From a virus (Duplodnaviria; Caudoviricetes), in the IMG/VR virus record IMGVR_UViG_3300011113_000522, positions 1 to 61,140 of that record: a stretch of DNA of 61,140 bases; one strand, 5' to 3'. The translations under genes were made by a program, and so were the position numbers. This document shows, piece by piece, positions 1-61,140 of the stretch. The notes under the pieces were generated by a model, which was not told the origin of the DNA, made no database searches, and worked only from the letters and a program-made list of their open reading frames with translations. Each line of letters starts with the position of its first letter. Position 1 is the stretch's first letter.

Positions 1-45
1 AAAGATGGCGATACGGAAGAAACAATCAAATCTGCTGCTAAGGAT

Positions 46-291
46 ATGAATGAAGAAGATGCACCTAGGTGGCAAGATTCTGATGGTGATGGTAAATGGT
101 ATGAACCAGAAGATGTAAATGAATATGGCGATGATGAAACACATTCGGTGCATGTTTCGGAAACTGGAGTTGAACCGTATGATGCAGCATATGATAAACC
201 TAAAGATGCAATGACTGAGTCTTTTTGGAAACGTGTCAATGGCAATTTGCATGGACATGAATATATACTTCGCGAAGCATTTCGCAAATAG
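46..291 (+). CDS. 3' end of acidic hypothetical protein (probably begins before the window)
   Basis: Frame is open from the window start; acidic sequence ending ILREAFRK; followed by hairpins and a terminator. Confidence 0.6.
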   Translation: MNEEDAPRWQDSDGDGKWYEPEDVNEYGDDETHSVHVSETGVEPYDAAYDKPKDAMTESFWKRVNGNLHGHEYILREAFRK

Positions 292-335
292 ATGCCTGCT
301 ACCTTAGGCTAAACATTTCAAGGCAAATGTTTAAG

Positions 336-361
336 AGTGCGTCTTATGGCGCACTTTTTTA
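336..361 (+). terminator. Intrinsic terminator
   Basis: AGTGCGTC-ttat-GGCGCACT stem followed by a T run. Confidence 0.8.
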
Positions 362-380
362 CTGTAAAAACAACGCAATG

Positions 381-388
381 ATATTTAT
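381..388 (+). promoter_or_regulatory. ATATTTAT putative late-promoter motif (representative copy)
   Basis: Same 8-mer in sense orientation upstream of genes at 381, 1067, 2255, 12154, 15314, 17632, 26110, 28086, 30249, 38128, 40838, 42866, 46842, 48718, 52125, 55076, 56048, 59389, 60169, and on the minus strand at 8871 and 11052. Confidence 0.75.
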
Positions 389-392
389 TAAT

Positions 393-485
393 ATGAACAG
401 TATAATTGCATTTATACAAGGTAGCATTGCAATAGTTGTTGCTGCACTATATAGTGTATATGAAATTATTAAAGGATGTCGATGA
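393..485 (+). CDS. 30-aa hydrophobic peptide (not in ORF track)
   Basis: MNSIIAFIQGSIAIVVAALYSVYEIIKGCR; directly after the promoter motif; stop overlaps the next ATG (ATGA). Confidence 0.5.
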   Translation: MNSIIAFIQGSIAIVVAALYSVYEIIKGCR

Positions 486-880
486 AATTAAAAGCATTAT
501 TAGAAGGATATGCGTGGGAGCGCAAACCAGGTAAAGGATTACCTACATTAGCTGAAGTAGAAGCACAGCACCGTAAAAATTTATCTGAAGAAGATGATTT
601 AACTAACCAATCACTAACTGCTTTAAGTACAGTTTGTCAAAAATGTAAATCTGATTTAGAAACTGCATTTAATCAAACAACGTTTGTCGATGATAACAAA
701 GATGAAGCTAGAAATACGATGCGAGATTATTCTATGGTATTAATGACAGCAATTTGTAATTATATCGAAGACATTCGATTAATGCATGAACAACATCCTG
801 AAGTTAGCATGGACCTGGTTGTTATCGATAATGCAAAAAAAATATTAGTTGATGAAAGTTTAAGTAAGATGATATTTTAA
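482..880 (+). CDS. Hypothetical protein with MKLKALLE leader
   Basis: ORF track 476..880; ATG at 482 is coupled to the upstream stop. Confidence 0.7.
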   Translation: MKLKALLEGYAWERKPGKGLPTLAEVEAQHRKNLSEEDDLTNQSLTALSTVCQKCKSDLETAFNQTTFVDDNKDEARNTMRDYSMVLMTAICNYIEDIRLMHEQHPEVSMDLVVIDNAKKILVDESLSKMIF

Positions 881-882
881 TA

Positions 883-1029
883 ATGGCAGCAAAAGCAAAA
901 ATATCTGCAACATCGATGCACGTACGGCGTCCAAAAGTAAAACGTCCAGGAGTTCATGCAAAATCTAAACAAAGCACAAGCAAAACTAGTAAAAACTATG
1001 TTAAACCGTATGCAGCTCAAGGAAAATGA
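883..1029 (+). CDS. 48-aa highly basic protein (not in ORF track)
   Basis: MAAKAKISATSMHVRRPKVKRPGVHAKSKQSTSKTSKNYVKPYAAQGK; fills the gap between neighbouring genes; starts 2 nt after the upstream stop. Confidence 0.7.
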   Translation: MAAKAKISATSMHVRRPKVKRPGVHAKSKQSTSKTSKNYVKPYAAQGK

Positions 1030-1088
1030 CATATCATACATTTAGTGATTAAATGTATAAAGTCATATATTTATTTTAAAAGGATTCA

Positions 1089-1463
1089 ATGTTTGAAAAA
1101 TTAATTTCTACACTAATGGCATCACGCGATCAAGCTCATATATTTCATTGGCAAACCACTGGTCCGGGTTCATTTGCAGCACATATGGCGCTCAATGCTT
1201 ATTATGATGCGGTTCCTGCAATGATTGATGCCTTGGTAGAATCATATCAAGGAAAACATGGAATTGTTACTGGATATGAGCCTGCAGAACGATTTAATGA
1301 ATATACTCAAGATGGTGCACTTAAATATTTCAAAGCATTATCATTGTTTGTTGAACGAGCTTATGCAAAAATTCCAAAAGAAGATACAAACATCATCAAT
1401 CAATTGGATGCCTTTAAAGATTTAATTTATTCAACAATATATAAATTGGAAAACTTATCATGA
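1089..1463 (+). CDS. Ferritin/Dps-like four-helix protein (DUF5856-like)
   Basis: HIFHWQT..SFAAHMAL..YYD..D.LVESYQG, a Dps-like ferroxidase pattern. Confidence 0.7.
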   Translation: MFEKLISTLMASRDQAHIFHWQTTGPGSFAAHMALNAYYDAVPAMIDALVESYQGKHGIVTGYEPAERFNEYTQDGALKYFKALSLFVERAYAKIPKEDTNIINQLDAFKDLIYSTIYKLENLS

Positions 1464-2041
1464 AAATTTTTGATATTAAAAATCCAAAACATGTACAAAT
1501 TCTTAAGGAAGAATTACATAGAGCTAAACGTATTCTTCGCGAATATAATGAAGCTGAAATTTGGAAGCGCTTAACGGTGCAACAACGTGAAGAATTATTA
1601 TCTTCAGTAGATGATGATATGGGTCCGGATTTTGCTGATGAATATGCAGAGGAGGATTGGATGCAAATACCAGATGCTATTACAAATCGCATTGATATAA
1701 GTAGATATACAGCTGATTATGTACGTTCAGTTGATAAAAGCGCTTTGATGTATGCACGTGGTATTTTTGATATTATATTTGACGAAGCTCGATTTAAAAA
1801 TACTAAAGAACTTCAAAAATTTATTGCTAATAAAATTGGTACTACATCTACAGAGCCTGAAACAATGAAGGCTGCACTAATACAATATGCACGAGATAAT
1901 TCTGCAAACATGATGAAACTAAATGTTGAAACACAACGTATGGCGCAATCTGCAATGGGTAGCAGTGGTACGTTTGGTGGCGAAACAAAACCATCTCGAG
2001 ATCCATTTTATGGTGGCGGAGCTGAGTGGACTGGTGACTGA
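1460..2041 (+). CDS. Hypothetical protein
   Basis: 193-aa ORF; ATGA overlap with the upstream gene; ILKEE/ILREY motifs. Confidence 0.7.
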   Translation: MKIFDIKNPKHVQILKEELHRAKRILREYNEAEIWKRLTVQQREELLSSVDDDMGPDFADEYAEEDWMQIPDAITNRIDISRYTADYVRSVDKSALMYARGIFDIIFDEARFKNTKELQKFIANKIGTTSTEPETMKAALIQYARDNSANMMKLNVETQRMAQSAMGSSGTFGGETKPSRDPFYGGGAEWTGD

Positions 2042-2250
2042 TGCAGCATCGCACGGAGTTTATAGCATTGTCAGTAATAGAGGTGCATCGCAAACAAGAA
2101 TGCAATGAACCTAAGTTACGATTCATTAATCGCAATCACATTATGCAAATTTGGCAAGATAATGATGACGTTATTATTGAACTAACAGATTACAATAAAC
2201 TAAAAATTCAAAATGAAAATATTCATACATTAATGGATCGTTTTATTTGA
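2041..2250 (+). CDS. Hypothetical protein
   Basis: 69-aa ORF, TGATG-coupled. Confidence 0.6.
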   Translation: MQHRTEFIALSVIEVHRKQECNEPKLRFINRNHIMQIWQDNDDVIIELTDYNKLKIQNENIHTLMDRFI

Positions 2251-2281
2251 AACGATATTTATAATAAATAAAAAGGTTAAC

Positions 2282-2470
2282 ATGACAACATCACAAGAAA
2301 TTTTTGATCAAATTGAACAACATTGGATTGTATTCAAAGAAAATCATGAGCGGTTTACGGACAAAGGAGTAAAGGCAGCGGGCGTTAGAGCACGTAAAGC
2401 AATTAACGAAGTTAAAAAACTTGCAAGTAAATATCGATCAACTCAATTAGCTGAATCAAAAGGCGAATGA
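2282..2470 (+). CDS. Histone H1-like Hc1-family nucleoid protein
   Basis: KGVKAAGVRARKAINEVKKLASKYR resembles the Hc1 signature KGNKAAxxRxRK. Confidence 0.7.
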   Translation: MTTSQEIFDQIEQHWIVFKENHERFTDKGVKAAGVRARKAINEVKKLASKYRSTQLAESKGE

Positions 2471-3288
2471 AACTTATAAACGAACATATCATTTTTAAAA
2501 CATTATCTGATATCATTTCAGAACAAGATGCGTCCAAGGGCCCGTCATTAGAAACTGATAATGCTGAGTCTGATGATGATTCATCACCGTTTACTCCTGC
2601 AGAAAAAAAATTCTTAGGTAAGTTTGATGCATATGGTACGAGGCATTTGGGTATTTTGTATTCACTTTCCGATATTGGAGTTCGCGAATTTTTAATGAGA
2701 TCTGGTAAAGATTTAAATTTAAATGCTGCTATTTTACTACAATTATTACGAGATAAAATTATTACAATAGTTCCGTATACGGGCTGGGGTCGAAATGATG
2801 ATTATACAATCGAATTGACATTATCATTAGATGATATAAAAGGTTTTGGTGAAGAAGATCGCAAAAAAATAGAAAAAGGGTCTGAAGCATCTGGAGCTCC
2901 TGCTGGAGGAGGCGCATCGCCACCGGCACCAGAAGTTGCTTGGGTTGTACGTTATGGAGATTTATTAAAGGAATCTGCAAAAATTGTAAAACGTTTATTA
3001 ACAAATCAAACTATTGCAGAATCTAAACGAAAAACTACAAAATCAACAGTACATGTTAAGGATTCTAGAATGCTTAAACATTTACCTAAGCACTATATTG
3101 CACATTTAGAACAGTTAATTAGTGCATTATCAAAAAAACAACAAACAGCAAGCGAAAAACAACGTTTAATTGCAGATATTTTAGATAATTTATATGTAAA
3201 TTTTAAGTTAACTGACAAACAAATTGCTAAATCTTTTGAAATGCACAACAAACAAAAGCGATTACAAAAATTTTTAGATAAAAAATAA
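2467..3288 (+). CDS. Hypothetical protein, possible internal head protein
   Basis: 273-aa ORF with IISEQ, LLKES and IAES motifs and a Gly/Pro linker. Confidence 0.7.
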   Translation: MKLINEHIIFKTLSDIISEQDASKGPSLETDNAESDDDSSPFTPAEKKFLGKFDAYGTRHLGILYSLSDIGVREFLMRSGKDLNLNAAILLQLLRDKIITIVPYTGWGRNDDYTIELTLSLDDIKGFGEEDRKKIEKGSEASGAPAGGGASPPAPEVAWVVRYGDLLKESAKIVKRLLTNQTIAESKRKTTKSTVHVKDSRMLKHLPKHYIAHLEQLISALSKKQQTASEKQRLIADILDNLYVNFKLTDKQIAKSFEMHNKQKRLQKFLDKK

Positions 3289-3291
3289 AAT

Positions 3292-3320
3292 TTGGATATT
3301 TCAATCTATTTTATTATATT
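3292..3320 (+). promoter_or_regulatory. Putative early/middle promoter TTGGAT-N17-TATATT
   Basis: Same architecture with an exact 17-nt spacer at 8901, 11084, 34016 and 51290. Confidence 0.7.
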
Positions 3321-3353
3321 ATTAATAAGTTATAAACCATTAAAAACAAAAAA

Positions 3354-3563
3354 ATGTCGTATTACACAGCAAAAGTCCAATTGATTGACACGGTTGATAC
3401 ACCTAAAGGTCCAAAAGAAAAGCGAAGCACTGAAACCTATCTCGTAGAAGCGCTTTCAGTAACAGAAGCAGAAGCTAAAGTTGTTGATGATTTTAAAGGT
3501 TACACGTTTGACTTTGAAGTTAAATCAGTTTCAGCAAGTAAAATCATTAAAATTATTGACTAA
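3354..3563 (+). CDS. DUF4494-like protein
   Basis: K..TETYLVEALSVTEAEAKV...FEVKSV pattern recalled from Bacteroidota DUF4494. Confidence 0.65.
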   Translation: MSYYTAKVQLIDTVDTPKGPKEKRSTETYLVEALSVTEAEAKVVDDFKGYTFDFEVKSVSASKIIKIID

Positions 3564-3841
3564 TGGCAACATATAAAGCAGGAGATACTGTGGTTGTTAC
3601 TCAAGATGAGGTAAATCGAGTAGGAGTGGTTCTAGATCGATATGTAGTTAATAAAACCGTCGTATTTGATGTATTGCTAGAAAATCGTTCAGCAATGTGT
3701 ATGATTACTGCAAACTCAAAACACGATACATATCTCAATAAACATTTAACTGCAATGCTTTGCGATACGGATATGATTCAAACAACTATTCCTTATAAGC
3801 AATTAGTAGCAGATGATGCATTGCCAATTACTAAATCATGA
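3563..3841 (+). CDS. Hypothetical protein (SH3/KOW-like N-terminus)
   Basis: YKAGDTVVV...GVV; TAATG coupling. Confidence 0.6.
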   Translation: MATYKAGDTVVVTQDEVNRVGVVLDRYVVNKTVVFDVLLENRSAMCMITANSKHDTYLNKHLTAMLCDTDMIQTTIPYKQLVADDALPITKS

Positions 3842-3844
3842 TGC

Positions 3845-4129
3845 ATGAATTTAGAAAATTTAAAAAAACGAGTCTGTAAACGATATCCAGGTAGCATTGC
3901 TGCAATGGATATGGATGGTGAGTATTATATCGTTCATAATGATACCAGTTTAAACGAAACATTTATGGTACCAGGCTGTGATACAGAAATTGCAGCTTGG
4001 CATATGATATCACAATTTGTTCAAGTAGAACAAAGCATTAATAGAACTCATCCATTAAAACAAATGATTTCAGAACAAAAAAAGCAACAAAATCAAGAAC
4101 GAATTGCAAACAGAATCCATGGACGTTAA
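3845..4129 (+). CDS. Hypothetical protein
   Basis: 94-aa ORF within the operon. Confidence 0.6.
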   Translation: MNLENLKKRVCKRYPGSIAAMDMDGEYYIVHNDTSLNETFMVPGCDTEIAAWHMISQFVQVEQSINRTHPLKQMISEQKKQQNQERIANRIHGR

Positions 4130-4784
4130 ACAATTAAACGAAACTATTCTAAACAACTTAACCGGCACCGATTCGCATATGTTACGATGGGATACATTGC
4201 AACCAACGGATGCAGATTATATGATGTATAGTCCAATACCCGTAGGATATAATACAACTTCCGAACAACGTTTTTTAATGCAAAATTTGCTAGTAGGATT
4301 CGTAGGCGGATCTTTACTCGATATAGGTTGCGGCCGATGTGATATGTATGGTATAGCACGCGATTTGGCTGCGTTAAACAATGACGCATTATTATATAGT
4401 GCCATAGACCATAATCCTATAATGACGCAGTTAGGCGAACAAAAATGGGGCTTAGATAAAGTTAATGTAGGTGCATTTGAAACTGCTAAATTAAATAAAC
4501 ACGAATGGGTTGTTGCATCTGGTGTATTTACGCAACGACGTTGTGAAACTGAAGATGATGATTTGCGCAAATTGTTTGATGATATTCATACATTATATGA
4601 TTTATCAACACAAGTAGTTTCATTCAATTTAATGAATCCAATTAACACGCATCACCACGATGGGTTCTTTTATGTACATCCCGGGTTAGTTATGGACATG
4701 TTAATTGAACGTTATCAATTTGTTAACATACGATGCAATTACTCAAAAGATGTATACACAGTATTAATTTATAAATTACAATAA
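4119..4784 (+). CDS. Class I SAM-dependent methyltransferase
   Basis: SLLDIGCGRCD motif I; WVVASGVF; ATG at 4119 preferred over TTG at 4104. Confidence 0.8.
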   Translation: MDVKQLNETILNNLTGTDSHMLRWDTLQPTDADYMMYSPIPVGYNTTSEQRFLMQNLLVGFVGGSLLDIGCGRCDMYGIARDLAALNNDALLYSAIDHNPIMTQLGEQKWGLDKVNVGAFETAKLNKHEWVVASGVFTQRRCETEDDDLRKLFDDIHTLYDLSTQVVSFNLMNPINTHHHDGFFYVHPGLVMDMLIERYQFVNIRCNYSKDVYTVLIYKLQ

Positions 4785-4789
4785 ACTAT

Positions 4790-5182
4790 ATGACAAACAG
4801 TATTAACCAGCCTTGGGCTATTTCAGACAAATTCGTTGCACGCTATGGAGCAACGTGGGCTAACATGGATTTTGAATTTGAATCAAAAATATCCGAAAAA
4901 AATTTTAAAACAGAACCAATGGAATGTTTGATCGGACATCTAATTATTTGCAATCAAAAAATTTCTATGCGATATAAAGATTTAATTGCATATTCAAAAG
5001 CTATTAGCACTTTATCTAACAATGTTTATGCAAATAAACCTAATAAACAAGATGCATTTCCTGTAGATATCAAGGGCAGAACATTTATTTTATGTAAGCA
5101 TGAAATTGGAAAATTAGATCAAACAATATCTGATGCATTACATACTGCAATGCGTGGATATGAATTAGGTTTATATTTATAA
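4790..5182 (+). CDS. Hypothetical protein
   Basis: 130-aa ORF within the operon. Confidence 0.65.
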   Translation: MTNSINQPWAISDKFVARYGATWANMDFEFESKISEKNFKTEPMECLIGHLIICNQKISMRYKDLIAYSKAISTLSNNVYANKPNKQDAFPVDIKGRTFILCKHEIGKLDQTISDALHTAMRGYELGLYL

Positions 5183-5186
5183 GTAG

Positions 5187-5375
5187 ATGCATACGAAAAC
5201 ATATGTATATTATTTTAGAACGGATTCAAAGCAAGAACCAATTGGTAGCGTTACAGCACATAGTGTTGCCGAAGCTCGTGAGAAAATATGCATAATTAAA
5301 CAGTTGCCTATTCGAGAAATTGAGCATTTATTCGTTATTAAACAAAAAAAGGAACACAATGCAAACAATATTTGA
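5187..5375 (+). CDS. Hypothetical protein
   Basis: 62-aa ORF within the operon. Confidence 0.6.
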   Translation: MHTKTYVYYFRTDSKQEPIGSVTAHSVAEAREKICIIKQLPIREIEHLFVIKQKKEHNANNI

Positions 5376-5814
5376 TAGAATTTTTATAGGCAAAGCTGAA
5401 TATTTAGCTGTCATGACGATGCACGCATCTGAACGGATTGAGAATTTGTTTGATTTATATGATTCAACATCTAAACAAACTAGAAGCATGGATTTGTCTG
5501 CATTTTTCTCGGAAGTTCAAAAAAACTTAGAACAATATCAAGACACCCCAATTGTTGATTCTCATGATGTTATATCTCCATTACCTGCAGCAGACAACAC
5601 TGAATTTGTCGACGTAATGATCGACGATCATAACATCATGATTGAATCAAATAGTTTGCGAGCCGTACGACATGTAACATACAAATTTGTAGAATCTGGT
5701 TACATATTGCAACGAGACATAGCAACAGAAAAAATGTTTCGCAAAGACAAAACAACCCGATATATTCGGATCTTTCGTATTATTAGTTACGTAAATTCAA
5801 TGTGTCTTAATTAA
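5359..5814 (+). CDS. Hypothetical protein
   Basis: ORF track 5320..5814; ATG at 5359 follows AAGGA. Confidence 0.65.
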   Translation: MQTIFDRIFIGKAEYLAVMTMHASERIENLFDLYDSTSKQTRSMDLSAFFSEVQKNLEQYQDTPIVDSHDVISPLPAADNTEFVDVMIDDHNIMIESNSLRAVRHVTYKFVESGYILQRDIATEKMFRKDKTTRYIRIFRIISYVNSMCLN

Positions 5815-6374
5815 TGGCAAAAAAACAACAAGCACCTGATGCTATAATCAAACAGTTTTCCAAACCACAATTTAAATCTGCAGATGCAGTATTTTTTACT
5901 TGGTTAGGTGCAAAAAAATATGGTTATGTTAAAACAACTAAAGAAACTACATGGGGCATTCAATACATGGTTGAATCGCATAATACATGCTATCCATGCG
6001 GCGTTTCGATTAAAGGGCACAAAACAACATATACAACGGGATGCATCGACGTCGATGAAACAAGATCTATTGGACAAAATGAGCTCAAGAGACGCATTCA
6101 AACCGGACATTCAAGCACATATACAGAGCTTTTTACAGACACCCGAAGGTCAGAAACTGAAAGCGGAAACGAGCCTACAATTAGCAAACGCATATCTGCT
6201 GCAGATTCTAAATCAACTAAAACAACCAGAGTTAACAATGCAACAAAACATGTTGCTAAATCTAGCACTAATGAAAATAGTACAAGAAATTCAAAAAAAC
6301 GAAAAGATTCTAAACTCGATACGGCAATTCAACGTCAACGAGATTTCTTAAATGGGTTTATTGAAAAATCTTGA
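5814..6374 (+). CDS. Hypothetical protein, SH3-like N-terminus and basic low-complexity tail
   Basis: 186-aa ORF, TAATG-coupled; converges on the minus-strand block. Confidence 0.65.
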   Translation: MAKKQQAPDAIIKQFSKPQFKSADAVFFTWLGAKKYGYVKTTKETTWGIQYMVESHNTCYPCGVSIKGHKTTYTTGCIDVDETRSIGQNELKRRIQTGHSSTYTELFTDTRRSETESGNEPTISKRISAADSKSTKTTRVNNATKHVAKSSTNENSTRNSKKRKDSKLDTAIQRQRDFLNGFIEKS

Positions 6375-7595
6375 TTACTTAGCTAGGTTCCAAATTGTTT
6401 TAGATGCATAATAATCAACTTCACTTAATTGTCTCGTTACCTTTGCAGCTTTCATATCTGACTCCCATACTTCCATTGTAGGAAACTTAGATGCATTTAA
6501 ATGTTTAGTTAATAACCATAGGCCCTTTTCATCGCCAGCTGGTTTTTTAAGTTTTTGACTTATTGCATCTATTACTTGAGATAAGTATAATTTTTTATGA
6601 TTTTGTGTTTTTACGCCTCCAGCAAAAACATTATCCATTACTTGAGCAATATCTGTTGGCGAAACCGTTTTACCTTGCAATACCGTCCAAACTTGGCCTT
6701 TACTACCTAATAATTTACCAAAAGAAGTTAGTGATAGTTTACTTGGTGTACTAGTAGTTTTCGATGTAGATGTTTTATTAGATTTTTTCGGAGATCCTGT
6801 TTTTCTCTTTTTTTCAATTTCTTCAAATTCTTTTCCGTATTTTTTCCAAGTTTCTGGTTCAAACATTTGTTTTAAATCTGAAGCAGACACGCCTTTATTA
6901 TTCATGAAGTTTTCGGCAGCAGCGCCTGTTATTTCTATTTTTATTGCAGATTTTAATGCCGGGTCATTTTCTATTGCATTTAGTAATTTTTCTGAGTCTT
7001 GTTTAGCGTTTTTTGCACCTTGATTTTCTAAAAATTTAGCTATTTGGTCTTGAACATATTTTTTTCTAGCGCCGCCGGTACGTAAACCCAACGTTTGTAT
7101 GAATTGAATTATTTCTTCTATTTCCGTAGGGGACATTTTTGTTAGTGCAAGTTGCCTTCGATATTTTTTCAATCCCATATATGTTGATGCGCTAAGAATT
7201 TTTTTAACGAACTTAAACTTTTGATATCCTACATATAATAAAACTCCAATTATACCTGTCCAAACAACTTTTCCTGTTGTAGGATAATACCACGGAACAT
7301 CTGGATCTGATGCAAAGTTTGTTGCATCTATCCATTCTTTTCCATATTCATCAAATGCTTTTTTCAAATTAGGGTCATCTATAGAATTACCTTTTCGTTT
7401 TAATCCATACGAGTTAAATGCAAATGCATAATTTTCTCGAACCCAATTTGCAAAAGCATCGGCATTTTCTTGCGTTTTAATGTTTTTTGCAAATGTATAC
7501 TTTAATTGATCTGAAGTTTTAATTTTTGATTCAAATACTGGTTTTGTTTTTAATGTAGTTCGAATTATATGTTCTAACATTAGATGCGAATTCAT
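6375..7595 (-). CDS. Hypothetical basic protein with one transmembrane segment
   Basis: 406 aa; VVWTGIIGVLLYVGY hydrophobic stretch; MLEHIIR..VFE leader. Confidence 0.75.
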   Translation of the reverse strand: MNSHLMLEHIIRTTLKTKPVFESKIKTSDQLKYTFAKNIKTQENADAFANWVRENYAFAFNSYGLKRKGNSIDDPNLKKAFDEYGKEWIDATNFASDPDVPWYYPTTGKVVWTGIIGVLLYVGYQKFKFVKKILSASTYMGLKKYRRQLALTKMSPTEIEEIIQFIQTLGLRTGGARKKYVQDQIAKFLENQGAKNAKQDSEKLLNAIENDPALKSAIKIEITGAAAENFMNNKGVSASDLKQMFEPETWKKYGKEFEEIEKKRKTGSPKKSNKTSTSKTTSTPSKLSLTSFGKLLGSKGQVWTVLQGKTVSPTDIAQVMDNVFAGGVKTQNHKKLYLSQVIDAISQKLKKPAGDEKGLWLLTKHLNASKFPTMEVWESDMKAAKVTRQLSEVDYYASKTIWNLAK

Positions 7596-7597
7596 AG

Positions 7598-8866
7598 TTA
7601 TTGTCCTTTTGCTTTACGTAGCAGCGCTTCTATATTCTTTGCTTCACGCTCTACTTTTTCTTTTGATTGTATATCAAATTTTGAATATATTTTTTCCCAT
7701 GCATTAAGTGATAGTTCGTACGGTATAAATCCAATACCCAATTTGGCACCAAATACTGAAGCTTTTAATGTTCCGGTGCCTAATCTATACATTAAACGCC
7801 TTGCTTTTGGACCCTTAGTTGATTTCAATATTTTTGTCAAATTGTTTTGAATTCTTCTTTGAAAATATGCATTCATATCTTGTTTGATTTGTGGTGCATA
7901 TTTTGACATATCTTTGATAACAATTTGTTCTAATCGATTTAATATTGGAGATTTTGATGTTGCTAGTCTTTTTCCCAATTGGGCCATTCCGTTTGCAGTT
8001 AATTTTTGAACTGCTGGAAGTTTGCTAAACGCTCCTCCGATAATTGGAAGCAATGCAAAAATAGCCATTGTTCCGGATTCCATGTATCGGCCTTCATCAT
8101 AATACATTGCAGCATCAGCTGCCATTATACCTGATGATATTGCCATTCCTGCAACAGGCAAAAACATTGCTGCAATTGACAATGCAAATGCTATTTCGTG
8201 CTTATTTTCCGTAGCCCATTTTGCAGCTGCAAATTCGTCTGATTCCCATCTAGATTTTTCTTGCTTTGCAACTTGTTGAATGTTACCTAAAGCTTTCTGT
8301 ATCATGTTGATAGATTCGGAATTTGCATTAATGCCATTTAAATGATCAATAATGCGTTCTAAACGTTTTGCACGTTTCCAATGATCCATTCCTACCCAAC
8401 CCGTTATCTTACCAGATTTATCAGTTGTATATGTCCCAAATACATCGTAAATAAATTGACCAATGCCTCGACCATTTGTAAGTTTTTTTAGTTCTTTTAA
8501 AACTTTATCAAATTGCGATGCAGATTTAATTGCCATGATAGCACGAGCTATATTGTTTTCGTTGTCAGTGATACCTTTTGATTGATAAATTACATCGGCA
8601 ATATAAGATTCATATGATGGATACGTACGAATACCAGGAGGCAATTTCTTGCCTTGCTTTTCTAAATGCGTACGCAATTCATTTGGAACCCAACGTGGAG
8701 CACGTCCCGTTAATCCAGGAATTTGGTATTGATCGATAAGTGATGCTTGTGAAGTTGCACCAGATTGTGTGGTAGCCCATCCTTTAAGTGGCGATTGTTC
8801 TAATATCAAATTTACAATACATTGATTGTGATAATGATTTTTTAGAATTATACTTTCTGGTAACAT
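7598..8866 (-). CDS. Hypothetical protein with pre-toxin-TG-like hydrophobic hairpin
   Basis: 422 aa; MFLPVAGMAISSGIMAADAAMYYDEGRYMESG..AIFALLPIIGG; ATATTTAT motif upstream. Confidence 0.7.
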   Translation of the reverse strand: MLPESIILKNHYHNQCIVNLILEQSPLKGWATTQSGATSQASLIDQYQIPGLTGRAPRWVPNELRTHLEKQGKKLPPGIRTYPSYESYIADVIYQSKGITDNENNIARAIMAIKSASQFDKVLKELKKLTNGRGIGQFIYDVFGTYTTDKSGKITGWVGMDHWKRAKRLERIIDHLNGINANSESINMIQKALGNIQQVAKQEKSRWESDEFAAAKWATENKHEIAFALSIAAMFLPVAGMAISSGIMAADAAMYYDEGRYMESGTMAIFALLPIIGGAFSKLPAVQKLTANGMAQLGKRLATSKSPILNRLEQIVIKDMSKYAPQIKQDMNAYFQRRIQNNLTKILKSTKGPKARRLMYRLGTGTLKASVFGAKLGIGFIPYELSLNAWEKIYSKFDIQSKEKVEREAKNIEALLRKAKGQ

Positions 8867-8900
8867 ATAAATAAATATGGTGTAAACGTAAACAATATGG

Positions 8901-8929
8901 TTGGAAACGCAAATTGTATTTCATATTAT
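8901..8929 (+). promoter_or_regulatory. Putative early/middle promoter TTGGAA-N17-TATTAT
   Basis: Matches the TTGGAW-N17 class; divergent from the minus-strand ATATTTAT at 8871. Confidence 0.6.
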
Positions 8930-8962
8930 TATAATATAATTAACCAATTAAAAATTTAAGTT

Positions 8963-9526
8963 ATGAAAAAGTTAGTGTTTGCATTTGTATTGATTTCTAA
9001 TGTAGTTATTGCACAGCATCAAACCGTTGTAGGAACAAATATACCATGGTATTCAGACATCATAAAATATACATCACCAGATCCCAATGCCAAAGATTTT
9101 TTATCTTCGTTAATCGAAGTAGTCGCAATCAATGAAACGGATTACACAGAAAGATTGGTTTTCTTAAATGAAGATTCGGTTCGAATGAACTTTGGAAAAG
9201 CCTTAAATGAAATGCGTGCACAATATAACCGAAATCCTTTGACGTATAATGATTCAATTTCACAAAGCATTAAACATACTTTTGAAAATGAATTGCCAGC
9301 TGAGTTTCCAGAAACATACTATATGTTGCAACCAGTTCTATACCAAAATACCGTAATGCACTTTGCTAATAAAGCAAAAGCATATTGCGATTATGTTATT
9401 GATCTTGCTACATTAACTGATACAGATTTTTTTGAAATGACTGACTCAACTGCATCAGAATATGGATTCTATTTTGATGATATCGTATATGAAGGAGCAT
9501 ATGCTGTCATTATCGTTGTAAAATAA
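8963..9526 (+). CDS. Secreted protein with signal peptide, weakly CAP/SCP-like
   Basis: MKKLVFAFVLISNVVIA|Q signal peptide; LNEMRAQYNRNPLTYNDSI resembles the start of a CAP domain. Confidence 0.65.
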   Translation: MKKLVFAFVLISNVVIAQHQTVVGTNIPWYSDIIKYTSPDPNAKDFLSSLIEVVAINETDYTERLVFLNEDSVRMNFGKALNEMRAQYNRNPLTYNDSISQSIKHTFENELPAEFPETYYMLQPVLYQNTVMHFANKAKAYCDYVIDLATLTDTDFFEMTDSTASEYGFYFDDIVYEGAYAVIIVVK

Positions 9527-9544
9527 ATTGATTGCTCGCATAGT

Positions 9545-9576
9545 AAAATAAGGCAGATTGCTCTGCCTTATTTTTT
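9545..9576. terminator. Bidirectional intrinsic terminator
   Basis: AAAATAAGGCAGA-ttgc-TCTGCCTTATTTT between convergent genes. Confidence 0.85.
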
Positions 9577-9591
9577 GTGTTTGTTAATTTG

Positions 9592-10272
9592 TTATTTACC
9601 AGATGGAGTATATCGGCCAGAGGCAGGAGCTTCTCCTGTAGCCGTGGAGTTTGCCAGCAACTTGTCACGCATATCCGAGGTCCCTTGATCATTAGCCATT
9701 TTTAGTATACTACCACCTTGACTACTCACTACGTTAGGTATCGACGGATACCATACAACGTTGGATTTTACACCAGCTGCAACCTTACCGTTATGTTTAT
9801 ATGTACCAGCTGCGAATTGAGCTAATGTAGTAGGATTATTCAATGACTCCCAAAAATTGGTATTTGCTGTGTCACCAAAATTATTACCATAATAAACTAA
9901 ACAATTTGTCCAACATACAGTCAAGCTTGGACTCATATACCAAGTTGCGCCTTTTGGCCAAACTGCAAATATATCTGCACCATACAAACCTTTAGCCCAG
10001 TTATCATATGGTTGAGTATATGATGCTCCTTTTTTAATTATTCCTAATGATAAGTATCCATATGAATTTTCTTCAGCTAATGCATCTTTAGCAGTTGTTA
10101 ACCAAGCCGGATCAGTTCCTGTTTGTTCCGTTAAATGTTGCAGTACGGATTCGCGCAAACCATACTCATTAATGTCGGCCATGATTGAGTTGTAAACCAA
10201 TTGTCGTTTTGCTGATTCGGATAAATTTTTGGTACCAAATCGAAGCATGTTTTCTGAAAGTAAATTTTTCAT
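9592..10272 (-). CDS. Hypothetical protein, paralog of 10339..11001
   Basis: Shared DPAW.TTAK..LAE, GA.YTQP, KGATWY.SPSLTV, AAGTYKH.GK, SNVVWYPS. Confidence 0.8.
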   Translation of the reverse strand: MKNLLSENMLRFGTKNLSESAKRQLVYNSIMADINEYGLRESVLQHLTEQTGTDPAWLTTAKDALAEENSYGYLSLGIIKKGASYTQPYDNWAKGLYGADIFAVWPKGATWYMSPSLTVCWTNCLVYYGNNFGDTANTNFWESLNNPTTLAQFAAGTYKHNGKVAAGVKSNVVWYPSIPNVVSSQGGSILKMANDQGTSDMRDKLLANSTATGEAPASGRYTPSGK

Positions 10273-10338
10273 TTGTTTGTTTCCTTAAATATTTTATATA
10301 TATATGTTCTCGTTAACAATATTGTTTTTGCTATTTTA

Positions 10339-11001
10339 TTATTGGCCAGCTGGCACGTATTTAGTACCAGCACCTGGTCCATATGGTTGACCGTCAACAT
10401 GTTTTAATGCTGCGCGCATTGCATCACCACTATCACCTAATGGCAAATGTGTATATATACCACCTTGTGTAACTACGGCGTTAGACAAAGAAGGATACCA
10501 TACAACATTAGACTGTATGCCGGTAACCGGTTTTCCTTTGTGTTTATATGTACCCGCTGCTAATTGAGTCGCCATGGTATTATTACTTAATGCACCAGAA
10601 TCAATGAATGCATTCCAACCGCCAAAATCATCATAATTATAAACTTTTGCAGCACAAAATGCTACGGTTAGGCTTGGAGATACATACCACGTGGCACCTT
10701 TAGCTACAGCAGCAAATTTAGTTTTTTCCAATCCATAACTTGTAATCATATCGCTAGGTTGTGTATATGTTGCTCCTGGTTTGAGTATTGCAACTGATAA
10801 AAATCCATCATTTTTTTCAGCTAATACATTTTTAGCAGTTGTCATCCAAGCTGGATCTGCTGCGGCTTCTGCTTCCATTATTAATCCTTGCCGTACAGCT
10901 CCATGCAAACCATGCTCATTAATGGTTTCTATGACTGATTTAAGAACCGATTGTCTTTGCATTGCAAATGGCAACGCGTTTTTTAAAAATAAATTTTTCA
11001 T
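10339..11001 (-). CDS. Hypothetical protein, paralog of 9592..10272
   Basis: Same shared motifs; identical AAGGAAACAAACAAATG leader. Confidence 0.8.
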   Translation of the reverse strand: MKNLFLKNALPFAMQRQSVLKSVIETINEHGLHGAVRQGLIMEAEAAADPAWMTTAKNVLAEKNDGFLSVAILKPGATYTQPSDMITSYGLEKTKFAAVAKGATWYVSPSLTVAFCAAKVYNYDDFGGWNAFIDSGALSNNTMATQLAAGTYKHKGKPVTGIQSNVVWYPSLSNAVVTQGGIYTHLPLGDSGDAMRAALKHVDGQPYGPGAGTKYVPAGQ

Positions 11002-11083
11002 TTGTTTGTTTCCTTTATAGGTTTTTTATATATATGTTCTTGTTATCAATAATAAATATGTTTCAAAAAAAAAGTAATGCAAT

Positions 11084-11112
11084 TTGGATTTTTCATTTTT
11101 TTTACATAATAT
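11084..11112 (+). promoter_or_regulatory. Putative early/middle promoter TTGGAT-N17-TAATAT
   Basis: Matches the class; upstream of uvsE. Confidence 0.55.
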
Positions 11113-11126
11113 AAAATAAAACATAT

Positions 11127-12152
11127 ATGATACGTTATGGTTATGCCTGTATCAACATGGAGTTATCCGCCCAGGGTATTCGTACCGGTCGTGCCATGAT
11201 TGATCGCAAATTCAAACTTGGTGGTTTACGGCTTGCATCTGATATTGCACTTGCCAATGCCCGCGATTTACTTATTATTCTGCAATGGAATGAAGCACGC
11301 GGCATTCGTTTGTTTCGTTTAGGTTCTGAGCTCTTTCCCCGTTGGAATCATTACGAGCTTGCAGATTTACCTGACATTGATCTTATTGCACAGCATCTTC
11401 GTGCCGCAGGTGACTTTGCTCGTGCACATGGTCATCGCATTACAACGCATCCTGGTCCATTTCATATCTTAGGTAGTCCTGATGCTGTAGTTGTTGATAA
11501 TTCTATCGTTGGTCTTGAACGACATTCTGAGCTCTTTGATATGATGGGCTTTGCTCCTAGCTTTGAAAACAAGATCAATATTCACGTAGGTGCTACTTAC
11601 AATGACAAGCCCGGCACCATTGCACGGTGGTTGCATAACTATGATCGGCTTTCAGATTCTTGCAAGGCACGTTTAGTTATTGAGAATGATGACAAGGCAT
11701 CTATGTATTCCGTACGCGAATTGTATTCTATGCTACATGCAGAAATTGCTATACCTATTACGTTTGACTATTGGCATCACACATTCAATACTGGTGACAT
11801 CAGCGAACAAGAAGCATTCTTTATGGCGCGTGAGACTTGGCAACGTCATGGTGTGACACAATGTACTCATTACAGTGAATCCCGTCGACGTGAAGCACAA
11901 ATTCTTATCGAGCGTATGTTTGCACATCACAACATTGACATTGCCGACTTGCCCAATTGGCCTACCTTTCACAAACAATACAAAGAGTTTACCAAGATCA
12001 AGGAGCAGGCTCATGCTGACTATATCACACAGCTTCCGAATACATATGGTGTTGCAGATCTCGATGTTATGGTTGAGGCAAAGGCTAAAGAACAATCATT
12101 GATTGCATTGAATGTTGAATGTTGTCAAAACACCCAATTAATATTAGAATAA
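11127..12152 (+). CDS. uvsE: UV damage endonuclease UvsE/UVDE
   Basis: GYACIN, FRLGSELFP, HPGPF, NIHVG, LVIENDDK, FDYWHH, HYSES, AHADY, DVMVEAKAKE. Confidence 0.93.
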   Translation: MIRYGYACINMELSAQGIRTGRAMIDRKFKLGGLRLASDIALANARDLLIILQWNEARGIRLFRLGSELFPRWNHYELADLPDIDLIAQHLRAAGDFARAHGHRITTHPGPFHILGSPDAVVVDNSIVGLERHSELFDMMGFAPSFENKINIHVGATYNDKPGTIARWLHNYDRLSDSCKARLVIENDDKASMYSVRELYSMLHAEIAIPITFDYWHHTFNTGDISEQEAFFMARETWQRHGVTQCTHYSESRRREAQILIERMFAHHNIDIADLPNWPTFHKQYKEFTKIKEQAHADYITQLPNTYGVADLDVMVEAKAKEQSLIALNVECCQNTQLILE

Positions 12153-12194
12153 GATATTTATATATAATATTATTAATTTATTATAAAGGTTATT

Positions 12195-12377
12195 ATGAAA
12201 GCAGAATATCGCTACAAAGTTAAAATTACCGATGACATTGCTGATGCTCACGACATTATTCGTGCGGTAGGTAAAGCATTAACAGAAGGTAAAATTGACA
12301 AAGCTTCTGCACTTGACAATTTGGCTCGTGCATTAAAAAAATTAGAATCAGCAAAATACTATATTGAACGAGGATAA
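12195..12377 (+). CDS. Hypothetical protein
   Basis: 60-aa ORF with AAGG and ATATTTAT upstream. Confidence 0.65.
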   Translation: MKAEYRYKVKITDDIADAHDIIRAVGKALTEGKIDKASALDNLARALKKLESAKYYIERG

Positions 12378-13384
12378 TGGCAAAGCGTTTTCCGTACATA
12401 GTTTTAGCAGCTGCATTTAGTTTAGCCGCAAGTGCCGCATATTACAGCGTGTTCGGATTGAGTAAATTGTTTGCATCACAAGCAACTGCTGTAGTTGTTT
12501 TAGCATCTACACTAGAAATTTCAAAACTAATATCAGCATCATATCTGCATCGTTATTGGAAACAAATTTCCCGTTTAATGCGAATTTATCTAACTACGGC
12601 AGTTTTGATATTGATGATGATTACATCTTTAGGAATTTATGGATTTTTGGCTTCGTCTTATCAAGACACCGCATATCGATTGCAAAACTTAGAAAGTATT
12701 ATTAACAATTTAGAAACTAAACGTGCGCGTTTTGAAACGCAATTAACGGCTGTTACTAAAGAAAAACAAAATGTAGATAACAATGTAACGCAATTGACTC
12801 AAGCATTGTCAACCAATCGCATTCAGTATACGGATCGCCAAGGCAATCAAGTTGTTCGCACAGATGCAGCAAATCGACGGACTTATGAAAAACAATTGGA
12901 TGCATCTACTCAACGATTGCAAGAATTAACTAAACGAGAATCCGTACTTGCTGATTCAGTTACTGCGGTCGAATTAAAAATTACAGATTTGCAAACAACG
13001 TCAGACGTTGCAGCAGAAGTTGGCCCATTAAAATACATTGCAAAAATCACCGGTCAAAGTATGGATACTGTGGTCAATTGGTTGATTTTAATGCTTATAT
13101 TGGTGTTTGATCCGTTAGCAATCATATTGCTTATTTCAGCAAATAAAATTTTACATAATAAAAAAATCATCCAACTACAAGATGAATCATCTCTGCAGGC
13201 GGAGCAGTCAGAAGCAACTGAGGAGAGTCAAGCCAAGAGGGTTAAAGCCCCAACTCAAGCTTCTGACAATGAAATTGTATCGCCATCCAAAAGTAGCAAT
13301 GATACAATACTAAGTCCTAATCCAGAAATATTGTCATACCGAAATAAATTTAAAATTGAACGTGAAAAGAAATACAAAAAGTAG
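12377..13384 (+). CDS. Multi-pass membrane protein with coiled coil
   Basis: Three N-terminal TM segments, long coiled coil, EVGPLKY..VFDPLA TM segment. Confidence 0.75.
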   Translation: MAKRFPYIVLAAAFSLAASAAYYSVFGLSKLFASQATAVVVLASTLEISKLISASYLHRYWKQISRLMRIYLTTAVLILMMITSLGIYGFLASSYQDTAYRLQNLESIINNLETKRARFETQLTAVTKEKQNVDNNVTQLTQALSTNRIQYTDRQGNQVVRTDAANRRTYEKQLDASTQRLQELTKRESVLADSVTAVELKITDLQTTSDVAAEVGPLKYIAKITGQSMDTVVNWLILMLILVFDPLAIILLISANKILHNKKIIQLQDESSLQAEQSEATEESQAKRVKAPTQASDNEIVSPSKSSNDTILSPNPEILSYRNKFKIEREKKYKK

Positions 13385-13529
13385 TCCTACACCAAAAGGA
13401 TTTAAAAAGTTACAATGCAAATATTGCGATGATATTTGCCAAAAAGTAGATGTTAATGCAACTGCAGTTACCTGTTTCCGTTGTGTATCAAAACTTGTCA
13501 ATGGACAACAATTGGAAATACGAAAATAA
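13362..13529 (+). CDS. 55-aa zinc-ribbon protein (GTG start, not in ORF track)
   Basis: LQCKYCDD...AVTCFRCV, two CxxC pairs; fills the intergenic gap. Confidence 0.65.
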   Translation: MKRNTKSSPTPKGFKKLQCKYCDDICQKVDVNATAVTCFRCVSKLVNGQQLEIRK

Positions 13530-13545
13530 ATCAATATAATAAGTT

Positions 13546-14322
13546 ATGTTACAAGCAGAAAAAATCAAAACAAACTGGGAACAGTATCGCGAATTAGTGA
13601 ATACTTATTTTCCTACCCGTAAAGATCAATTAAATAAAATGTATGATGAATTTGAAGATCGCATGGCAATGATGCCAGCATCATCAATTGCTCATTTTCA
13701 CAATGCATTTGCCGGAGGATATGTAGATCATGTACTTCGAGTTATTGCATGTGCTGAAAAGCTTTATGAGTCTTGGACTGAAATGGGTGCAGATATGTCC
13801 GGTTATACCATTGAAGAACTTCGCTTTGCTGCAATGCATCACGATTTAGGTAAAGTAGGATTTCCAGGAGATGGCAATGAAGTATATCAAATAGAAACTT
13901 CAGATTGGCATCGAAAAAATCAAAACAAAATGTATCGTCACAATGAAAATATTCCATTTACCATGGTACCAGATCTTTCAATTTGGTTGCTACAGGAATA
14001 TGATGTTAAAATGTCTTGGACGGAATATCAAGCAATTAAAATACATGATGGAATGTATGATGATGCAAATAAGCCATATTTTGTTGCTCGATCAGCACAA
14101 GCCAAATTGAAAACAAATCTTCCTATCATTTTGCATCATGCAGATCATATGGCAGCACAAATTGAATTTGAACGTTGGAGAAACAAAGATAAAGAAACAC
14201 CTAAGGCGGTTTCGGAAAAAAGTAGAGCACAAAAATCAACAGGGTTAAAGAATTTAGCTGAAAGCAATCCGGATGTTGAACAGTCATTAAATGATATATT
14301 CAAAGCATTTAACGAGGAATAA
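13546..14322 (+). CDS. HD-domain phosphohydrolase
   Basis: HNAFAGGYVDH, HHDLGK, IHDG, HHAD. Confidence 0.85.
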   Translation: MLQAEKIKTNWEQYRELVNTYFPTRKDQLNKMYDEFEDRMAMMPASSIAHFHNAFAGGYVDHVLRVIACAEKLYESWTEMGADMSGYTIEELRFAAMHHDLGKVGFPGDGNEVYQIETSDWHRKNQNKMYRHNENIPFTMVPDLSIWLLQEYDVKMSWTEYQAIKIHDGMYDDANKPYFVARSAQAKLKTNLPIILHHADHMAAQIEFERWRNKDKETPKAVSEKSRAQKSTGLKNLAESNPDVEQSLNDIFKAFNEE

Positions 14323-14323
14323 C

Positions 14324-14641
14324 ATGTTATTTTTAATCATAACAAACATACTGCTACTAGGAGTTGCGGCATACTTAGCATATCGCGTATGGTATCTTGC
14401 CGGAGCTGTTGCTGACATACAAGAACAAGATGAAGATGTAACTGAGTATATTGAATCATTGGAAGTAACCAATCAATTCATGTATACGAAAGTTGTTGAA
14501 GCATATGAAAACATGAAACGTGTTGATTTGCGAGGTGCTTTTGCTGCAGAAGATGAAGTGGGAACTACATTTGATATGTTAAAAGAAATAGTTGAAACAT
14601 TAAAAGATCAATTCAATGCCGAGAGCCAAGAAAACAAGTAA
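14324..14641 (+). CDS. Membrane-anchored hypothetical protein
   Basis: N-terminal TM segment; ATG at 14324 follows GAGGA. Confidence 0.65.
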   Translation: MLFLIITNILLLGVAAYLAYRVWYLAGAVADIQEQDEDVTEYIESLEVTNQFMYTKVVEAYENMKRVDLRGAFAAEDEVGTTFDMLKEIVETLKDQFNAESQENK

Positions 14642-15314
14642 AACATATTTTACTAAAATAACAGACCTAGCAATTGCTGGTTATAATAAAAGTCCAGATG
14701 TTGCTACGCGTGAAAAAATATATCGCAGATTTATTTATCCTGCATTCATGAAACTTACTGAAAATATCATCAACAAAGTTAAACCTGATTATATTGATTC
14801 GTCATTTCAAGACTTGCAAACCGATTTGGTTACATATCTAACTGCACGTTTAGATAAATTTAATCCATCTGCAGGCAAAGCATATTCATATTATACTCGC
14901 ACTTCATTTAATTACTTGATTGCAGAAAATCAAAAAGCTTACGCAAAAATAAAATCAGATGCACTTGAACTAGATATTGATGAACAACGCAATGTTGTTA
15001 TAGAAATATCCAATGCGGACATGTTGGAAACATTGTGCGAATTTATGGATGCATACATTACATATTGTTATGAAAATCTAAATTATATTTTTACTAATCC
15101 TACAGATATACATGTAGCAGATTCAGTATTACATATTTTTGAAACTCGTGCAAACATTGACAACTTTAATAAAAAAGCATTGTATATTTTTATTCGCGAA
15201 CGTACCGGTTTAGACACATCTAATATTACGCGCGTAGTTAAAACACTTAAACAAATATACGATGCAAAATTTAAAGAGTACGAACAAACAGATTTCATAA
15301 AATTACCTTTTTGA
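14616..15314 (+). CDS. RNA polymerase sigma factor, T4 gp55-like (late)
   Basis: Region-2-like DL..DL..YL...LDKFNPSAGKAYSYYTR...NYLI; C-terminal helix-turn-helix-like segment. Confidence 0.65.
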   Translation: MPRAKKTSKTYFTKITDLAIAGYNKSPDVATREKIYRRFIYPAFMKLTENIINKVKPDYIDSSFQDLQTDLVTYLTARLDKFNPSAGKAYSYYTRTSFNYLIAENQKAYAKIKSDALELDIDEQRNVVIEISNADMLETLCEFMDAYITYCYENLNYIFTNPTDIHVADSVLHIFETRANIDNFNKKALYIFIRERTGLDTSNITRVVKTLKQIYDAKFKEYEQTDFIKLPF

Positions 15315-15338
15315 TATTTATTTTAAAGGGTTTTTGAT

Positions 15339-15779
15339 ATGGACAAAAATGATGAATTATTCAAAGGAACTACCTTTGCCGATTTAATGTCCGATGTTTA
15401 TCACAATTCAAAAAAGAAAGATAGACAAATAAATCAATTGATTGCACAACTTCAGCCGCTAATAAAAAATGCATCTGATGCTACTATTATTGTACCTTTG
15501 ATTAAAGAATATTTAGATGTTGCAGTTAAAAATGATGATCATCTAGTTAAATTAACTGCAATTGTTCAACGTTATATTTCAACCAAACAAACGATATCTG
15601 GAGCAGATGGTTTATTAAGCGATGAAGAAAAACAACAATTGCTTCGCGTTGCGGAACAAACGTTATCAGCTGAGTTGACGGAAGAATTAGATAATATTGA
15701 ACATGATTCTGCTGTTTTAAAACAACGCATTGAAAATGCAATGAATAAAACAAAAGGCAATAATGAACCTACAACATAA
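15339..15779 (+). CDS. Helical hypothetical protein
   Basis: 146-aa ORF after ATATTTAT; first gene of the baseplate operon. Confidence 0.7.
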   Translation: MDKNDELFKGTTFADLMSDVYHNSKKKDRQINQLIAQLQPLIKNASDATIIVPLIKEYLDVAVKNDDHLVKLTAIVQRYISTKQTISGADGLLSDEEKQQLLRVAEQTLSAELTEELDNIEHDSAVLKQRIENAMNKTKGNNEPTT

Positions 15780-16794
15780 ACATATTGAATGGGATGTTGC
15801 TGAAGTATTAGAACATGATTATACATATCAATATAATACATCTGATGTTAATGATGCTACAATTGATAAGTTATTTGCACTTAAAGTTAGATCGTGTAGT
15901 ACATACTTTAATAAAAATGTATATTTAGCTCGACCTGCTAATACTAGCACGAAACGGATTCCATTGGTTGGCGAATTTGTTTTAATATTCAAAACATTTA
16001 ACGAACAAACAACCCCATCTAGATGGAGAGAAAGTTGGTATTATGTTTCTACAATTGATTTACAATCTTCTATCAATGAAAACATGTTACCTGGTATATC
16101 GGATGAATTATCACAAGAACAAATTGATTCGATTCAACCAGGAAAAACATTTGTTAGAAAATCTATATCGCCATTACAACCATATGAGGGTGATATGTTA
16201 TTCGAAGGTCGTTTTGGTAGTAGTATACGCTTTGGTAGTAGCATAAATGTTGCATATCCTAGTAATTATTACTATAAACAAGCTCCATGGAGTTCTCCAT
16301 TTTCAACTAGCATTGATCCGATAATTATTTTGTCTAATGGTCGTATAAATAAGCCTGCAAAAGAATTTGTTGTAGAAGATGTAGAACAAGATGCATCATC
16401 TTTGTATTTAACTAGCAATCAACGATTAGACACATTAACATTATCTAAATCATTAACCGTACATAACACAGAATTTGCAGGTTCGCAGTTTATTGGAGTA
16501 GCTGATAGAATCATACTACGAGCAAAACGAGATGTTGCTGTAATTGATTCGCAAGAAGGAATTGTATTAAATACGTCCGGAGACATTTACATCGGAGGTG
16601 AAGATGCTACAGAACCATTAACGCATGGTTTAGTATTGCAACAAATTGTACAATTGTTAGTACAAGCAATTGCAGCAGGAGCTACAGGACCAGGAGGTGC
16701 ACCTTGCGTTACAAATGCTGCAGCATTATTGGGACAAATTTCTGATTTGCTACCGGATTTAAATAGTACTAAATATAAAATAACAAAAACGTGA
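15763..16794 (+). CDS. Baseplate hub/central spike protein (gp5/gpV-like)
   Basis: N-terminal OB-fold-like P(L)VGE.V; EGRFGSSIRFGS; C-terminal beta-repeat and GE.ATEPL..G..L pattern. Confidence 0.55.
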   Translation: MNLQHKHIEWDVAEVLEHDYTYQYNTSDVNDATIDKLFALKVRSCSTYFNKNVYLARPANTSTKRIPLVGEFVLIFKTFNEQTTPSRWRESWYYVSTIDLQSSINENMLPGISDELSQEQIDSIQPGKTFVRKSISPLQPYEGDMLFEGRFGSSIRFGSSINVAYPSNYYYKQAPWSSPFSTSIDPIIILSNGRINKPAKEFVVEDVEQDASSLYLTSNQRLDTLTLSKSLTVHNTEFAGSQFIGVADRIILRAKRDVAVIDSQEGIVLNTSGDIYIGGEDATEPLTHGLVLQQIVQLLVQAIAAGATGPGGAPCVTNAAALLGQISDLLPDLNSTKYKITKT

Positions 16795-16795
16795 T

Positions 16796-17626
16796 ATGGC
16801 AGTAGCATTTCCTTTTGATCAAATTACTAATAAACCCGGAGCTGCAATTAACAAACTGCAGACTGCATTAAACAAGGTTATTGCAAAACTCAATCAAAAA
16901 GTTGCAGAAGCTATTGGTAAATCAAACATATTACCAAAAACGATTAGTTGTAACGATCCAAAAGTTAAAGAATTAAAACGAATTTTAGAACAAATTCAAC
17001 GATATATTGATCAAATTCAAAGAATTTTACGTATATTAAATATTATTGTGCCGATATTAACAGTTGCAGCACAAATTGCTGCTGTTATTATTAATGGCCA
17101 AGTAGCATTACCAATACCGTCGCCACCAGCAGTTAGTCAAGCATTAGCTGTTCAAAATGAATTGGTTGCAAATATTGCAAAAGCACTAACTCAAGCATCG
17201 ATAATATTAGGAGTTGTAAATGGAGCCGTTGCAGTATCATCTAAATTAATTGCTGGCGTAGTCAACATATTATCTGCAATTTGTAATAATGAAACATTTA
17301 CAGTTACGCAAGATACACAGAATGCAATTGATTCTATTAATAATGAAGTTGTAACTGCTACTATAGATTCTGAATTTTATCAATTACTTAATGTATCACA
17401 AGAAGACATTGATTTGCGAGAAGATTTAATTCAACAGCTGCAACAAGAACAACGATCATTACTAGATTTACTAGAAGCACCTAGTCAAGTAATTATTGGA
17501 ACTGGCACACAACCTCCGGATTCAGACCGCGGAAAAGCTGGAGATTATTTTATAAATCAAACTACAAGAACAATATATGGCCCTAAGATTTCAGATACTG
17601 AATGGCCAATGGGCATAAATTACTAA
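16796..17626 (+). CDS. Hypothetical baseplate-region protein
   Basis: 276 aa; C-terminal G..GDYFIN.....YGPK collagen-adjacent phage motif. Confidence 0.6.
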   Translation: MAVAFPFDQITNKPGAAINKLQTALNKVIAKLNQKVAEAIGKSNILPKTISCNDPKVKELKRILEQIQRYIDQIQRILRILNIIVPILTVAAQIAAVIINGQVALPIPSPPAVSQALAVQNELVANIAKALTQASIILGVVNGAVAVSSKLIAGVVNILSAICNNETFTVTQDTQNAIDSINNEVVTATIDSEFYQLLNVSQEDIDLREDLIQQLQQEQRSLLDLLEAPSQVIIGTGTQPPDSDRGKAGDYFINQTTRTIYGPKISDTEWPMGINY

Positions 17627-17653
17627 ACCTAATATTTATATAAAAGTATTCAT

Positions 17654-18178
17654 ATGGATTCAAAAACATTAATAAAAGCACTTAAAATCGCTGTGCGAGA
17701 AGTTATAAAAGAAGAATTAACTGAAATTCTTCGAGAAGGATTACAATCTACTATTACAGAAATATCGCAACCAAAAAAGCCAGTTAGAGTAGATGCAAAT
17801 AAATCGGTACATGTTCAACCCAAGATAGTTAATGAGTCAGTAAAAAAATCAAAGGTACAATTCACTGATAATAAATGGGCATCTATTTTAAATGAAACGG
17901 ACGTATTAACAGAAGATCAACCATTAGCATTAAATAGTTTTCGCGATATAATGAACGAAGGAATGGAAGAAATTCGAATGACATCTCGAGATGCAGTTAA
18001 TTTTGGAGCGATGCGACAAAATATGAAAGAGGCAATGGGGATAGCCCCATCAGCACCAAAAATTATGGAAGATCCGGAAACTGGTAAAGTATTTGATGTA
18101 CCGCAGGAAGTTCAACAAGCAATGACTCGAGACTATTCTGCATTAATGAAAGCAATTAACAAGAAGAAAGGAATGTAA
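17654..18178 (+). CDS. Hypothetical protein
   Basis: VREVIKEEL..ILREG leader with repeated (I/L/V)xE motifs. Confidence 0.7.
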   Translation: MDSKTLIKALKIAVREVIKEELTEILREGLQSTITEISQPKKPVRVDANKSVHVQPKIVNESVKKSKVQFTDNKWASILNETDVLTEDQPLALNSFRDIMNEGMEEIRMTSRDAVNFGAMRQNMKEAMGIAPSAPKIMEDPETGKVFDVPQEVQQAMTRDYSALMKAINKKKGM

Positions 18179-18624
18179 TGGGATATCAAATTACACCACC
18201 ACCGGCATCTACTTCACAGCCAGTTGGATTAGGTGTTGGATTTCCATTAATCGGTCCAGGCGGTTCTGTTATTTATATTTCAAGTGAACAAGCATTGCAA
18301 AATTTAAAAACTTTGCTTTTAACTAGAATTGGAGAACGTTATGGAATTCCTGACTATGGCACAAATTTGTTAAATGCATTATTTGAGCCAAATGTATCTG
18401 AATTAAAAAATACAATCGTTGAGTTAATTCAGCCAAAAATTGCATATTGGTTACCATATATTTTTATTGAATCAATTGATGTTGTAACTGCAGAAGATGA
18501 TCCAGATTTAATTTATGATATACAAGTATCAATTAAATTTTCTGTTAGTAATTTTAATACACAAACGCTAACTATTAATGCCAACGAAAATGGTACAGTA
18601 ACTGTTACTGAAGATCGAGGATAA
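18178..18624 (+). CDS. gp25: Baseplate wedge protein gp25-like
   Basis: NLKTLLLTRIGERYGIPDYGTNL...LFEP. Confidence 0.85.
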   Translation: MGYQITPPPASTSQPVGLGVGFPLIGPGGSVIYISSEQALQNLKTLLLTRIGERYGIPDYGTNLLNALFEPNVSELKNTIVELIQPKIAYWLPYIFIESIDVVTAEDDPDLIYDIQVSIKFSVSNFNTQTLTINANENGTVTVTEDRG

Positions 18625-18629
18625 TTAAC

Positions 18630-20510
18630 ATGGAAACTAAAAAAGATGTTTCATACTTAGGTAAAGATTTTGGGCAATTCAAAAGAAATTTAATTGATTT
18701 TGCTAAACAATATTTTCCTACAACATATACCGATTTTAATGAATCATCTCCTGGTACTCTGTTTATCGAAATGGCTGCATATGTAGGCGATGTTTTATCA
18801 TATTATGCAGATAACAATTTAAGAGAATCATTATTAGAGCAAGCAAGTGAACGAACGAATATATATGATCTAGCAAAAGCATTAGGATATAAACCTAAAA
18901 ATGCAATACCTGCATATGTTACACTCGATATATATCAACTTGTTCCTGCTGCTGGCTCAGGTGCGAATGTTGCACCAGATTTTAATTATGCATTAACGAT
19001 TAAAGCTGGTATGCAAGTAAAGCAAACTAATGGTTCATCTGTATTTAGAACATTGGATTCTATAGATTTTGCATTTTCATCTTCTTTTGATACAACTGAA
19101 GTTACTATATACGAAAGTGATGATGCAACAAAACAGCCTACATATTATCTTTTGAAAAAACAAGCACGTGCAGTATCTGGAGAAATTAAAACTGCATCGT
19201 ATACATTTGCCACACCTATTGCGTATGATAAAATAGTTTTACCGGAAACAAACGTTGTAGAAATTATTTCAGTTACAGAATCAGATGGCGATAATTGGTA
19301 TGAAGTGCCATATTTAGCACAAGATACTATTTTTGAAACAATTCCAAATTTAGCAGAAAATGATCCGGATTTAGCAGCATATCGGTCATCATCCCCTAGT
19401 TTATTAAAATTGAAAAAAACAGCTAAACGATATATTACAAGATTACGTAGCGACAATAAACTTGAATTGCAATTTGGTGCTGGTATATCAGATAATAATG
19501 ATGAAGAAATTATTCCTAATCCTAGCAATGTAGGAAATGGATTATCTGCAGTTAGGCGAGGCGTCGATGTTGATATTGATCCATCTAATTTTTTATATAC
19601 TAGAACATATGGTCAGGCACCAGCAAATACAACATTAACTATAACATATACTGTTGGAAATGGAATTGTCGATAATGTATCTGCTGGCGTATTATCAAAT
19701 ATCAATCGAATTGAATTTGAAGATGATATCAATTCCGTAAACAATGCGGGAATAGTTAATTTTATAAAAAATACCGTTGCTGTAACAAATTCTGCACCAG
19801 CTGTTGGTGCAAAAACTGCAGAAACATTACAGGATATTAAAAATAATGCTTTAGCAAATTTTGCAACACAGAATCGTTTAGTTACTAGAGATGATTATAT
19901 TATACGTGCATATTCAATGCCAGCAAAATTTGGTAGTGTAGCAAAAGCATATATCGTTCCTGACGATCAGCTTACTCAAGAAAATTACGAACAAAGCAGA
20001 ATACCTAATCCATTAGCAATGAACATGTATGTTTTAGGTTATAATTCATCTAAACAATTAACAACATTAAATCAGGCAATCAAAGAAAATTTAAAAAATT
20101 ATTTGAATTACTATAGAATATTAACAGATGCAGTTAATATTAAAGATGCATTTATTATTAACGTTGGTCTGCAATTTGAAATTTCTGTATTATCTAATTA
20201 TAATAGTAATGAAGTATTACTTAAATGTATAGATGCAGTTAAATTGTATTTTGATATCGATCGTTGGCAAATAAATCAACCAATTATTAAATCTGACGTG
20301 TTTAATATATTAGGCAATGTCAAAGGAGTACAGTCTGTTGTTAATGTTGCATACAATAATTTATATGATTCAGATGCAGGATATTCTGGTAATGTATATG
20401 ATTTATCTAGTGCTACTAAAAATGGCGTAATTTATCCTTCACTCGATCCTAGTATTTTTGAAGTTAAATTTCCAAACCGAGATATTAAAGGTCGAGTTGT
20501 AAATTATTAA
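18630..20510 (+). CDS. gp6: Baseplate wedge protein gp6-like
   Basis: DF..FK..L...YTDFNESSPG..FIEMAAYVGDVLSYY; LAKALGYKP; QNRLVTRDDY. Confidence 0.88.
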   Translation: METKKDVSYLGKDFGQFKRNLIDFAKQYFPTTYTDFNESSPGTLFIEMAAYVGDVLSYYADNNLRESLLEQASERTNIYDLAKALGYKPKNAIPAYVTLDIYQLVPAAGSGANVAPDFNYALTIKAGMQVKQTNGSSVFRTLDSIDFAFSSSFDTTEVTIYESDDATKQPTYYLLKKQARAVSGEIKTASYTFATPIAYDKIVLPETNVVEIISVTESDGDNWYEVPYLAQDTIFETIPNLAENDPDLAAYRSSSPSLLKLKKTAKRYITRLRSDNKLELQFGAGISDNNDEEIIPNPSNVGNGLSAVRRGVDVDIDPSNFLYTRTYGQAPANTTLTITYTVGNGIVDNVSAGVLSNINRIEFEDDINSVNNAGIVNFIKNTVAVTNSAPAVGAKTAETLQDIKNNALANFATQNRLVTRDDYIIRAYSMPAKFGSVAKAYIVPDDQLTQENYEQSRIPNPLAMNMYVLGYNSSKQLTTLNQAIKENLKNYLNYYRILTDAVNIKDAFIINVGLQFEISVLSNYNSNEVLLKCIDAVKLYFDIDRWQINQPIIKSDVFNILGNVKGVQSVVNVAYNNLYDSDAGYSGNVYDLSSATKNGVIYPSLDPSIFEVKFPNRDIKGRVVNY

Positions 20511-20518
20511 GGAAATAA

Positions 20519-21634
20519 ATGTTTAGAATATTTTATGCAGAAAAAGATACAACATTGTATCAAGCATATCCAGATTACAATACTGGATTAGATGAGATAC
20601 TTGAAGTTGGTAAACGATTAAATACATCGGGCGATACATTATTAATATCTCGAGCAATTGTTAAATTTGATATGACTGAAATTTCAGCATCGCTCGCTAC
20701 ATATAGTAAAACAGTTAATGATTGCAAATTTATATTAAATTTATATACATCCCATGCAAAAAATTTACCGTCTGAATATGCAATTCAAGCTAAAATGTTA
20801 GGACAAACATGGGTCAATGGAACAGGATTTTTAACTGATTTAACAATAGACGGTGCTACATGGTCAGGTTCAGCTTCGGGATCAGCTTGGATATCTGGTA
20901 GTCAATCTGTACAGATTGGATCTAGTAGTTTATATATTTCTGGTTCTGGTGCAGGAGGTAATTATTTATACTATTCTGGATCTGGCAATACATTATCGTT
21001 AATAACATCTGAATCATTTTCTTATAGAACTACAGATTTAAACATTAATGTTACGGATCAAATAAAAATTTGGATTAGTGGAAGCAATAGCAATTCAATT
21101 CCAAATTATGGATTTCTAATTCAAGTATCTGATGCAGATGAAATCAATAATAATGTTGCGGGATTCATAAGATTTTTTAGTAGAGAAACTCATACAATAT
21201 ATGTACCTAAATTAACGATGTACTTTGATAATACTTCGTTTACGACGGGTTCATTAACAGCTGCAAATTTAGAATCATATTCGGTATATACTAAAATTAA
21301 ACCTACATATAAAGATACCGAGATTGCTAAAATACGAATTTATGCTCGAGATAAATTTCCGAGGAAATCTCCAACAAATTTATTTCCTATACAAACAGTA
21401 AAGTATTTACCAACAACTACATATTATTCAATTTCGGATGCTGCTACAGAAGAGGTCATAATTCCGTTTGATAATATTTATACTAAAGTAAGTTGCGATA
21501 GTACTAGTAACTTCATTTATTTAGATATGAACGGTTTTATGCCAGAACGCAATTATCGTTTAAATCTTAAGATTGTAGATGGATTTACAGAACAGTATAT
21601 CGACGATCAAATTTATTTTAAAGTAGTTAGGTAA
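20519..21634 (+). CDS. Virion structural protein (DNRLRE-like)
   Basis: KDTTLY....NTGLDEILEV; NYGFLI; FFSRETHTIYVPKL; SGS-rich. Confidence 0.6.
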   Translation: MFRIFYAEKDTTLYQAYPDYNTGLDEILEVGKRLNTSGDTLLISRAIVKFDMTEISASLATYSKTVNDCKFILNLYTSHAKNLPSEYAIQAKMLGQTWVNGTGFLTDLTIDGATWSGSASGSAWISGSQSVQIGSSSLYISGSGAGGNYLYYSGSGNTLSLITSESFSYRTTDLNINVTDQIKIWISGSNSNSIPNYGFLIQVSDADEINNNVAGFIRFFSRETHTIYVPKLTMYFDNTSFTTGSLTAANLESYSVYTKIKPTYKDTEIAKIRIYARDKFPRKSPTNLFPIQTVKYLPTTTYYSISDAATEEVIIPFDNIYTKVSCDSTSNFIYLDMNGFMPERNYRLNLKIVDGFTEQYIDDQIYFKVVR

Positions 21635-22521
21635 TGGATGCAATAACAAACAAGTTAGATTCGATTAATGTTGATCAACAACTTAAATATCAAAAGGATG
21701 GATTAACTAGAATATCAAATGATATATCAGTTATGCCTAGAAATACTAACGGTAACATTATTTTAAATCAAAATTCTGATTCGAACCCGTTACTAATTAT
21801 TGAGCCAACTGCAAATAGGATAACATTGAAATCAATGCTACGAGTTTTAGATACTCAATTTAAATATTTTAAATTTCCGGCACGTACTACGGTTATTGAA
21901 GAAGAACCAGTTGATTTAGATTTAGATTTAGATTTACAACTAGAATTACAAGATCCAGTATTTGCGAGATACCGTCCGAGTGAAGATCAACGTATTGCAG
22001 CTAGTAACATTTATTCCGGAATTGAAATAAATGAAGTTCAAGACGGGTTGTTACAATCCATTCCAAATTCGTATGTTATAACAAAAGAACTTAAAAACTC
22101 CGGTGTAGATTTACGATTTAGAATTAAATTGCAACATCGATATGATGCGCCAGATGGATTTGGAACTGCCTTTTTTTCTATAATTAAATCGAGTGAACAA
22201 GGTTTAGATAGAGAATATCGTACATTTGAAAATACCTCAGAGTTTAGGCCAACAATACCTGGTTCAATTAATCAATATGAAGTTCAGAATTTAGAAGTTG
22301 ATATTGTCATTCCAAATGCAGAATTTGAAATTGGAGACAGATTCGGCATAGGTGCAAAAGCTGGACAAAATAATGATACTCAATATCATACTATTAATGC
22401 ACTTCAATCATATTGGGTTATTACAGATGCAAGTAAAAATGTAGATTTTTGGAATCAAGAAATAGCTCAACCAGAAATAGTAAATGAAGAGATTGACACG
22501 ATAAGCACAACTAGGACATAG
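21634..22521 (+). CDS. Hypothetical structural protein
   Basis: 295-aa ORF within the baseplate operon. Confidence 0.65.
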   Translation: MDAITNKLDSINVDQQLKYQKDGLTRISNDISVMPRNTNGNIILNQNSDSNPLLIIEPTANRITLKSMLRVLDTQFKYFKFPARTTVIEEEPVDLDLDLDLQLELQDPVFARYRPSEDQRIAASNIYSGIEINEVQDGLLQSIPNSYVITKELKNSGVDLRFRIKLQHRYDAPDGFGTAFFSIIKSSEQGLDREYRTFENTSEFRPTIPGSINQYEVQNLEVDIVIPNAEFEIGDRFGIGAKAGQNNDTQYHTINALQSYWVITDASKNVDFWNQEIAQPEIVNEEIDTISTTRT

Positions 22522-25500
22522 ATGTTAACGCAATATAAAAATATCGATCAAATTAAATTAGCTACAAAATCAATTTCGGGAGATCGACTAGGCCAATCTA
22601 AAACTGAATTTGCGTCATATGATTCTAATGAATCTACTTATTTCAATCTAGATATTATCAATGTAACAAATGATAATCGCATTGAATTTCATGTATACTC
22701 TGGCACATCTTGGTTAACTGGAAATCATAAAATTCAATTTCAAACAAAAATTCCACAATTTAGAGACATAAATACAAAACAATTAATTAACATTAATAAT
22801 GGTTTTGGAATTGACGTTTATTCTGAATTAGAAAAATTAAAGTTAACTACGGGTAATTTTCGTATTGCTATCAATTTTTTTAAAAACTTAATTGGTAGTT
22901 ATGAATTACAGCATTTACGAATTGATGAAATTTCTCCAGATAGAACCGAAATACGTTTACGTGCAATAGATGATGAAAATCCTGAATTTCTTCAACAAAT
23001 TACAAACTATATTCAAACAGTAAATCAAACATCTGATCAATATTATAAAACATATTTGTTAAATTTTAGTAGAAATCAGTGTGTTTTATTTGTTAATAGT
23101 GTTGTAATTGGCGAATATCTGTATGTGAAGTTATATGAGCCATTACCACAAAATATTACAACTAATTTTAAATGTTGGGTTGTTGAAGAACAAAAGCCAA
23201 CATATTTTGATAATGTTTTTATTGCTCCACAATTAATAGAAAAACAATTCAATTCGTTAGCTGGACCAAATTGGCAAGCAACAGCTGTTGCAGAAACATC
23301 GGCTGAAACGGATTATAAAACATGGACCAATTTATTAGGTTCGTCAGTACAAACATCGCAACAAATTGTAGATGCATATTTTTCTGGTAGTTTATCTGGA
23401 ATGTCATTGAATATTGATTATTCCGATTTAAATAATTTTATATTTTACAGTTCAGCTACAGAACGTTTATTAAATTTTAAGTACAAACTAGATTTATTAG
23501 AATATTATACATCGCAAAGTGTAGCAGTATCTCAATTATCTGGCAGTGTTGCTACAACTAACGTTCAAGATTTTGCCAAACTAAAATCATCGTTAATTGG
23601 TGGGTTTGATGCATTTGAACAATATTTGTATTATCAATCATCTTCGCAGTTAACTAGTAATCAAATACCACATGAATCTCCGTCAGTATCACAATTAACT
23701 GGCAGTTATATAACGCCTGTACCTAAAGTAAATTCAACAAGGCCATATACATTAGCGGCAGTTAGTAGTAGCATGTTTAAATCTTGGTTTGATGGTACAT
23801 ATGCATCTGCATCGTTTTATGATTCATTAAATGTTAATGCTTTAGTTTATGCGATACCTGAATTTATCAGATTAGATTCAGCAAATGTACAACTTAATAC
23901 ATTTGTTAATATGTTAGGTCATCATTATGATATATTGTATACGTATATCAATCACATGACCCAAATCAATAAACGAGAAGAAAATCCTAAATTAGGTATG
24001 CCAAATGAATTGCTTTATTCTGTAGCAAAACAATTTGGTTGGACATTGACTAATGGCAATCAATCTCAAGATTTATGGCAATATGTTTTAGGAACATCTG
24101 AAACCGGAATTCCATTAACTGGTTCAAATACAGTAGGCGATCCTTCGGTATCGGGACAAAATATTACGTATGCAATTTGGCGAAGAATTGTTAATAACTT
24201 ACCATTATTATTGAAATCAAAAGGAACTAAACGAAGCATTCAAGCATTGCTATCTTGTTATGGAATTCCTCAATCATTTATAAGTATCAATGAATATGGT
24301 GGTCCTAGATTAGATAGAGCTCCAATATATGAAAAATATAATTTCGATTATGCACTAGATTTAAGTAGCAGTGCAGCAGGTACTGTTACTGTAAATTATT
24401 CGCAATCGATTAATGCTGTAGAACTTCGTTTTAGACCAGATAATATTGAAACTAATCCTTTGATACCAACTACCATGAACCTATTTAATATAGGCTCTAA
24501 TGCGGTTACATTAGAATTTAATAGTGGTAATAAAGGTGTCATGAAACTCAATGGCACGGCTTCTGGTTTAATTGAATTATATAATGATGAATGGGTTTCT
24601 ACCGTATTGCGAACAAATGGTACTAATTTAGATTTAATTACAAAAAAATCTAAGTATGGTAAAATTGTTGCTGCTGTTTCTGCATCGACCACTGCATCAA
24701 TTGCTGGATCTGGTACTTTAACATTAGGCGGAACATCGTCGGGTGCTAGTAGATTTATTGGGCAATTGCAAGAATTAAGATTTTGGTCATCATCCTTATC
24801 AGATACTGCATTTAACAATCACGTTAAAGCACCAGGAGCTTATAATGGTAATTCTAATGCATATGATGAATTAGTATTTAGATTACCACTTAATCAAAAA
24901 ATAAATCATGCATTAACGGGTAGTTTAACTGGTATACAGCCTAAATCATCTACAATATCAGCATCATTTGCAAGTTGGACACTTAACACGCCATATGATT
25001 CATATGAAGAAACTCATTATTATGATGCCCCATCATTAGGTGCTGGTACATATGATGACAACAAAGTTCGTATCGAATCTAATCGATTAGTTGGCTCGCT
25101 GGATGTAAAAACTAGAGCAGAACGTAGTCAATTTGATACCGCTCCGTTAGATAGCAAAAAATTAGGAGTATATTTTTCTCCACAAACAATGATTGATGAA
25201 GACATCATTGCACAAAATGGATTTGTTGATTTAGATCAATATATCGGAGATCCGGGAGAAACTGATTCAAAATCATATCCTAGATTAATTCAAGCTGCAC
25301 AATCATATTGGAAAAAATATCAAAATAAAAATGATATCAATGCATTTATTTCTATGTTTACGTTGTTTGATTTATCATTTTTCCGGCAATTGGAACAGCT
25401 ATTGCCGGCACGAGCTGATAAACTAACTGGTATTTTAATTCAACCTAATATATTTGAACGTAGCAAAGATTCAATTCTTCCAAAAATAGAACGATATGAT

Positions 25501-26094
25501 AGTTCATTTGCAACTACAATTACAGATCCAGCTCCAACTGCATCTGGTGATTATTTACAATATTTAGGTGCAATTGATGGAGCGATCTTATCTCTTAGTG
25601 CAGAAGATGATGATCAATGGCAAATGTATTTAACGGCATCAACAGCTGATAAATATGATGGTGTTATATATTCACATCAATATTTAGTAAGATCTGGCAG
25701 CACATATATAACGGCATCAACGCCATATTGGATTAGTGAAGCAATTTCTCCGATTTATATTACTAGTACATATTCTGAATTTAAATTGATTGATGCAATT
25801 GCAATAACATCATCAGGAGTAATTGGTTCATATGGTAGCGGTACTTATGGCTCTAGTTCGTATGCTTTAGCATTAAGTAAAAAGTTTACTGGCAGCTTTG
25901 CAGAGTTTCAAGATTATTTACCAAAAGGTATTGAAAACCAACGGTATGCAGGAGCAAAACTTACTTCACCAGACTTCAATATAAACTCAACTCAAACTGT
26001 TGATGGCGGTCCTGTTGTAGAATGGAGAACAGCAAATCCAAATCAATTGATATATCAAAATAACGGCGAACAAGGTAGTTTTGTTTTAGTATAG
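22522..26094 (+). CDS. Large baseplate/tail protein (gp7-like segment plus LamG-like domain)
   Basis: 1190 aa; LLKSKGTKRSIQALLSCYG wedge-like motif; FIGQLQELRFW LamG-like motif. Confidence 0.65.
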   Translation: MLTQYKNIDQIKLATKSISGDRLGQSKTEFASYDSNESTYFNLDIINVTNDNRIEFHVYSGTSWLTGNHKIQFQTKIPQFRDINTKQLININNGFGIDVYSELEKLKLTTGNFRIAINFFKNLIGSYELQHLRIDEISPDRTEIRLRAIDDENPEFLQQITNYIQTVNQTSDQYYKTYLLNFSRNQCVLFVNSVVIGEYLYVKLYEPLPQNITTNFKCWVVEEQKPTYFDNVFIAPQLIEKQFNSLAGPNWQATAVAETSAETDYKTWTNLLGSSVQTSQQIVDAYFSGSLSGMSLNIDYSDLNNFIFYSSATERLLNFKYKLDLLEYYTSQSVAVSQLSGSVATTNVQDFAKLKSSLIGGFDAFEQYLYYQSSSQLTSNQIPHESPSVSQLTGSYITPVPKVNSTRPYTLAAVSSSMFKSWFDGTYASASFYDSLNVNALVYAIPEFIRLDSANVQLNTFVNMLGHHYDILYTYINHMTQINKREENPKLGMPNELLYSVAKQFGWTLTNGNQSQDLWQYVLGTSETGIPLTGSNTVGDPSVSGQNITYAIWRRIVNNLPLLLKSKGTKRSIQALLSCYGIPQSFISINEYGGPRLDRAPIYEKYNFDYALDLSSSAAGTVTVNYSQSINAVELRFRPDNIETNPLIPTTMNLFNIGSNAVTLEFNSGNKGVMKLNGTASGLIELYNDEWVSTVLRTNGTNLDLITKKSKYGKIVAAVSASTTASIAGSGTLTLGGTSSGASRFIGQLQELRFWSSSLSDTAFNNHVKAPGAYNGNSNAYDELVFRLPLNQKINHALTGSLTGIQPKSSTISASFASWTLNTPYDSYEETHYYDAPSLGAGTYDDNKVRIESNRLVGSLDVKTRAERSQFDTAPLDSKKLGVYFSPQTMIDEDIIAQNGFVDLDQYIGDPGETDSKSYPRLIQAAQSYWKKYQNKNDINAFISMFTLFDLSFFRQLEQLLPARADKLTGILIQPNIFERSKDSILPKIERYDSSFATTITDPAPTASGDYLQYLGAIDGAILSLSAEDDDQWQMYLTASTADKYDGVIYSHQYLVRSGSTYITASTPYWISEAISPIYITSTYSEFKLIDAIAITSSGVIGSYGSGTYGSSSYALALSKKFTGSFAEFQDYLPKGIENQRYAGAKLTSPDFNINSTQTVDGGPVVEWRTANPNQLIYQNNGEQGSFVLV

Positions 26095-26137
26095 AAATTT
26101 ATAGATTGTATATTTATATTAAATAAGGTAAAAACAT

Positions 26138-26788
26138 ATGGGATATTTAGATAACTCAAGCGTAACAGTTGACGCAATTTTAACATTAAAAGGTCGAGAA
26201 CTTTTAGCTCGAGGAGGCAATGCTTTTAACATCACACAATTTGCAGTAGGAGATGATGAAATTGATTATTCATTATGGAATCCGGATCATCCATTAGGAA
26301 CTGCTTATTATGGAACTATCATTGAAAATATGCCAATCGTAGAAGCAGTTGCCGATGAAACTCAGGCGCTTAAATACAAACTAATTACATTGCCAAAACA
26401 AACAACTAATATACCAGTTGTAACAGTAGGAAATACCGCAATTACATTAGCAGCGCCAGGCGATTCTACAATTATTGCTCCAAATACAAGCAACTTTAAA
26501 GGTGGTAATGCAACTTTAGGTTATACAGCAATTTTGTCAGACTCAAGCGTAGCCGATATTCAAGTAACAAGAGCATTGCAAAATTCAGTACTTCCGACTA
26601 CTCCTCGTTTTATCGGCGATAATGAAGATGCACAAAGCATTGCAGTAGCAGGATTTGAATTCCGAGTTGTTGCTAAAACTCAATTGATTTCAGATAAAAC
26701 TGCAACTATAACAGTGATTGCAAATGAAACTGGTGGCAGTGTTACTATTAATTTAACCGTTAAAAAAGCAACTACTGCAACAATATAA
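26138..26788 (+). CDS. Baseplate/tail structural protein
   Basis: VDAILT.KGRELLA...ITQFAVGDDEIDY; within the structural operon. Confidence 0.65.
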   Translation: MGYLDNSSVTVDAILTLKGRELLARGGNAFNITQFAVGDDEIDYSLWNPDHPLGTAYYGTIIENMPIVEAVADETQALKYKLITLPKQTTNIPVVTVGNTAITLAAPGDSTIIAPNTSNFKGGNATLGYTAILSDSSVADIQVTRALQNSVLPTTPRFIGDNEDAQSIAVAGFEFRVVAKTQLISDKTATITVIANETGGSVTINLTVKKATTATI

Positions 26789-28060
26789 ATGGAAAACAAT
26801 ATGAAAATGAATGAATTCATTGCACGATTAAAACAACAACCTAGAATCGGCGGAGTACCACTTCGTCCAACGCAAGCAGCCAATCAAACAATTGCAGCTG
26901 CAGGTGTAGTTAATGATCAAGTACGGCAATTAGCACAACAACTTGCAAATCAAATTGTAGCGGAACGCGATCAAGCACAAATTTTAGCTCGTAATGGAAG
27001 AACGTATACAAAATTTGATACGGTTAATGACGTTGTTGCAAATCAAACCGAAATTGTTACTGCAGGTTTATGGAGCGATAATTTAGCAAGTTTGACTACA
27101 TATTTTACAGCATCAGGTCAAACTACGACTCAACGACGTTATTATGTTGATGTATATCAATCAACACCAAGTGCAGATGGAGCCGCTGTACAATTTGCAT
27201 TAGCATTTGGTCATGCATTGGGTAGCGGGTCTGATTCTCAAGGACAACTTAACGATTCTCCAAGTAAAGCAGTTTATTCACAATATCGACAACTTTTACT
27301 TGCTCCAACTGATACGCGCTTTACAACAGCAGGATCGGGTAGTACAGATTATGTATATGTTGTTAACTTTAAACGTAATCGAATGAAAGAACGTTTAGAT
27401 CCAGGAAATTGGGAAATTCCATTGAAACCAATTTCATCTCGTGCAACTAATGCAACTGGCTCTGTTGTTACTGGGTCTGGAGCAATTATACAACTTATTG
27501 ATGATTCTTCGATTGCATCTGCAACCACAGGTCAATCAGGTAAAGTTTATAACATCGTTTCTGGTTCAATTAATTCGGGAGTTTATAATTCAACGGCGCC
27601 AGTATATTACGGATTAGCATATCCTGATTATGGTACTTTGATTTTAGATGGTAAGATGCTTGATCAAAAATTAGGTTTTGCAACTAATACAGGTTCTAGT
27701 TCAGAAGGAAATAATCATTTTGTATTATATCATTCTATTTCAGGCTCAGCTAAATTTACCGATCCTGCTACATCTGATCCATATGGATTTATTGCACGTA
27801 ATTCTGAAAAAGTAACAAGTACGCATTATTTTGTGAGAATTAAAAATGCAGAATATAACTTTTCAAACAACCCATCATATGTTTCAGGAAGCGTTGGCCA
27901 AATTGCACAATCAACATTTATTGGCGATCCTAAAACGTATATTACAACGGTTGGATTGTATAATGATAGTCAAGAATTATTAGCAGTTGCAAAACTTTCT
28001 AAACCTTTATTGAAATCATTTCAACGAGAAGCTCTCATACGAGTTAAATTAGATTTCTAA
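26789..28060 (+). CDS. Baseplate/tail structural protein (start may be 26801)
   Basis: C-terminal YITTVGLYND..ELLAVAKLSKP fibre-collar-like motif shared with the next gene. Confidence 0.65.
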   Translation: MENNMKMNEFIARLKQQPRIGGVPLRPTQAANQTIAAAGVVNDQVRQLAQQLANQIVAERDQAQILARNGRTYTKFDTVNDVVANQTEIVTAGLWSDNLASLTTYFTASGQTTTQRRYYVDVYQSTPSADGAAVQFALAFGHALGSGSDSQGQLNDSPSKAVYSQYRQLLLAPTDTRFTTAGSGSTDYVYVVNFKRNRMKERLDPGNWEIPLKPISSRATNATGSVVTGSGAIIQLIDDSSIASATTGQSGKVYNIVSGSINSGVYNSTAPVYYGLAYPDYGTLILDGKMLDQKLGFATNTGSSSEGNNHFVLYHSISGSAKFTDPATSDPYGFIARNSEKVTSTHYFVRIKNAEYNFSNNPSYVSGSVGQIAQSTFIGDPKTYITTVGLYNDSQELLAVAKLSKPLLKSFQREALIRVKLDF

Positions 28061-28078
28061 AATTGACATTGATTTAAG

Positions 28079-28114
28079 CCCTGTTATATTTATATTAAAT
28101 GTAGCAGGGTTTTT
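28079..28114 (+). terminator. Terminator hairpin overlapping an ATATTTAT motif
   Basis: CCCTGTTATATTT-atatt-AAATGTAGCAGGG (13 bp including G-U pairs) then TTTTT. Confidence 0.65.
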
Positions 28115-28120
28115 ACTATA

Positions 28121-29701
28121 ATGACACTAAAGAAAATAAATCAAACAGAAGATCCATACGTAGGCGCATATCCGTCGGTATTTAAAAAAATTGATACGTC
28201 TGATGTAAAGATCAATCCATTTCCTGCATATAAATCTTGGACTTTTTATTCGGGTAGCGTAACTTCAAGTGTGTTGCCATTGCAGGGAATATATTCTGAT
28301 GTTAATGTTTTACCTGCATTAGGAAGTGAATTAACATACAACGATGCAAAGAACATAGATAATAGTTTGCAAAGCGTTACGTATTTTTCTGTAAATCATT
28401 TGTATTATAAAAATAAATTAGAACCTTTGAAAACATATGGTCCTACTGATTTAACTAAAACAAAAAAAGCATTATATCAAACTGCATCGATATTGTCTAT
28501 TCCTCAAGTGCGAATAGGCGAAGGCATAAAACCTGCATCATTTTCTTTTACATCTTCAGTATCTGGTTCATTTTCGAGCGATCGATATGGAAATATTATA
28601 GATTCTGCATTTAATACTGCATCAATTGTTACGGATGTAAAATGGTATGAAGGTTTCAATGAGTATTTTGATACATCTAGAATTACATATACATCTGCAG
28701 GCGTAACATATGTACCTGGCATCGTTACAACAACCGGACAACAACGTGCTTTAGGATTAGCAGCATATTTTTCTGGTTCTGGTTATATTGAATCTGCATT
28801 ACCAGGTTTATATGACCGAGATCATGATTATGCAGTTTCATTTTTTATTAGTGGTACAAATTCAACATCTGCTAATCAATTAATTGCAACAAAAGCATCA
28901 CAAAGCACTACACCTACATATCCATTTCGAATAGAATTAAGTGGTAGCAATCAATTAATTTTTACAACTGCAGGTAGTGATAGATTTAAAACTTTTATTA
29001 CATCGTCAGCCGTTGTAACATCGAGTTGGACTCATGTAGTTTGTCAAAAATCAGGTAGCAGTATGCAAATGTATATAAATGGTACTTTGCAATCATCTAC
29101 TACAACTCCGTTATTTGTAATTCCTACATCTCCATTATCTGCATCTGCTAGGATTGACAATCGCGACACGTTAAAAATAGGCGGTTTTAGCACCAATAGT
29201 TTAAATCTACAAGGATATCTAGATGAAGTTAGAATCTTTAATAAGTCTCTAACCGCATCGCAGATAAGTGCGTTATCTAACCGTACGGAAGGCGGCACTG
29301 CATTACAAACGCAATATGTAGGAAATGTTTTTAGTAAACATGGCATTGTTGTGTTTTCATCTGCAGATTATCGAATCAATGATATGATTAAAACGCCATT
29401 TACTGCATCGTATCGTAGTACGGTTACCATACATGAATTAAATGTTGTGACTCGTTTAGATTCCGGAGACTTTAATATGTCTACCAATATTTCATTAACA
29501 GCTGATGATGATTCAACATATCGTACGTTTGCAACGAGTAGTGCATTTTCTCCGTATATTACAACAATTGGTTTATATAATGATTTCGGAGAATTGTTAG
29601 CAATAGGAAAATTAGCTCAGCCTATTAAAAAACGCAGCGATGTTGATATGAATTTTGTAATTCGTTTAGATTTAGATAAAAATATAACATTTAAAGGATA
29701 A
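28121..29701 (+). CDS. Tail/baseplate protein with LamG (concanavalin-like) domain
   Basis: WTHVVCQK....MYING; GYLDEVRIFNKSL; C-terminal YITTIGLYND..ELLAIGKL. Confidence 0.75.
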   Translation: MTLKKINQTEDPYVGAYPSVFKKIDTSDVKINPFPAYKSWTFYSGSVTSSVLPLQGIYSDVNVLPALGSELTYNDAKNIDNSLQSVTYFSVNHLYYKNKLEPLKTYGPTDLTKTKKALYQTASILSIPQVRIGEGIKPASFSFTSSVSGSFSSDRYGNIIDSAFNTASIVTDVKWYEGFNEYFDTSRITYTSAGVTYVPGIVTTTGQQRALGLAAYFSGSGYIESALPGLYDRDHDYAVSFFISGTNSTSANQLIATKASQSTTPTYPFRIELSGSNQLIFTTAGSDRFKTFITSSAVVTSSWTHVVCQKSGSSMQMYINGTLQSSTTTPLFVIPTSPLSASARIDNRDTLKIGGFSTNSLNLQGYLDEVRIFNKSLTASQISALSNRTEGGTALQTQYVGNVFSKHGIVVFSSADYRINDMIKTPFTASYRSTVTIHELNVVTRLDSGDFNMSTNISLTADDDSTYRTFATSSAFSPYITTIGLYNDFGELLAIGKLAQPIKKRSDVDMNFVIRLDLDKNITFKG

Positions 29702-29702
29702 C

Positions 29703-30245
29703 ATGATACGACTTAAAACATTGATTCGAGAAATGACTGGAAGTGATTTGAAACGTATCTTACAAAAAATTAAAAATAAACAATTTAAACTTTTCGGCCA
29801 AGGCGATAACGGCCGAGTTTATGAAATTGATGGCGAAGATAAATTGTTTAAAATAACCACCGAATCAGAAGAATATCGAGTAGCTGAAAAAATTGTTGAT
29901 CGATATACACAATTTACAACGTTTATTCCAGTATATTATGTCGATGGTAATAACATGTACATTATGGCAAATGCTGATCGATTGTCTCGGAATCAAGAAA
30001 CTGCAATAAATCAATTTATTGCTAGTTATAAAACTTATGCACGCGATCAAGGAGGTGAAGTTTCTATATTTGAATATTTAGATGCCGATGGAGGTCGAAA
30101 TACGGATATACAAGTTGCTAATTTTTTACGAGCTTTGCAACGAGATATTCAAAAAATAGATATTCCTGATCTAGATTTAGATTTAGATTTTAAAACTGAT
30201 AACGTTATGATATGGAATAATAAACTAGTTATGATTGATTGGTAA
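29703..30245 (+). CDS. Minimal protein-kinase-fold enzyme
   Basis: FGQGDNGRVY Gly loop, LFKIT lysine, DFKTDN catalytic loop, terminal IDW. Confidence 0.7.
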   Translation: MIRLKTLIREMTGSDLKRILQKIKNKQFKLFGQGDNGRVYEIDGEDKLFKITTESEEYRVAEKIVDRYTQFTTFIPVYYVDGNNMYIMANADRLSRNQETAINQFIASYKTYARDQGGEVSIFEYLDADGGRNTDIQVANFLRALQRDIQKIDIPDLDLDLDFKTDNVMIWNNKLVMIDW

Positions 30246-30272
30246 CGTATATTTATATAAAAGAATGTAATT

Positions 30273-32618
30273 ATGTCAATGCTTTTAGAAAATCTCATAC
30301 GAACATACTTAATTGAAGGACGTACGGTCGCTAAAATACGCGGTGCATCTGCAAAAGATACTGCAGCAGCTCGTGCTGCAGGAGCGGTATATGCATACAA
30401 TGTTTTAGTTAAAGGGACTAAAAATCAAGATGAAATTATTGATTTAGTTCAAGCGGCAACATTAGCATCTACTGGCGTTGACACAGAAAATAGAATAGCA
30501 GTTGGACAGTCTAGCAAATTTGCACGTGGTGATTATGTTTATGTAATGAGTGACCCATTACCGAAAAAACGACAAATTATCGTTGTAAGAATTTTTAAAT
30601 TAACTGATATTACAAAAAATCATCTCAATTTCACGAATGTTATAGCTAGTTATGAACTTGCTGGAAGTATCGGAGGAGCTGATTTTTTTACTGCAACTAT
30701 GTTTAAACAACTCTTAATTGGCGAAAAACAAGATACAACTCCCGTTGATGATTTAAAAAGTAAAGATTCAGAGGCAAGTGATGTAATTAAACAGGCATCT
30801 GACTTGTTAGCAGGAAATGAACAAGTTACAAATCATGAATTAAAACGTGATGGTATAGTTGTTGGTAAATTCAATGGTACTATAGATAAAAATGGATTAC
30901 CGCTTGAAGGAAAAGCAGAGTTAAATGATGGACAAGTATTTGATGGTAAATTCAAAGATGGTAAATTTATTACTGGTTCTTGCAAGCAAATAATATCTAA
31001 TGGTGATATTTTTGAAGGTGAGTTAACGGATGGTGTACCAACTGCAAATGTTACGCATCATATAACAAAACCGGATGGTAAGTATTATGAAGGTACAGTT
31101 AATTCAAGCTTTTTACCTATTGACGGTAGTGTATATTCATCATCTGCTAAAACCGAAAAGATTGGTGATTTTATATTAGGAGCATGGACTGCAGTTGAAA
31201 AACCTTTATTTACTAATCAACAAATTATTGATGCAACAAACTCATCAAAATATAGTGATGCAACAAAATATTTTCAACAGCTGATGGTTGATAAAATTGG
31301 TACTCAACCTGAAATTGTTTCGTTACTTGCGGATACGGATAATAATATGAGTAATACATATACTAAAGTAAAAAACAACGTTGATGGTAAATGGGGTGAC
31401 AATTCTAAATCATTAACAAAAGATATGCAATTCATATTAGGATTACCAGAAACTGGTATTGTTACTTCTGATTTCATAGATAAAATTGCTAACTTTGACA
31501 AACAAACGGTATCATCTACAGAAACAACAAAAACAGAATCTATATTAAATGTAAAAAATACGTTGTTAGAGCAAATTGATCTAGATTCGATTAGAAAACG
31601 AGCGGCTATTAGAAAAGTTACACCACCGCCGCCGACACCAAAACCTAAACCAACGCCGACACCAAAACCAAAACCTAAACCTAAACCAACGCCGACATCA
31701 TATAAAGATCAATATATTTTACAAAAAGATTATGAACTTCAATACGTCAAAGGTTCAGCTGATAAATTTTTGTCTGCATTAAAAGCTTGGGAGTCTCCTG
31801 CAGGTTATGCAAGTTCAATGGGATGGGGCGAAACACCTAGTACCAGATCGTTTGCGAAACAAAAAATATTTGATCGTAAAACAATTAAAATACCAAAAGG
31901 TACTATAGTATATATACAACCCGGTAAAGTTATTATTAATGTACCAAGTGAAAGTGATACAGGTGGTATTATACCCAATTGGCATTTTGAATTTACATAT
32001 ACGGATAATTTCTTAAGAACAAATTCATATTATAACATATGGAAACAATACGATACCCAACAAAAACAAGAGTGGAAGACTGCAAAAAAGTTAGGAATTC
32101 AAAACGTTAAATTTGCGGAACCAAAATATCAAAATGATAAATTAATCAAATTTTTGAAAACATTGAATCCATTAGTTCAAAACAGAATAAAATTTGAAAA
32201 AGAATTGTCTAAAGAACAAAGAATTCAATTGAATGATGAGTTTAATCGATGCATACAAATTGCGAAAGATTTTTATGAATTATTTGAAAAAAATCCTAAA
32301 AAATATTTTGGTCGTTATAAAGGTTCATCATGGATTCCAGGAGACCAAGATTTACCCGGAGCATTGAACTATTTGCAAGATGCTGTTAGGGATGCATATG
32401 AAGATGAATTTAAATTATTAACAAAATCAAGCAATTTAGATATACAAAATAATGTAAAAAAATTACACGATATATATACTGGCGTACAACAATATATAAT
32501 TGATTTAATTAGAACTAACGGAAATAAACGTTTAATTACAACGTTTAGAATTAAATTAGTTCATCCATATGATTCAAAGAAGAATACTAACGTAACAATT
32601 AAGTTTGATTATTTATGA
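30273..32618 (+). CDS. Multidomain protein: MORN-like repeats, peptidoglycan-binding-like motif, Pro/Thr/Lys linker, shared C-terminal domain
   Basis: DGQVFDGKFKDG, NGDIFEGEL and DGKYYEG repeats; VDGKWGDNS...LGLPETG; PTPKPK linker. Confidence 0.7.
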   Translation: MSMLLENLIRTYLIEGRTVAKIRGASAKDTAAARAAGAVYAYNVLVKGTKNQDEIIDLVQAATLASTGVDTENRIAVGQSSKFARGDYVYVMSDPLPKKRQIIVVRIFKLTDITKNHLNFTNVIASYELAGSIGGADFFTATMFKQLLIGEKQDTTPVDDLKSKDSEASDVIKQASDLLAGNEQVTNHELKRDGIVVGKFNGTIDKNGLPLEGKAELNDGQVFDGKFKDGKFITGSCKQIISNGDIFEGELTDGVPTANVTHHITKPDGKYYEGTVNSSFLPIDGSVYSSSAKTEKIGDFILGAWTAVEKPLFTNQQIIDATNSSKYSDATKYFQQLMVDKIGTQPEIVSLLADTDNNMSNTYTKVKNNVDGKWGDNSKSLTKDMQFILGLPETGIVTSDFIDKIANFDKQTVSSTETTKTESILNVKNTLLEQIDLDSIRKRAAIRKVTPPPPTPKPKPTPTPKPKPKPKPTPTSYKDQYILQKDYELQYVKGSADKFLSALKAWESPAGYASSMGWGETPSTRSFAKQKIFDRKTIKIPKGTIVYIQPGKVIINVPSESDTGGIIPNWHFEFTYTDNFLRTNSYYNIWKQYDTQQKQEWKTAKKLGIQNVKFAEPKYQNDKLIKFLKTLNPLVQNRIKFEKELSKEQRIQLNDEFNRCIQIAKDFYELFEKNPKKYFGRYKGSSWIPGDQDLPGALNYLQDAVRDAYEDEFKLLTKSSNLDIQNNVKKLHDIYTGVQQYIIDLIRTNGNKRLITTFRIKLVHPYDSKKNTNVTIKFDYL
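31620..31697 (+). repeat. Pro-Thr-Lys coding repeat (linker)
   Basis: Repeated ccgacaccaaaacc/aaacct units encoding PPPPTPKPKPTPTPKPKPKPKPTPT. Confidence 0.8.
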
Positions 32619-33382
32619 TACGATTAACGCATTTACTTACAGAACAAACCGACGCTGTTAAGTTTTGTAAAAAAAATATTTTATCTAAACCACAGTTTTC
32701 TAAAGAAAAATGGAGTGAAATTGGCGTATGGGGAAATCGAAATATTGCTGGCACTTCAACAAAATCTCAGCATGCAGTTGGAAATGCTATTGATTGGCAC
32801 GGAGCAAAAGGTGTCGGCGATCCGGTTATGCAAGAATTAGCAGATTATTTAGTAGCAAATCATTCTGTATATTCTGCTGAAAATATAATCTACAATAGGC
32901 GCATTTGGAATTCTCCAAAAGGCTGGCACGTATATAAAGGAGAAAATCCACATATAGATCATGTACATATTGATTTTAAAACTACCGCTAAATTAAAAAA
33001 TAACAATGTTCAAAAAAACAATGACATTGTGCAACAAGCGCTATGGGATATGTATAATAAAACAACAAAAAATCCCGAAAAATATTTTAAACAATATAAA
33101 GGCCAATGGTGGATACCTGGAGATGATAAACCAGAAGCTGCTGCAAAAAAATTAAAAAGTTTATTTTTTAATACGTGGTATGATCGTTTACTTAAAATAT
33201 ATTCATTTGGTACTGCTGAAGATAAAAAAAATATCAATTGGTTAACTAAAGCCGTTAACGATGTAGCAAAGTTAATTGAAACTGGCCAGTCTGGACAAGT
33301 TCCTGTAAAATTTTTAAAATGGAATGCACAAAATCAAACATATAAATTAATCAAGCAAAAGTTCAATTGGACTTATATGTAA
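32615..33382 (+). CDS. Zn peptidase of the M15/Hedgehog-DD-peptidase fold plus shared C-terminal domain
   Basis: SQHAVGNAID and HIDHVHIDF zinc-ligand motifs. Confidence 0.7.
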   Translation: MIRLTHLLTEQTDAVKFCKKNILSKPQFSKEKWSEIGVWGNRNIAGTSTKSQHAVGNAIDWHGAKGVGDPVMQELADYLVANHSVYSAENIIYNRRIWNSPKGWHVYKGENPHIDHVHIDFKTTAKLKNNNVQKNNDIVQQALWDMYNKTTKNPEKYFKQYKGQWWIPGDDKPEAAAKKLKSLFFNTWYDRLLKIYSFGTAEDKKNINWLTKAVNDVAKLIETGQSGQVPVKFLKWNAQNQTYKLIKQKFNWTYM

Positions 33383-33386
33383 AGTT

Positions 33387-33869
33387 ATGAAACGAAATCA
33401 TTTTCACAGCGCTGGAAATTCAAAACGCGCTAATGCTCTTAAACATGGTTATAAATCTGGCCTAGAACATACAGTATCAGAACAAATCAAACAAACGCCA
33501 TATGAACTTCGATATGAAGCAGAAACATTGAATTACATAGTACCAGAACGACGAGCAAAATATACTCCAGATTTTGTATTTACAAAACGTAATGGCGGCA
33601 CTATGTATATTGAAACAAAAGGACGTTGGACTACTGCAGATCGTACTAAAATGAAACATGTTTTACAATCAAATCCTGGAATTGATATACGTATGGTGTT
33701 CCAAAATCCTAATCAAAAATTATCAAAAACATCTCCAACTACATATCAAGCATATGCTCATAAGCTAGGTATTCAACATGTTGCAAAGAAAGATATTCCT
33801 GCGGAATGGTTTGCAGAATGCGTAAAATCTGGCGAAGAACCAGCAAATCCAAAACGTTTTTTTGTTTAA
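33387..33869 (+). CDS. Endonuclease I (T7 gp3-like Holliday junction resolvase)
   Basis: GYKSGLE, YTPDF, IETKGRW...DR.K, DIRMVF. Confidence 0.88.
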   Translation: MKRNHFHSAGNSKRANALKHGYKSGLEHTVSEQIKQTPYELRYEAETLNYIVPERRAKYTPDFVFTKRNGGTMYIETKGRWTTADRTKMKHVLQSNPGIDIRMVFQNPNQKLSKTSPTTYQAYAHKLGIQHVAKKDIPAEWFAECVKSGEEPANPKRFFV

Positions 33870-34015
33870 GGTTTGTTTTTTGAAATATTTTTAATATATT
33901 CATGTAAGTTAATGAAATTTATTTTATTAATAGATTGAAGAATTTATTGATTCAATCGTTAAGCCAGTAATGAAATGTATGTGCTTAACATATATTATAT
34001 ATTAATTATATTCAA

Positions 34016-34044
34016 TTGGATTCCTTACAGTTTTTTATTATAAT
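34016..34044 (+). promoter_or_regulatory. Putative early/middle promoter TTGGAT-N17-TATAAT
   Basis: Perfect -10 box, 17-nt spacer, 5 nt before the primase GTG. Confidence 0.7.
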
Positions 34045-34049
34045 ATAGT

Positions 34050-34991
34050 GTGAAGAATCTTAAACTGTTACAATTATTAGAATCAGTTTTAGGTAAAGGA
34101 AAATCTACTTCCGGCAATAACATTGCATTCTTTTCTCCATTTACTTCACATTACAAACCAAAATTAGAAATTGACGTTAATACTAATCATGCAGGAGAAA
34201 ATCCATGGCATTGTTGGATATCTGATAAAAAAGGTCGAAGCATTTCTAGTTTATTCAAGCAAATGGGCTTGTCAAAAGAATGGTTTGAACAGCTTTCAAA
34301 AATAATTGAATCTGCTAGATATCGAAATACTGCAGAAATAAAATCAACGGTAACATTAGCATTGCCAGAACATTATGTTCCATTATGGAATAAAAAAAAT
34401 ACGCCTGATTATCGCAATGCAATTTATTATTTGCAGCAACGAGGTGTTGCAATATTAGATATTTTAAAGTATCGAATTGGATATTGCGAACAAGGAGAAT
34501 ATTCTGGCAAAATAATTATTCCTAGCTATGATGATGCAGGACAATTAAATTATTTTGTATCTCGAGCATTTTATCGAGCAGACAAACAAAAACATAAAAA
34601 TCCTAAAATATCAAAAGATATCATTGGATTTGATTTGACTATAAATTGGTCACAACCTATCATTCTTTGCGAAGGTGCGTTTGACGCAATTGCAATTAAA
34701 CGCAATGCAATACCGTTATTTGGTAAAATTATTCAACCGGCATTACAAAAGAAAATCATTGAAAAACGTGTACGAGATATCTATATTTGCTTAGATGCTG
34801 ACGCACTTCGCAATGCGGTGCAAATTGCAGAACGATTCATGGCAGAAGGATTAAATGTTTATTTTGTGCGATTGCAAGATGCTGATGCATCAGAATTAGG
34901 TTTTGAACAAATTACAAAAATTATTAACGATACTGATATATTAACATTTGAAGGCATTATGGCTCTCAAAATGGACATGTTATGGACATAA
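34050..34991 (+). CDS. DNA primase (TOPRIM)
   Basis: WHCWIS Zn-ribbon remnant, YLQQRG, IIIPSYD..G.LNYF, CEGAFDA, ICLDADA. Confidence 0.85.
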   Translation: MKNLKLLQLLESVLGKGKSTSGNNIAFFSPFTSHYKPKLEIDVNTNHAGENPWHCWISDKKGRSISSLFKQMGLSKEWFEQLSKIIESARYRNTAEIKSTVTLALPEHYVPLWNKKNTPDYRNAIYYLQQRGVAILDILKYRIGYCEQGEYSGKIIIPSYDDAGQLNYFVSRAFYRADKQKHKNPKISKDIIGFDLTINWSQPIILCEGAFDAIAIKRNAIPLFGKIIQPALQKKIIEKRVRDIYICLDADALRNAVQIAERFMAEGLNVYFVRLQDADASELGFEQITKIINDTDILTFEGIMALKMDMLWT

Positions 34992-37900
34992 AAAAAATTG
35001 AAACTAGAATTGAAAGGATTGATAAAATCTTTCATATATCCGATGTACATATACGTACGTTAAAGCGACACGCTGAATATCGTCAAGTATTTAAAAATTT
35101 ATTTGATTATATTAAAGCAAATAGTACTGCAAATAGTATTGCAGTTGTGACAGGTGATATTGTTCATAGCAAATTAGATATGTCTCCGGAACTAGTTCAG
35201 ATGTTAGTCGATTTCTTCAATGAATTCACAATTCCTACGATTGTTATTTTAGGCAATCACGATATGAATTTGAACAATATGCATCGGGTTGATGCAGTTA
35301 GTCCAGTTTTAGATGTAATTAAAAATCCTAACATTCATTTTATTAAAGACAATGGTTTATTTGAATTAGGCGGGGTTACTTGGAATCATATGGCAGTCGA
35401 TAAAACTCCTGCAGAATACGTACGTGCAAAAGATTTCGTAGCATCTTATAAGATTGCATTGCATCATGGTGCCGTAAATACTGCTCGAACTGATATTGGT
35501 TATCAAATATCAAATGAACATGTTGGTGTTGATTTATTTGAAGGACATGACATTACGTTGTTAGGTGATATTCATAAACCAGCACAGTTTTTAGATGATG
35601 CACGTACAGTTGCATATCCTGGTTCACTTATTCAACAAAATCATGGCGAAGCACTAGATCATGGCATTTTGGTTTGGGATGTAGAACGACGCAGTGCAGA
35701 TTTTGTGCAAATTGAAAACGATTATGGCTATGTAACTATAGAAACTCAAGGCTCTACAATTATATCTTCGCCCCACCGTATGCCAAAACGTCCGCGCATT
35801 CGCATCAAGTTTAATGAAACGAGTGCAGCAGATATGAAACGGTTGATTGCAACAATTCGAAAAAAATATCAAGTAGAAGACATTACAATTCAACGAACTA
35901 TAGGAGCTGCAGCAACTAATGCATCTTCTAGCTTAGCAATTGGAAATGTTCGCGATGTTGAATATCAAAACACCTTATTAACAGAATATATTGATGCAAA
36001 TTATCCACAAGCTACGCCGCAAGAAGTTGATGCTATTAGACACATCAATCGCACAATAAATTCAAAATTGCCAGCAGTAGAATCGATACGACATACTACA
36101 TGGCATCCTATATCATTTGAATTTGATAACATGTTTTCATATGGAGAAGGAAATATATTAAACTTTGATAAACTTTCTGATGTATGTGGACTTTTTGCTG
36201 CAAACGCATCTGGCAAATCAAGTTTACTTGATGCAATTACATACACTATATTTGATAAATGCAGCAAAACAAGCAAAGCAAATGAAGTATTAAACAATAA
36301 AAAAACATGGTTCCGAGGTGTATTTCGTTTTGAGATGAATGGCATAACATATACTATCGAACGACGTGGCACTCAAAATAAAAAGAAAGATACGCACGTC
36401 AAAGTCGATGTAGATTTTTATACTGATTCAGAAAATTTAAATGGCGAAGAACGCAGTGAAACAAATAAAAACATTCGTCGCTATTTAGGCACATATGATG
36501 ATTTTATTTTAACGGCATTTTCATTGCAAGCAGATAACAATAATTTTATTGAAAAGTCACAAAAAGAACGCAAAGATTTGTTATCGCAGTTTTTAGATAT
36601 TACGGTATTTGAACAATTGTATCAACTTGCTGCAGATGAAATCAAAGAAACTGCAGGCCGATTAAAAGATTATAAAAAAACAGACTTTGCTGAAATTATC
36701 GTACAAGCTGATGCAGTAATTACAGAAAATCAAGATACAATCATTTCATTAGAACAGCTTGAAGATCAACAACAAGATCATCGAAATACATTGCAAGAAC
36801 AAATTGTAAGTCTCATTGAAACTAAATTGCCAACAACATACGATGGACCGAATATCAAAGAATTACAATTGCAAGAACGTGCTTTGATTGCTAAGATTGA
36901 GTCAATTCAAACCGAAATAGAATCTGCAGAACAAGAATTAGAAACATTGTCAGAAACAATTGATATATTAGAAACACAATTGGCTGAAATTGATGTAATT
37001 GCAATTCAAGAACAAACACAACAATATCAAACATTAGAATCTAAAGTAAATACTCAACTACAAAAATTTAGACAACATCAGGAGCAAGTAAATGCAAAAC
37101 AAGAAAAAATTAAACATCTCGAATCTCATGAATATGATCCAAACTGCAAATACTGTACATCTAACGTTTTCGTGCAAAATGCAATGGAAGCCCAAAATAC
37201 AATTGATTCGGATAGAGTGTTATTAGAAGAAATGCAACAACTCATTGAAGTTGCAAATGTAGAATTAAATCAATTACGTCCTGTATTTGATACGGTCGAT
37301 CAATATAACAAATTAAAATCTGACATTGCAACTAAAAAAATTACATTAGAACGCAATGAATTGCAACTTCAAATTTTAGAAAGTGATTTACAAACAAGAG
37401 AATCGGAATTAGAAACTACGATTGAACGGCAAGAATCATTTAGAAAAAACGAAACAGCAATTACACACAATCAACTAATTGATTCTTCAATTGAAGAATG
37501 TAAAACTAAAATTGCATCTTGTTCTCAACAAATCAAAATAATTCAAGATCAAATCAAATCATTGTTTGGGTCAATTGAAGTTGCACGTACAAATAAAAGT
37601 TCTGCAATAGAACAATTGGAACGCTATCGACAACTCGAAACAGAATACAAAGCATATGAGTATTATTTAGAATCAGTTAAACGCAATGGCATTCCGTATG
37701 AATTAGTTGCAAAAGCTATTCCTAAAATTGAGTCTGAAATCAATAATGTTCTCAATCAAATTGTTGAATTTAATATGGTGTTAAATACCGATGGCAAAAA
37801 TATCAATGGATATATTATTTACGATGAAGATAATTATTGGCCATTGGAATTAACATCCGGTATGGAACGATTTATTTCATCACTAGCAATTCGCATTGCA

Positions 37901-38128
37901 CTTATCAATGTTTCGGCATTGCCTCGTCCTAATTTTATTGCGATTGACGAAGGCTGGGGTTCATTAGATGCAGAACATATTTCTTCAGTAGTAAATTTAT
38001 TTGAATATTTTCGTACAAAATTTGATTTTTCAATCATTATATCACACGTTGATTCTATGCGCGATATGGTTGATAATTTAATTGAAGTTAACAAACAAAG
38101 CGGATTCAGCAAGATTAGTTGTGTGTAA
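34982..38128 (+). CDS. Fused Mre11/SbcD nuclease and Rad50/SbcC ATPase (T4 gp47+gp46-like)
   Basis: SDVHI, TGDIVH, GNHD, LGDIH, YPGS phosphoesterase motifs; ANASGKSS Walker A; CKYC hook; TSGME signature; IDEG; IISH. Confidence 0.9.
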   Translation: MDIKKIETRIERIDKIFHISDVHIRTLKRHAEYRQVFKNLFDYIKANSTANSIAVVTGDIVHSKLDMSPELVQMLVDFFNEFTIPTIVILGNHDMNLNNMHRVDAVSPVLDVIKNPNIHFIKDNGLFELGGVTWNHMAVDKTPAEYVRAKDFVASYKIALHHGAVNTARTDIGYQISNEHVGVDLFEGHDITLLGDIHKPAQFLDDARTVAYPGSLIQQNHGEALDHGILVWDVERRSADFVQIENDYGYVTIETQGSTIISSPHRMPKRPRIRIKFNETSAADMKRLIATIRKKYQVEDITIQRTIGAAATNASSSLAIGNVRDVEYQNTLLTEYIDANYPQATPQEVDAIRHINRTINSKLPAVESIRHTTWHPISFEFDNMFSYGEGNILNFDKLSDVCGLFAANASGKSSLLDAITYTIFDKCSKTSKANEVLNNKKTWFRGVFRFEMNGITYTIERRGTQNKKKDTHVKVDVDFYTDSENLNGEERSETNKNIRRYLGTYDDFILTAFSLQADNNNFIEKSQKERKDLLSQFLDITVFEQLYQLAADEIKETAGRLKDYKKTDFAEIIVQADAVITENQDTIISLEQLEDQQQDHRNTLQEQIVSLIETKLPTTYDGPNIKELQLQERALIAKIESIQTEIESAEQELETLSETIDILETQLAEIDVIAIQEQTQQYQTLESKVNTQLQKFRQHQEQVNAKQEKIKHLESHEYDPNCKYCTSNVFVQNAMEAQNTIDSDRVLLEEMQQLIEVANVELNQLRPVFDTVDQYNKLKSDIATKKITLERNELQLQILESDLQTRESELETTIERQESFRKNETAITHNQLIDSSIEECKTKIASCSQQIKIIQDQIKSLFGSIEVARTNKSSAIEQLERYRQLETEYKAYEYYLESVKRNGIPYELVAKAIPKIESEINNVLNQIVEFNMVLNTDGKNINGYIIYDEDNYWPLELTSGMERFISSLAIRIALINVSALPRPNFIAIDEGWGSLDAEHISSVVNLFEYFRTKFDFSIIISHVDSMRDMVDNLIEVNKQSGFSKISCV

Positions 38129-38154
38129 TATTTATATAAAAGATATTTTGCACA

Positions 38155-40836
38155 ATGAAACGCAAAGAAGCTGTATATAAAGGTCTACAATTTGTTCCTG
38201 TTTATTTTGAAGATACATCACTTACATCTCCAGATTATTTTCAAATATCAGAATTTCCTACTCGCTTAACTGCAGGTAAAAATCTATTTAAACTTCGCGG
38301 TAATCCGTTTAATTTAAAGGTCGGCGGAGCATTGGGTATTGAAATTTTAGATTACAATGGCGATCCAATATATCATGAAGTTGTAGATTATATCGATGAA
38401 GACAAATCTCGCGTAATTGCAATTTACATATATGAAGAAACATCTCCAGGCGATTGTGTCGTAACACTTTTAGCAGAAGTAGCATCAATCAATCAACAGA
38501 CGGTACCAACAGAGTGGCAAGGAAAGCCAAACATACGATGGTCGAGAACTGTACCAGTTAATCCAAATGTATCAAATGTATCAGAAATAATTTTTGAAAC
38601 ACTGCCTGAGATAACAGTCGAAGAAATAGTAGGAGTACAACTAAATAGAATATATTCGGGTAGTACGCAATTTCCCGTATTCACAACTGGTCAAGTACGA
38701 TATTATTCATATAATAACCAACCTGCAATTGAAATCACCGGAGGACAATTTACTGCGGATATGCAAACAGGAACTATAACCGTAGCAACGCCTACTTCAC
38801 CTAGTCCCACTCCTACATATGCAGTATCTACAACGCCATATGTATCAACAATTAAAAAAATATTGTCTCCTACAACGGCATTACTTGATACAGAATATAC
38901 AGTTTATAGTAGTCAAAGCATATCTGCACATACCTATACTGAATTTGCAAACTCTGCATTTTCATTAGCATATGAAGCTACTCCTACATATGTTGCAACT
39001 GAAAATTCACAGTCATTTGCTTACATACAAATTAAAGGCTTAGATCCAGCAACCGGCGATGTTTCTAGAATCAAAGTGTTTACTAATAACAACGGTACCG
39101 TTGGAACATGGGACTTAATTAACGATGTAGAACTTGAAGAAACAGAAATTTTTGTTGCAAATACCGCATCACTGTTTCCTGATTTAGCAGTTGGAGCATT
39201 TACATCACAAAGCATAATTGATACATATTGGTCAGCTTCAGCATTTCTGCAAGGAGTTCAAACCACAGCACCAACGTTAATATATACAACGGCTTCATTG
39301 AACAATGCAATGCAAATTTCTAGTTCAATTGATTTAACTGCAAAAAATTCCGTACTTGTTGCAAAAACAAACACAATGGGTGTTTTTATTAAAAACTCTG
39401 CTTACAAGGTTACGGTTGATGCATTAGCAACGCGAATTGCAACAGACCCAGTATTGTCAGTATATTTATCAGGTAGTTCATTTTATGCAGATCCAACAGA
39501 TTATTTCAATCAAGATTTTTCGTTTGGTAAACGCATCGGAGAACTACGTGCTACGGGTGATAATCAGCGTTTTGATGATGTTGTTTTAAACTTTGAATCA
39601 GATTATACCGGGACTGGTACGCTGATCTTAGTAGCAGAGTCAGGGGCATGGCAAGTTGCTGACATTCGAGTAACTACAGACAACGATGCAGGATATACTC
39701 CTAATTATACTCGCATAAAAACGCCTATACAAACTACACATAAAATTGGTAATCAAATTTCATTTAAAGCAGAATTTTACAATGTAGCAGGTGAGCGTAG
39801 CAAGCAAATTTCGTATGTATACAATAAAGATTGGGAAGGTGGAAATCGTTATATAGATGGCAATTATTCGATGCTAACTGGTTCTTTGTATGTAGCAGAT
39901 TCATTAAATAGTGGTGTAGCAATTAGCGGATATCCAAATTCAGGATTTGTTAGATCGTTGGGATATGAAGGATTTGCTGCAGGATTTCCTGGATTCTTGC
40001 TTTGGTCGGGTTCGGCATTGCCTGGTAGTGCTGGAACAAAAGGAGGAGTTCCATATAGTGGCGTTGGATTAGAACTTTATGCAAATACTGCAAGTTATTT
40101 TAGATACTCAACTTCGCCGTCTGAAATTGATGTTCGAACGGATAAATTCTTTTTTGGAAACCCTGCAACAACATTTATTAGTGGAGCTAATGGTAACGTT
40201 GAAATATCTTCAAGTGGATTTCATTTAACTGCACAAGGCAATGTAACGGCATCATCATTTATTGCAGTGCAAGGCGGCGATGTACTATTTGATTCGAATT
40301 CAGAATTTGTTGATGGATTAAACGTAGGTCGCGTTGTATATTTCGATCGATCGGAATTTATATATACTGGAAGTTTATCTACTACAGGTGCACAAACTTC
40401 TTCAATATTTGAAACGTTCGTATTACCGGGTGAAACTAGAATGCAAGTTTCGTTGATGTATAATTTTAATGCTGCAACTAGTACTACTGGCGATTTGCGA
40501 GGTCAGTGGTATATTCAATCTGCTAGTATATCAGGCAGTACAGGTACTAGTACTGGTTACGATTCCTGGAGCGCGCCAGCAAATTTATTTGGATCAGAAC
40601 AAATAATCACATCAATCAATGTTACTGCAGCATATCAAGGGGGTACTCGTACCTTTACTACAACATCAAATACATTTGCAAACTATCAAGGTCGATATGT
40701 TAGAATATACATGATTACAAGTAGAAATGCAACTGGAAATGTCAATGATATGTTAGCTATGAAAGGTTTTGTATATCGAACAAGTCGCGTAGTTGGAAGT
40801 TCTACATTACCGCCGCCGGGTGGTATTGTATCATAA
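38155..40836 (+). CDS. Large beta-rich virion structural protein
   Basis: 893 aa, S/T/G-rich, ATATTTAT upstream. Confidence 0.6.
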   Translation: MKRKEAVYKGLQFVPVYFEDTSLTSPDYFQISEFPTRLTAGKNLFKLRGNPFNLKVGGALGIEILDYNGDPIYHEVVDYIDEDKSRVIAIYIYEETSPGDCVVTLLAEVASINQQTVPTEWQGKPNIRWSRTVPVNPNVSNVSEIIFETLPEITVEEIVGVQLNRIYSGSTQFPVFTTGQVRYYSYNNQPAIEITGGQFTADMQTGTITVATPTSPSPTPTYAVSTTPYVSTIKKILSPTTALLDTEYTVYSSQSISAHTYTEFANSAFSLAYEATPTYVATENSQSFAYIQIKGLDPATGDVSRIKVFTNNNGTVGTWDLINDVELEETEIFVANTASLFPDLAVGAFTSQSIIDTYWSASAFLQGVQTTAPTLIYTTASLNNAMQISSSIDLTAKNSVLVAKTNTMGVFIKNSAYKVTVDALATRIATDPVLSVYLSGSSFYADPTDYFNQDFSFGKRIGELRATGDNQRFDDVVLNFESDYTGTGTLILVAESGAWQVADIRVTTDNDAGYTPNYTRIKTPIQTTHKIGNQISFKAEFYNVAGERSKQISYVYNKDWEGGNRYIDGNYSMLTGSLYVADSLNSGVAISGYPNSGFVRSLGYEGFAAGFPGFLLWSGSALPGSAGTKGGVPYSGVGLELYANTASYFRYSTSPSEIDVRTDKFFFGNPATTFISGANGNVEISSSGFHLTAQGNVTASSFIAVQGGDVLFDSNSEFVDGLNVGRVVYFDRSEFIYTGSLSTTGAQTSSIFETFVLPGETRMQVSLMYNFNAATSTTGDLRGQWYIQSASISGSTGTSTGYDSWSAPANLFGSEQIITSINVTAAYQGGTRTFTTTSNTFANYQGRYVRIYMITSRNATGNVNDMLAMKGFVYRTSRVVGSSTLPPPGGIVS

Positions 40837-40860
40837 CATATTTATATAAAACGGAACATA

Positions 40861-42864
40861 ATGGATAAAATAACAGTTTTATTTCCGGGTGGATTTAAAC
40901 CATTAACAGGAGCACATTTAGCATTAGCACAACGCTATGCCGAATCTCCACAAGTAGGTCAAGTAATTTTACTTATAGGACCTCAACCTAGAGAAGGAAT
41001 TACACGAGAACAAAGCATTGAAATGTTTAACTTGCTCAATGATAATCCAGATATACGAATTCAACCTACCGAATTTAATTCACCAATAATGGCAGCGTAC
41101 GAATATTTGTTTGCATTATCATCTGATGCAAAGGGTCGATATGCAATGGCTGCATCTACAAAAGGCGATGATTATGTCAGAGCAAAAGCATTTGTTCCTA
41201 ATGTAGACAAATATGCTACAATTGGCGATAAAAAAGGTAGAAAAATTCCTATGGGAATTGATGCAACGGAATTAAGTATCGATGTAGATCCAGAAACGTA
41301 TGCAGATGGAACTACAATATCAGCAACAATTGTTCGAAAAGCAATTGCAGATCGAGATTATGAAACATTTCGTGCATCATATCCGCAATTTAAAGATGCT
41401 CTAGTAAAAAATGCGTGGCAAGTTGTAACCGGTATGCAAGAGGCATTATTTACAAAAGATTGGTGGGTGAAACAATTGCAAGAAGATGTTAATGATGTAT
41501 TTGAAGCAATAATGAATACAACAGAACGAAATCGTCATTCTAAAAAAATAAACAAACTAAGATCATACTTAGACTCAAATCAAGAACGATCGTTCGTATA
41601 TGATTTTGATAAATTTCCTAAAACCGTATATGGTGCAGTTCTAACCGAAGGCGGTGCTGCAGGACACATGGCACATCCATGGGACGATCATGGTTTAACG
41701 TTTAGCGATGTCAAAGAAATTATATCTCGTGCTTTAGAAGGGCGATTAGATATCGAACAAGCAGTAACAGAAAAAACCGACGGTCAAAACATTCAAGTAA
41801 CGTGGAAAAATGGACAAATTGGATTTGCACGAAATAAAGGTACTGTTATTACGCCAATGTCCGTACAACAAATACAAGATAAGTTTGGAGGTAGAGGGCC
41901 AATATCAGATGCATTTGGAAATGCTGCAGAAGATTTAGCAGAAGCATTTAGTCGCGTACCGCAAGATAAACTCAATCAAATATTTAAAAATGGTCGAGTA
42001 TTTGCTAATATGGAAATTATTTATCCGGCTACAAAAAATGTTATTGCATATGAAGTTGCAGTATTACAATTTCACAACTTGATAGAATATGATGAACAAG
42101 GCAATCAAGTAGAAACGGATCTAACTGGCGGCAGTACTTTGCAAGGTATTATTCAAGATGCAAATGCTCACCTTCAAAAAACATTTTCATTTATTCCGCC
42201 GCAACGAATCAAAATTGGTAAAATTTCTGATTTCGAAGATCAACAAGCTGCATTCTTTAATGAAGTTGCACAATTACAAAATCGTTACGGCCTAAAAGAT
42301 ACAGATCGTTTAACTGAATATCATCGAGCATGGTGGTCGGATGTTATTAAAACGCAAGCCGATAAAATGGGATATGATATTCCAGAAAACATATTAAACA
42401 CATTGATTTATCGTTGGGCATTTTTTGATAAATCAGAAAGTATGACTACACTTAAAAAACAAATTGACAATGCAGAATTTTTAAATTGGGTTCAAGAGTT
42501 TGATAAAAATGAATTTAAACGTTATTACAAACAAAACATGGAACCGTTTGAAACATTGTTTTTGCGTCTAGGCGCAGTAGCATTAAAAAATGCAGAAAAT
42601 TTCTTAGCAGCAAATCCATCAAAAACGGTACAAGAAATTAAATCAGAATTAGCACAACTCATTCAAGAACTACAAAATAATCCTAATCAGCAGACAGTTG
42701 CAAAACTAGAATTAGAACTTAAACGAATTGAACGGTTAGGAGGTTTCGATGCAATTGTACCATCAGAAGGTGTAGTATTTACGTATCGAGGTAATACATA
42801 CAAATTAACAGGCGCATTTGCACCGGTCAATCAGATACTAGGCGTATTGAAATATGCACGTTGA
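40861..42864 (+). CDS. Fusion of HIGH-type nucleotidyltransferase and RNA-ligase-like domain
   Basis: N-terminal FPGGFKPLTGAH and ISATIVR; C-terminal EGGAAGHMAHP, TEKTDG, NMEII, EGVV, YKLTG. Confidence 0.7.
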   Translation: MDKITVLFPGGFKPLTGAHLALAQRYAESPQVGQVILLIGPQPREGITREQSIEMFNLLNDNPDIRIQPTEFNSPIMAAYEYLFALSSDAKGRYAMAASTKGDDYVRAKAFVPNVDKYATIGDKKGRKIPMGIDATELSIDVDPETYADGTTISATIVRKAIADRDYETFRASYPQFKDALVKNAWQVVTGMQEALFTKDWWVKQLQEDVNDVFEAIMNTTERNRHSKKINKLRSYLDSNQERSFVYDFDKFPKTVYGAVLTEGGAAGHMAHPWDDHGLTFSDVKEIISRALEGRLDIEQAVTEKTDGQNIQVTWKNGQIGFARNKGTVITPMSVQQIQDKFGGRGPISDAFGNAAEDLAEAFSRVPQDKLNQIFKNGRVFANMEIIYPATKNVIAYEVAVLQFHNLIEYDEQGNQVETDLTGGSTLQGIIQDANAHLQKTFSFIPPQRIKIGKISDFEDQQAAFFNEVAQLQNRYGLKDTDRLTEYHRAWWSDVIKTQADKMGYDIPENILNTLIYRWAFFDKSESMTTLKKQIDNAEFLNWVQEFDKNEFKRYYKQNMEPFETLFLRLGAVALKNAENFLAANPSKTVQEIKSELAQLIQELQNNPNQQTVAKLELELKRIERLGGFDAIVPSEGVVFTYRGNTYKLTGAFAPVNQILGVLKYAR

Positions 42865-42893
42865 TATATTTATATTAAAATTGGAATTTAATC

Positions 42894-43874
42894 ATGGCTG
42901 AACGACACAAAAGCAAGTATAAAAAACCAGAAAATTCAAAACCTACTCGTCGAAAAGATATTACAGATTATACGCACGATGATAAAGCAGGAGCACTGAA
43001 TCCATATTCTACAGGAAAACGTCAAGAAAAAGTTGCTAGAAAAACAGATAAACCAATTCAAGATGATGGAAAAATGTTTCCTAAATATACTGAAAAAGAT
43101 CGTTTATATAAAAAAATTGAAGATGGCGATTATGATCCAAAACATGCAATGAATGTTTTACGTAAACGTCAAGAAACAGATACTGATGAATATTTTGATA
43201 CACGCGAAAAAATTGATCATGGCGTAACAACATCAGAATTGAAAGAACGAATTAATCAATTATCTCCAAAACAACGAGAACAATTGATTAGAGAATACTT
43301 ACGTAGAAAAATAGCTAAAGTATTGCGCGAACAACCCGAACAACCAACCGATCCAGAACAAGAGACAACAGAACAACCCGGTGGCGCTACACCTGGAGGA
43401 GATGCAGCCGGCGGCGCTACACCCGGAGGTGCTACACCTGCAGGAGCTGGAGGAGCTGCACCTGGAGGAGCTGGAGGTGCTACACCCGCACCCGGAGGTG
43501 CTGCCGCACCCGGAGGTGCTGGAGGTGCTACACCTGGAGGTACTACACCCACACCTGGAGGTGCCGGAGGAGCTGCACCTGGAGGTGCTACACCCGCACC
43601 CGGAGGTGCTGGAGGAGCTGCACCCGATGATCAAAATAAAGAAGAACAACAATCAAAAGCGTTAACACAAGTTGTGCAAACATTAACTAAAGAACCAGGT
43701 TCTCAAGGCAAAATTGATTTCATAATGAAATCTTTTGATGCCGTATATAAAGATGCGGATGTTAGAGATACTAGAAATTTCTTAAAATTATTAAGACGTA
43801 CGATTAACAAAAAATTAATAAAGTTAGGCTCGCAATCAATCAACCGAGCGCAAAATTTGCTTAACAACCGTTAA
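42894..43874 (+). CDS. Hypothetical protein with Gly/Ala/Pro low-complexity repeat
   Basis: 326 aa; LIREY and VLREQ motifs precede the repeat. Confidence 0.7.
   Translation: MAERHKSKYKKPENSKPTRRKDITDYTHDDKAGALNPYSTGKRQEKVARKTDKPIQDDGKMFPKYTEKDRLYKKIEDGDYDPKHAMNVLRKRQETDTDEYFDTREKIDHGVTTSELKERINQLSPKQREQLIREYLRRKIAKVLREQPEQPTDPEQETTEQPGGATPGGDAAGGATPGGATPAGAGGAAPGGAGGATPAPGGAAAPGGAGGATPGGTTPTPGGAGGAAPGGATPAPGGAGGAAPDDQNKEEQQSKALTQVVQTLTKEPGSQGKIDFIMKSFDAVYKDADVRDTRNFLKLLRRTINKKLIKLGSQSINRAQNLLNNR
43378..43626 (+). repeat. GC-rich coding tandem repeat (PGGAxxGGAT)n
   Basis: Recurrent cacctggagg, cccggaggtgct and gctacaccc units. Confidence 0.85.
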
Positions 43875-43890
43875 ATATAGAAAATAAGTT

Positions 43891-44535
43891 ATGTCAAAAA
43901 AGTTACAAAATGTTAAAGCTATTCAACAAATGTTAGATGGAACACATAAGTTCCAAACTAAAAAAACAGTTGGATTTTCTGATGCAAAGTCTAAACAGTA
44001 CGAACATCGAGAAATAGGCGATACATGGGAAGAAACAGATGTTCATGGAAATACATACATCGTAGAACAACGTGATGGTTTTCGAATTAGAAAAACAAAA
44101 AATTCCGATTTATTTCAGTCCGTACGAGATGAATTACAATCATTTCCAAATTGTAGAAAAGAAACGTGCACGTGCATTGGTACTCATCATTTAGATCAAA
44201 AAATGAGAAAAATTCATGGAATGTGTTTTGATTGTGTGATTGAAATGGAGCATGAATTAAAAAAAGCTGGCAAGTATGAAGAATATGAACAAAATAAAAT
44301 TCGAGAAAATGCATTAGCATGGTTGCGAGATGCTGAACGAGATGTTGAATTACTAAAACAAGCATATACACAGACGCAACAATTTGTATCAAATTCAGAT
44401 GGACATGTAGAACATTGGTCAGCAAAAATGACTCCAGAAGAATTTGAAAACACTATACAACGGCAATTTGATCAATTCAAAGAAAAATTTTTAGCTAATC
44501 TAAATGGAGAAATACAAAACAATGAAAATAATTAA
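43891..44535 (+). CDS. Hypothetical protein with Cys/His cluster
   Basis: CRKETCTC...HGMCFDC; REIGDTWEE. Confidence 0.7.
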   Translation: MSKKLQNVKAIQQMLDGTHKFQTKKTVGFSDAKSKQYEHREIGDTWEETDVHGNTYIVEQRDGFRIRKTKNSDLFQSVRDELQSFPNCRKETCTCIGTHHLDQKMRKIHGMCFDCVIEMEHELKKAGKYEEYEQNKIRENALAWLRDAERDVELLKQAYTQTQQFVSNSDGHVEHWSAKMTPEEFENTIQRQFDQFKEKFLANLNGEIQNNENN

Positions 44536-44857
44536 AAAATATTGGGCTATTATTGCAGGAGCAATTTTAGCAATTATTGCAATTATATTTGCAAAAGATA
44601 AACATGACAAAAAGAAAATTTCAAAAATTGATAAAAAAATTGATGATAACAATCAGCAAATTGATGTAATTCAAGGTAAAACTGAAATAATCGATGATCA
44701 ACGTAATGCAGTTAAACAAGACATTGAAGAAATAAAACAAGATATAGCAACATTACAAGATGCAAAAGAAACAATTAAACCTGTAGAATTACCAGTAGAT
44801 GCAGCTAAGCAAAATATTTTAAATAAAACGCGTCGTGGACGAAAACCAAAGAAATAA
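44522..44857 (+). CDS. Membrane-anchored coiled-coil protein (i-spanin-like)
   Basis: N-terminal TM segment followed by a coiled coil. Confidence 0.5.
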   Translation: MKIIKKYWAIIAGAILAIIAIIFAKDKHDKKKISKIDKKIDDNNQQIDVIQGKTEIIDDQRNAVKQDIEEIKQDIATLQDAKETIKPVELPVDAAKQNILNKTRRGRKPKK

Positions 44858-44858
44858 C

Positions 44859-45239
44859 ATGAAACGAATATTAGTAATATTATTATTTCCAATATTTGCA
44901 TTTACGCAAACAACGCCTGACACATGTTTTACACAGCAAGAGATTATTGATATTTCATATACATTAGATTCATTGTATGCAGCAGATTCGATTAATAACG
45001 CATTGATTGAAACGTTTGAATCACTAACGATGAAACAAAATACATTGATTAAATTGGATTCTATACAACTTGTATATAAAAATCAACAAATCAAATTGCT
45101 TCAAGAAAATGTAAATTTATATATACGTAGAGAACAATACCTTAAACCAAAGTGGTATGATTCAAAAGGATTATGGTTTGCTGCAGGTATATTTACAACG
45201 TTGGGCTCCGGAATATTGATTAACGAAATATTGAAATAA
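44859..45239 (+). CDS. Signal-peptide protein with C-terminal TM (spanin-like partner)
   Basis: MKRILVILLFPIFAFTQ signal; PKWYD..LWFAAGIFTTLG. Confidence 0.5.
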   Translation: MKRILVILLFPIFAFTQTTPDTCFTQQEIIDISYTLDSLYAADSINNALIETFESLTMKQNTLIKLDSIQLVYKNQQIKLLQENVNLYIRREQYLKPKWYDSKGLWFAAGIFTTLGSGILINEILK

Positions 45240-45240
45240 T

Positions 45241-46818
45241 ATGTCACAAAACATAAAACAGATTATTCAACAACAGTACACAATGTGTGCTAAAGATCCT
45301 GTTTTCTTTATGCGGCAATATTGTTATATTCAACATCCAAAACGCGGCAAGATCAAATTTAATCTTTATAATTTTCAGGAAGATACATTAACTGAATTGC
45401 GTGATAATCGTTACAATGTAATATTAAAATCACGTCAGTTGGGCATATCAACGTTGGCTGCTGGCTTTGCATTATGGAGCATGTTGTTCAAAGAAGATTT
45501 CAATGTTCTTGTAATTGCAACAACACAAGAAGTAGCAAAAAACTTGGTAACTAAAGTGCGCGTGATGCATGATAATTTACCTAGTTGGCTGAAAGGAACA
45601 ATTGAAGCAGACAACAAACTTTCATTGAAGTTTAAAAATGGTTCGCAAATTAAAGCAGTTTCATCTGCAACCACCGGTGCACGTTCAGAAGCATTATCAT
45701 TGCTTATTATTGATGAGGCAGCATTTATTCGAAACATTGAAGAAATATGGGTAGCATCGCAAGCAACATTATCAACAGGTGGAGGAGCAGTTGTATTATC
45801 TACACCTAATGGAGTAGGTAATTGGTTTCATCAAACTTGGGCAGATGCTGAATCAAATATTAATGGATTTCATACAATCAAATTGCATTGGACCGTACAT
45901 CCAGATCGAGATCAGCAATGGCGCGATGAACAAACGCAACTATTAGGAGAACGAGGTGCAGCACAAGAATGTGATTGTGACTTTATTTCATCTGGACATA
46001 CTGTAATAGATGGGGCTATATTGCTAGATTACGAAAATAAATGTAGCGAACCAATTGAACGACGCGGATTTGATAATGCATATTGGATTTGGGAGTATCC
46101 TAATTACGAAAAAAATTACATAGTAGTAGCAGACGTTGCACGAGGCGATGGCGCTGACTGGTCTACATTTCATGTTATCGATGTTGAATCTATTGCACAA
46201 GTTGCAGAATATAAAGGTAAACTACCACCAAAAGATTTTGGCAATATGCTCGTATCAGTTGCAACGGAATGGAATAACGCATTGCTAGCAATCGAAAATG
46301 CCAATATTGGTTGGGCTGCAATTCAACCAGCATTAGACAGAAGCTATGAAAATTTATTTTATACATACAAAGATGATGGTTATGTTGATGTAGACGTACA
46401 ACTTAAAAAAGGTTATGATATGAAGGATAAGTCGCAGATGGTTCCGGGAGTATCAACAACCTCGCGTACGCGTCCATTAATGATATCGGCTTTGGAAATG
46501 TATATGCGAGAACGAACTCCAGTAATTCGTTCGAAACGATTAATACAAGAATTATTTGTTTTTATTTGGTTGAATGGAAAAGCACAATCACAAAATGGAT
46601 ATAATGATGACCTCGTTATGTCATTTTGTATTGGATTATGGTTACGAGATACATCGCTCAAATTGCGACAACAAGGAATTGATCTTCATAAACGTGCACT
46701 TTCGCAATTTCAAAAATCTGAAACGAAAATATATACGGGTCGACCATCTAATGATTCAGATGGTTGGACGTGGAACAATGGACGAAACGATGAAGATTTA
46801 ACGTGGTTGATACGTTAA
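45241..46818 (+). CDS. terL: Terminase large subunit (gp17-like)
   Basis: LKSRQLGIST Walker A, IIDEAAF Walker B, STPNG, ADVARG.G.D, NDDLVMS. Confidence 0.95.
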   Translation: MSQNIKQIIQQQYTMCAKDPVFFMRQYCYIQHPKRGKIKFNLYNFQEDTLTELRDNRYNVILKSRQLGISTLAAGFALWSMLFKEDFNVLVIATTQEVAKNLVTKVRVMHDNLPSWLKGTIEADNKLSLKFKNGSQIKAVSSATTGARSEALSLLIIDEAAFIRNIEEIWVASQATLSTGGGAVVLSTPNGVGNWFHQTWADAESNINGFHTIKLHWTVHPDRDQQWRDEQTQLLGERGAAQECDCDFISSGHTVIDGAILLDYENKCSEPIERRGFDNAYWIWEYPNYEKNYIVVADVARGDGADWSTFHVIDVESIAQVAEYKGKLPPKDFGNMLVSVATEWNNALLAIENANIGWAAIQPALDRSYENLFYTYKDDGYVDVDVQLKKGYDMKDKSQMVPGVSTTSRTRPLMISALEMYMRERTPVIRSKRLIQELFVFIWLNGKAQSQNGYNDDLVMSFCIGLWLRDTSLKLRQQGIDLHKRALSQFQKSETKIYTGRPSNDSDGWTWNNGRNDEDLTWLIR

Positions 46819-46867
46819 CAGCCATGGTTCTTTAAATCGTTATATTTATATTAAAATAGATATTATC

Positions 46868-48709
46868 ATGCCTACATTAAGAAATCGTTTAAGAAATTTA
46901 TTTGCAACGAATGTTATAGTTCGTGCATATGGTAAAGACAAACTTCGAGTTGTCGACACAAATAGATTGCAAAGTGTTGGTAATTTGAATCAATCAAAAA
47001 TTGCTGACCGATATACTAGATTACATGGTGCTAATAAACACCGAGTTGGTGGAATGGGCGGCTATGATTCAAACTACTATATGCATCAAAATCGTATGCA
47101 GCTATATGCTGATTATGAAATGATGGATAGAGACCCTATTATTAGTTCTGCTTTAGATATTTATTCAGATGAATCTACATTAACCAATCAATTTGGAGAA
47201 ATTTTATCTATCAAATGTAATGATTCTAAAATTCAAAAAATTCTATATAATTTATTTTATGATATTTTAAACATCGAATTCAATTTATGGACTTGGATTC
47301 GTAACATGACAAAATATGGAGATTTCTTTTTAAAATTGGATATTGCAGATGGATATGGAATTGTTAATGCACGGCCATTTTCTAGTTACGAAATCGAACG
47401 ATGGGAAGAATTCAATGAAGCTACGGGCGAATATGATATCAAGTTTAAACATGTAGCTGAACAACAACGAGGTTATGATGTTTTCGAAATTGCACATTTC
47501 CGTATGCTATCAGATTCTAATTTTTTACCATATGGTAGATCCATGTTAGAAGGTGCACGAAAAGAATTTCAAAAGCTCATGATGTTAGAAGATGCAATGT
47601 TAATACATCGTATCATGAGAGCTCCAGAAAAACGTATTTTTAAAATTGATATTGGTAATATTCCGCCAAATGAAGTTGATAGTTTCATGGAACAAATTAT
47701 CACTAAAATGAAAAAAATACCACACATTGATCCACAAACTGGTAATTACAATTTAAAATTTAATCTTAACAACATGCTAGAAGATTATTATTTACCCGTT
47801 CGTGGGGGAAATTCAACTACTACGATTGATACGTTGCCAGGTATGACATTTACAGGAATTGATGATATCAATTATATCAAACATAAAATGATGGCAGCTT
47901 TAAAGATACCTAAACCATTTTTAGGTTATGATGAAGGAGTTGAAGGTAAAACAACTTTAGCATCCATGGATATTCGTTTTGCTAGAACAATTGAACGTGT
48001 ACAACGTATTGCATTATCTGAATTAACTAAAATTGCAATTGTACATTTATATTCTCAAGGTTATGAAGGTGAAGAATTAATTAGTTTTGAATTAGATTTA
48101 ACCGCGCCATCAATTATATACGATCAACAAAAAGTTGCACTAATGACTGAAAAAATGACATTAGCAACTGCAATGAAAGATTCAAAATTAGTTTCAGACA
48201 AATATATCTATGAATTCATATTTAACATGTCCGAAGATGAATGGTTACAGCAACGTACAGATGTTGTAGAAGATCTTAAACTTCGATTCCGACAAAATCA
48301 AATCGAACAAGAAGGAAATGACCCAGTAGTAACAGGAGCATCATATGGTACACCGCATGATTTAGCATCAATGCATATGTCATCAGATGATGTCGAAACT
48401 AAAAATAAAGGTGGACGTCCCAAAGAAGGAATTAAATTTGGACAGCATAAAAATGAATTTGGTTGGGACCCGACAGGCGGAAAAACAATTCAGCAAACAT
48501 ATGATCCGGGTAATGAACGCACGGCGTTTTTTCCAGATCTTCGGGCAAGTAAAACAGTAAATAAGCCATCGGTTGCTACAGAAAGTTTCATTAAAAAAAT
48601 TAAAACAAAAAAAGGTCCTAATATTATTTCGGAATCTTTAAAAGATAATAATTTAAACAACGCGGATAATGATTCTGGCACAATGTTAGATGAAAATAAC
48701 ATTTTATAA
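46868..48709 (+). CDS. gp20: Portal protein (gp20-like)
   Basis: LMMLEDAMLIHRIMRAPEKRIFKIDIGN.P; EDYYLPVRG; TTIDTLPG; ALKIPK. Confidence 0.93.
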   Translation: MPTLRNRLRNLFATNVIVRAYGKDKLRVVDTNRLQSVGNLNQSKIADRYTRLHGANKHRVGGMGGYDSNYYMHQNRMQLYADYEMMDRDPIISSALDIYSDESTLTNQFGEILSIKCNDSKIQKILYNLFYDILNIEFNLWTWIRNMTKYGDFFLKLDIADGYGIVNARPFSSYEIERWEEFNEATGEYDIKFKHVAEQQRGYDVFEIAHFRMLSDSNFLPYGRSMLEGARKEFQKLMMLEDAMLIHRIMRAPEKRIFKIDIGNIPPNEVDSFMEQIITKMKKIPHIDPQTGNYNLKFNLNNMLEDYYLPVRGGNSTTTIDTLPGMTFTGIDDINYIKHKMMAALKIPKPFLGYDEGVEGKTTLASMDIRFARTIERVQRIALSELTKIAIVHLYSQGYEGEELISFELDLTAPSIIYDQQKVALMTEKMTLATAMKDSKLVSDKYIYEFIFNMSEDEWLQQRTDVVEDLKLRFRQNQIEQEGNDPVVTGASYGTPHDLASMHMSSDDVETKNKGGRPKEGIKFGQHKNEFGWDPTGGKTIQQTYDPGNERTAFFPDLRASKTVNKPSVATESFIKKIKTKKGPNIISESLKDNNLNNADNDSGTMLDENNIL

Positions 48710-48749
48710 AAATAAACATATTTATTATTAAAATAAAGATACTGAACGC

Positions 48750-49601
48750 ATGAAGAAATTAAAACATTCAAAGTATAAAAATACCGGTATTCTTTTTGAA
48801 ATGCTTGTTCAAAAATTAACATCTGAAACGTTATCATCAAACAAAACGGTAACTGCAGATATTATTAAAAAATATTTTGGCAGAAATACCGAATTATCAA
48901 AAGAACTACAATTATATAATGCATTGTTAAAAGAACAATTTAGAAGTGAAGCGCAAGGATTAGATTATATTCGTACTATAAAGAAAACATATGGTAATTT
49001 AAATCAAAGCATCTTAAAGCGACAAAAGTATAATTTAGTAAAAGAAATTTCAGAAAAATTTGTTTTTGCAGAAATGGCAAAAATTCATATTCCGAACTAT
49101 AAAACATTAGCTTCAATTCATATGTTGTTTGAATATCAAGAAACTGATAATCCAAAACAACTATTAGAATGTAAAAATGTTGTTATATTAAACGGGCTGC
49201 AATCGGGTAAAAAAATCACAATCAAAGATCCTATTATCGAATCATTTGAATCTCAACCTAAAGAAATACGTTTGGTTGCATATAAACTTCTTGTAGATAA
49301 ATTTAATAACAAATATTCGACTTTAAGTGAATCGCAAAAACGTTTATTGAACAAGTATATTACTAATGTTAACGATACGGCAGAGCTTAAGAAATATATA
49401 AAAACAATAATTCCAGAAATTAAAATGCAACTTGCAACTCAAGCAAAGTTAGTTACAGATAAAGTAACTAAGATTAAAGTTCAAAAACTTTCTGAAATGT
49501 TATGTACGGTTGAAAATATGAAAACAATTAAAGAATCTAATATTCTTTCTTTGTTGCGATATTTTGATTTGATTGATGAATTAAAAGGAGTGCATCAATG
49601 A
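48750..49601 (+). CDS. Head-module hypothetical protein
   Basis: 283 aa between portal and protease; KHSKYKNTGILFE. Confidence 0.7.
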   Translation: MKKLKHSKYKNTGILFEMLVQKLTSETLSSNKTVTADIIKKYFGRNTELSKELQLYNALLKEQFRSEAQGLDYIRTIKKTYGNLNQSILKRQKYNLVKEISEKFVFAEMAKIHIPNYKTLASIHMLFEYQETDNPKQLLECKNVVILNGLQSGKKITIKDPIIESFESQPKEIRLVAYKLLVDKFNNKYSTLSESQKRLLNKYITNVNDTAELKKYIKTIIPEIKMQLATQAKLVTDKVTKIKVQKLSEMLCTVENMKTIKESNILSLLRYFDLIDELKGVHQ

Positions 49602-50278
49602 AATCATTTCTTAAAGAAATTGAATCAAAATTCATAGAATTAGAAGATTCATTAGATACAGATAATCAACAAGACGCTGTTATCGATGACAATGTCGAAT
49701 TAGGTGAAATGTCTGCAACAGGCGGCGTTGCTGGATATAATATTCCAGCTGCATTTGCTAAACCTGGCAAATGGCAAAATAAAACAAAAACTTATGAATC
49801 AGTAAACTCATCGCCGACGTGGAAATTAGGAACATATCAAACTCCGGAAGATGAAGAAGAAGAATATACTGATAAATTTCCGTTTGCAATCGATGATAAA
49901 AAATGGCAACATAAAAATTATGAATACCCATCTATAGATTTAACAGACACGCCAGGACTATCTAAAAGAAAAGATAAAACTCAAAAACCAACTGTAGCAG
50001 AAACAATGGATGCAAAATATGAATCACTTATTGAATCATATCGATCATATGCAACAGGCGATGCAAAAACAACTCCGGAACAAAAAATAAAACATACAAT
50101 AAAAGAAGTTGCAAAAAAACTTCAAGAAATTGAACAAACAATAAACCATGCATCTCGTTTAAAATCAGAATCAGGTGTAGCACGCAATGGATATGGTTCG
50201 GCAGTAGAATCAGCATTAACAAAAATTTCAGAACGATTGATTAAAATATCAGAGCGCGTAAGAGCATTAGGGGAATGA
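49598..50278 (+). CDS. Head-module hypothetical protein (possible prohead core)
   Basis: 226 aa, acidic, several (L/V/I)xE sites. Confidence 0.65.
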   Translation: MKSFLKEIESKFIELEDSLDTDNQQDAVIDDNVELGEMSATGGVAGYNIPAAFAKPGKWQNKTKTYESVNSSPTWKLGTYQTPEDEEEEYTDKFPFAIDDKKWQHKNYEYPSIDLTDTPGLSKRKDKTQKPTVAETMDAKYESLIESYRSYATGDAKTTPEQKIKHTIKEVAKKLQEIEQTINHASRLKSESGVARNGYGSAVESALTKISERLIKISERVRALGE

Positions 50279-50279
50279 A

Positions 50280-50912
50280 ATGTCAAAACATCTAATCGTA
50301 GAATATATACCGTTTAAACCTGCAGGTTCATTAACTGAATCAAATGGTGCTGCATATGGAATACCTGGCGGTTTTGTTGTTCAAGGAGTTTTGCAACGAG
50401 CGGGAGCTAAAAATCAAAATGGCCGAGTATATCCAAAACATATTTTAGAAAGAGAATGTCGCCGGTATCAAACAGAATATATTGATCAACATAGAGCATT
50501 AGGAGAATTAGATCATCCTGACTCGTCCGTAGTTAATTTAAACAATGTTTCTCACAACGTTTTAAAGATATGGTGGTCTGGTGATGATTTACATGGAGCA
50601 GTACAAATATTAGATACGCCTTCTGGTAAAATACTTAAAGAATTATTTAAAGCTGGTATTACGTTGGGAATTTCATCGCGCGGATTAGGTTCAGTAAAAG
50701 AATTACGCAACGAAGGCGTAGTAGAAGTACAAGAAGACTTTGAATTGATTTGTTGGGACTTTGTATCTAATCCATCAACTCATGGGGCTTTTATGCATGT
50801 TACACGCATGCACGAATCAGTTAATAAAAATATAACAACAAACAAATACATAAAAACAAACGACATCATTACATCAATTTTATGCGATGATGGTAAATGT
50901 AGGATAATATAA
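50280..50912 (+). CDS. gp21: Prohead protease (gp21-like)
   Basis: KNQNGRVYP, ALGELDHP, VSH, TPSGKI, GISSRGLGS, DFVSNPS. Confidence 0.93.
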   Translation: MSKHLIVEYIPFKPAGSLTESNGAAYGIPGGFVVQGVLQRAGAKNQNGRVYPKHILERECRRYQTEYIDQHRALGELDHPDSSVVNLNNVSHNVLKIWWSGDDLHGAVQILDTPSGKILKELFKAGITLGISSRGLGSVKELRNEGVVEVQEDFELICWDFVSNPSTHGAFMHVTRMHESVNKNITTNKYIKTNDIITSILCDDGKCRII

Positions 50913-51289
50913 TGAGAACGCCAAATTTAAAATTCATTTTAGAAACAATGATGCAGGATCAACCTAAACCGATTACGCGCGAAGAAAAACAGCAATTTAT
51001 GCAAGAAATAGCAAACTTTTCAGCAATGGGCGATTCCGTTTATGGCAAAGGCAATTTACAAGAATTAGTTGACCGCGTTCGAAGAATTGTAGATGGCGCG
51101 GATAAAATCATGACCGAAAGTGATGATTGGATGGCAAATGTTGCACATAAAAAAGGCAATAAACGAATGCATGAAGATTATCGCGATTTTGAACAAGCAG
51201 CACGCGATCTTAAAGAAGCACAAGATCGAATGTCGATGGCTTATGAAAATATTGGTCAACATTTAAATAGATATTTTAATGTCGGATAA
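50912..51289 (+). CDS. Hypothetical protein
   Basis: 125 aa; NLKFILE leader. Confidence 0.7.
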   Translation: MRTPNLKFILETMMQDQPKPITREEKQQFMQEIANFSAMGDSVYGKGNLQELVDRVRRIVDGADKIMTESDDWMANVAHKKGNKRMHEDYRDFEQAARDLKEAQDRMSMAYENIGQHLNRYFNVG

Positions 51290-51318
51290 TTGGATATTAA
51301 ATTTAATTTTATTATAAT
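51290..51318 (+). promoter_or_regulatory. Putative early/middle promoter TTGGAT-N17-TATAAT
   Basis: Perfect match to the class; upstream of the 51327 plus bS21 unit. Confidence 0.7.
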
Positions 51319-51326
51319 ATAGGTGC

Positions 51327-51806
51327 ATGATGAACAAATTTAAAAAATTATATAAAGAATTTTTCGGATTGAAAGAACAAACGCAGCCAACTACTGGTGG
51401 CATATCAGTATCGCCAGAAAAATTAAATGATCCAAATGTTCAAAGTGCATTAAAAAAAGGTATTAAAGTTAGAGTTGAAGGCGAAATAGATGAAGCACAA
51501 TTAGTTAATAATTTAACTGATTATCAAGGAGGAGTAGAATATATTTTACGAGACCCAGCAACAGCTCAGCAGACCGCTCAAGAAATTCAAGAATGGGCAG
51601 AACGCAAAGGATTTACCGTAATTAAAAAAACTATATCGCCGTCAGGTAAAATTGGTTATTTTTATTTTAGATTGGGTCAAGATCCAGCATTGGAATCACA
51701 AAAGATTCAAGGCTATTTAGCACAAAAACCAGAACTAAAACATTTTAGATTCAATGTTAAAAATCAAGCATCTAAACAAACTAATCGACCACAAGGAAAA
51801 ATTTAA
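51327..51806 (+). CDS. Hypothetical protein
   Basis: 159-aa ORF immediately upstream of bS21. Confidence 0.7.
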   Translation: MMNKFKKLYKEFFGLKEQTQPTTGGISVSPEKLNDPNVQSALKKGIKVRVEGEIDEAQLVNNLTDYQGGVEYILRDPATAQQTAQEIQEWAERKGFTVIKKTISPSGKIGYFYFRLGQDPALESQKIQGYLAQKPELKHFRFNVKNQASKQTNRPQGKI

Positions 51807-51815
51807 TAGTTATAT

Positions 51816-52052
51816 ATGAATAAAAAACAAAAACAACACCAATGCATCGTGCCAGGCAATGCAGCAGCCGTTAATGTAGTAAATCAAGACTTAGGTTTTG
51901 CATTAAGAACATGGAAACGCAAAGTAAAAGCTATCGGAGTTTTAGAAAAAACTAGAGATAACAAAGAATTTATTAAACCTAGCGTTAAACGTAGGCAACA
52001 ACTTAAAGCTGCACAATTCATTCAAAAAATTAAAGATTCGAATGCAATTTAA
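51816..52052 (+). CDS. rpsU: Ribosomal protein bS21 (phage-encoded)
   Basis: V.V....L..ALR.WKRKV...GVL...R....FIKPSVKRR, the S21 signature. Confidence 0.88.
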   Translation: MNKKQKQHQCIVPGNAAAVNVVNQDLGFALRTWKRKVKAIGVLEKTRDNKEFIKPSVKRRQQLKAAQFIQKIKDSNAI

Positions 52053-52074
52053 GTTTTTTTAAAATTATTTTTAG

Positions 52075-52103
52075 GCCCTAACAAAAAAAGTTAGGGCTTT
52101 TTT
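52075..52103 (+). terminator. Intrinsic terminator after bS21
   Basis: GCCCTAAC-aaaaaaa-GTTAGGGC then TTTTTT. Confidence 0.85.
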
Positions 52104-52238
52104 ACTGGTTTTTCAATTGATGTTATATTTATTTTAGAATACGCTATTCATTCTTTATATAGCGTTTATATGTAATTATTTATATTCTATTAAGATTCTA
52201 ATAATCTTATTTCCAAAAAACAAATTTAAGGAGAAAAA

Positions 52239-53309
52239 ATGGCAAAATCGGACTTGCTAAAAGAAGCAATTGCTGATGCGAAGGCTGTTAAAGAAACTGC
52301 TTTAGCAAATGCAAAAATTGCTTTACAAGAAGCATTCGCTCCTAGACTCGAAGCAATGTTGCAAACAAAGCTACAAAACGAAGTTGAAGGCGAAGAAGAA
52401 ACGGATGCTATGGGTGATACCGCAGTAGCAGACACAGACGCAGCAGCAGCTGCAGACACGGGCATGGATATGCCTTCGAATGTTAAAGTTGGATTGGATT
52501 TTGATGATGATGGCAATTGGGATTTAGAAGGAATGGTAGGTGCAGAAGAAGAAATGGGTGCAGAAGAAGCACCAGTAGCTGCCGAACCAGCATCAGATGA
52601 AGAAATGACAGCTGAATACAACGAAGGTTATCATGAAGGAATAGATTTAGATGTAGAATCTATTATTCGTGAATTAGAAGAAGACATGGATCCAACGGAA
52701 GAAGGCGTATATGAAGATTATGAAATGAATCCAACGGAAGAAGGTTATCATGAAGGATATGAAATGGATCCAACGGAAGAAGGTTATCACGAAGGATATC
52801 ATGAAGGATATGAATCTGGAGATGAATACATTAACGAAATTATTGAAGCAATTCTACGAGAAGAAGATGGTATGATGATGGGTCCAGAAATCACAGAAAC
52901 TGAATCAGAAGTAGTTGATATGTTGCAAACCGAAATTGAAGAAAAAGATGCACAATTAAAAGAAGCATACCGTACCGTAAAACATCTTCAATCAGTTATT
53001 AATGAAGTAAATCTTCTTAATGCAAAACTTCTTTACACGAATAAATTGTTCCGTAACTTTGAGTTAAATGACGCTCAAAAAATGAAAGTTATTGAAAATT
53101 TTGATAGAGCTGCAAATACCCGTGAAGCAAAATTAGTTTTTGCGACATTGGCTGAAAGTTTTATTAAACCAACCAAAAAGCGTGTAGTTAAAGAATCATA
53201 TGCTTCACGCCCAACTAGAACAACCGCTCCATCGGTTGAAACAACACAAGTTTTGACTGAAGGTTTCGAATTGGCTAACAGATGGAAAAAATTAGCAGGA
53301 TTATTGTAA
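52239..53309 (+). CDS. Prohead scaffold/core protein (gp22-like)
   Basis: Very acidic coiled-coil protein directly before the MCP; LLKEAIADAK; EVNLLNAKLLY; strong SD AAGGAG. Confidence 0.8.
   Translation: MAKSDLLKEAIADAKAVKETALANAKIALQEAFAPRLEAMLQTKLQNEVEGEEETDAMGDTAVADTDAAAAADTGMDMPSNVKVGLDFDDDGNWDLEGMVGAEEEMGAEEAPVAAEPASDEEMTAEYNEGYHEGIDLDVESIIRELEEDMDPTEEGVYEDYEMNPTEEGYHEGYEMDPTEEGYHEGYHEGYESGDEYINEIIEAILREEDGMMMGPEITETESEVVDMLQTEIEEKDAQLKEAYRTVKHLQSVINEVNLLNAKLLYTNKLFRNFELNDAQKMKVIENFDRAANTREAKLVFATLAESFIKPTKKRVVKESYASRPTRTTAPSVETTQVLTEGFELANRWKKLAGLL
52617..52815 (+). repeat. Coding repeats in scaffold (M[DN]PTEEG x3; EGYHEG)
   Basis: atccaacggaagaagg occurs three times, with repeated gaaggttatca(t/c)gaagga. 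Confidence 0.8.
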
Positions 53310-53341
53310 AACAAAAAAAAAACAAAAACAAAGGAAAAAAG

Positions 53342-54988
53342 ATGAGTATTTCAAACTTACTTCAAACAAATGATTTTGTTCAACGAAACAATGCAAAAAC
53401 TTTAGCTGCAAAGTGGGAAAGAACAGGTCTATTAGAAGGTCTTCGTGGTGAGACCGAACGTGCTGGAATGGCACAATTGCTTGAAAACCAAGCACGTCAA
53501 TTAGTAAAAGAAGCTTCACAAACAGGTACCGCACAAGGATCTGAAGAGTGGGCAGGTGTAGCACTTCCATTGGTACGACGTATCTTTGCTGAATTTGCTG
53601 CAAAAGAATTCGTTTCAGTTCAACCAATGAATTTGCCATCAGGTCTTGTATTTTACCTAGACTTTAAATATGGTACAGCTCAGCCAGGATTTGATAACGA
53701 CAACAACAACAGAACAGGCGATCCATTTGGTTCTCCTAATGCAGATGACTCAATGTTTGGTGTTACTACTACAACTGGTGATCCAAGCGGAGGTCTTTAC
53801 GGTGCAGGACGTTTTGGTTATTCAATTAACGAAACATCTTCACTTGTAACTGCTGCTACTGGTTCAACACCAACCACTGCTCAAGTAAATGGTGATTCAA
53901 CTTATTCTGGTTCAGCTTCATACAGAATGATTACCGTTAATGTTCCTACAAGTGCAGATTTATATGCAGTTCGTTCATGGACATTCCGTTCTGGATCAGC
54001 TAACACTGAAATTACTCCAGTTCAAGCATTTTCAACAATTAATAGCAATTACACTGCTTCATTTGTTGTAACTTCAACTCAAGCAACTGCAATTTCTTCT
54101 TCGATTGCTGCAGGTAACTTTGGTTTGAATTATAGCAAACAACCTACAGATATTACTAGAGGTGATTTTGAAGACAATAAAGGTGCTTACGGAAACGGAT
54201 ACAATACCGATATCGACATTCCAGAAATCAATCTTGAAATGCAGTCTAACCCAATTGTTGCTAAAACACGTAAGTTAAAGGCTGTATGGACACCTGAATT
54301 TGCTCAAGACTTGAACGCATACCACTCAATTGATGCTGAAGCTGAATTGACTTCAATGCTTTCTGAGTATGTATCAATGGAAATCGATCTTGAAATCCTT
54401 GATATGTTGATTTCAGCGGCTCCAACAACTGAATATTGGTCAGCTCGAAACAACACTGTATGGGACGGAACAGCATTCCAAACTCTTGCAGCTGGTACAG
54501 CTACTCCAAGTTTAGGTGATGGATTCTACAACACCCAAGGCGGATGGTTCCAAACTTTAGGTACTAAACTTCAAAAAGTATCTAATAAAATTCATCAGAA
54601 AACATTGCGCGGTGGTGCTAACTTCTTAGTAACATCTCCTGCAGTTGCAACTATTCTTGAGTCTATCCCAGGATTTGCTGCCGACACTGATGGAACTAAA
54701 ATGGAATTTGCTGCCGGCGTTCAAAAAATTGGTAGCATCAATAACCGTTATACTGTATACAAAAATCCATACATGTTAGAGAACGTAATTTTAATGGGCT
54801 TCAGAGGTGCACAGTTCCTCGAAACGGGTGCTGTATTTGCTCCTTATATTCCGTTAATTATGACTCCGCTTGTATACGATCCAGTGAACTTCACTCCACG
54901 TAAAGGTGTCATGACCCGTTACGCGAAGCAAGTAGTTCGTCCAGAATTCTACGGAAAAGTATACGTTCATGGTCTTAACACGCTTTAA
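53342..54988 (+). CDS. gp23: Major capsid protein (gp23-like)
   Basis: LLENQ, LPLVRR, VSVQPMNLPSGLVFYL, AKTRKLKAVWTPEFAQDL.AYH, YIPL, FTPRKGVMTRY; ATG at 53342 follows AAAGGA. Confidence 0.96.
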   Translation: MSISNLLQTNDFVQRNNAKTLAAKWERTGLLEGLRGETERAGMAQLLENQARQLVKEASQTGTAQGSEEWAGVALPLVRRIFAEFAAKEFVSVQPMNLPSGLVFYLDFKYGTAQPGFDNDNNNRTGDPFGSPNADDSMFGVTTTTGDPSGGLYGAGRFGYSINETSSLVTAATGSTPTTAQVNGDSTYSGSASYRMITVNVPTSADLYAVRSWTFRSGSANTEITPVQAFSTINSNYTASFVVTSTQATAISSSIAAGNFGLNYSKQPTDITRGDFEDNKGAYGNGYNTDIDIPEINLEMQSNPIVAKTRKLKAVWTPEFAQDLNAYHSIDAEAELTSMLSEYVSMEIDLEILDMLISAAPTTEYWSARNNTVWDGTAFQTLAAGTATPSLGDGFYNTQGGWFQTLGTKLQKVSNKIHQKTLRGGANFLVTSPAVATILESIPGFAADTDGTKMEFAAGVQKIGSINNRYTVYKNPYMLENVILMGFRGAQFLETGAVFAPYIPLIMTPLVYDPVNFTPRKGVMTRYAKQVVRPEFYGKVYVHGLNTL

Positions 54989-55040
54989 TAGTTAACTTCA
55001 AATAGAATTAACAATTAACGACTTAATGATTTAAACAAGG

Positions 55041-55067
55041 AAGGGTGGCTTCGGTCACCCTTTCTTA
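55041..55067 (+). terminator. Intrinsic terminator after MCP
   Basis: AAGGGTGGC-TTCG-GTCACCCTT then TCTT; UUCG tetraloop. Confidence 0.85.
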
Positions 55068-55096
55068 CTGTTTGTATATTTATATTAAAAGATATT

Positions 55097-55372
55097 ATGG
55101 CAGTAGAAAGACATAAATACGAAATGTTTGCAGAAATACGATACGCCGGACGACTTATCGATGTATTAGATCGAATTCGAGCTATACGAATGGTTTTGAT
55201 GGTACATATAGAACGAGACTTAGGACCCGATAAAGAACTAATCAAAATAAAAGTTATGACCGCATATCCGCCAAAAGAAACATTTTTTGCTATACGCAAA
55301 ATGTGTTTAGGAAAAATTGAAACATTGAAAGATATGACTCTTTTACAATCAACTCTTACAAAATTATTTTAA
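55097..55372 (+). CDS. Small hypothetical protein (ferredoxin/ACT-like pattern)
   Basis: 91 aa with ATATTTAT upstream. Confidence 0.65.
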   Translation: MAVERHKYEMFAEIRYAGRLIDVLDRIRAIRMVLMVHIERDLGPDKELIKIKVMTAYPPKETFFAIRKMCLGKIETLKDMTLLQSTLTKLF

Positions 55373-55382
55373 GGTTATTTTT

Positions 55383-56048
55383 ATGTCTACGCAAAATCGA
55401 GAAAAAACGCCGCCGAAATCTGATGTTAAGTTTTCAATTACATTATCAGAAGAACAAAAACAAGCAAAAGCAAAAATATTAGAAACGCCATTTAATTTTA
55501 TTTTAGGTAAAGCTGGATCTGGAAAAACATTGTTAGCAGTACAAGTTGCATTGGATATGTTTTTTAAACGACAAATCAACAAAATTATTATAACTCGGCC
55601 AACTGTATCAAATGAAGATAATGGATTTCTTCCTGGATCATTGGCAGAAAAAATGGATCCATGGTTAGTTCCATTGCGTAGCAATATGCGCAAAGTTTAT
55701 AATAAACCAGATATTTTAGATAAAATGGAACGAGAAGAAAATATCGAATTAGTTTCTTTAGCACATTTTCGAGGACGTACATTTGATCATGCAGTTTGTA
55801 TTGTAGATGAATTTCAAAATTTAACCAAACAACAACTTCAAATGGTTGTATCTCGTTTAGGAAAAGAAAGCATCATGATACTTACAGGCGATCGATATCA
55901 AATAGACTTAAAATTTGGAAATGATTCTGCAGTGCACGAAGTACCTAAATTAACCAAATCAAAATATGTTAATGAAATCATATTATTAGATAATCATAGA
56001 CATGAATCATTAAATGAAATTTTAAAACTTCTAAACGAAACGTACTGA
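55383..56048 (+). CDS. phoH: PhoH-family ATPase
   Basis: GKAGSGKT, ITRP.V, GFLPG...EK, RGRTF, VDEFQN, TGD..Q.D, NHRH. Confidence 0.93.
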   Translation: MSTQNREKTPPKSDVKFSITLSEEQKQAKAKILETPFNFILGKAGSGKTLLAVQVALDMFFKRQINKIIITRPTVSNEDNGFLPGSLAEKMDPWLVPLRSNMRKVYNKPDILDKMEREENIELVSLAHFRGRTFDHAVCIVDEFQNLTKQQLQMVVSRLGKESIMILTGDRYQIDLKFGNDSAVHEVPKLTKSKYVNEIILLDNHRHESLNEILKLLNETY

Positions 56049-56074
56049 TATTTATATGAAAAAGGAGTCGTACG

Positions 56075-57301
56075 ATGGATTACAGTGTTCAAAAACCGAT
56101 TTGGCCCGGAAGTTCTTCGTTTAATACTGGTAGTACTCCATTTGGATTTTTCGATACAGATGCTACGTTTGCTCAACATGCAGATAAATTTGCTAAATTT
56201 GCTGCGCAGTCATTAGGCTATCCAATTATGGATGTAGAATTGCAGGCTATAAATTTTTATACAGCCTTAGAAGCTGCAGTTGTAGAATATTCGAATCAAG
56301 TAAATCAAGTAAATATTGCTAACAATTTATTTAATACATTGGGTGTACAAACTGGTTCAAGCTTTTTGTCAGGAACTAGTTTTACCGATGCATTAGTTGG
56401 TAATTCGTTTGGATATGTAACTAAACTATCAAAAGCATATGGTACTGAAGCAGACAGTGGTGGTAATTTAAAATGGCATACAATTCGGTTTGATATCGAA
56501 CCGGGACAACAAACATATAGTATACGTACTGCAGTATCAAAATCATTAGGTATTATATTAACTACTAGTTCAGTTGAAGTTAAACGCGTAATACATAATG
56601 CCCCGCCTGCCATTGTAAGATATTTTGATCCATTCGTAGGCACCGGATTAGGTTCTCAGCAATTGCTTGATGCATTTGATTTTGGTGGATTTTCGCCATC
56701 TGTATCATTCATGATGATGCCAGTTCATGCCGATTTGATGCGTATTCAAGCAATTGAATTCAATGATCAAATACGAAAATCTCAATATTCATTTGAAATA
56801 CATGGAGATGATATTAAATTTTGGCCAGTGCCAGTCCGACCAACAGGTTCATCATCTGCAACACCATTTTTTGACAAAGTGTTTGTGGATGTAATATTTG
56901 ATGATGCCAAAACAAACGAAGGCGTGTTATTTGGCAATACAGCACTTATGCGAGGGGTTGTTACGGACGCATCAAATATACCATATACATATCAAACATA
57001 CAGTAGAATTAATGATATGGGGCGTTCATGGATATTTAGATACGCATTGGCGTTATCTAAAGAAATGTTAGGAATGGTTCGTGGTAAATATAGCAACGTA
57101 CCAATTCCAAATGGCGAAGTAACACTTAATGGATCAGATTTGATGTCTCAAGGACAAACAGAAAAAGATGCATTAATAACACAGCTTCGAGAATTTTTAG
57201 AAAAAATGACTCGCGAGCAAATGATCACGAGACAAAATACAGAAGCAACACAAATGATGGAAATTTATGCTAAAGTTCCATTGAAAATTTATGTTGCATA
57301 A
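56075..57301 (+). CDS. Neck/head-completion protein (gp13-like)
   Basis: LGYPIMDVEL; W...YALALSKEMLG.VRGKY...P..GEVTLNG..L. Confidence 0.75.
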   Translation: MDYSVQKPIWPGSSSFNTGSTPFGFFDTDATFAQHADKFAKFAAQSLGYPIMDVELQAINFYTALEAAVVEYSNQVNQVNIANNLFNTLGVQTGSSFLSGTSFTDALVGNSFGYVTKLSKAYGTEADSGGNLKWHTIRFDIEPGQQTYSIRTAVSKSLGIILTTSSVEVKRVIHNAPPAIVRYFDPFVGTGLGSQQLLDAFDFGGFSPSVSFMMMPVHADLMRIQAIEFNDQIRKSQYSFEIHGDDIKFWPVPVRPTGSSSATPFFDKVFVDVIFDDAKTNEGVLFGNTALMRGVVTDASNIPYTYQTYSRINDMGRSWIFRYALALSKEMLGMVRGKYSNVPIPNGEVTLNGSDLMSQGQTEKDALITQLREFLEKMTREQMITRQNTEATQMMEIYAKVPLKIYVA

Positions 57302-57309
57302 GGAGAAAT

Positions 57310-57831
57310 ATGGCACTATTTGGTTCAATGCGAGATGCAAAGTTTTTAGCATCAATCAATGCTGAATTGATTAATGCTATCGTTGATACTGAAATTGAAT
57401 TTTATAAACTAATTGTTGATAACACGGAATCAAACATCTACGGAGAATCAGATTCAAAATCATATTACGATTCACTTTTATTGCCATGTATTATAACTAA
57501 AGACGATAAAACAGCTAATATGGATGATTATGGACATTCATATACAAGAACATTGACTTTTGGCGTTTCTCGCGATTTGTTAGAAAAAGCAGATTTTTAT
57601 CCAGAAGTTGGTGATATTGTATTTTGGGATAATGAATACTATGAATTAGATAACGTTGATGCAAATCAATATTTTGCAGGAAAAAATCCAGAAACGTGGC
57701 CAAACGGCGATAGTCATGGTTATAGCGTATCAATTATATGTAATGCCCATGCAACTCGTCAAACTCCGCAAAATATTATTGATTTGCGTAGAGGCGGTTC
57801 TAATAATTCATTTCCGTATAAAGGACATTGA
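57310..57831 (+). CDS. Neck protein (gp14-like)
   Basis: NIYGES..K.Y; PEVGDIV....YYE; position after the gp13-like gene. Confidence 0.6.
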   Translation: MALFGSMRDAKFLASINAELINAIVDTEIEFYKLIVDNTESNIYGESDSKSYYDSLLLPCIITKDDKTANMDDYGHSYTRTLTFGVSRDLLEKADFYPEVGDIVFWDNEYYELDNVDANQYFAGKNPETWPNGDSHGYSVSIICNAHATRQTPQNIIDLRRGGSNNSFPYKGH

Positions 57832-59054
57832 TGCCTAGATTAAATAGACAAAATATAGATCGTAAAACAAATAAGCCAAACCCTGCAAAAACAGAAGGTT
57901 TGACTGACGATCTATTGTTAAATAGAGCTTTACAAACAAGACGAGATGATGATGTTATACGCACTCGACAGCGAACTATATATGATATTGACTTTGCAAT
58001 CAAATGGTTTTTAGACAATGAAATACAACCACAAATTGTAGCTAACAGCCAAACGATAAATGTTCCAGTAATTTTTGCCAATGGCGAAAAATGGGATAAT
58101 GTACGCCGTTTAGGTTATATTCGAGATGAAAAAGGAATGTTGCAGTCGCCATTGATCATGATTAAACGAAGCAGCGTTCAAGAAAGAGATGCGCAGCGCA
58201 CATTAGATGTTAATCGTCCTAATACAGGAAATTACATTGTATATAAAAGTAAATACAATGAACGTAATCGTTATGAAGATGAATTATTTCCAATTCCTAA
58301 AAACATACCACAAGAATCTGAAAAATTTTATATTATAGATATTCCTAAGTATGTTACTATAGAATATGAATTATTAATGTGGTGCGATTTTACTAATCAA
58401 ATGAATTCATTAGTAGATCAAATATTACCATATGGTCGGTTTTCTTGGGGAAATGAAGGCAATAAATTTCCAACTGCAATTGGGTCGATATCATTTGAAA
58501 CTGTAAATACAATTGGAGAGGACCGTTTAGTGCGAGCTACAATACCGATAACCGTGCAAGCAACGTTGCTATCGGAACAAGAAGCACGGATATCTACCGT
58601 TAAAAAAATGTATTCAATTAAAAAAGTTGTATTTGAAAACACAATCGATGTTGGATATAATATATTTGAAACAACACAAATACCCGTGCAATTGTTACAA
58701 ATGCAATCTGTTATTACAAGCGGAGGTATTATCAATGTTGCTGGAGGTGGTGCCGCTGCATCAATTAACGCACAAGCAATGAATTACCTAACAAATTTAA
58801 CAGAGCAACTTGCAACATATGTTTCAGTAACCACCGTAAGCATATCAGCATTTGCTGCAATCAATCCAGTAACGACTGCTGTTGCTAGCAAAAATGAATT
58901 TGATGTGTTTATTAACGGACAATATATTGACAAAGTAGTATATACGTGGACGCCTAGTGATGTTGCTGCACAAACAATCATATTCAACACTGCAACATTA
59001 GGATATACATTAAATGCTCAAGATGTAATTGTAGTTAAAGGGAGGTGGGCTTAA
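57831..59054 (+). CDS. Tail terminator/sheath stabiliser (gp15-like) with C-terminal extension
   Basis: VPVIFA..EKW; P.YVTIEYEL..W....QMN.LV.QILPY. Confidence 0.6.
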   Translation: MPRLNRQNIDRKTNKPNPAKTEGLTDDLLLNRALQTRRDDDVIRTRQRTIYDIDFAIKWFLDNEIQPQIVANSQTINVPVIFANGEKWDNVRRLGYIRDEKGMLQSPLIMIKRSSVQERDAQRTLDVNRPNTGNYIVYKSKYNERNRYEDELFPIPKNIPQESEKFYIIDIPKYVTIEYELLMWCDFTNQMNSLVDQILPYGRFSWGNEGNKFPTAIGSISFETVNTIGEDRLVRATIPITVQATLLSEQEARISTVKKMYSIKKVVFENTIDVGYNIFETTQIPVQLLQMQSVITSGGIINVAGGGAAASINAQAMNYLTNLTEQLATYVSVTTVSISAFAAINPVTTAVASKNEFDVFINGQYIDKVVYTWTPSDVAAQTIIFNTATLGYTLNAQDVIVVKGRWA

Positions 59055-59383
59055 TGGCACGGCAATTTAGACCCGGACAATTACAGACCGGATCGTTGTA
59101 TAATATTTCTTCAAGTTATGCAGTTACAGCATCATTTGCTTTAAACGGTGGAGGCGGAGCGCTATTTCCATTTTCGGGTAGTGCAGTAATTACTGGGTCA
59201 TTAGAGATTAAAAGCGATGTTAATGATATATTTTTAATTAAAAATTTTAATAATCAACCCATATTAACAGTATCGCAAAGTGGCGTTATTGTAGTAGCAA
59301 CACAAAGTATAGATCCAATAGGCACAGCACCAAATGGAGCAATTTATTTTACGTCTGCATCTTTTTTTGTAGGTTTAGATTGA
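59054..59383 (+). CDS. Small tail-fibre-associated protein
   Basis: SSSYAVTASFAL and FPFSGSAVITGSL motifs. Confidence 0.6.
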   Translation: MARQFRPGQLQTGSLYNISSSYAVTASFALNGGGGALFPFSGSAVITGSLEIKSDVNDIFLIKNFNNQPILTVSQSGVIVVATQSIDPIGTAPNGAIYFTSASFFVGLD

Positions 59384-59415
59384 TGCCCATATTTATATAA
59401 AATAGGAACATAACA

Positions 59416-59985
59416 ATGGCAACATGGAAAAAGGTAATAGTATCCGGAAGTAACATTTCACAATTGAATAATGATGCGGGCTATATAATATCTGCTATAT
59501 CTTCATCTGTATTATCATCGCCAGCACAAGGCGAAGCACGACTTACTAATAATGGCGTTGCTGGATCTATTATTGATTTAGGTTTACAAACAGGAGACTC
59601 TCCTACATTTGTTGGATTAACATTGACAGGCGATTTAGTTGTACTAGGCACGGCTTCATTTCAAAATACTGCTAATTTACTTGTTGCAGATCGATTTGTA
59701 TTGTTTGCATCAGGCTCTAATACTGCAGGCGATGGTGGTATTGTAGTTCAACAAGGTACGCAAAATATTGGTGAATTGTATGGTTATGATTCTGGTACAA
59801 CGCGTTGGGGATTTACGTCATCATTTGCAGCTTCATCGAATTCATTTACGCCGGTAGTATATGCAGGTGCAGTAGAAACAAGCGTTACAGCACCGTCCCC
59901 GGCACCAATATATGGTGGTTCGGGTAATGGATATGGTACAATACACGTTGATACGTTGAGTGGAGATATTTACATTTATTCTTAA
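59416..59985 (+). CDS. Tail-fibre-related protein
   Basis: MATWKKVIVSGSN N-terminus; PTFVGLTLTGDLVVLG; DGGIVV. Confidence 0.65.
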   Translation: MATWKKVIVSGSNISQLNNDAGYIISAISSSVLSSPAQGEARLTNNGVAGSIIDLGLQTGDSPTFVGLTLTGDLVVLGTASFQNTANLLVADRFVLFASGSNTAGDGGIVVQQGTQNIGELYGYDSGTTRWGFTSSFAASSNSFTPVVYAGAVETSVTAPSPAPIYGGSGNGYGTIHVDTLSGDIYIYS

Positions 59986-59992
59986 AAAAGTT

Positions 59993-60169
59993 ATGAGCAT
60001 AATCGACAAATTAAAATCAAAAACAGAAACAAAAACAGCCTCACAATTATCAAAACAAGAAATTGAATTTTTGTTAGTGCTACTTAAGGATGTTTCTATT
60101 CGTGGAGAACAAGTAGAAACGTTTTACAATATCATATTGAAATTGCAAGAACAATATCTAAAACAGTGA
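59993..60169 (+). CDS. Small helical protein (possible fibre chaperone)
   Basis: MSIIDKLK...LSKQEIEFLL; AAGTTATG start. Confidence 0.6.
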   Translation: MSIIDKLKSKTETKTASQLSKQEIEFLLVLLKDVSIRGEQVETFYNIILKLQEQYLKQ

Positions 60170-60181
60170 TATTTATTATAA

Positions 60182-60245
60182 ATGTTGTAGGCCGCAAGGA
60201 AGTGGGCACACGCACGGCATAAGTGTATGTAACCAACCACAACAT
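60182..60245 (+). ncRNA. Candidate structured cis-regulatory RNA in a tail-fibre gene leader
   Basis: Closing stem AUGUUGU(A)GG/CCACAACAU, CC-GCAA-GG hairpin and a second hairpin; GC-rich island in AT-rich intergenic DNA. Confidence 0.55.
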
Positions 60246-60259
60246 GAAAGGAAAACGAT

Positions 60260-61140
60260 ATGCCGTCTTGGAAAAAAGTCATTACATCTGGCTCTAATGC
60301 CTCGCTAAATTCTTTATATGCTCCTAGCATAACTGGATCATTATTAGGAACAGCATCTTTTGCTATATCCGCATCATATGCACTAACAGCATCATATTCA
60401 AATAATTTACAAATATCAGGTTCAATCAATAATGTAGATTATATTGACTTTAATACAGGATCTGCTACACCTACTTGGAAATCGGGTAGAGTATTTTGGG
60501 ATAATACCGATGGATGTTTAAATGTATATAATGCTGAAGCTGATATTACTTTACAAGTAGGACAAGAAAATTGGACTAAAGTTAGAAATAATACCGGAAC
60601 ATCGATAACAAATGGTACAATTGTAAAAATTATAGGAGCACAAGGCGATGTTCCTACGGTAGAAAGAGCACAGTCTGTAGCTAAATCTGGTAGTATAAAT
60701 ATAGATACGCAGATACTAGGTGTTGCAACGCATACTATTGAAAATAATTCAATTGGGTATGTAACAACTCAAGGATTAGTAAGAGGTTTAAATACGAATG
60801 CATTTAATGATGGCGATACTTTATTTGTAGGTACTGCATCTTCCGGAGTATTGCAAAATACGGCTCCTGTCGCACCATATGAAATTATTCCTGTAGGGGT
60901 TTGCGTTAAAGCAAGTCCTGGTGGAAGTGGTATTATATATGTTGCTGTACAACAACCATTAGACTTTTCCGATTTAAGCACCGTACAAAAGTCAGGCTCT
61001 TACAGTTATGGAGATTTGTGGACTTATGTTCCAAGCGGATCTTTCGGTGTTTGGAAACACACTAATCAACTATCAGGCTCATACGGCGTAACCGGGTCAT
61101 TCTCAGTACAAGACAGCATTGATTCTAGCAATAAATGGTT
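60260..61140 (+). CDS. Tail fibre protein, 3' truncated by the window end (not in ORF track)
   Basis: MPSWKKVITSGSNASL...TGSLLGTASFAISASYALTASY...LQVGQE...NNTGTSITNGT...GYVTTQGLVRGLNT; SD AAAGGA. Confidence 0.8.
   Translation, partial: MPSWKKVITSGSNASLNSLYAPSITGSLLGTASFAISASYALTASYSNNLQISGSINNVDYIDFNTGSATPTWKSGRVFWDNTDGCLNVYNAEADITLQVGQENWTKVRNNTGTSITNGTIVKIIGAQGDVPTVERAQSVAKSGSINIDTQILGVATHTIENNSIGYVTTQGLVRGLNTNAFNDGDTLFVGTASSGVLQNTAPVAPYEIIPVGVCVKASPGGSGIIYVAVQQPLDFSDLSTVQKSGSYSYGDLWTYVPSGSFGVWKHTNQLSGSYGVTGSFSVQDSIDSSNKW

Follow-up and report, generated by a model that had tools for sequence, protein, structure and literature searches.

A covarying three-way junction RNA in the leader of a tail-fibre-like gene family of uncultured phages

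Comparative analysis indicates that the 64 nucleotides at positions 60182–60245 of an uncultured-virus record fold as a three-way junction RNA, located in the leader of a gene for a tail-fibre-like protein. The same structure was recovered ahead of the homologous genes of related phage contigs, with compensatory changes in its stems, and on the evidence of these alignments the covarying structure is a real RNA element. It appears to be an RNA motif outside any catalogued family; its general kind, a cis-acting structured leader, is a known one. In the following, the window denotes the whole stretch analysed, which is the record itself (61,140 nt), with an estimated completeness of 36%. The window encodes T4-like structural and packaging proteins (baseplate wedge, large terminase, portal, major head, and an SbcC-like nuclease), and the RNA element lies at its right-hand end, between an ORF for a 58-aa protein and the fibre-like ORF (Table 1). 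In a tblastn search, residues 30–269 of the fibre-like protein matched proteins annotated in cultured phages as tail fibre or tail proteins, with 32–41% identity.

Structure and covariation of the element

The minimum-free-energy fold of the element is identical to the structure drawn from the window sequence in the preliminary description, and RNAalifold returned the same 20 pairs from an alignment of 30 relatives, so that P1, P2, the pairing at the junction, and P3 are all present as drawn. In our reading, a single register of P3 would fit all copies, with C60207 paired to G60229 and U60230 unpaired. The element had also been described as a GC-rich island starting 5 nt after the box, which agrees with a GC content of 0.43–0.50 in 60-nt windows over the element vs 0.22–0.30 just upstream. 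Likewise, P1 does end just before a Shine–Dalgarno (SD)-like stretch, with GAAAGGAAAA directly 3′ of P1 and the ATG at position 60260.

Table 1. Features of the RNA element and its surroundings in the window
Feature	Positions	Strand	Remarks
Small helical protein, 58 aa	59993–60169	+	Stop codon abuts the box; in relatives, the family is directly upstream of the RNA motif
Late-promoter-like box ATATTTAT (60169–60176), then TATAAA	60169–60182	+	5 nt between the box and A60182
P1, 5′ strand, AUGUUGU-A-GG	60182–60191	+	Pairs with 60237–60245; A60189 bulged
P2 hairpin, CC-GCAA-GG	60192–60199	+	
J2/3, AAG	60200–60202	+	Unpaired, conserved; of 41 sequences collected via the gene start, 40 have AAG and L036 has GAG
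P3, overall	60203–60235	+	P3a, internal loop, and P3b
P3a	60203–60205 (UGG), 60233–60235 (CCA)	+	UGG pairs with CCA
P3 internal loop	G60206 C60207, A60231 A60232	+	Small and conserved; the two sides face each other
P3b	60208–60215, 60223–60230	+	One C·A mismatch; loop GGCAUAA at 60216–60222
J3/1 (A60236) and P1, 3′ strand (CCACAACAU, C60237–U60245)	60236–60245	+	From RNAalifold and pair counts
Short A-rich spacer with SD-like AAAGGAAA	60246–60259	+	
UAUGCCGU, includes the start codon	60259–60266	+	Complementary to ACGGCAUA (60214–60221), at the top of P3
Fibre-like gene (MPSWKKVITSGS...)	60260–61140	+	Runs past the window end; residues 30–269 similar to tail fibre proteins

Single-sequence fold scores were uninformative. 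The stability of the window copy was near chance (z = −1.14, with 29 of 200 shuffled sequences folding as well; z = −0.24 with flanks), and taken alone, the observation could have been chance. The structure is regarded as more than chance because of the pairing and covariation found in its relatives.

These relatives were collected with protein-guided searches of IMG/VR, in which the N-terminal part of the fibre protein and a neighbouring 408-aa protein served as queries and 160 loci were obtained. With positions 60140–60290 as the blastn query, the leader was found in 51 of the 160 loci (32 distinct sequences, 76–93% identity), including some whose fibre proteins were only ~30% identical. In the 30-sequence alignment, 97.7% of the cells were standard pairs, compared with 22.9–46.1% when the 3′ partners were slid, and the covariation score was reached by none of 500 shuffles; the count of pairs with changes on both sides was less extreme and was matched in 21 of 500 shuffles. 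Two pattern scans of IMG/VR, with at least 120 matches each, together with the earlier loci, gave at least 124 distinct full-length copies. In 124 distinct sequences, 93.8% of the cells were paired (26.7–44.5% with slid partners), 249 cells had changes on both sides, and the covariation score was matched by none of 500 shuffles.

Many two-sided changes in the 124 sequences were located in P1, P2, and P3a. Each of the five inner variable pairs of P1 occurred as three to five standard pair types (one of them as A–U in 60, G–C in 56, and U–A in 6 sequences), and the G–C pair adjoining P2 was replaced by A–U in eight sequences gathered by protein homology. The third pair of P2 was C–G in 55 sequences and U–A in 16, a P2 C–G pair was changed to U–A in L066, and the P2 loops of the relatives were GCAA, GAAA, GUAA, UUCG, UCCG, UUUU, or longer ones, so that GNRA and UUCG loops were swapped for one another. 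The middle pair of P3a was G–C in 77 of the 124 sequences and A–U in 47, and it was broken in none. The top of P3 varied freely: at its smallest it was a 5-nt loop on a single closing pair and at its largest a hairpin of ~26 nt, and it consisted of unrelated stems that still paired.

A near-invariant core of ~24 nt (GGCC...GGAAGURGRC...GUAWCYAACC) is located at the junction, although its invariance in the 124-sequence set is partly by construction, because GGCC, GGAAGURGRC, and UAWCYAACC were part of the pattern used for the search. Among the sequences collected through the gene start alone, the core was still nearly constant, and its invariant pairs covaried (GACC...AAUC, n = 8; GGCU...AG, n = 1). 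G–U pairs were frequent on the plus strand, such as U–G in 44 of 124 sequences at one P1 pair. Because these would be C–A on the other strand, they show the sense RNA to be the folded strand.

These observations bear on the possibility that the stretch is not an RNA element but DNA that, with the stretch coding for the protein N-terminus, is conserved only as a constant left arm through which fibre genes are exchanged by recombination. DNA identity across the leader and the ~30 initial codons is 91–93% in loci where the fibre proteins are otherwise ~30% identical (for example, L064, L079, and L081), as might be expected of such an arm, and homing endonuclease genes have been inserted here in two lineages. 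However, a recombination arm does not yield compensatory changes that preserve pairing, tetraloop swaps, strand-specific G–U pairs, or hairpins of variable length between fixed segments. The covariation counts already contradict this explanation, and we give it almost no credence.

The upstream box, gene linkage, and spread

The box upstream of the element, ATATTTAT, occurs 23 times on the plus strand and four times on the minus strand of the window (for example, at positions 56048, 59389, and 60169), with an extended consensus of ATATTTAT-WWW-AAA. Nineteen of the 23 plus-strand boxes are outside the listed plus-strand ORFs, which leave 13.9% of the window uncovered (binomial, 2.6e-13), and 13 are located 8–40 nt before the next ATG. 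Across the 30-sequence alignment, the box was invariant except for a C at the first base in two sequences. It may therefore represent a late-promoter consensus of this phage group; it differs from the T4 late box, and our search of open-access papers and preprints found no description of it as a phage promoter. The element had been placed, in the preliminary description, between a late promoter and the SD sequence of a tail-fibre gene. Its position, the recurrence of the box, and the fibre likeness of the gene all agree with this placement, whereas the promoter function of the box is presumptive. In the other box-bearing genes, many of them structural, the distance from the box to the ATG is 14–27 nt; in the fibre gene it is 83 nt, and the difference is the element. 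Because the other boxed genes have only these short leaders, the element looks like a fibre-gene-specific insert.

One other unusually long leader was noted in the window (positions 52125–52238; 106 nt from box to ATG). It contains several predicted hairpins (single-sequence z = −1.1), and the gene that it precedes, located just before the major head gene, encodes an acidic-repeat protein of 356 aa. Coding tandem repeats within ORFs were also observed, at positions 43378–43620 (Gly/Ala/Pro/Thr-rich, in periodic units of 9–24 nt) and 31632–31700 (a Pro/Thr/Lys-rich 12-nt unit).

A second, shorter gene at positions 59416–59985 has the same WKKV-type N-terminus (MATWKKVIVSGS) as the fibre-like gene, and a box with a 19-nt leader without the RNA motif. 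It is a speculation that the two WKKV-type fibres share an attachment site, so that the RNA leader could set their ratio. A small share of a 1.7-kb stretch was present in six metatranscriptome RNA runs, and the RNA contigs from four of these runs span only positions 59411–59898 and 61105–61140, with the element outside this coverage. In two runs, contigs begin at position 59411 or 59412, which is 15–16 nt past the box at 59389–59396 and 4–5 nt before the ATG. These contigs are of read length, with a depth of 2–3, which is too low to call a transcript start, and they were given no weight.

A covariance model built from the 30-sequence alignment found one copy in the window (89.2 bits; next best, 12.3), and neither the model nor a repeat search detected a second copy there. 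One copy was likewise found in each of 79 sources and in each of five large related contigs of 101–160 kb, of which the 160-kb contig is 95% complete. The ORF after the motif starts with MPxW in 64 of 67 distinct copies, and the exceptions are a locus end, a GTG start, and an inserted gene. When 43 distinct MPxWKK gene starts identified by protein homology were considered, the relaxed core was present within 170 nt upstream in 42, and a variant of the motif was recognised by eye at the 43rd (L057), which places the motif ahead of all 43. P1 begins 5–12 nt after the box in 64 of 66 copies, and of the 64 copies preceding an MPxW gene, 59 have 6–17 nt between the ATG and the end of the motif as given by the model. 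The spacer region contains AGGAGG in some relatives and no such element in others. The relative that is 95% complete has the motif at the head of a ~5.5-kb unit with four genes (720, 270, 743, and 78 aa), after which the next box follows.

In some lineages, the motif and the fibre gene have been moved apart. In four loci (L036, L037, L265, and L178), ~105 nt lie between the motif and the ATG, yet the motif is 6–7 nt from the box; in this lineage, the DNA ahead of the fibre start codon contains an additional conserved segment after the motif, for which a separate hairpin is predicted. In L237, a homing-endonuclease-like ORF (10525–11247, minus strand) with NUMOD1 (E = 4e-13) and a weak GIY-YIG is inserted directly after the motif, ahead of the fibre gene. 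In L167, an HNH homing-endonuclease-like ORF (1553–1795, minus strand; E = 1.4e-4) directly follows the motif, ahead of the fibre gene, and this insert has taken over the first three codons of the fibre gene (MPN). In such loci, it is the 5′ end, and not the ribosome-binding site, that the motif accompanies. Because it stays with the box when the ATG moves away, a role at the 5′ end or during transcription is favoured over gating of the ribosome-binding site by these loci.

One such role would be that of a 5′-terminal stabiliser or processing barrier, in which a stable structure at the 5′ end, or inside a read-through transcript, protects the long fibre mRNA from 5′-end-dependent decay with no specific partner. 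Stem-loops at the 5′ end are established protectors of other mRNAs, and the narrow range of distances between the box and P1 would place a stem close to the presumed transcription start. The persistence of the motif beside the box, even where an insert or a homing endonuclease gene separates it from the fibre ATG, and its position at the head of the ~5.5-kb unit are also in line with a protective function. However, such a function needs only a stable stem, and it leaves the near-invariant junction nucleotides amid the covarying stems unexplained; moreover, other long boxed units in the window, such as that at positions 30273–38128, are without the element. A stabiliser is, in our judgement, distinctly unlikely.

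The nascent leader might instead act during transcription, alone or with a small phage protein, by modifying RNA polymerase for read-through of the fibre operon. Lambda nut and HK022 put are leader RNAs that act on the transcribing polymerase, and the element resembles them, as it does 5′ stem-loop stabilisers, in following directly on a phage promoter (here, a promoter-like box) and heading a long operon. It keeps this position when the ATG moves away, and a conserved small, basic-tailed helical protein is always encoded beside it. No sequence or structural likeness to the nut and put RNAs is evident. In the window, the only terminator-like site after the element (positions 60471–60489) is at chance level (2 found vs 1.2 expected), and other operons with the same box lack the element. 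We consider this kind of antitermination very unlikely.

In the collections sampled, the motif was found only in phage contigs. Among cultured phages, blastn searches gave no match with the 1.7-kb region, a single 19-nt chance match with the window leader, and one unrelated 52-nt match and none, respectively, with the variant leaders of L165 and L179. Of cultured phages, the two nearest in protein comparison are Microcystis phage Mel-JY01 and a Flavobacterium phage, and both are without the pattern. In bacterial and archaeal genomes searched with a loose pattern, none of the at least 120 matches listed passed nhmmer or a stricter pattern. The match L288 was rejected as a copy, as it has no flanking GGCC or P1 features and by eye resembles coding sequence. 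In 401 sampled Bacteroidota genomes, there were 8 pattern matches vs 12 for a reversed control, and no real copy; six of the 8 were scored with the covariance model and reached at most 13.7 bits.

RNA type and possible function

A cmscan search of positions 59900–60500 against Rfam 15, with permissive filters and E ≤ 10, returned six chance-level rows and no family matching the element. The only row touching it was SNORD12, on the minus strand (60217–60300; 15 bits vs a gathering score of 43; E = 6.4). Ten other copies, in 41 kb of related loci, had no Rfam match at E ≤ 1. A loose likeness to the c-di-GMP-II riboswitch had been suggested from the window sequence, and it was not borne out: the covariance models of that and every other Rfam family failed to match the window copy (E ≤ 10) or the ten others (E ≤ 1). 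What stands of the original regulatory reading is the kind, a regulatory RNA, and not the riboswitch or c-di-GMP-II specifics. Other RNA types were also set aside. ARAGORN found no tRNA or tmRNA gene in the whole window, and the GGCAUAA loop of P3 was rejected as an anticodon-loop mimic, as the loop is not conserved across the family. An intrinsic terminator or attenuator was rejected as well: P1 is followed by GAAAGGAAAA, and a scan found no terminator-like site at the element. Our search of open-access papers and preprints found no description of such a motif before tail-fibre genes.

A riboswitch nevertheless deserves consideration as a functional class. The junction would then recognise, as an aptamer, a second messenger or metabolite of the host, and the ligand would stabilise P1 or, in some lineages, the pairing of the P3 loop with the start region, thereby switching translation of the fibre operon. 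The element is a conserved, structured, covarying domain situated in a 5′ leader, and it shares with three-way-junction riboswitch aptamers, c-di-GMP-II included, a size of ~50–70 nt, a P1 next to the ribosome-binding site, a conserved junction (with unpaired AAG, R, UAW, and A), and variable hairpin tips. Riboswitches are described from large phages, as rare occurrences (PMC9004378). Unlike those aptamers, the element has no Rfam riboswitch match, and it is present as a single copy, which in this group of phages always precedes the same gene family. An expression platform was not clearly recognisable: P1 abuts the ribosome-binding site, and complementarity between the loop and the start region exists in only three hairpin lineages; no terminator is located at the element, and conserved alternative pairing was not found. 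In the cellular genomes sampled, it does not precede functionally related genes, with no real copy among the bacterial and archaeal matches listed or in the Bacteroidota genomes, and no metabolic connection between a ligand and the fibre gene is obvious. On balance, a riboswitch seems rather unlikely. A phage-private riboswitch class, through which a large lytic phage would let a host metabolite or signalling nucleotide set, late in infection, the amount of one of its two alternative WKKV-anchored fibres, has a low probability in our estimation. If it were true, the receptor-binding equipment of the progeny would be tuned to host physiology.

Riboswitch aptamers and ribozymes would show an invariant junction and variable peripheral hairpins just as well, which weighs against the protein-docked leader favoured below. 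Phages commonly carry several classes of small ribozymes, and a compact junction with invariant unpaired nucleotides, carried by phages, might belong to a new self-cleaving class that trims the leader. However, the element matches no known ribozyme family, and its single fixed context and single copy are unlike those of known small ribozymes. We regard self-cleavage as highly improbable.

The hairpin P3 offers a possible connection to translation. In the window, UAUGCCGU and ACGGCAUA can form 8 contiguous Watson–Crick pairs, which were reached by none of 500 hairpin shuffles (the hairpin and its target are identical to those of L245). Complementarity to the start region at p ≤ 0.05 was found for 15 of 83 distinct P3 hairpins, with ~4 expected, and the complementary hairpins represent three lineages (GGCAUA/UAUGCC, ACUCACU/AGUGAGU, and CGGCAU/AUGCCG). 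This complementarity suggests that the P3 loop can pair with the start codon in the lineage of the window. Loop-to-start pairing as a universal feature was rejected, as most P3 tops are short and have no complementarity to the start region.

The explanation that we tentatively favour, with somewhat less than even confidence, is that the element is a gene-specific cis-acting 5′ leader of the late fibre-operon transcript. Its junction would bind a partner, for which a protein is a likelier candidate than a metabolite, and would thereby set the output of the fibre operon, probably at translation initiation. Like an operator, it is a structured, sequence-specific leader element next to the initiation region. 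Transcription would start at the A-run of the ATATTTAT box, placing the junction within a few nucleotides of the mRNA 5′ end, and the invariant junction would serve as the docking site for a specific phage or host protein. Specific recognition is suggested because the junction is invariant, which a mere stable stem would not need, and a macromolecular partner is favoured over a general metabolite because the element is single-copy, is restricted to one gene family, and is found only in phage contigs. Binding of the partner would alter the yield of fibre protein, most probably by gating access of the 30S subunit; in the lineage of the window, the P3 loop might also pair with the start codon, and in an independent lineage, a different P3 loop might pair with the complementary stretch just upstream of its AUG. 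Control of initiation is suggested because the foot of P1 is only ~8–19 nt from the AUG, inside the ribosome footprint in most copies, and because of the complementarity between P3 and the start region. Against translational control stand the ~105-nt insert of the four loci, the homing endonuclease genes of the two lineages, and the many hairpins without complementarity. Our confidence in a protein-docked translational leader stays below even because the motif, when separated, keeps to the 5′ end.

The gene directly upstream of the motif encodes a small protein in the relatives as well: homologues of at most 100 aa were detected there in 61 distinct forms, 46 of which were aligned. These proteins (49–95 aa) share the core L-T-x-x-E ... 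I-x-G-x-D-A ... K-L, and the 95%-complete relative has two tandem paralogues (L450, 3635–4011). AlphaFold2 predicted two helices for the 58-aa protein of the window (pLDDT, 81), and searches of Pfam, PHROGs, PDB profiles, and Foldseek gave neither a usable name for the family nor a fold match. The small protein could be a fibre chaperone or the partner of the RNA. No covariation of the RNA type with the N-terminus of the fibre was evident by eye.

Relation to known phage leaders and significance

Structured leaders of single genes are known from T4-type phages. The pseudoknot of gene 32 (67 nt upstream of the AUG) and the hairpin of gene 43 are autogenous translational operators, and genes 38 and 25 have split initiation regions, in which RNA structure between the SD sequence and the AUG sets the effective spacing (PMC3014915). 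The operators of genes 32 and 43 are similar to the element in being structured, sequence-specific, lineage-limited 5′ leaders of one gene near the initiation region, and the phage carrying the element is also a T4-like myovirus. The element differs from them in being a three-way junction and not a pseudoknot or simple hairpin, and has no sequence or covariance-model similarity to them. Furthermore, genes 32 and 43 serve replication, whereas the element precedes a late structural fibre gene, and its partner is a presumed one. In genes 38 and 25, an RNA structure conserved only within a phage subgroup is likewise located in the initiation region of a late gene related to the tail or fibre. In contrast, the element is upstream of the SD-like stretch and spacer, not between the SD sequence and the AUG, and its fold is not that of a simple hairpin but a junction built around an invariant core.

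In practical terms, the motif may help annotators to locate where the fibre operon begins in phages of this group, with ATATTTAT as a candidate late-promoter consensus. With a size of 50–70 nt, a sharply defined core, and many natural variants, the element lends itself well to structure determination, to pull-downs, and to probing in vitro. It would represent a new riboswitch class if a metabolite were its partner, or a new ribozyme class if it were self-cleaving. Most of the known structured leaders that control single phage genes belong to a small number of T4 replication genes, and a junction RNA at the head of a fibre operon would be a new regulatory point. It would bear on the dosage or timing of the host-recognition apparatus of a lytic phage, across a large uncultured group from freshwater and other environments.
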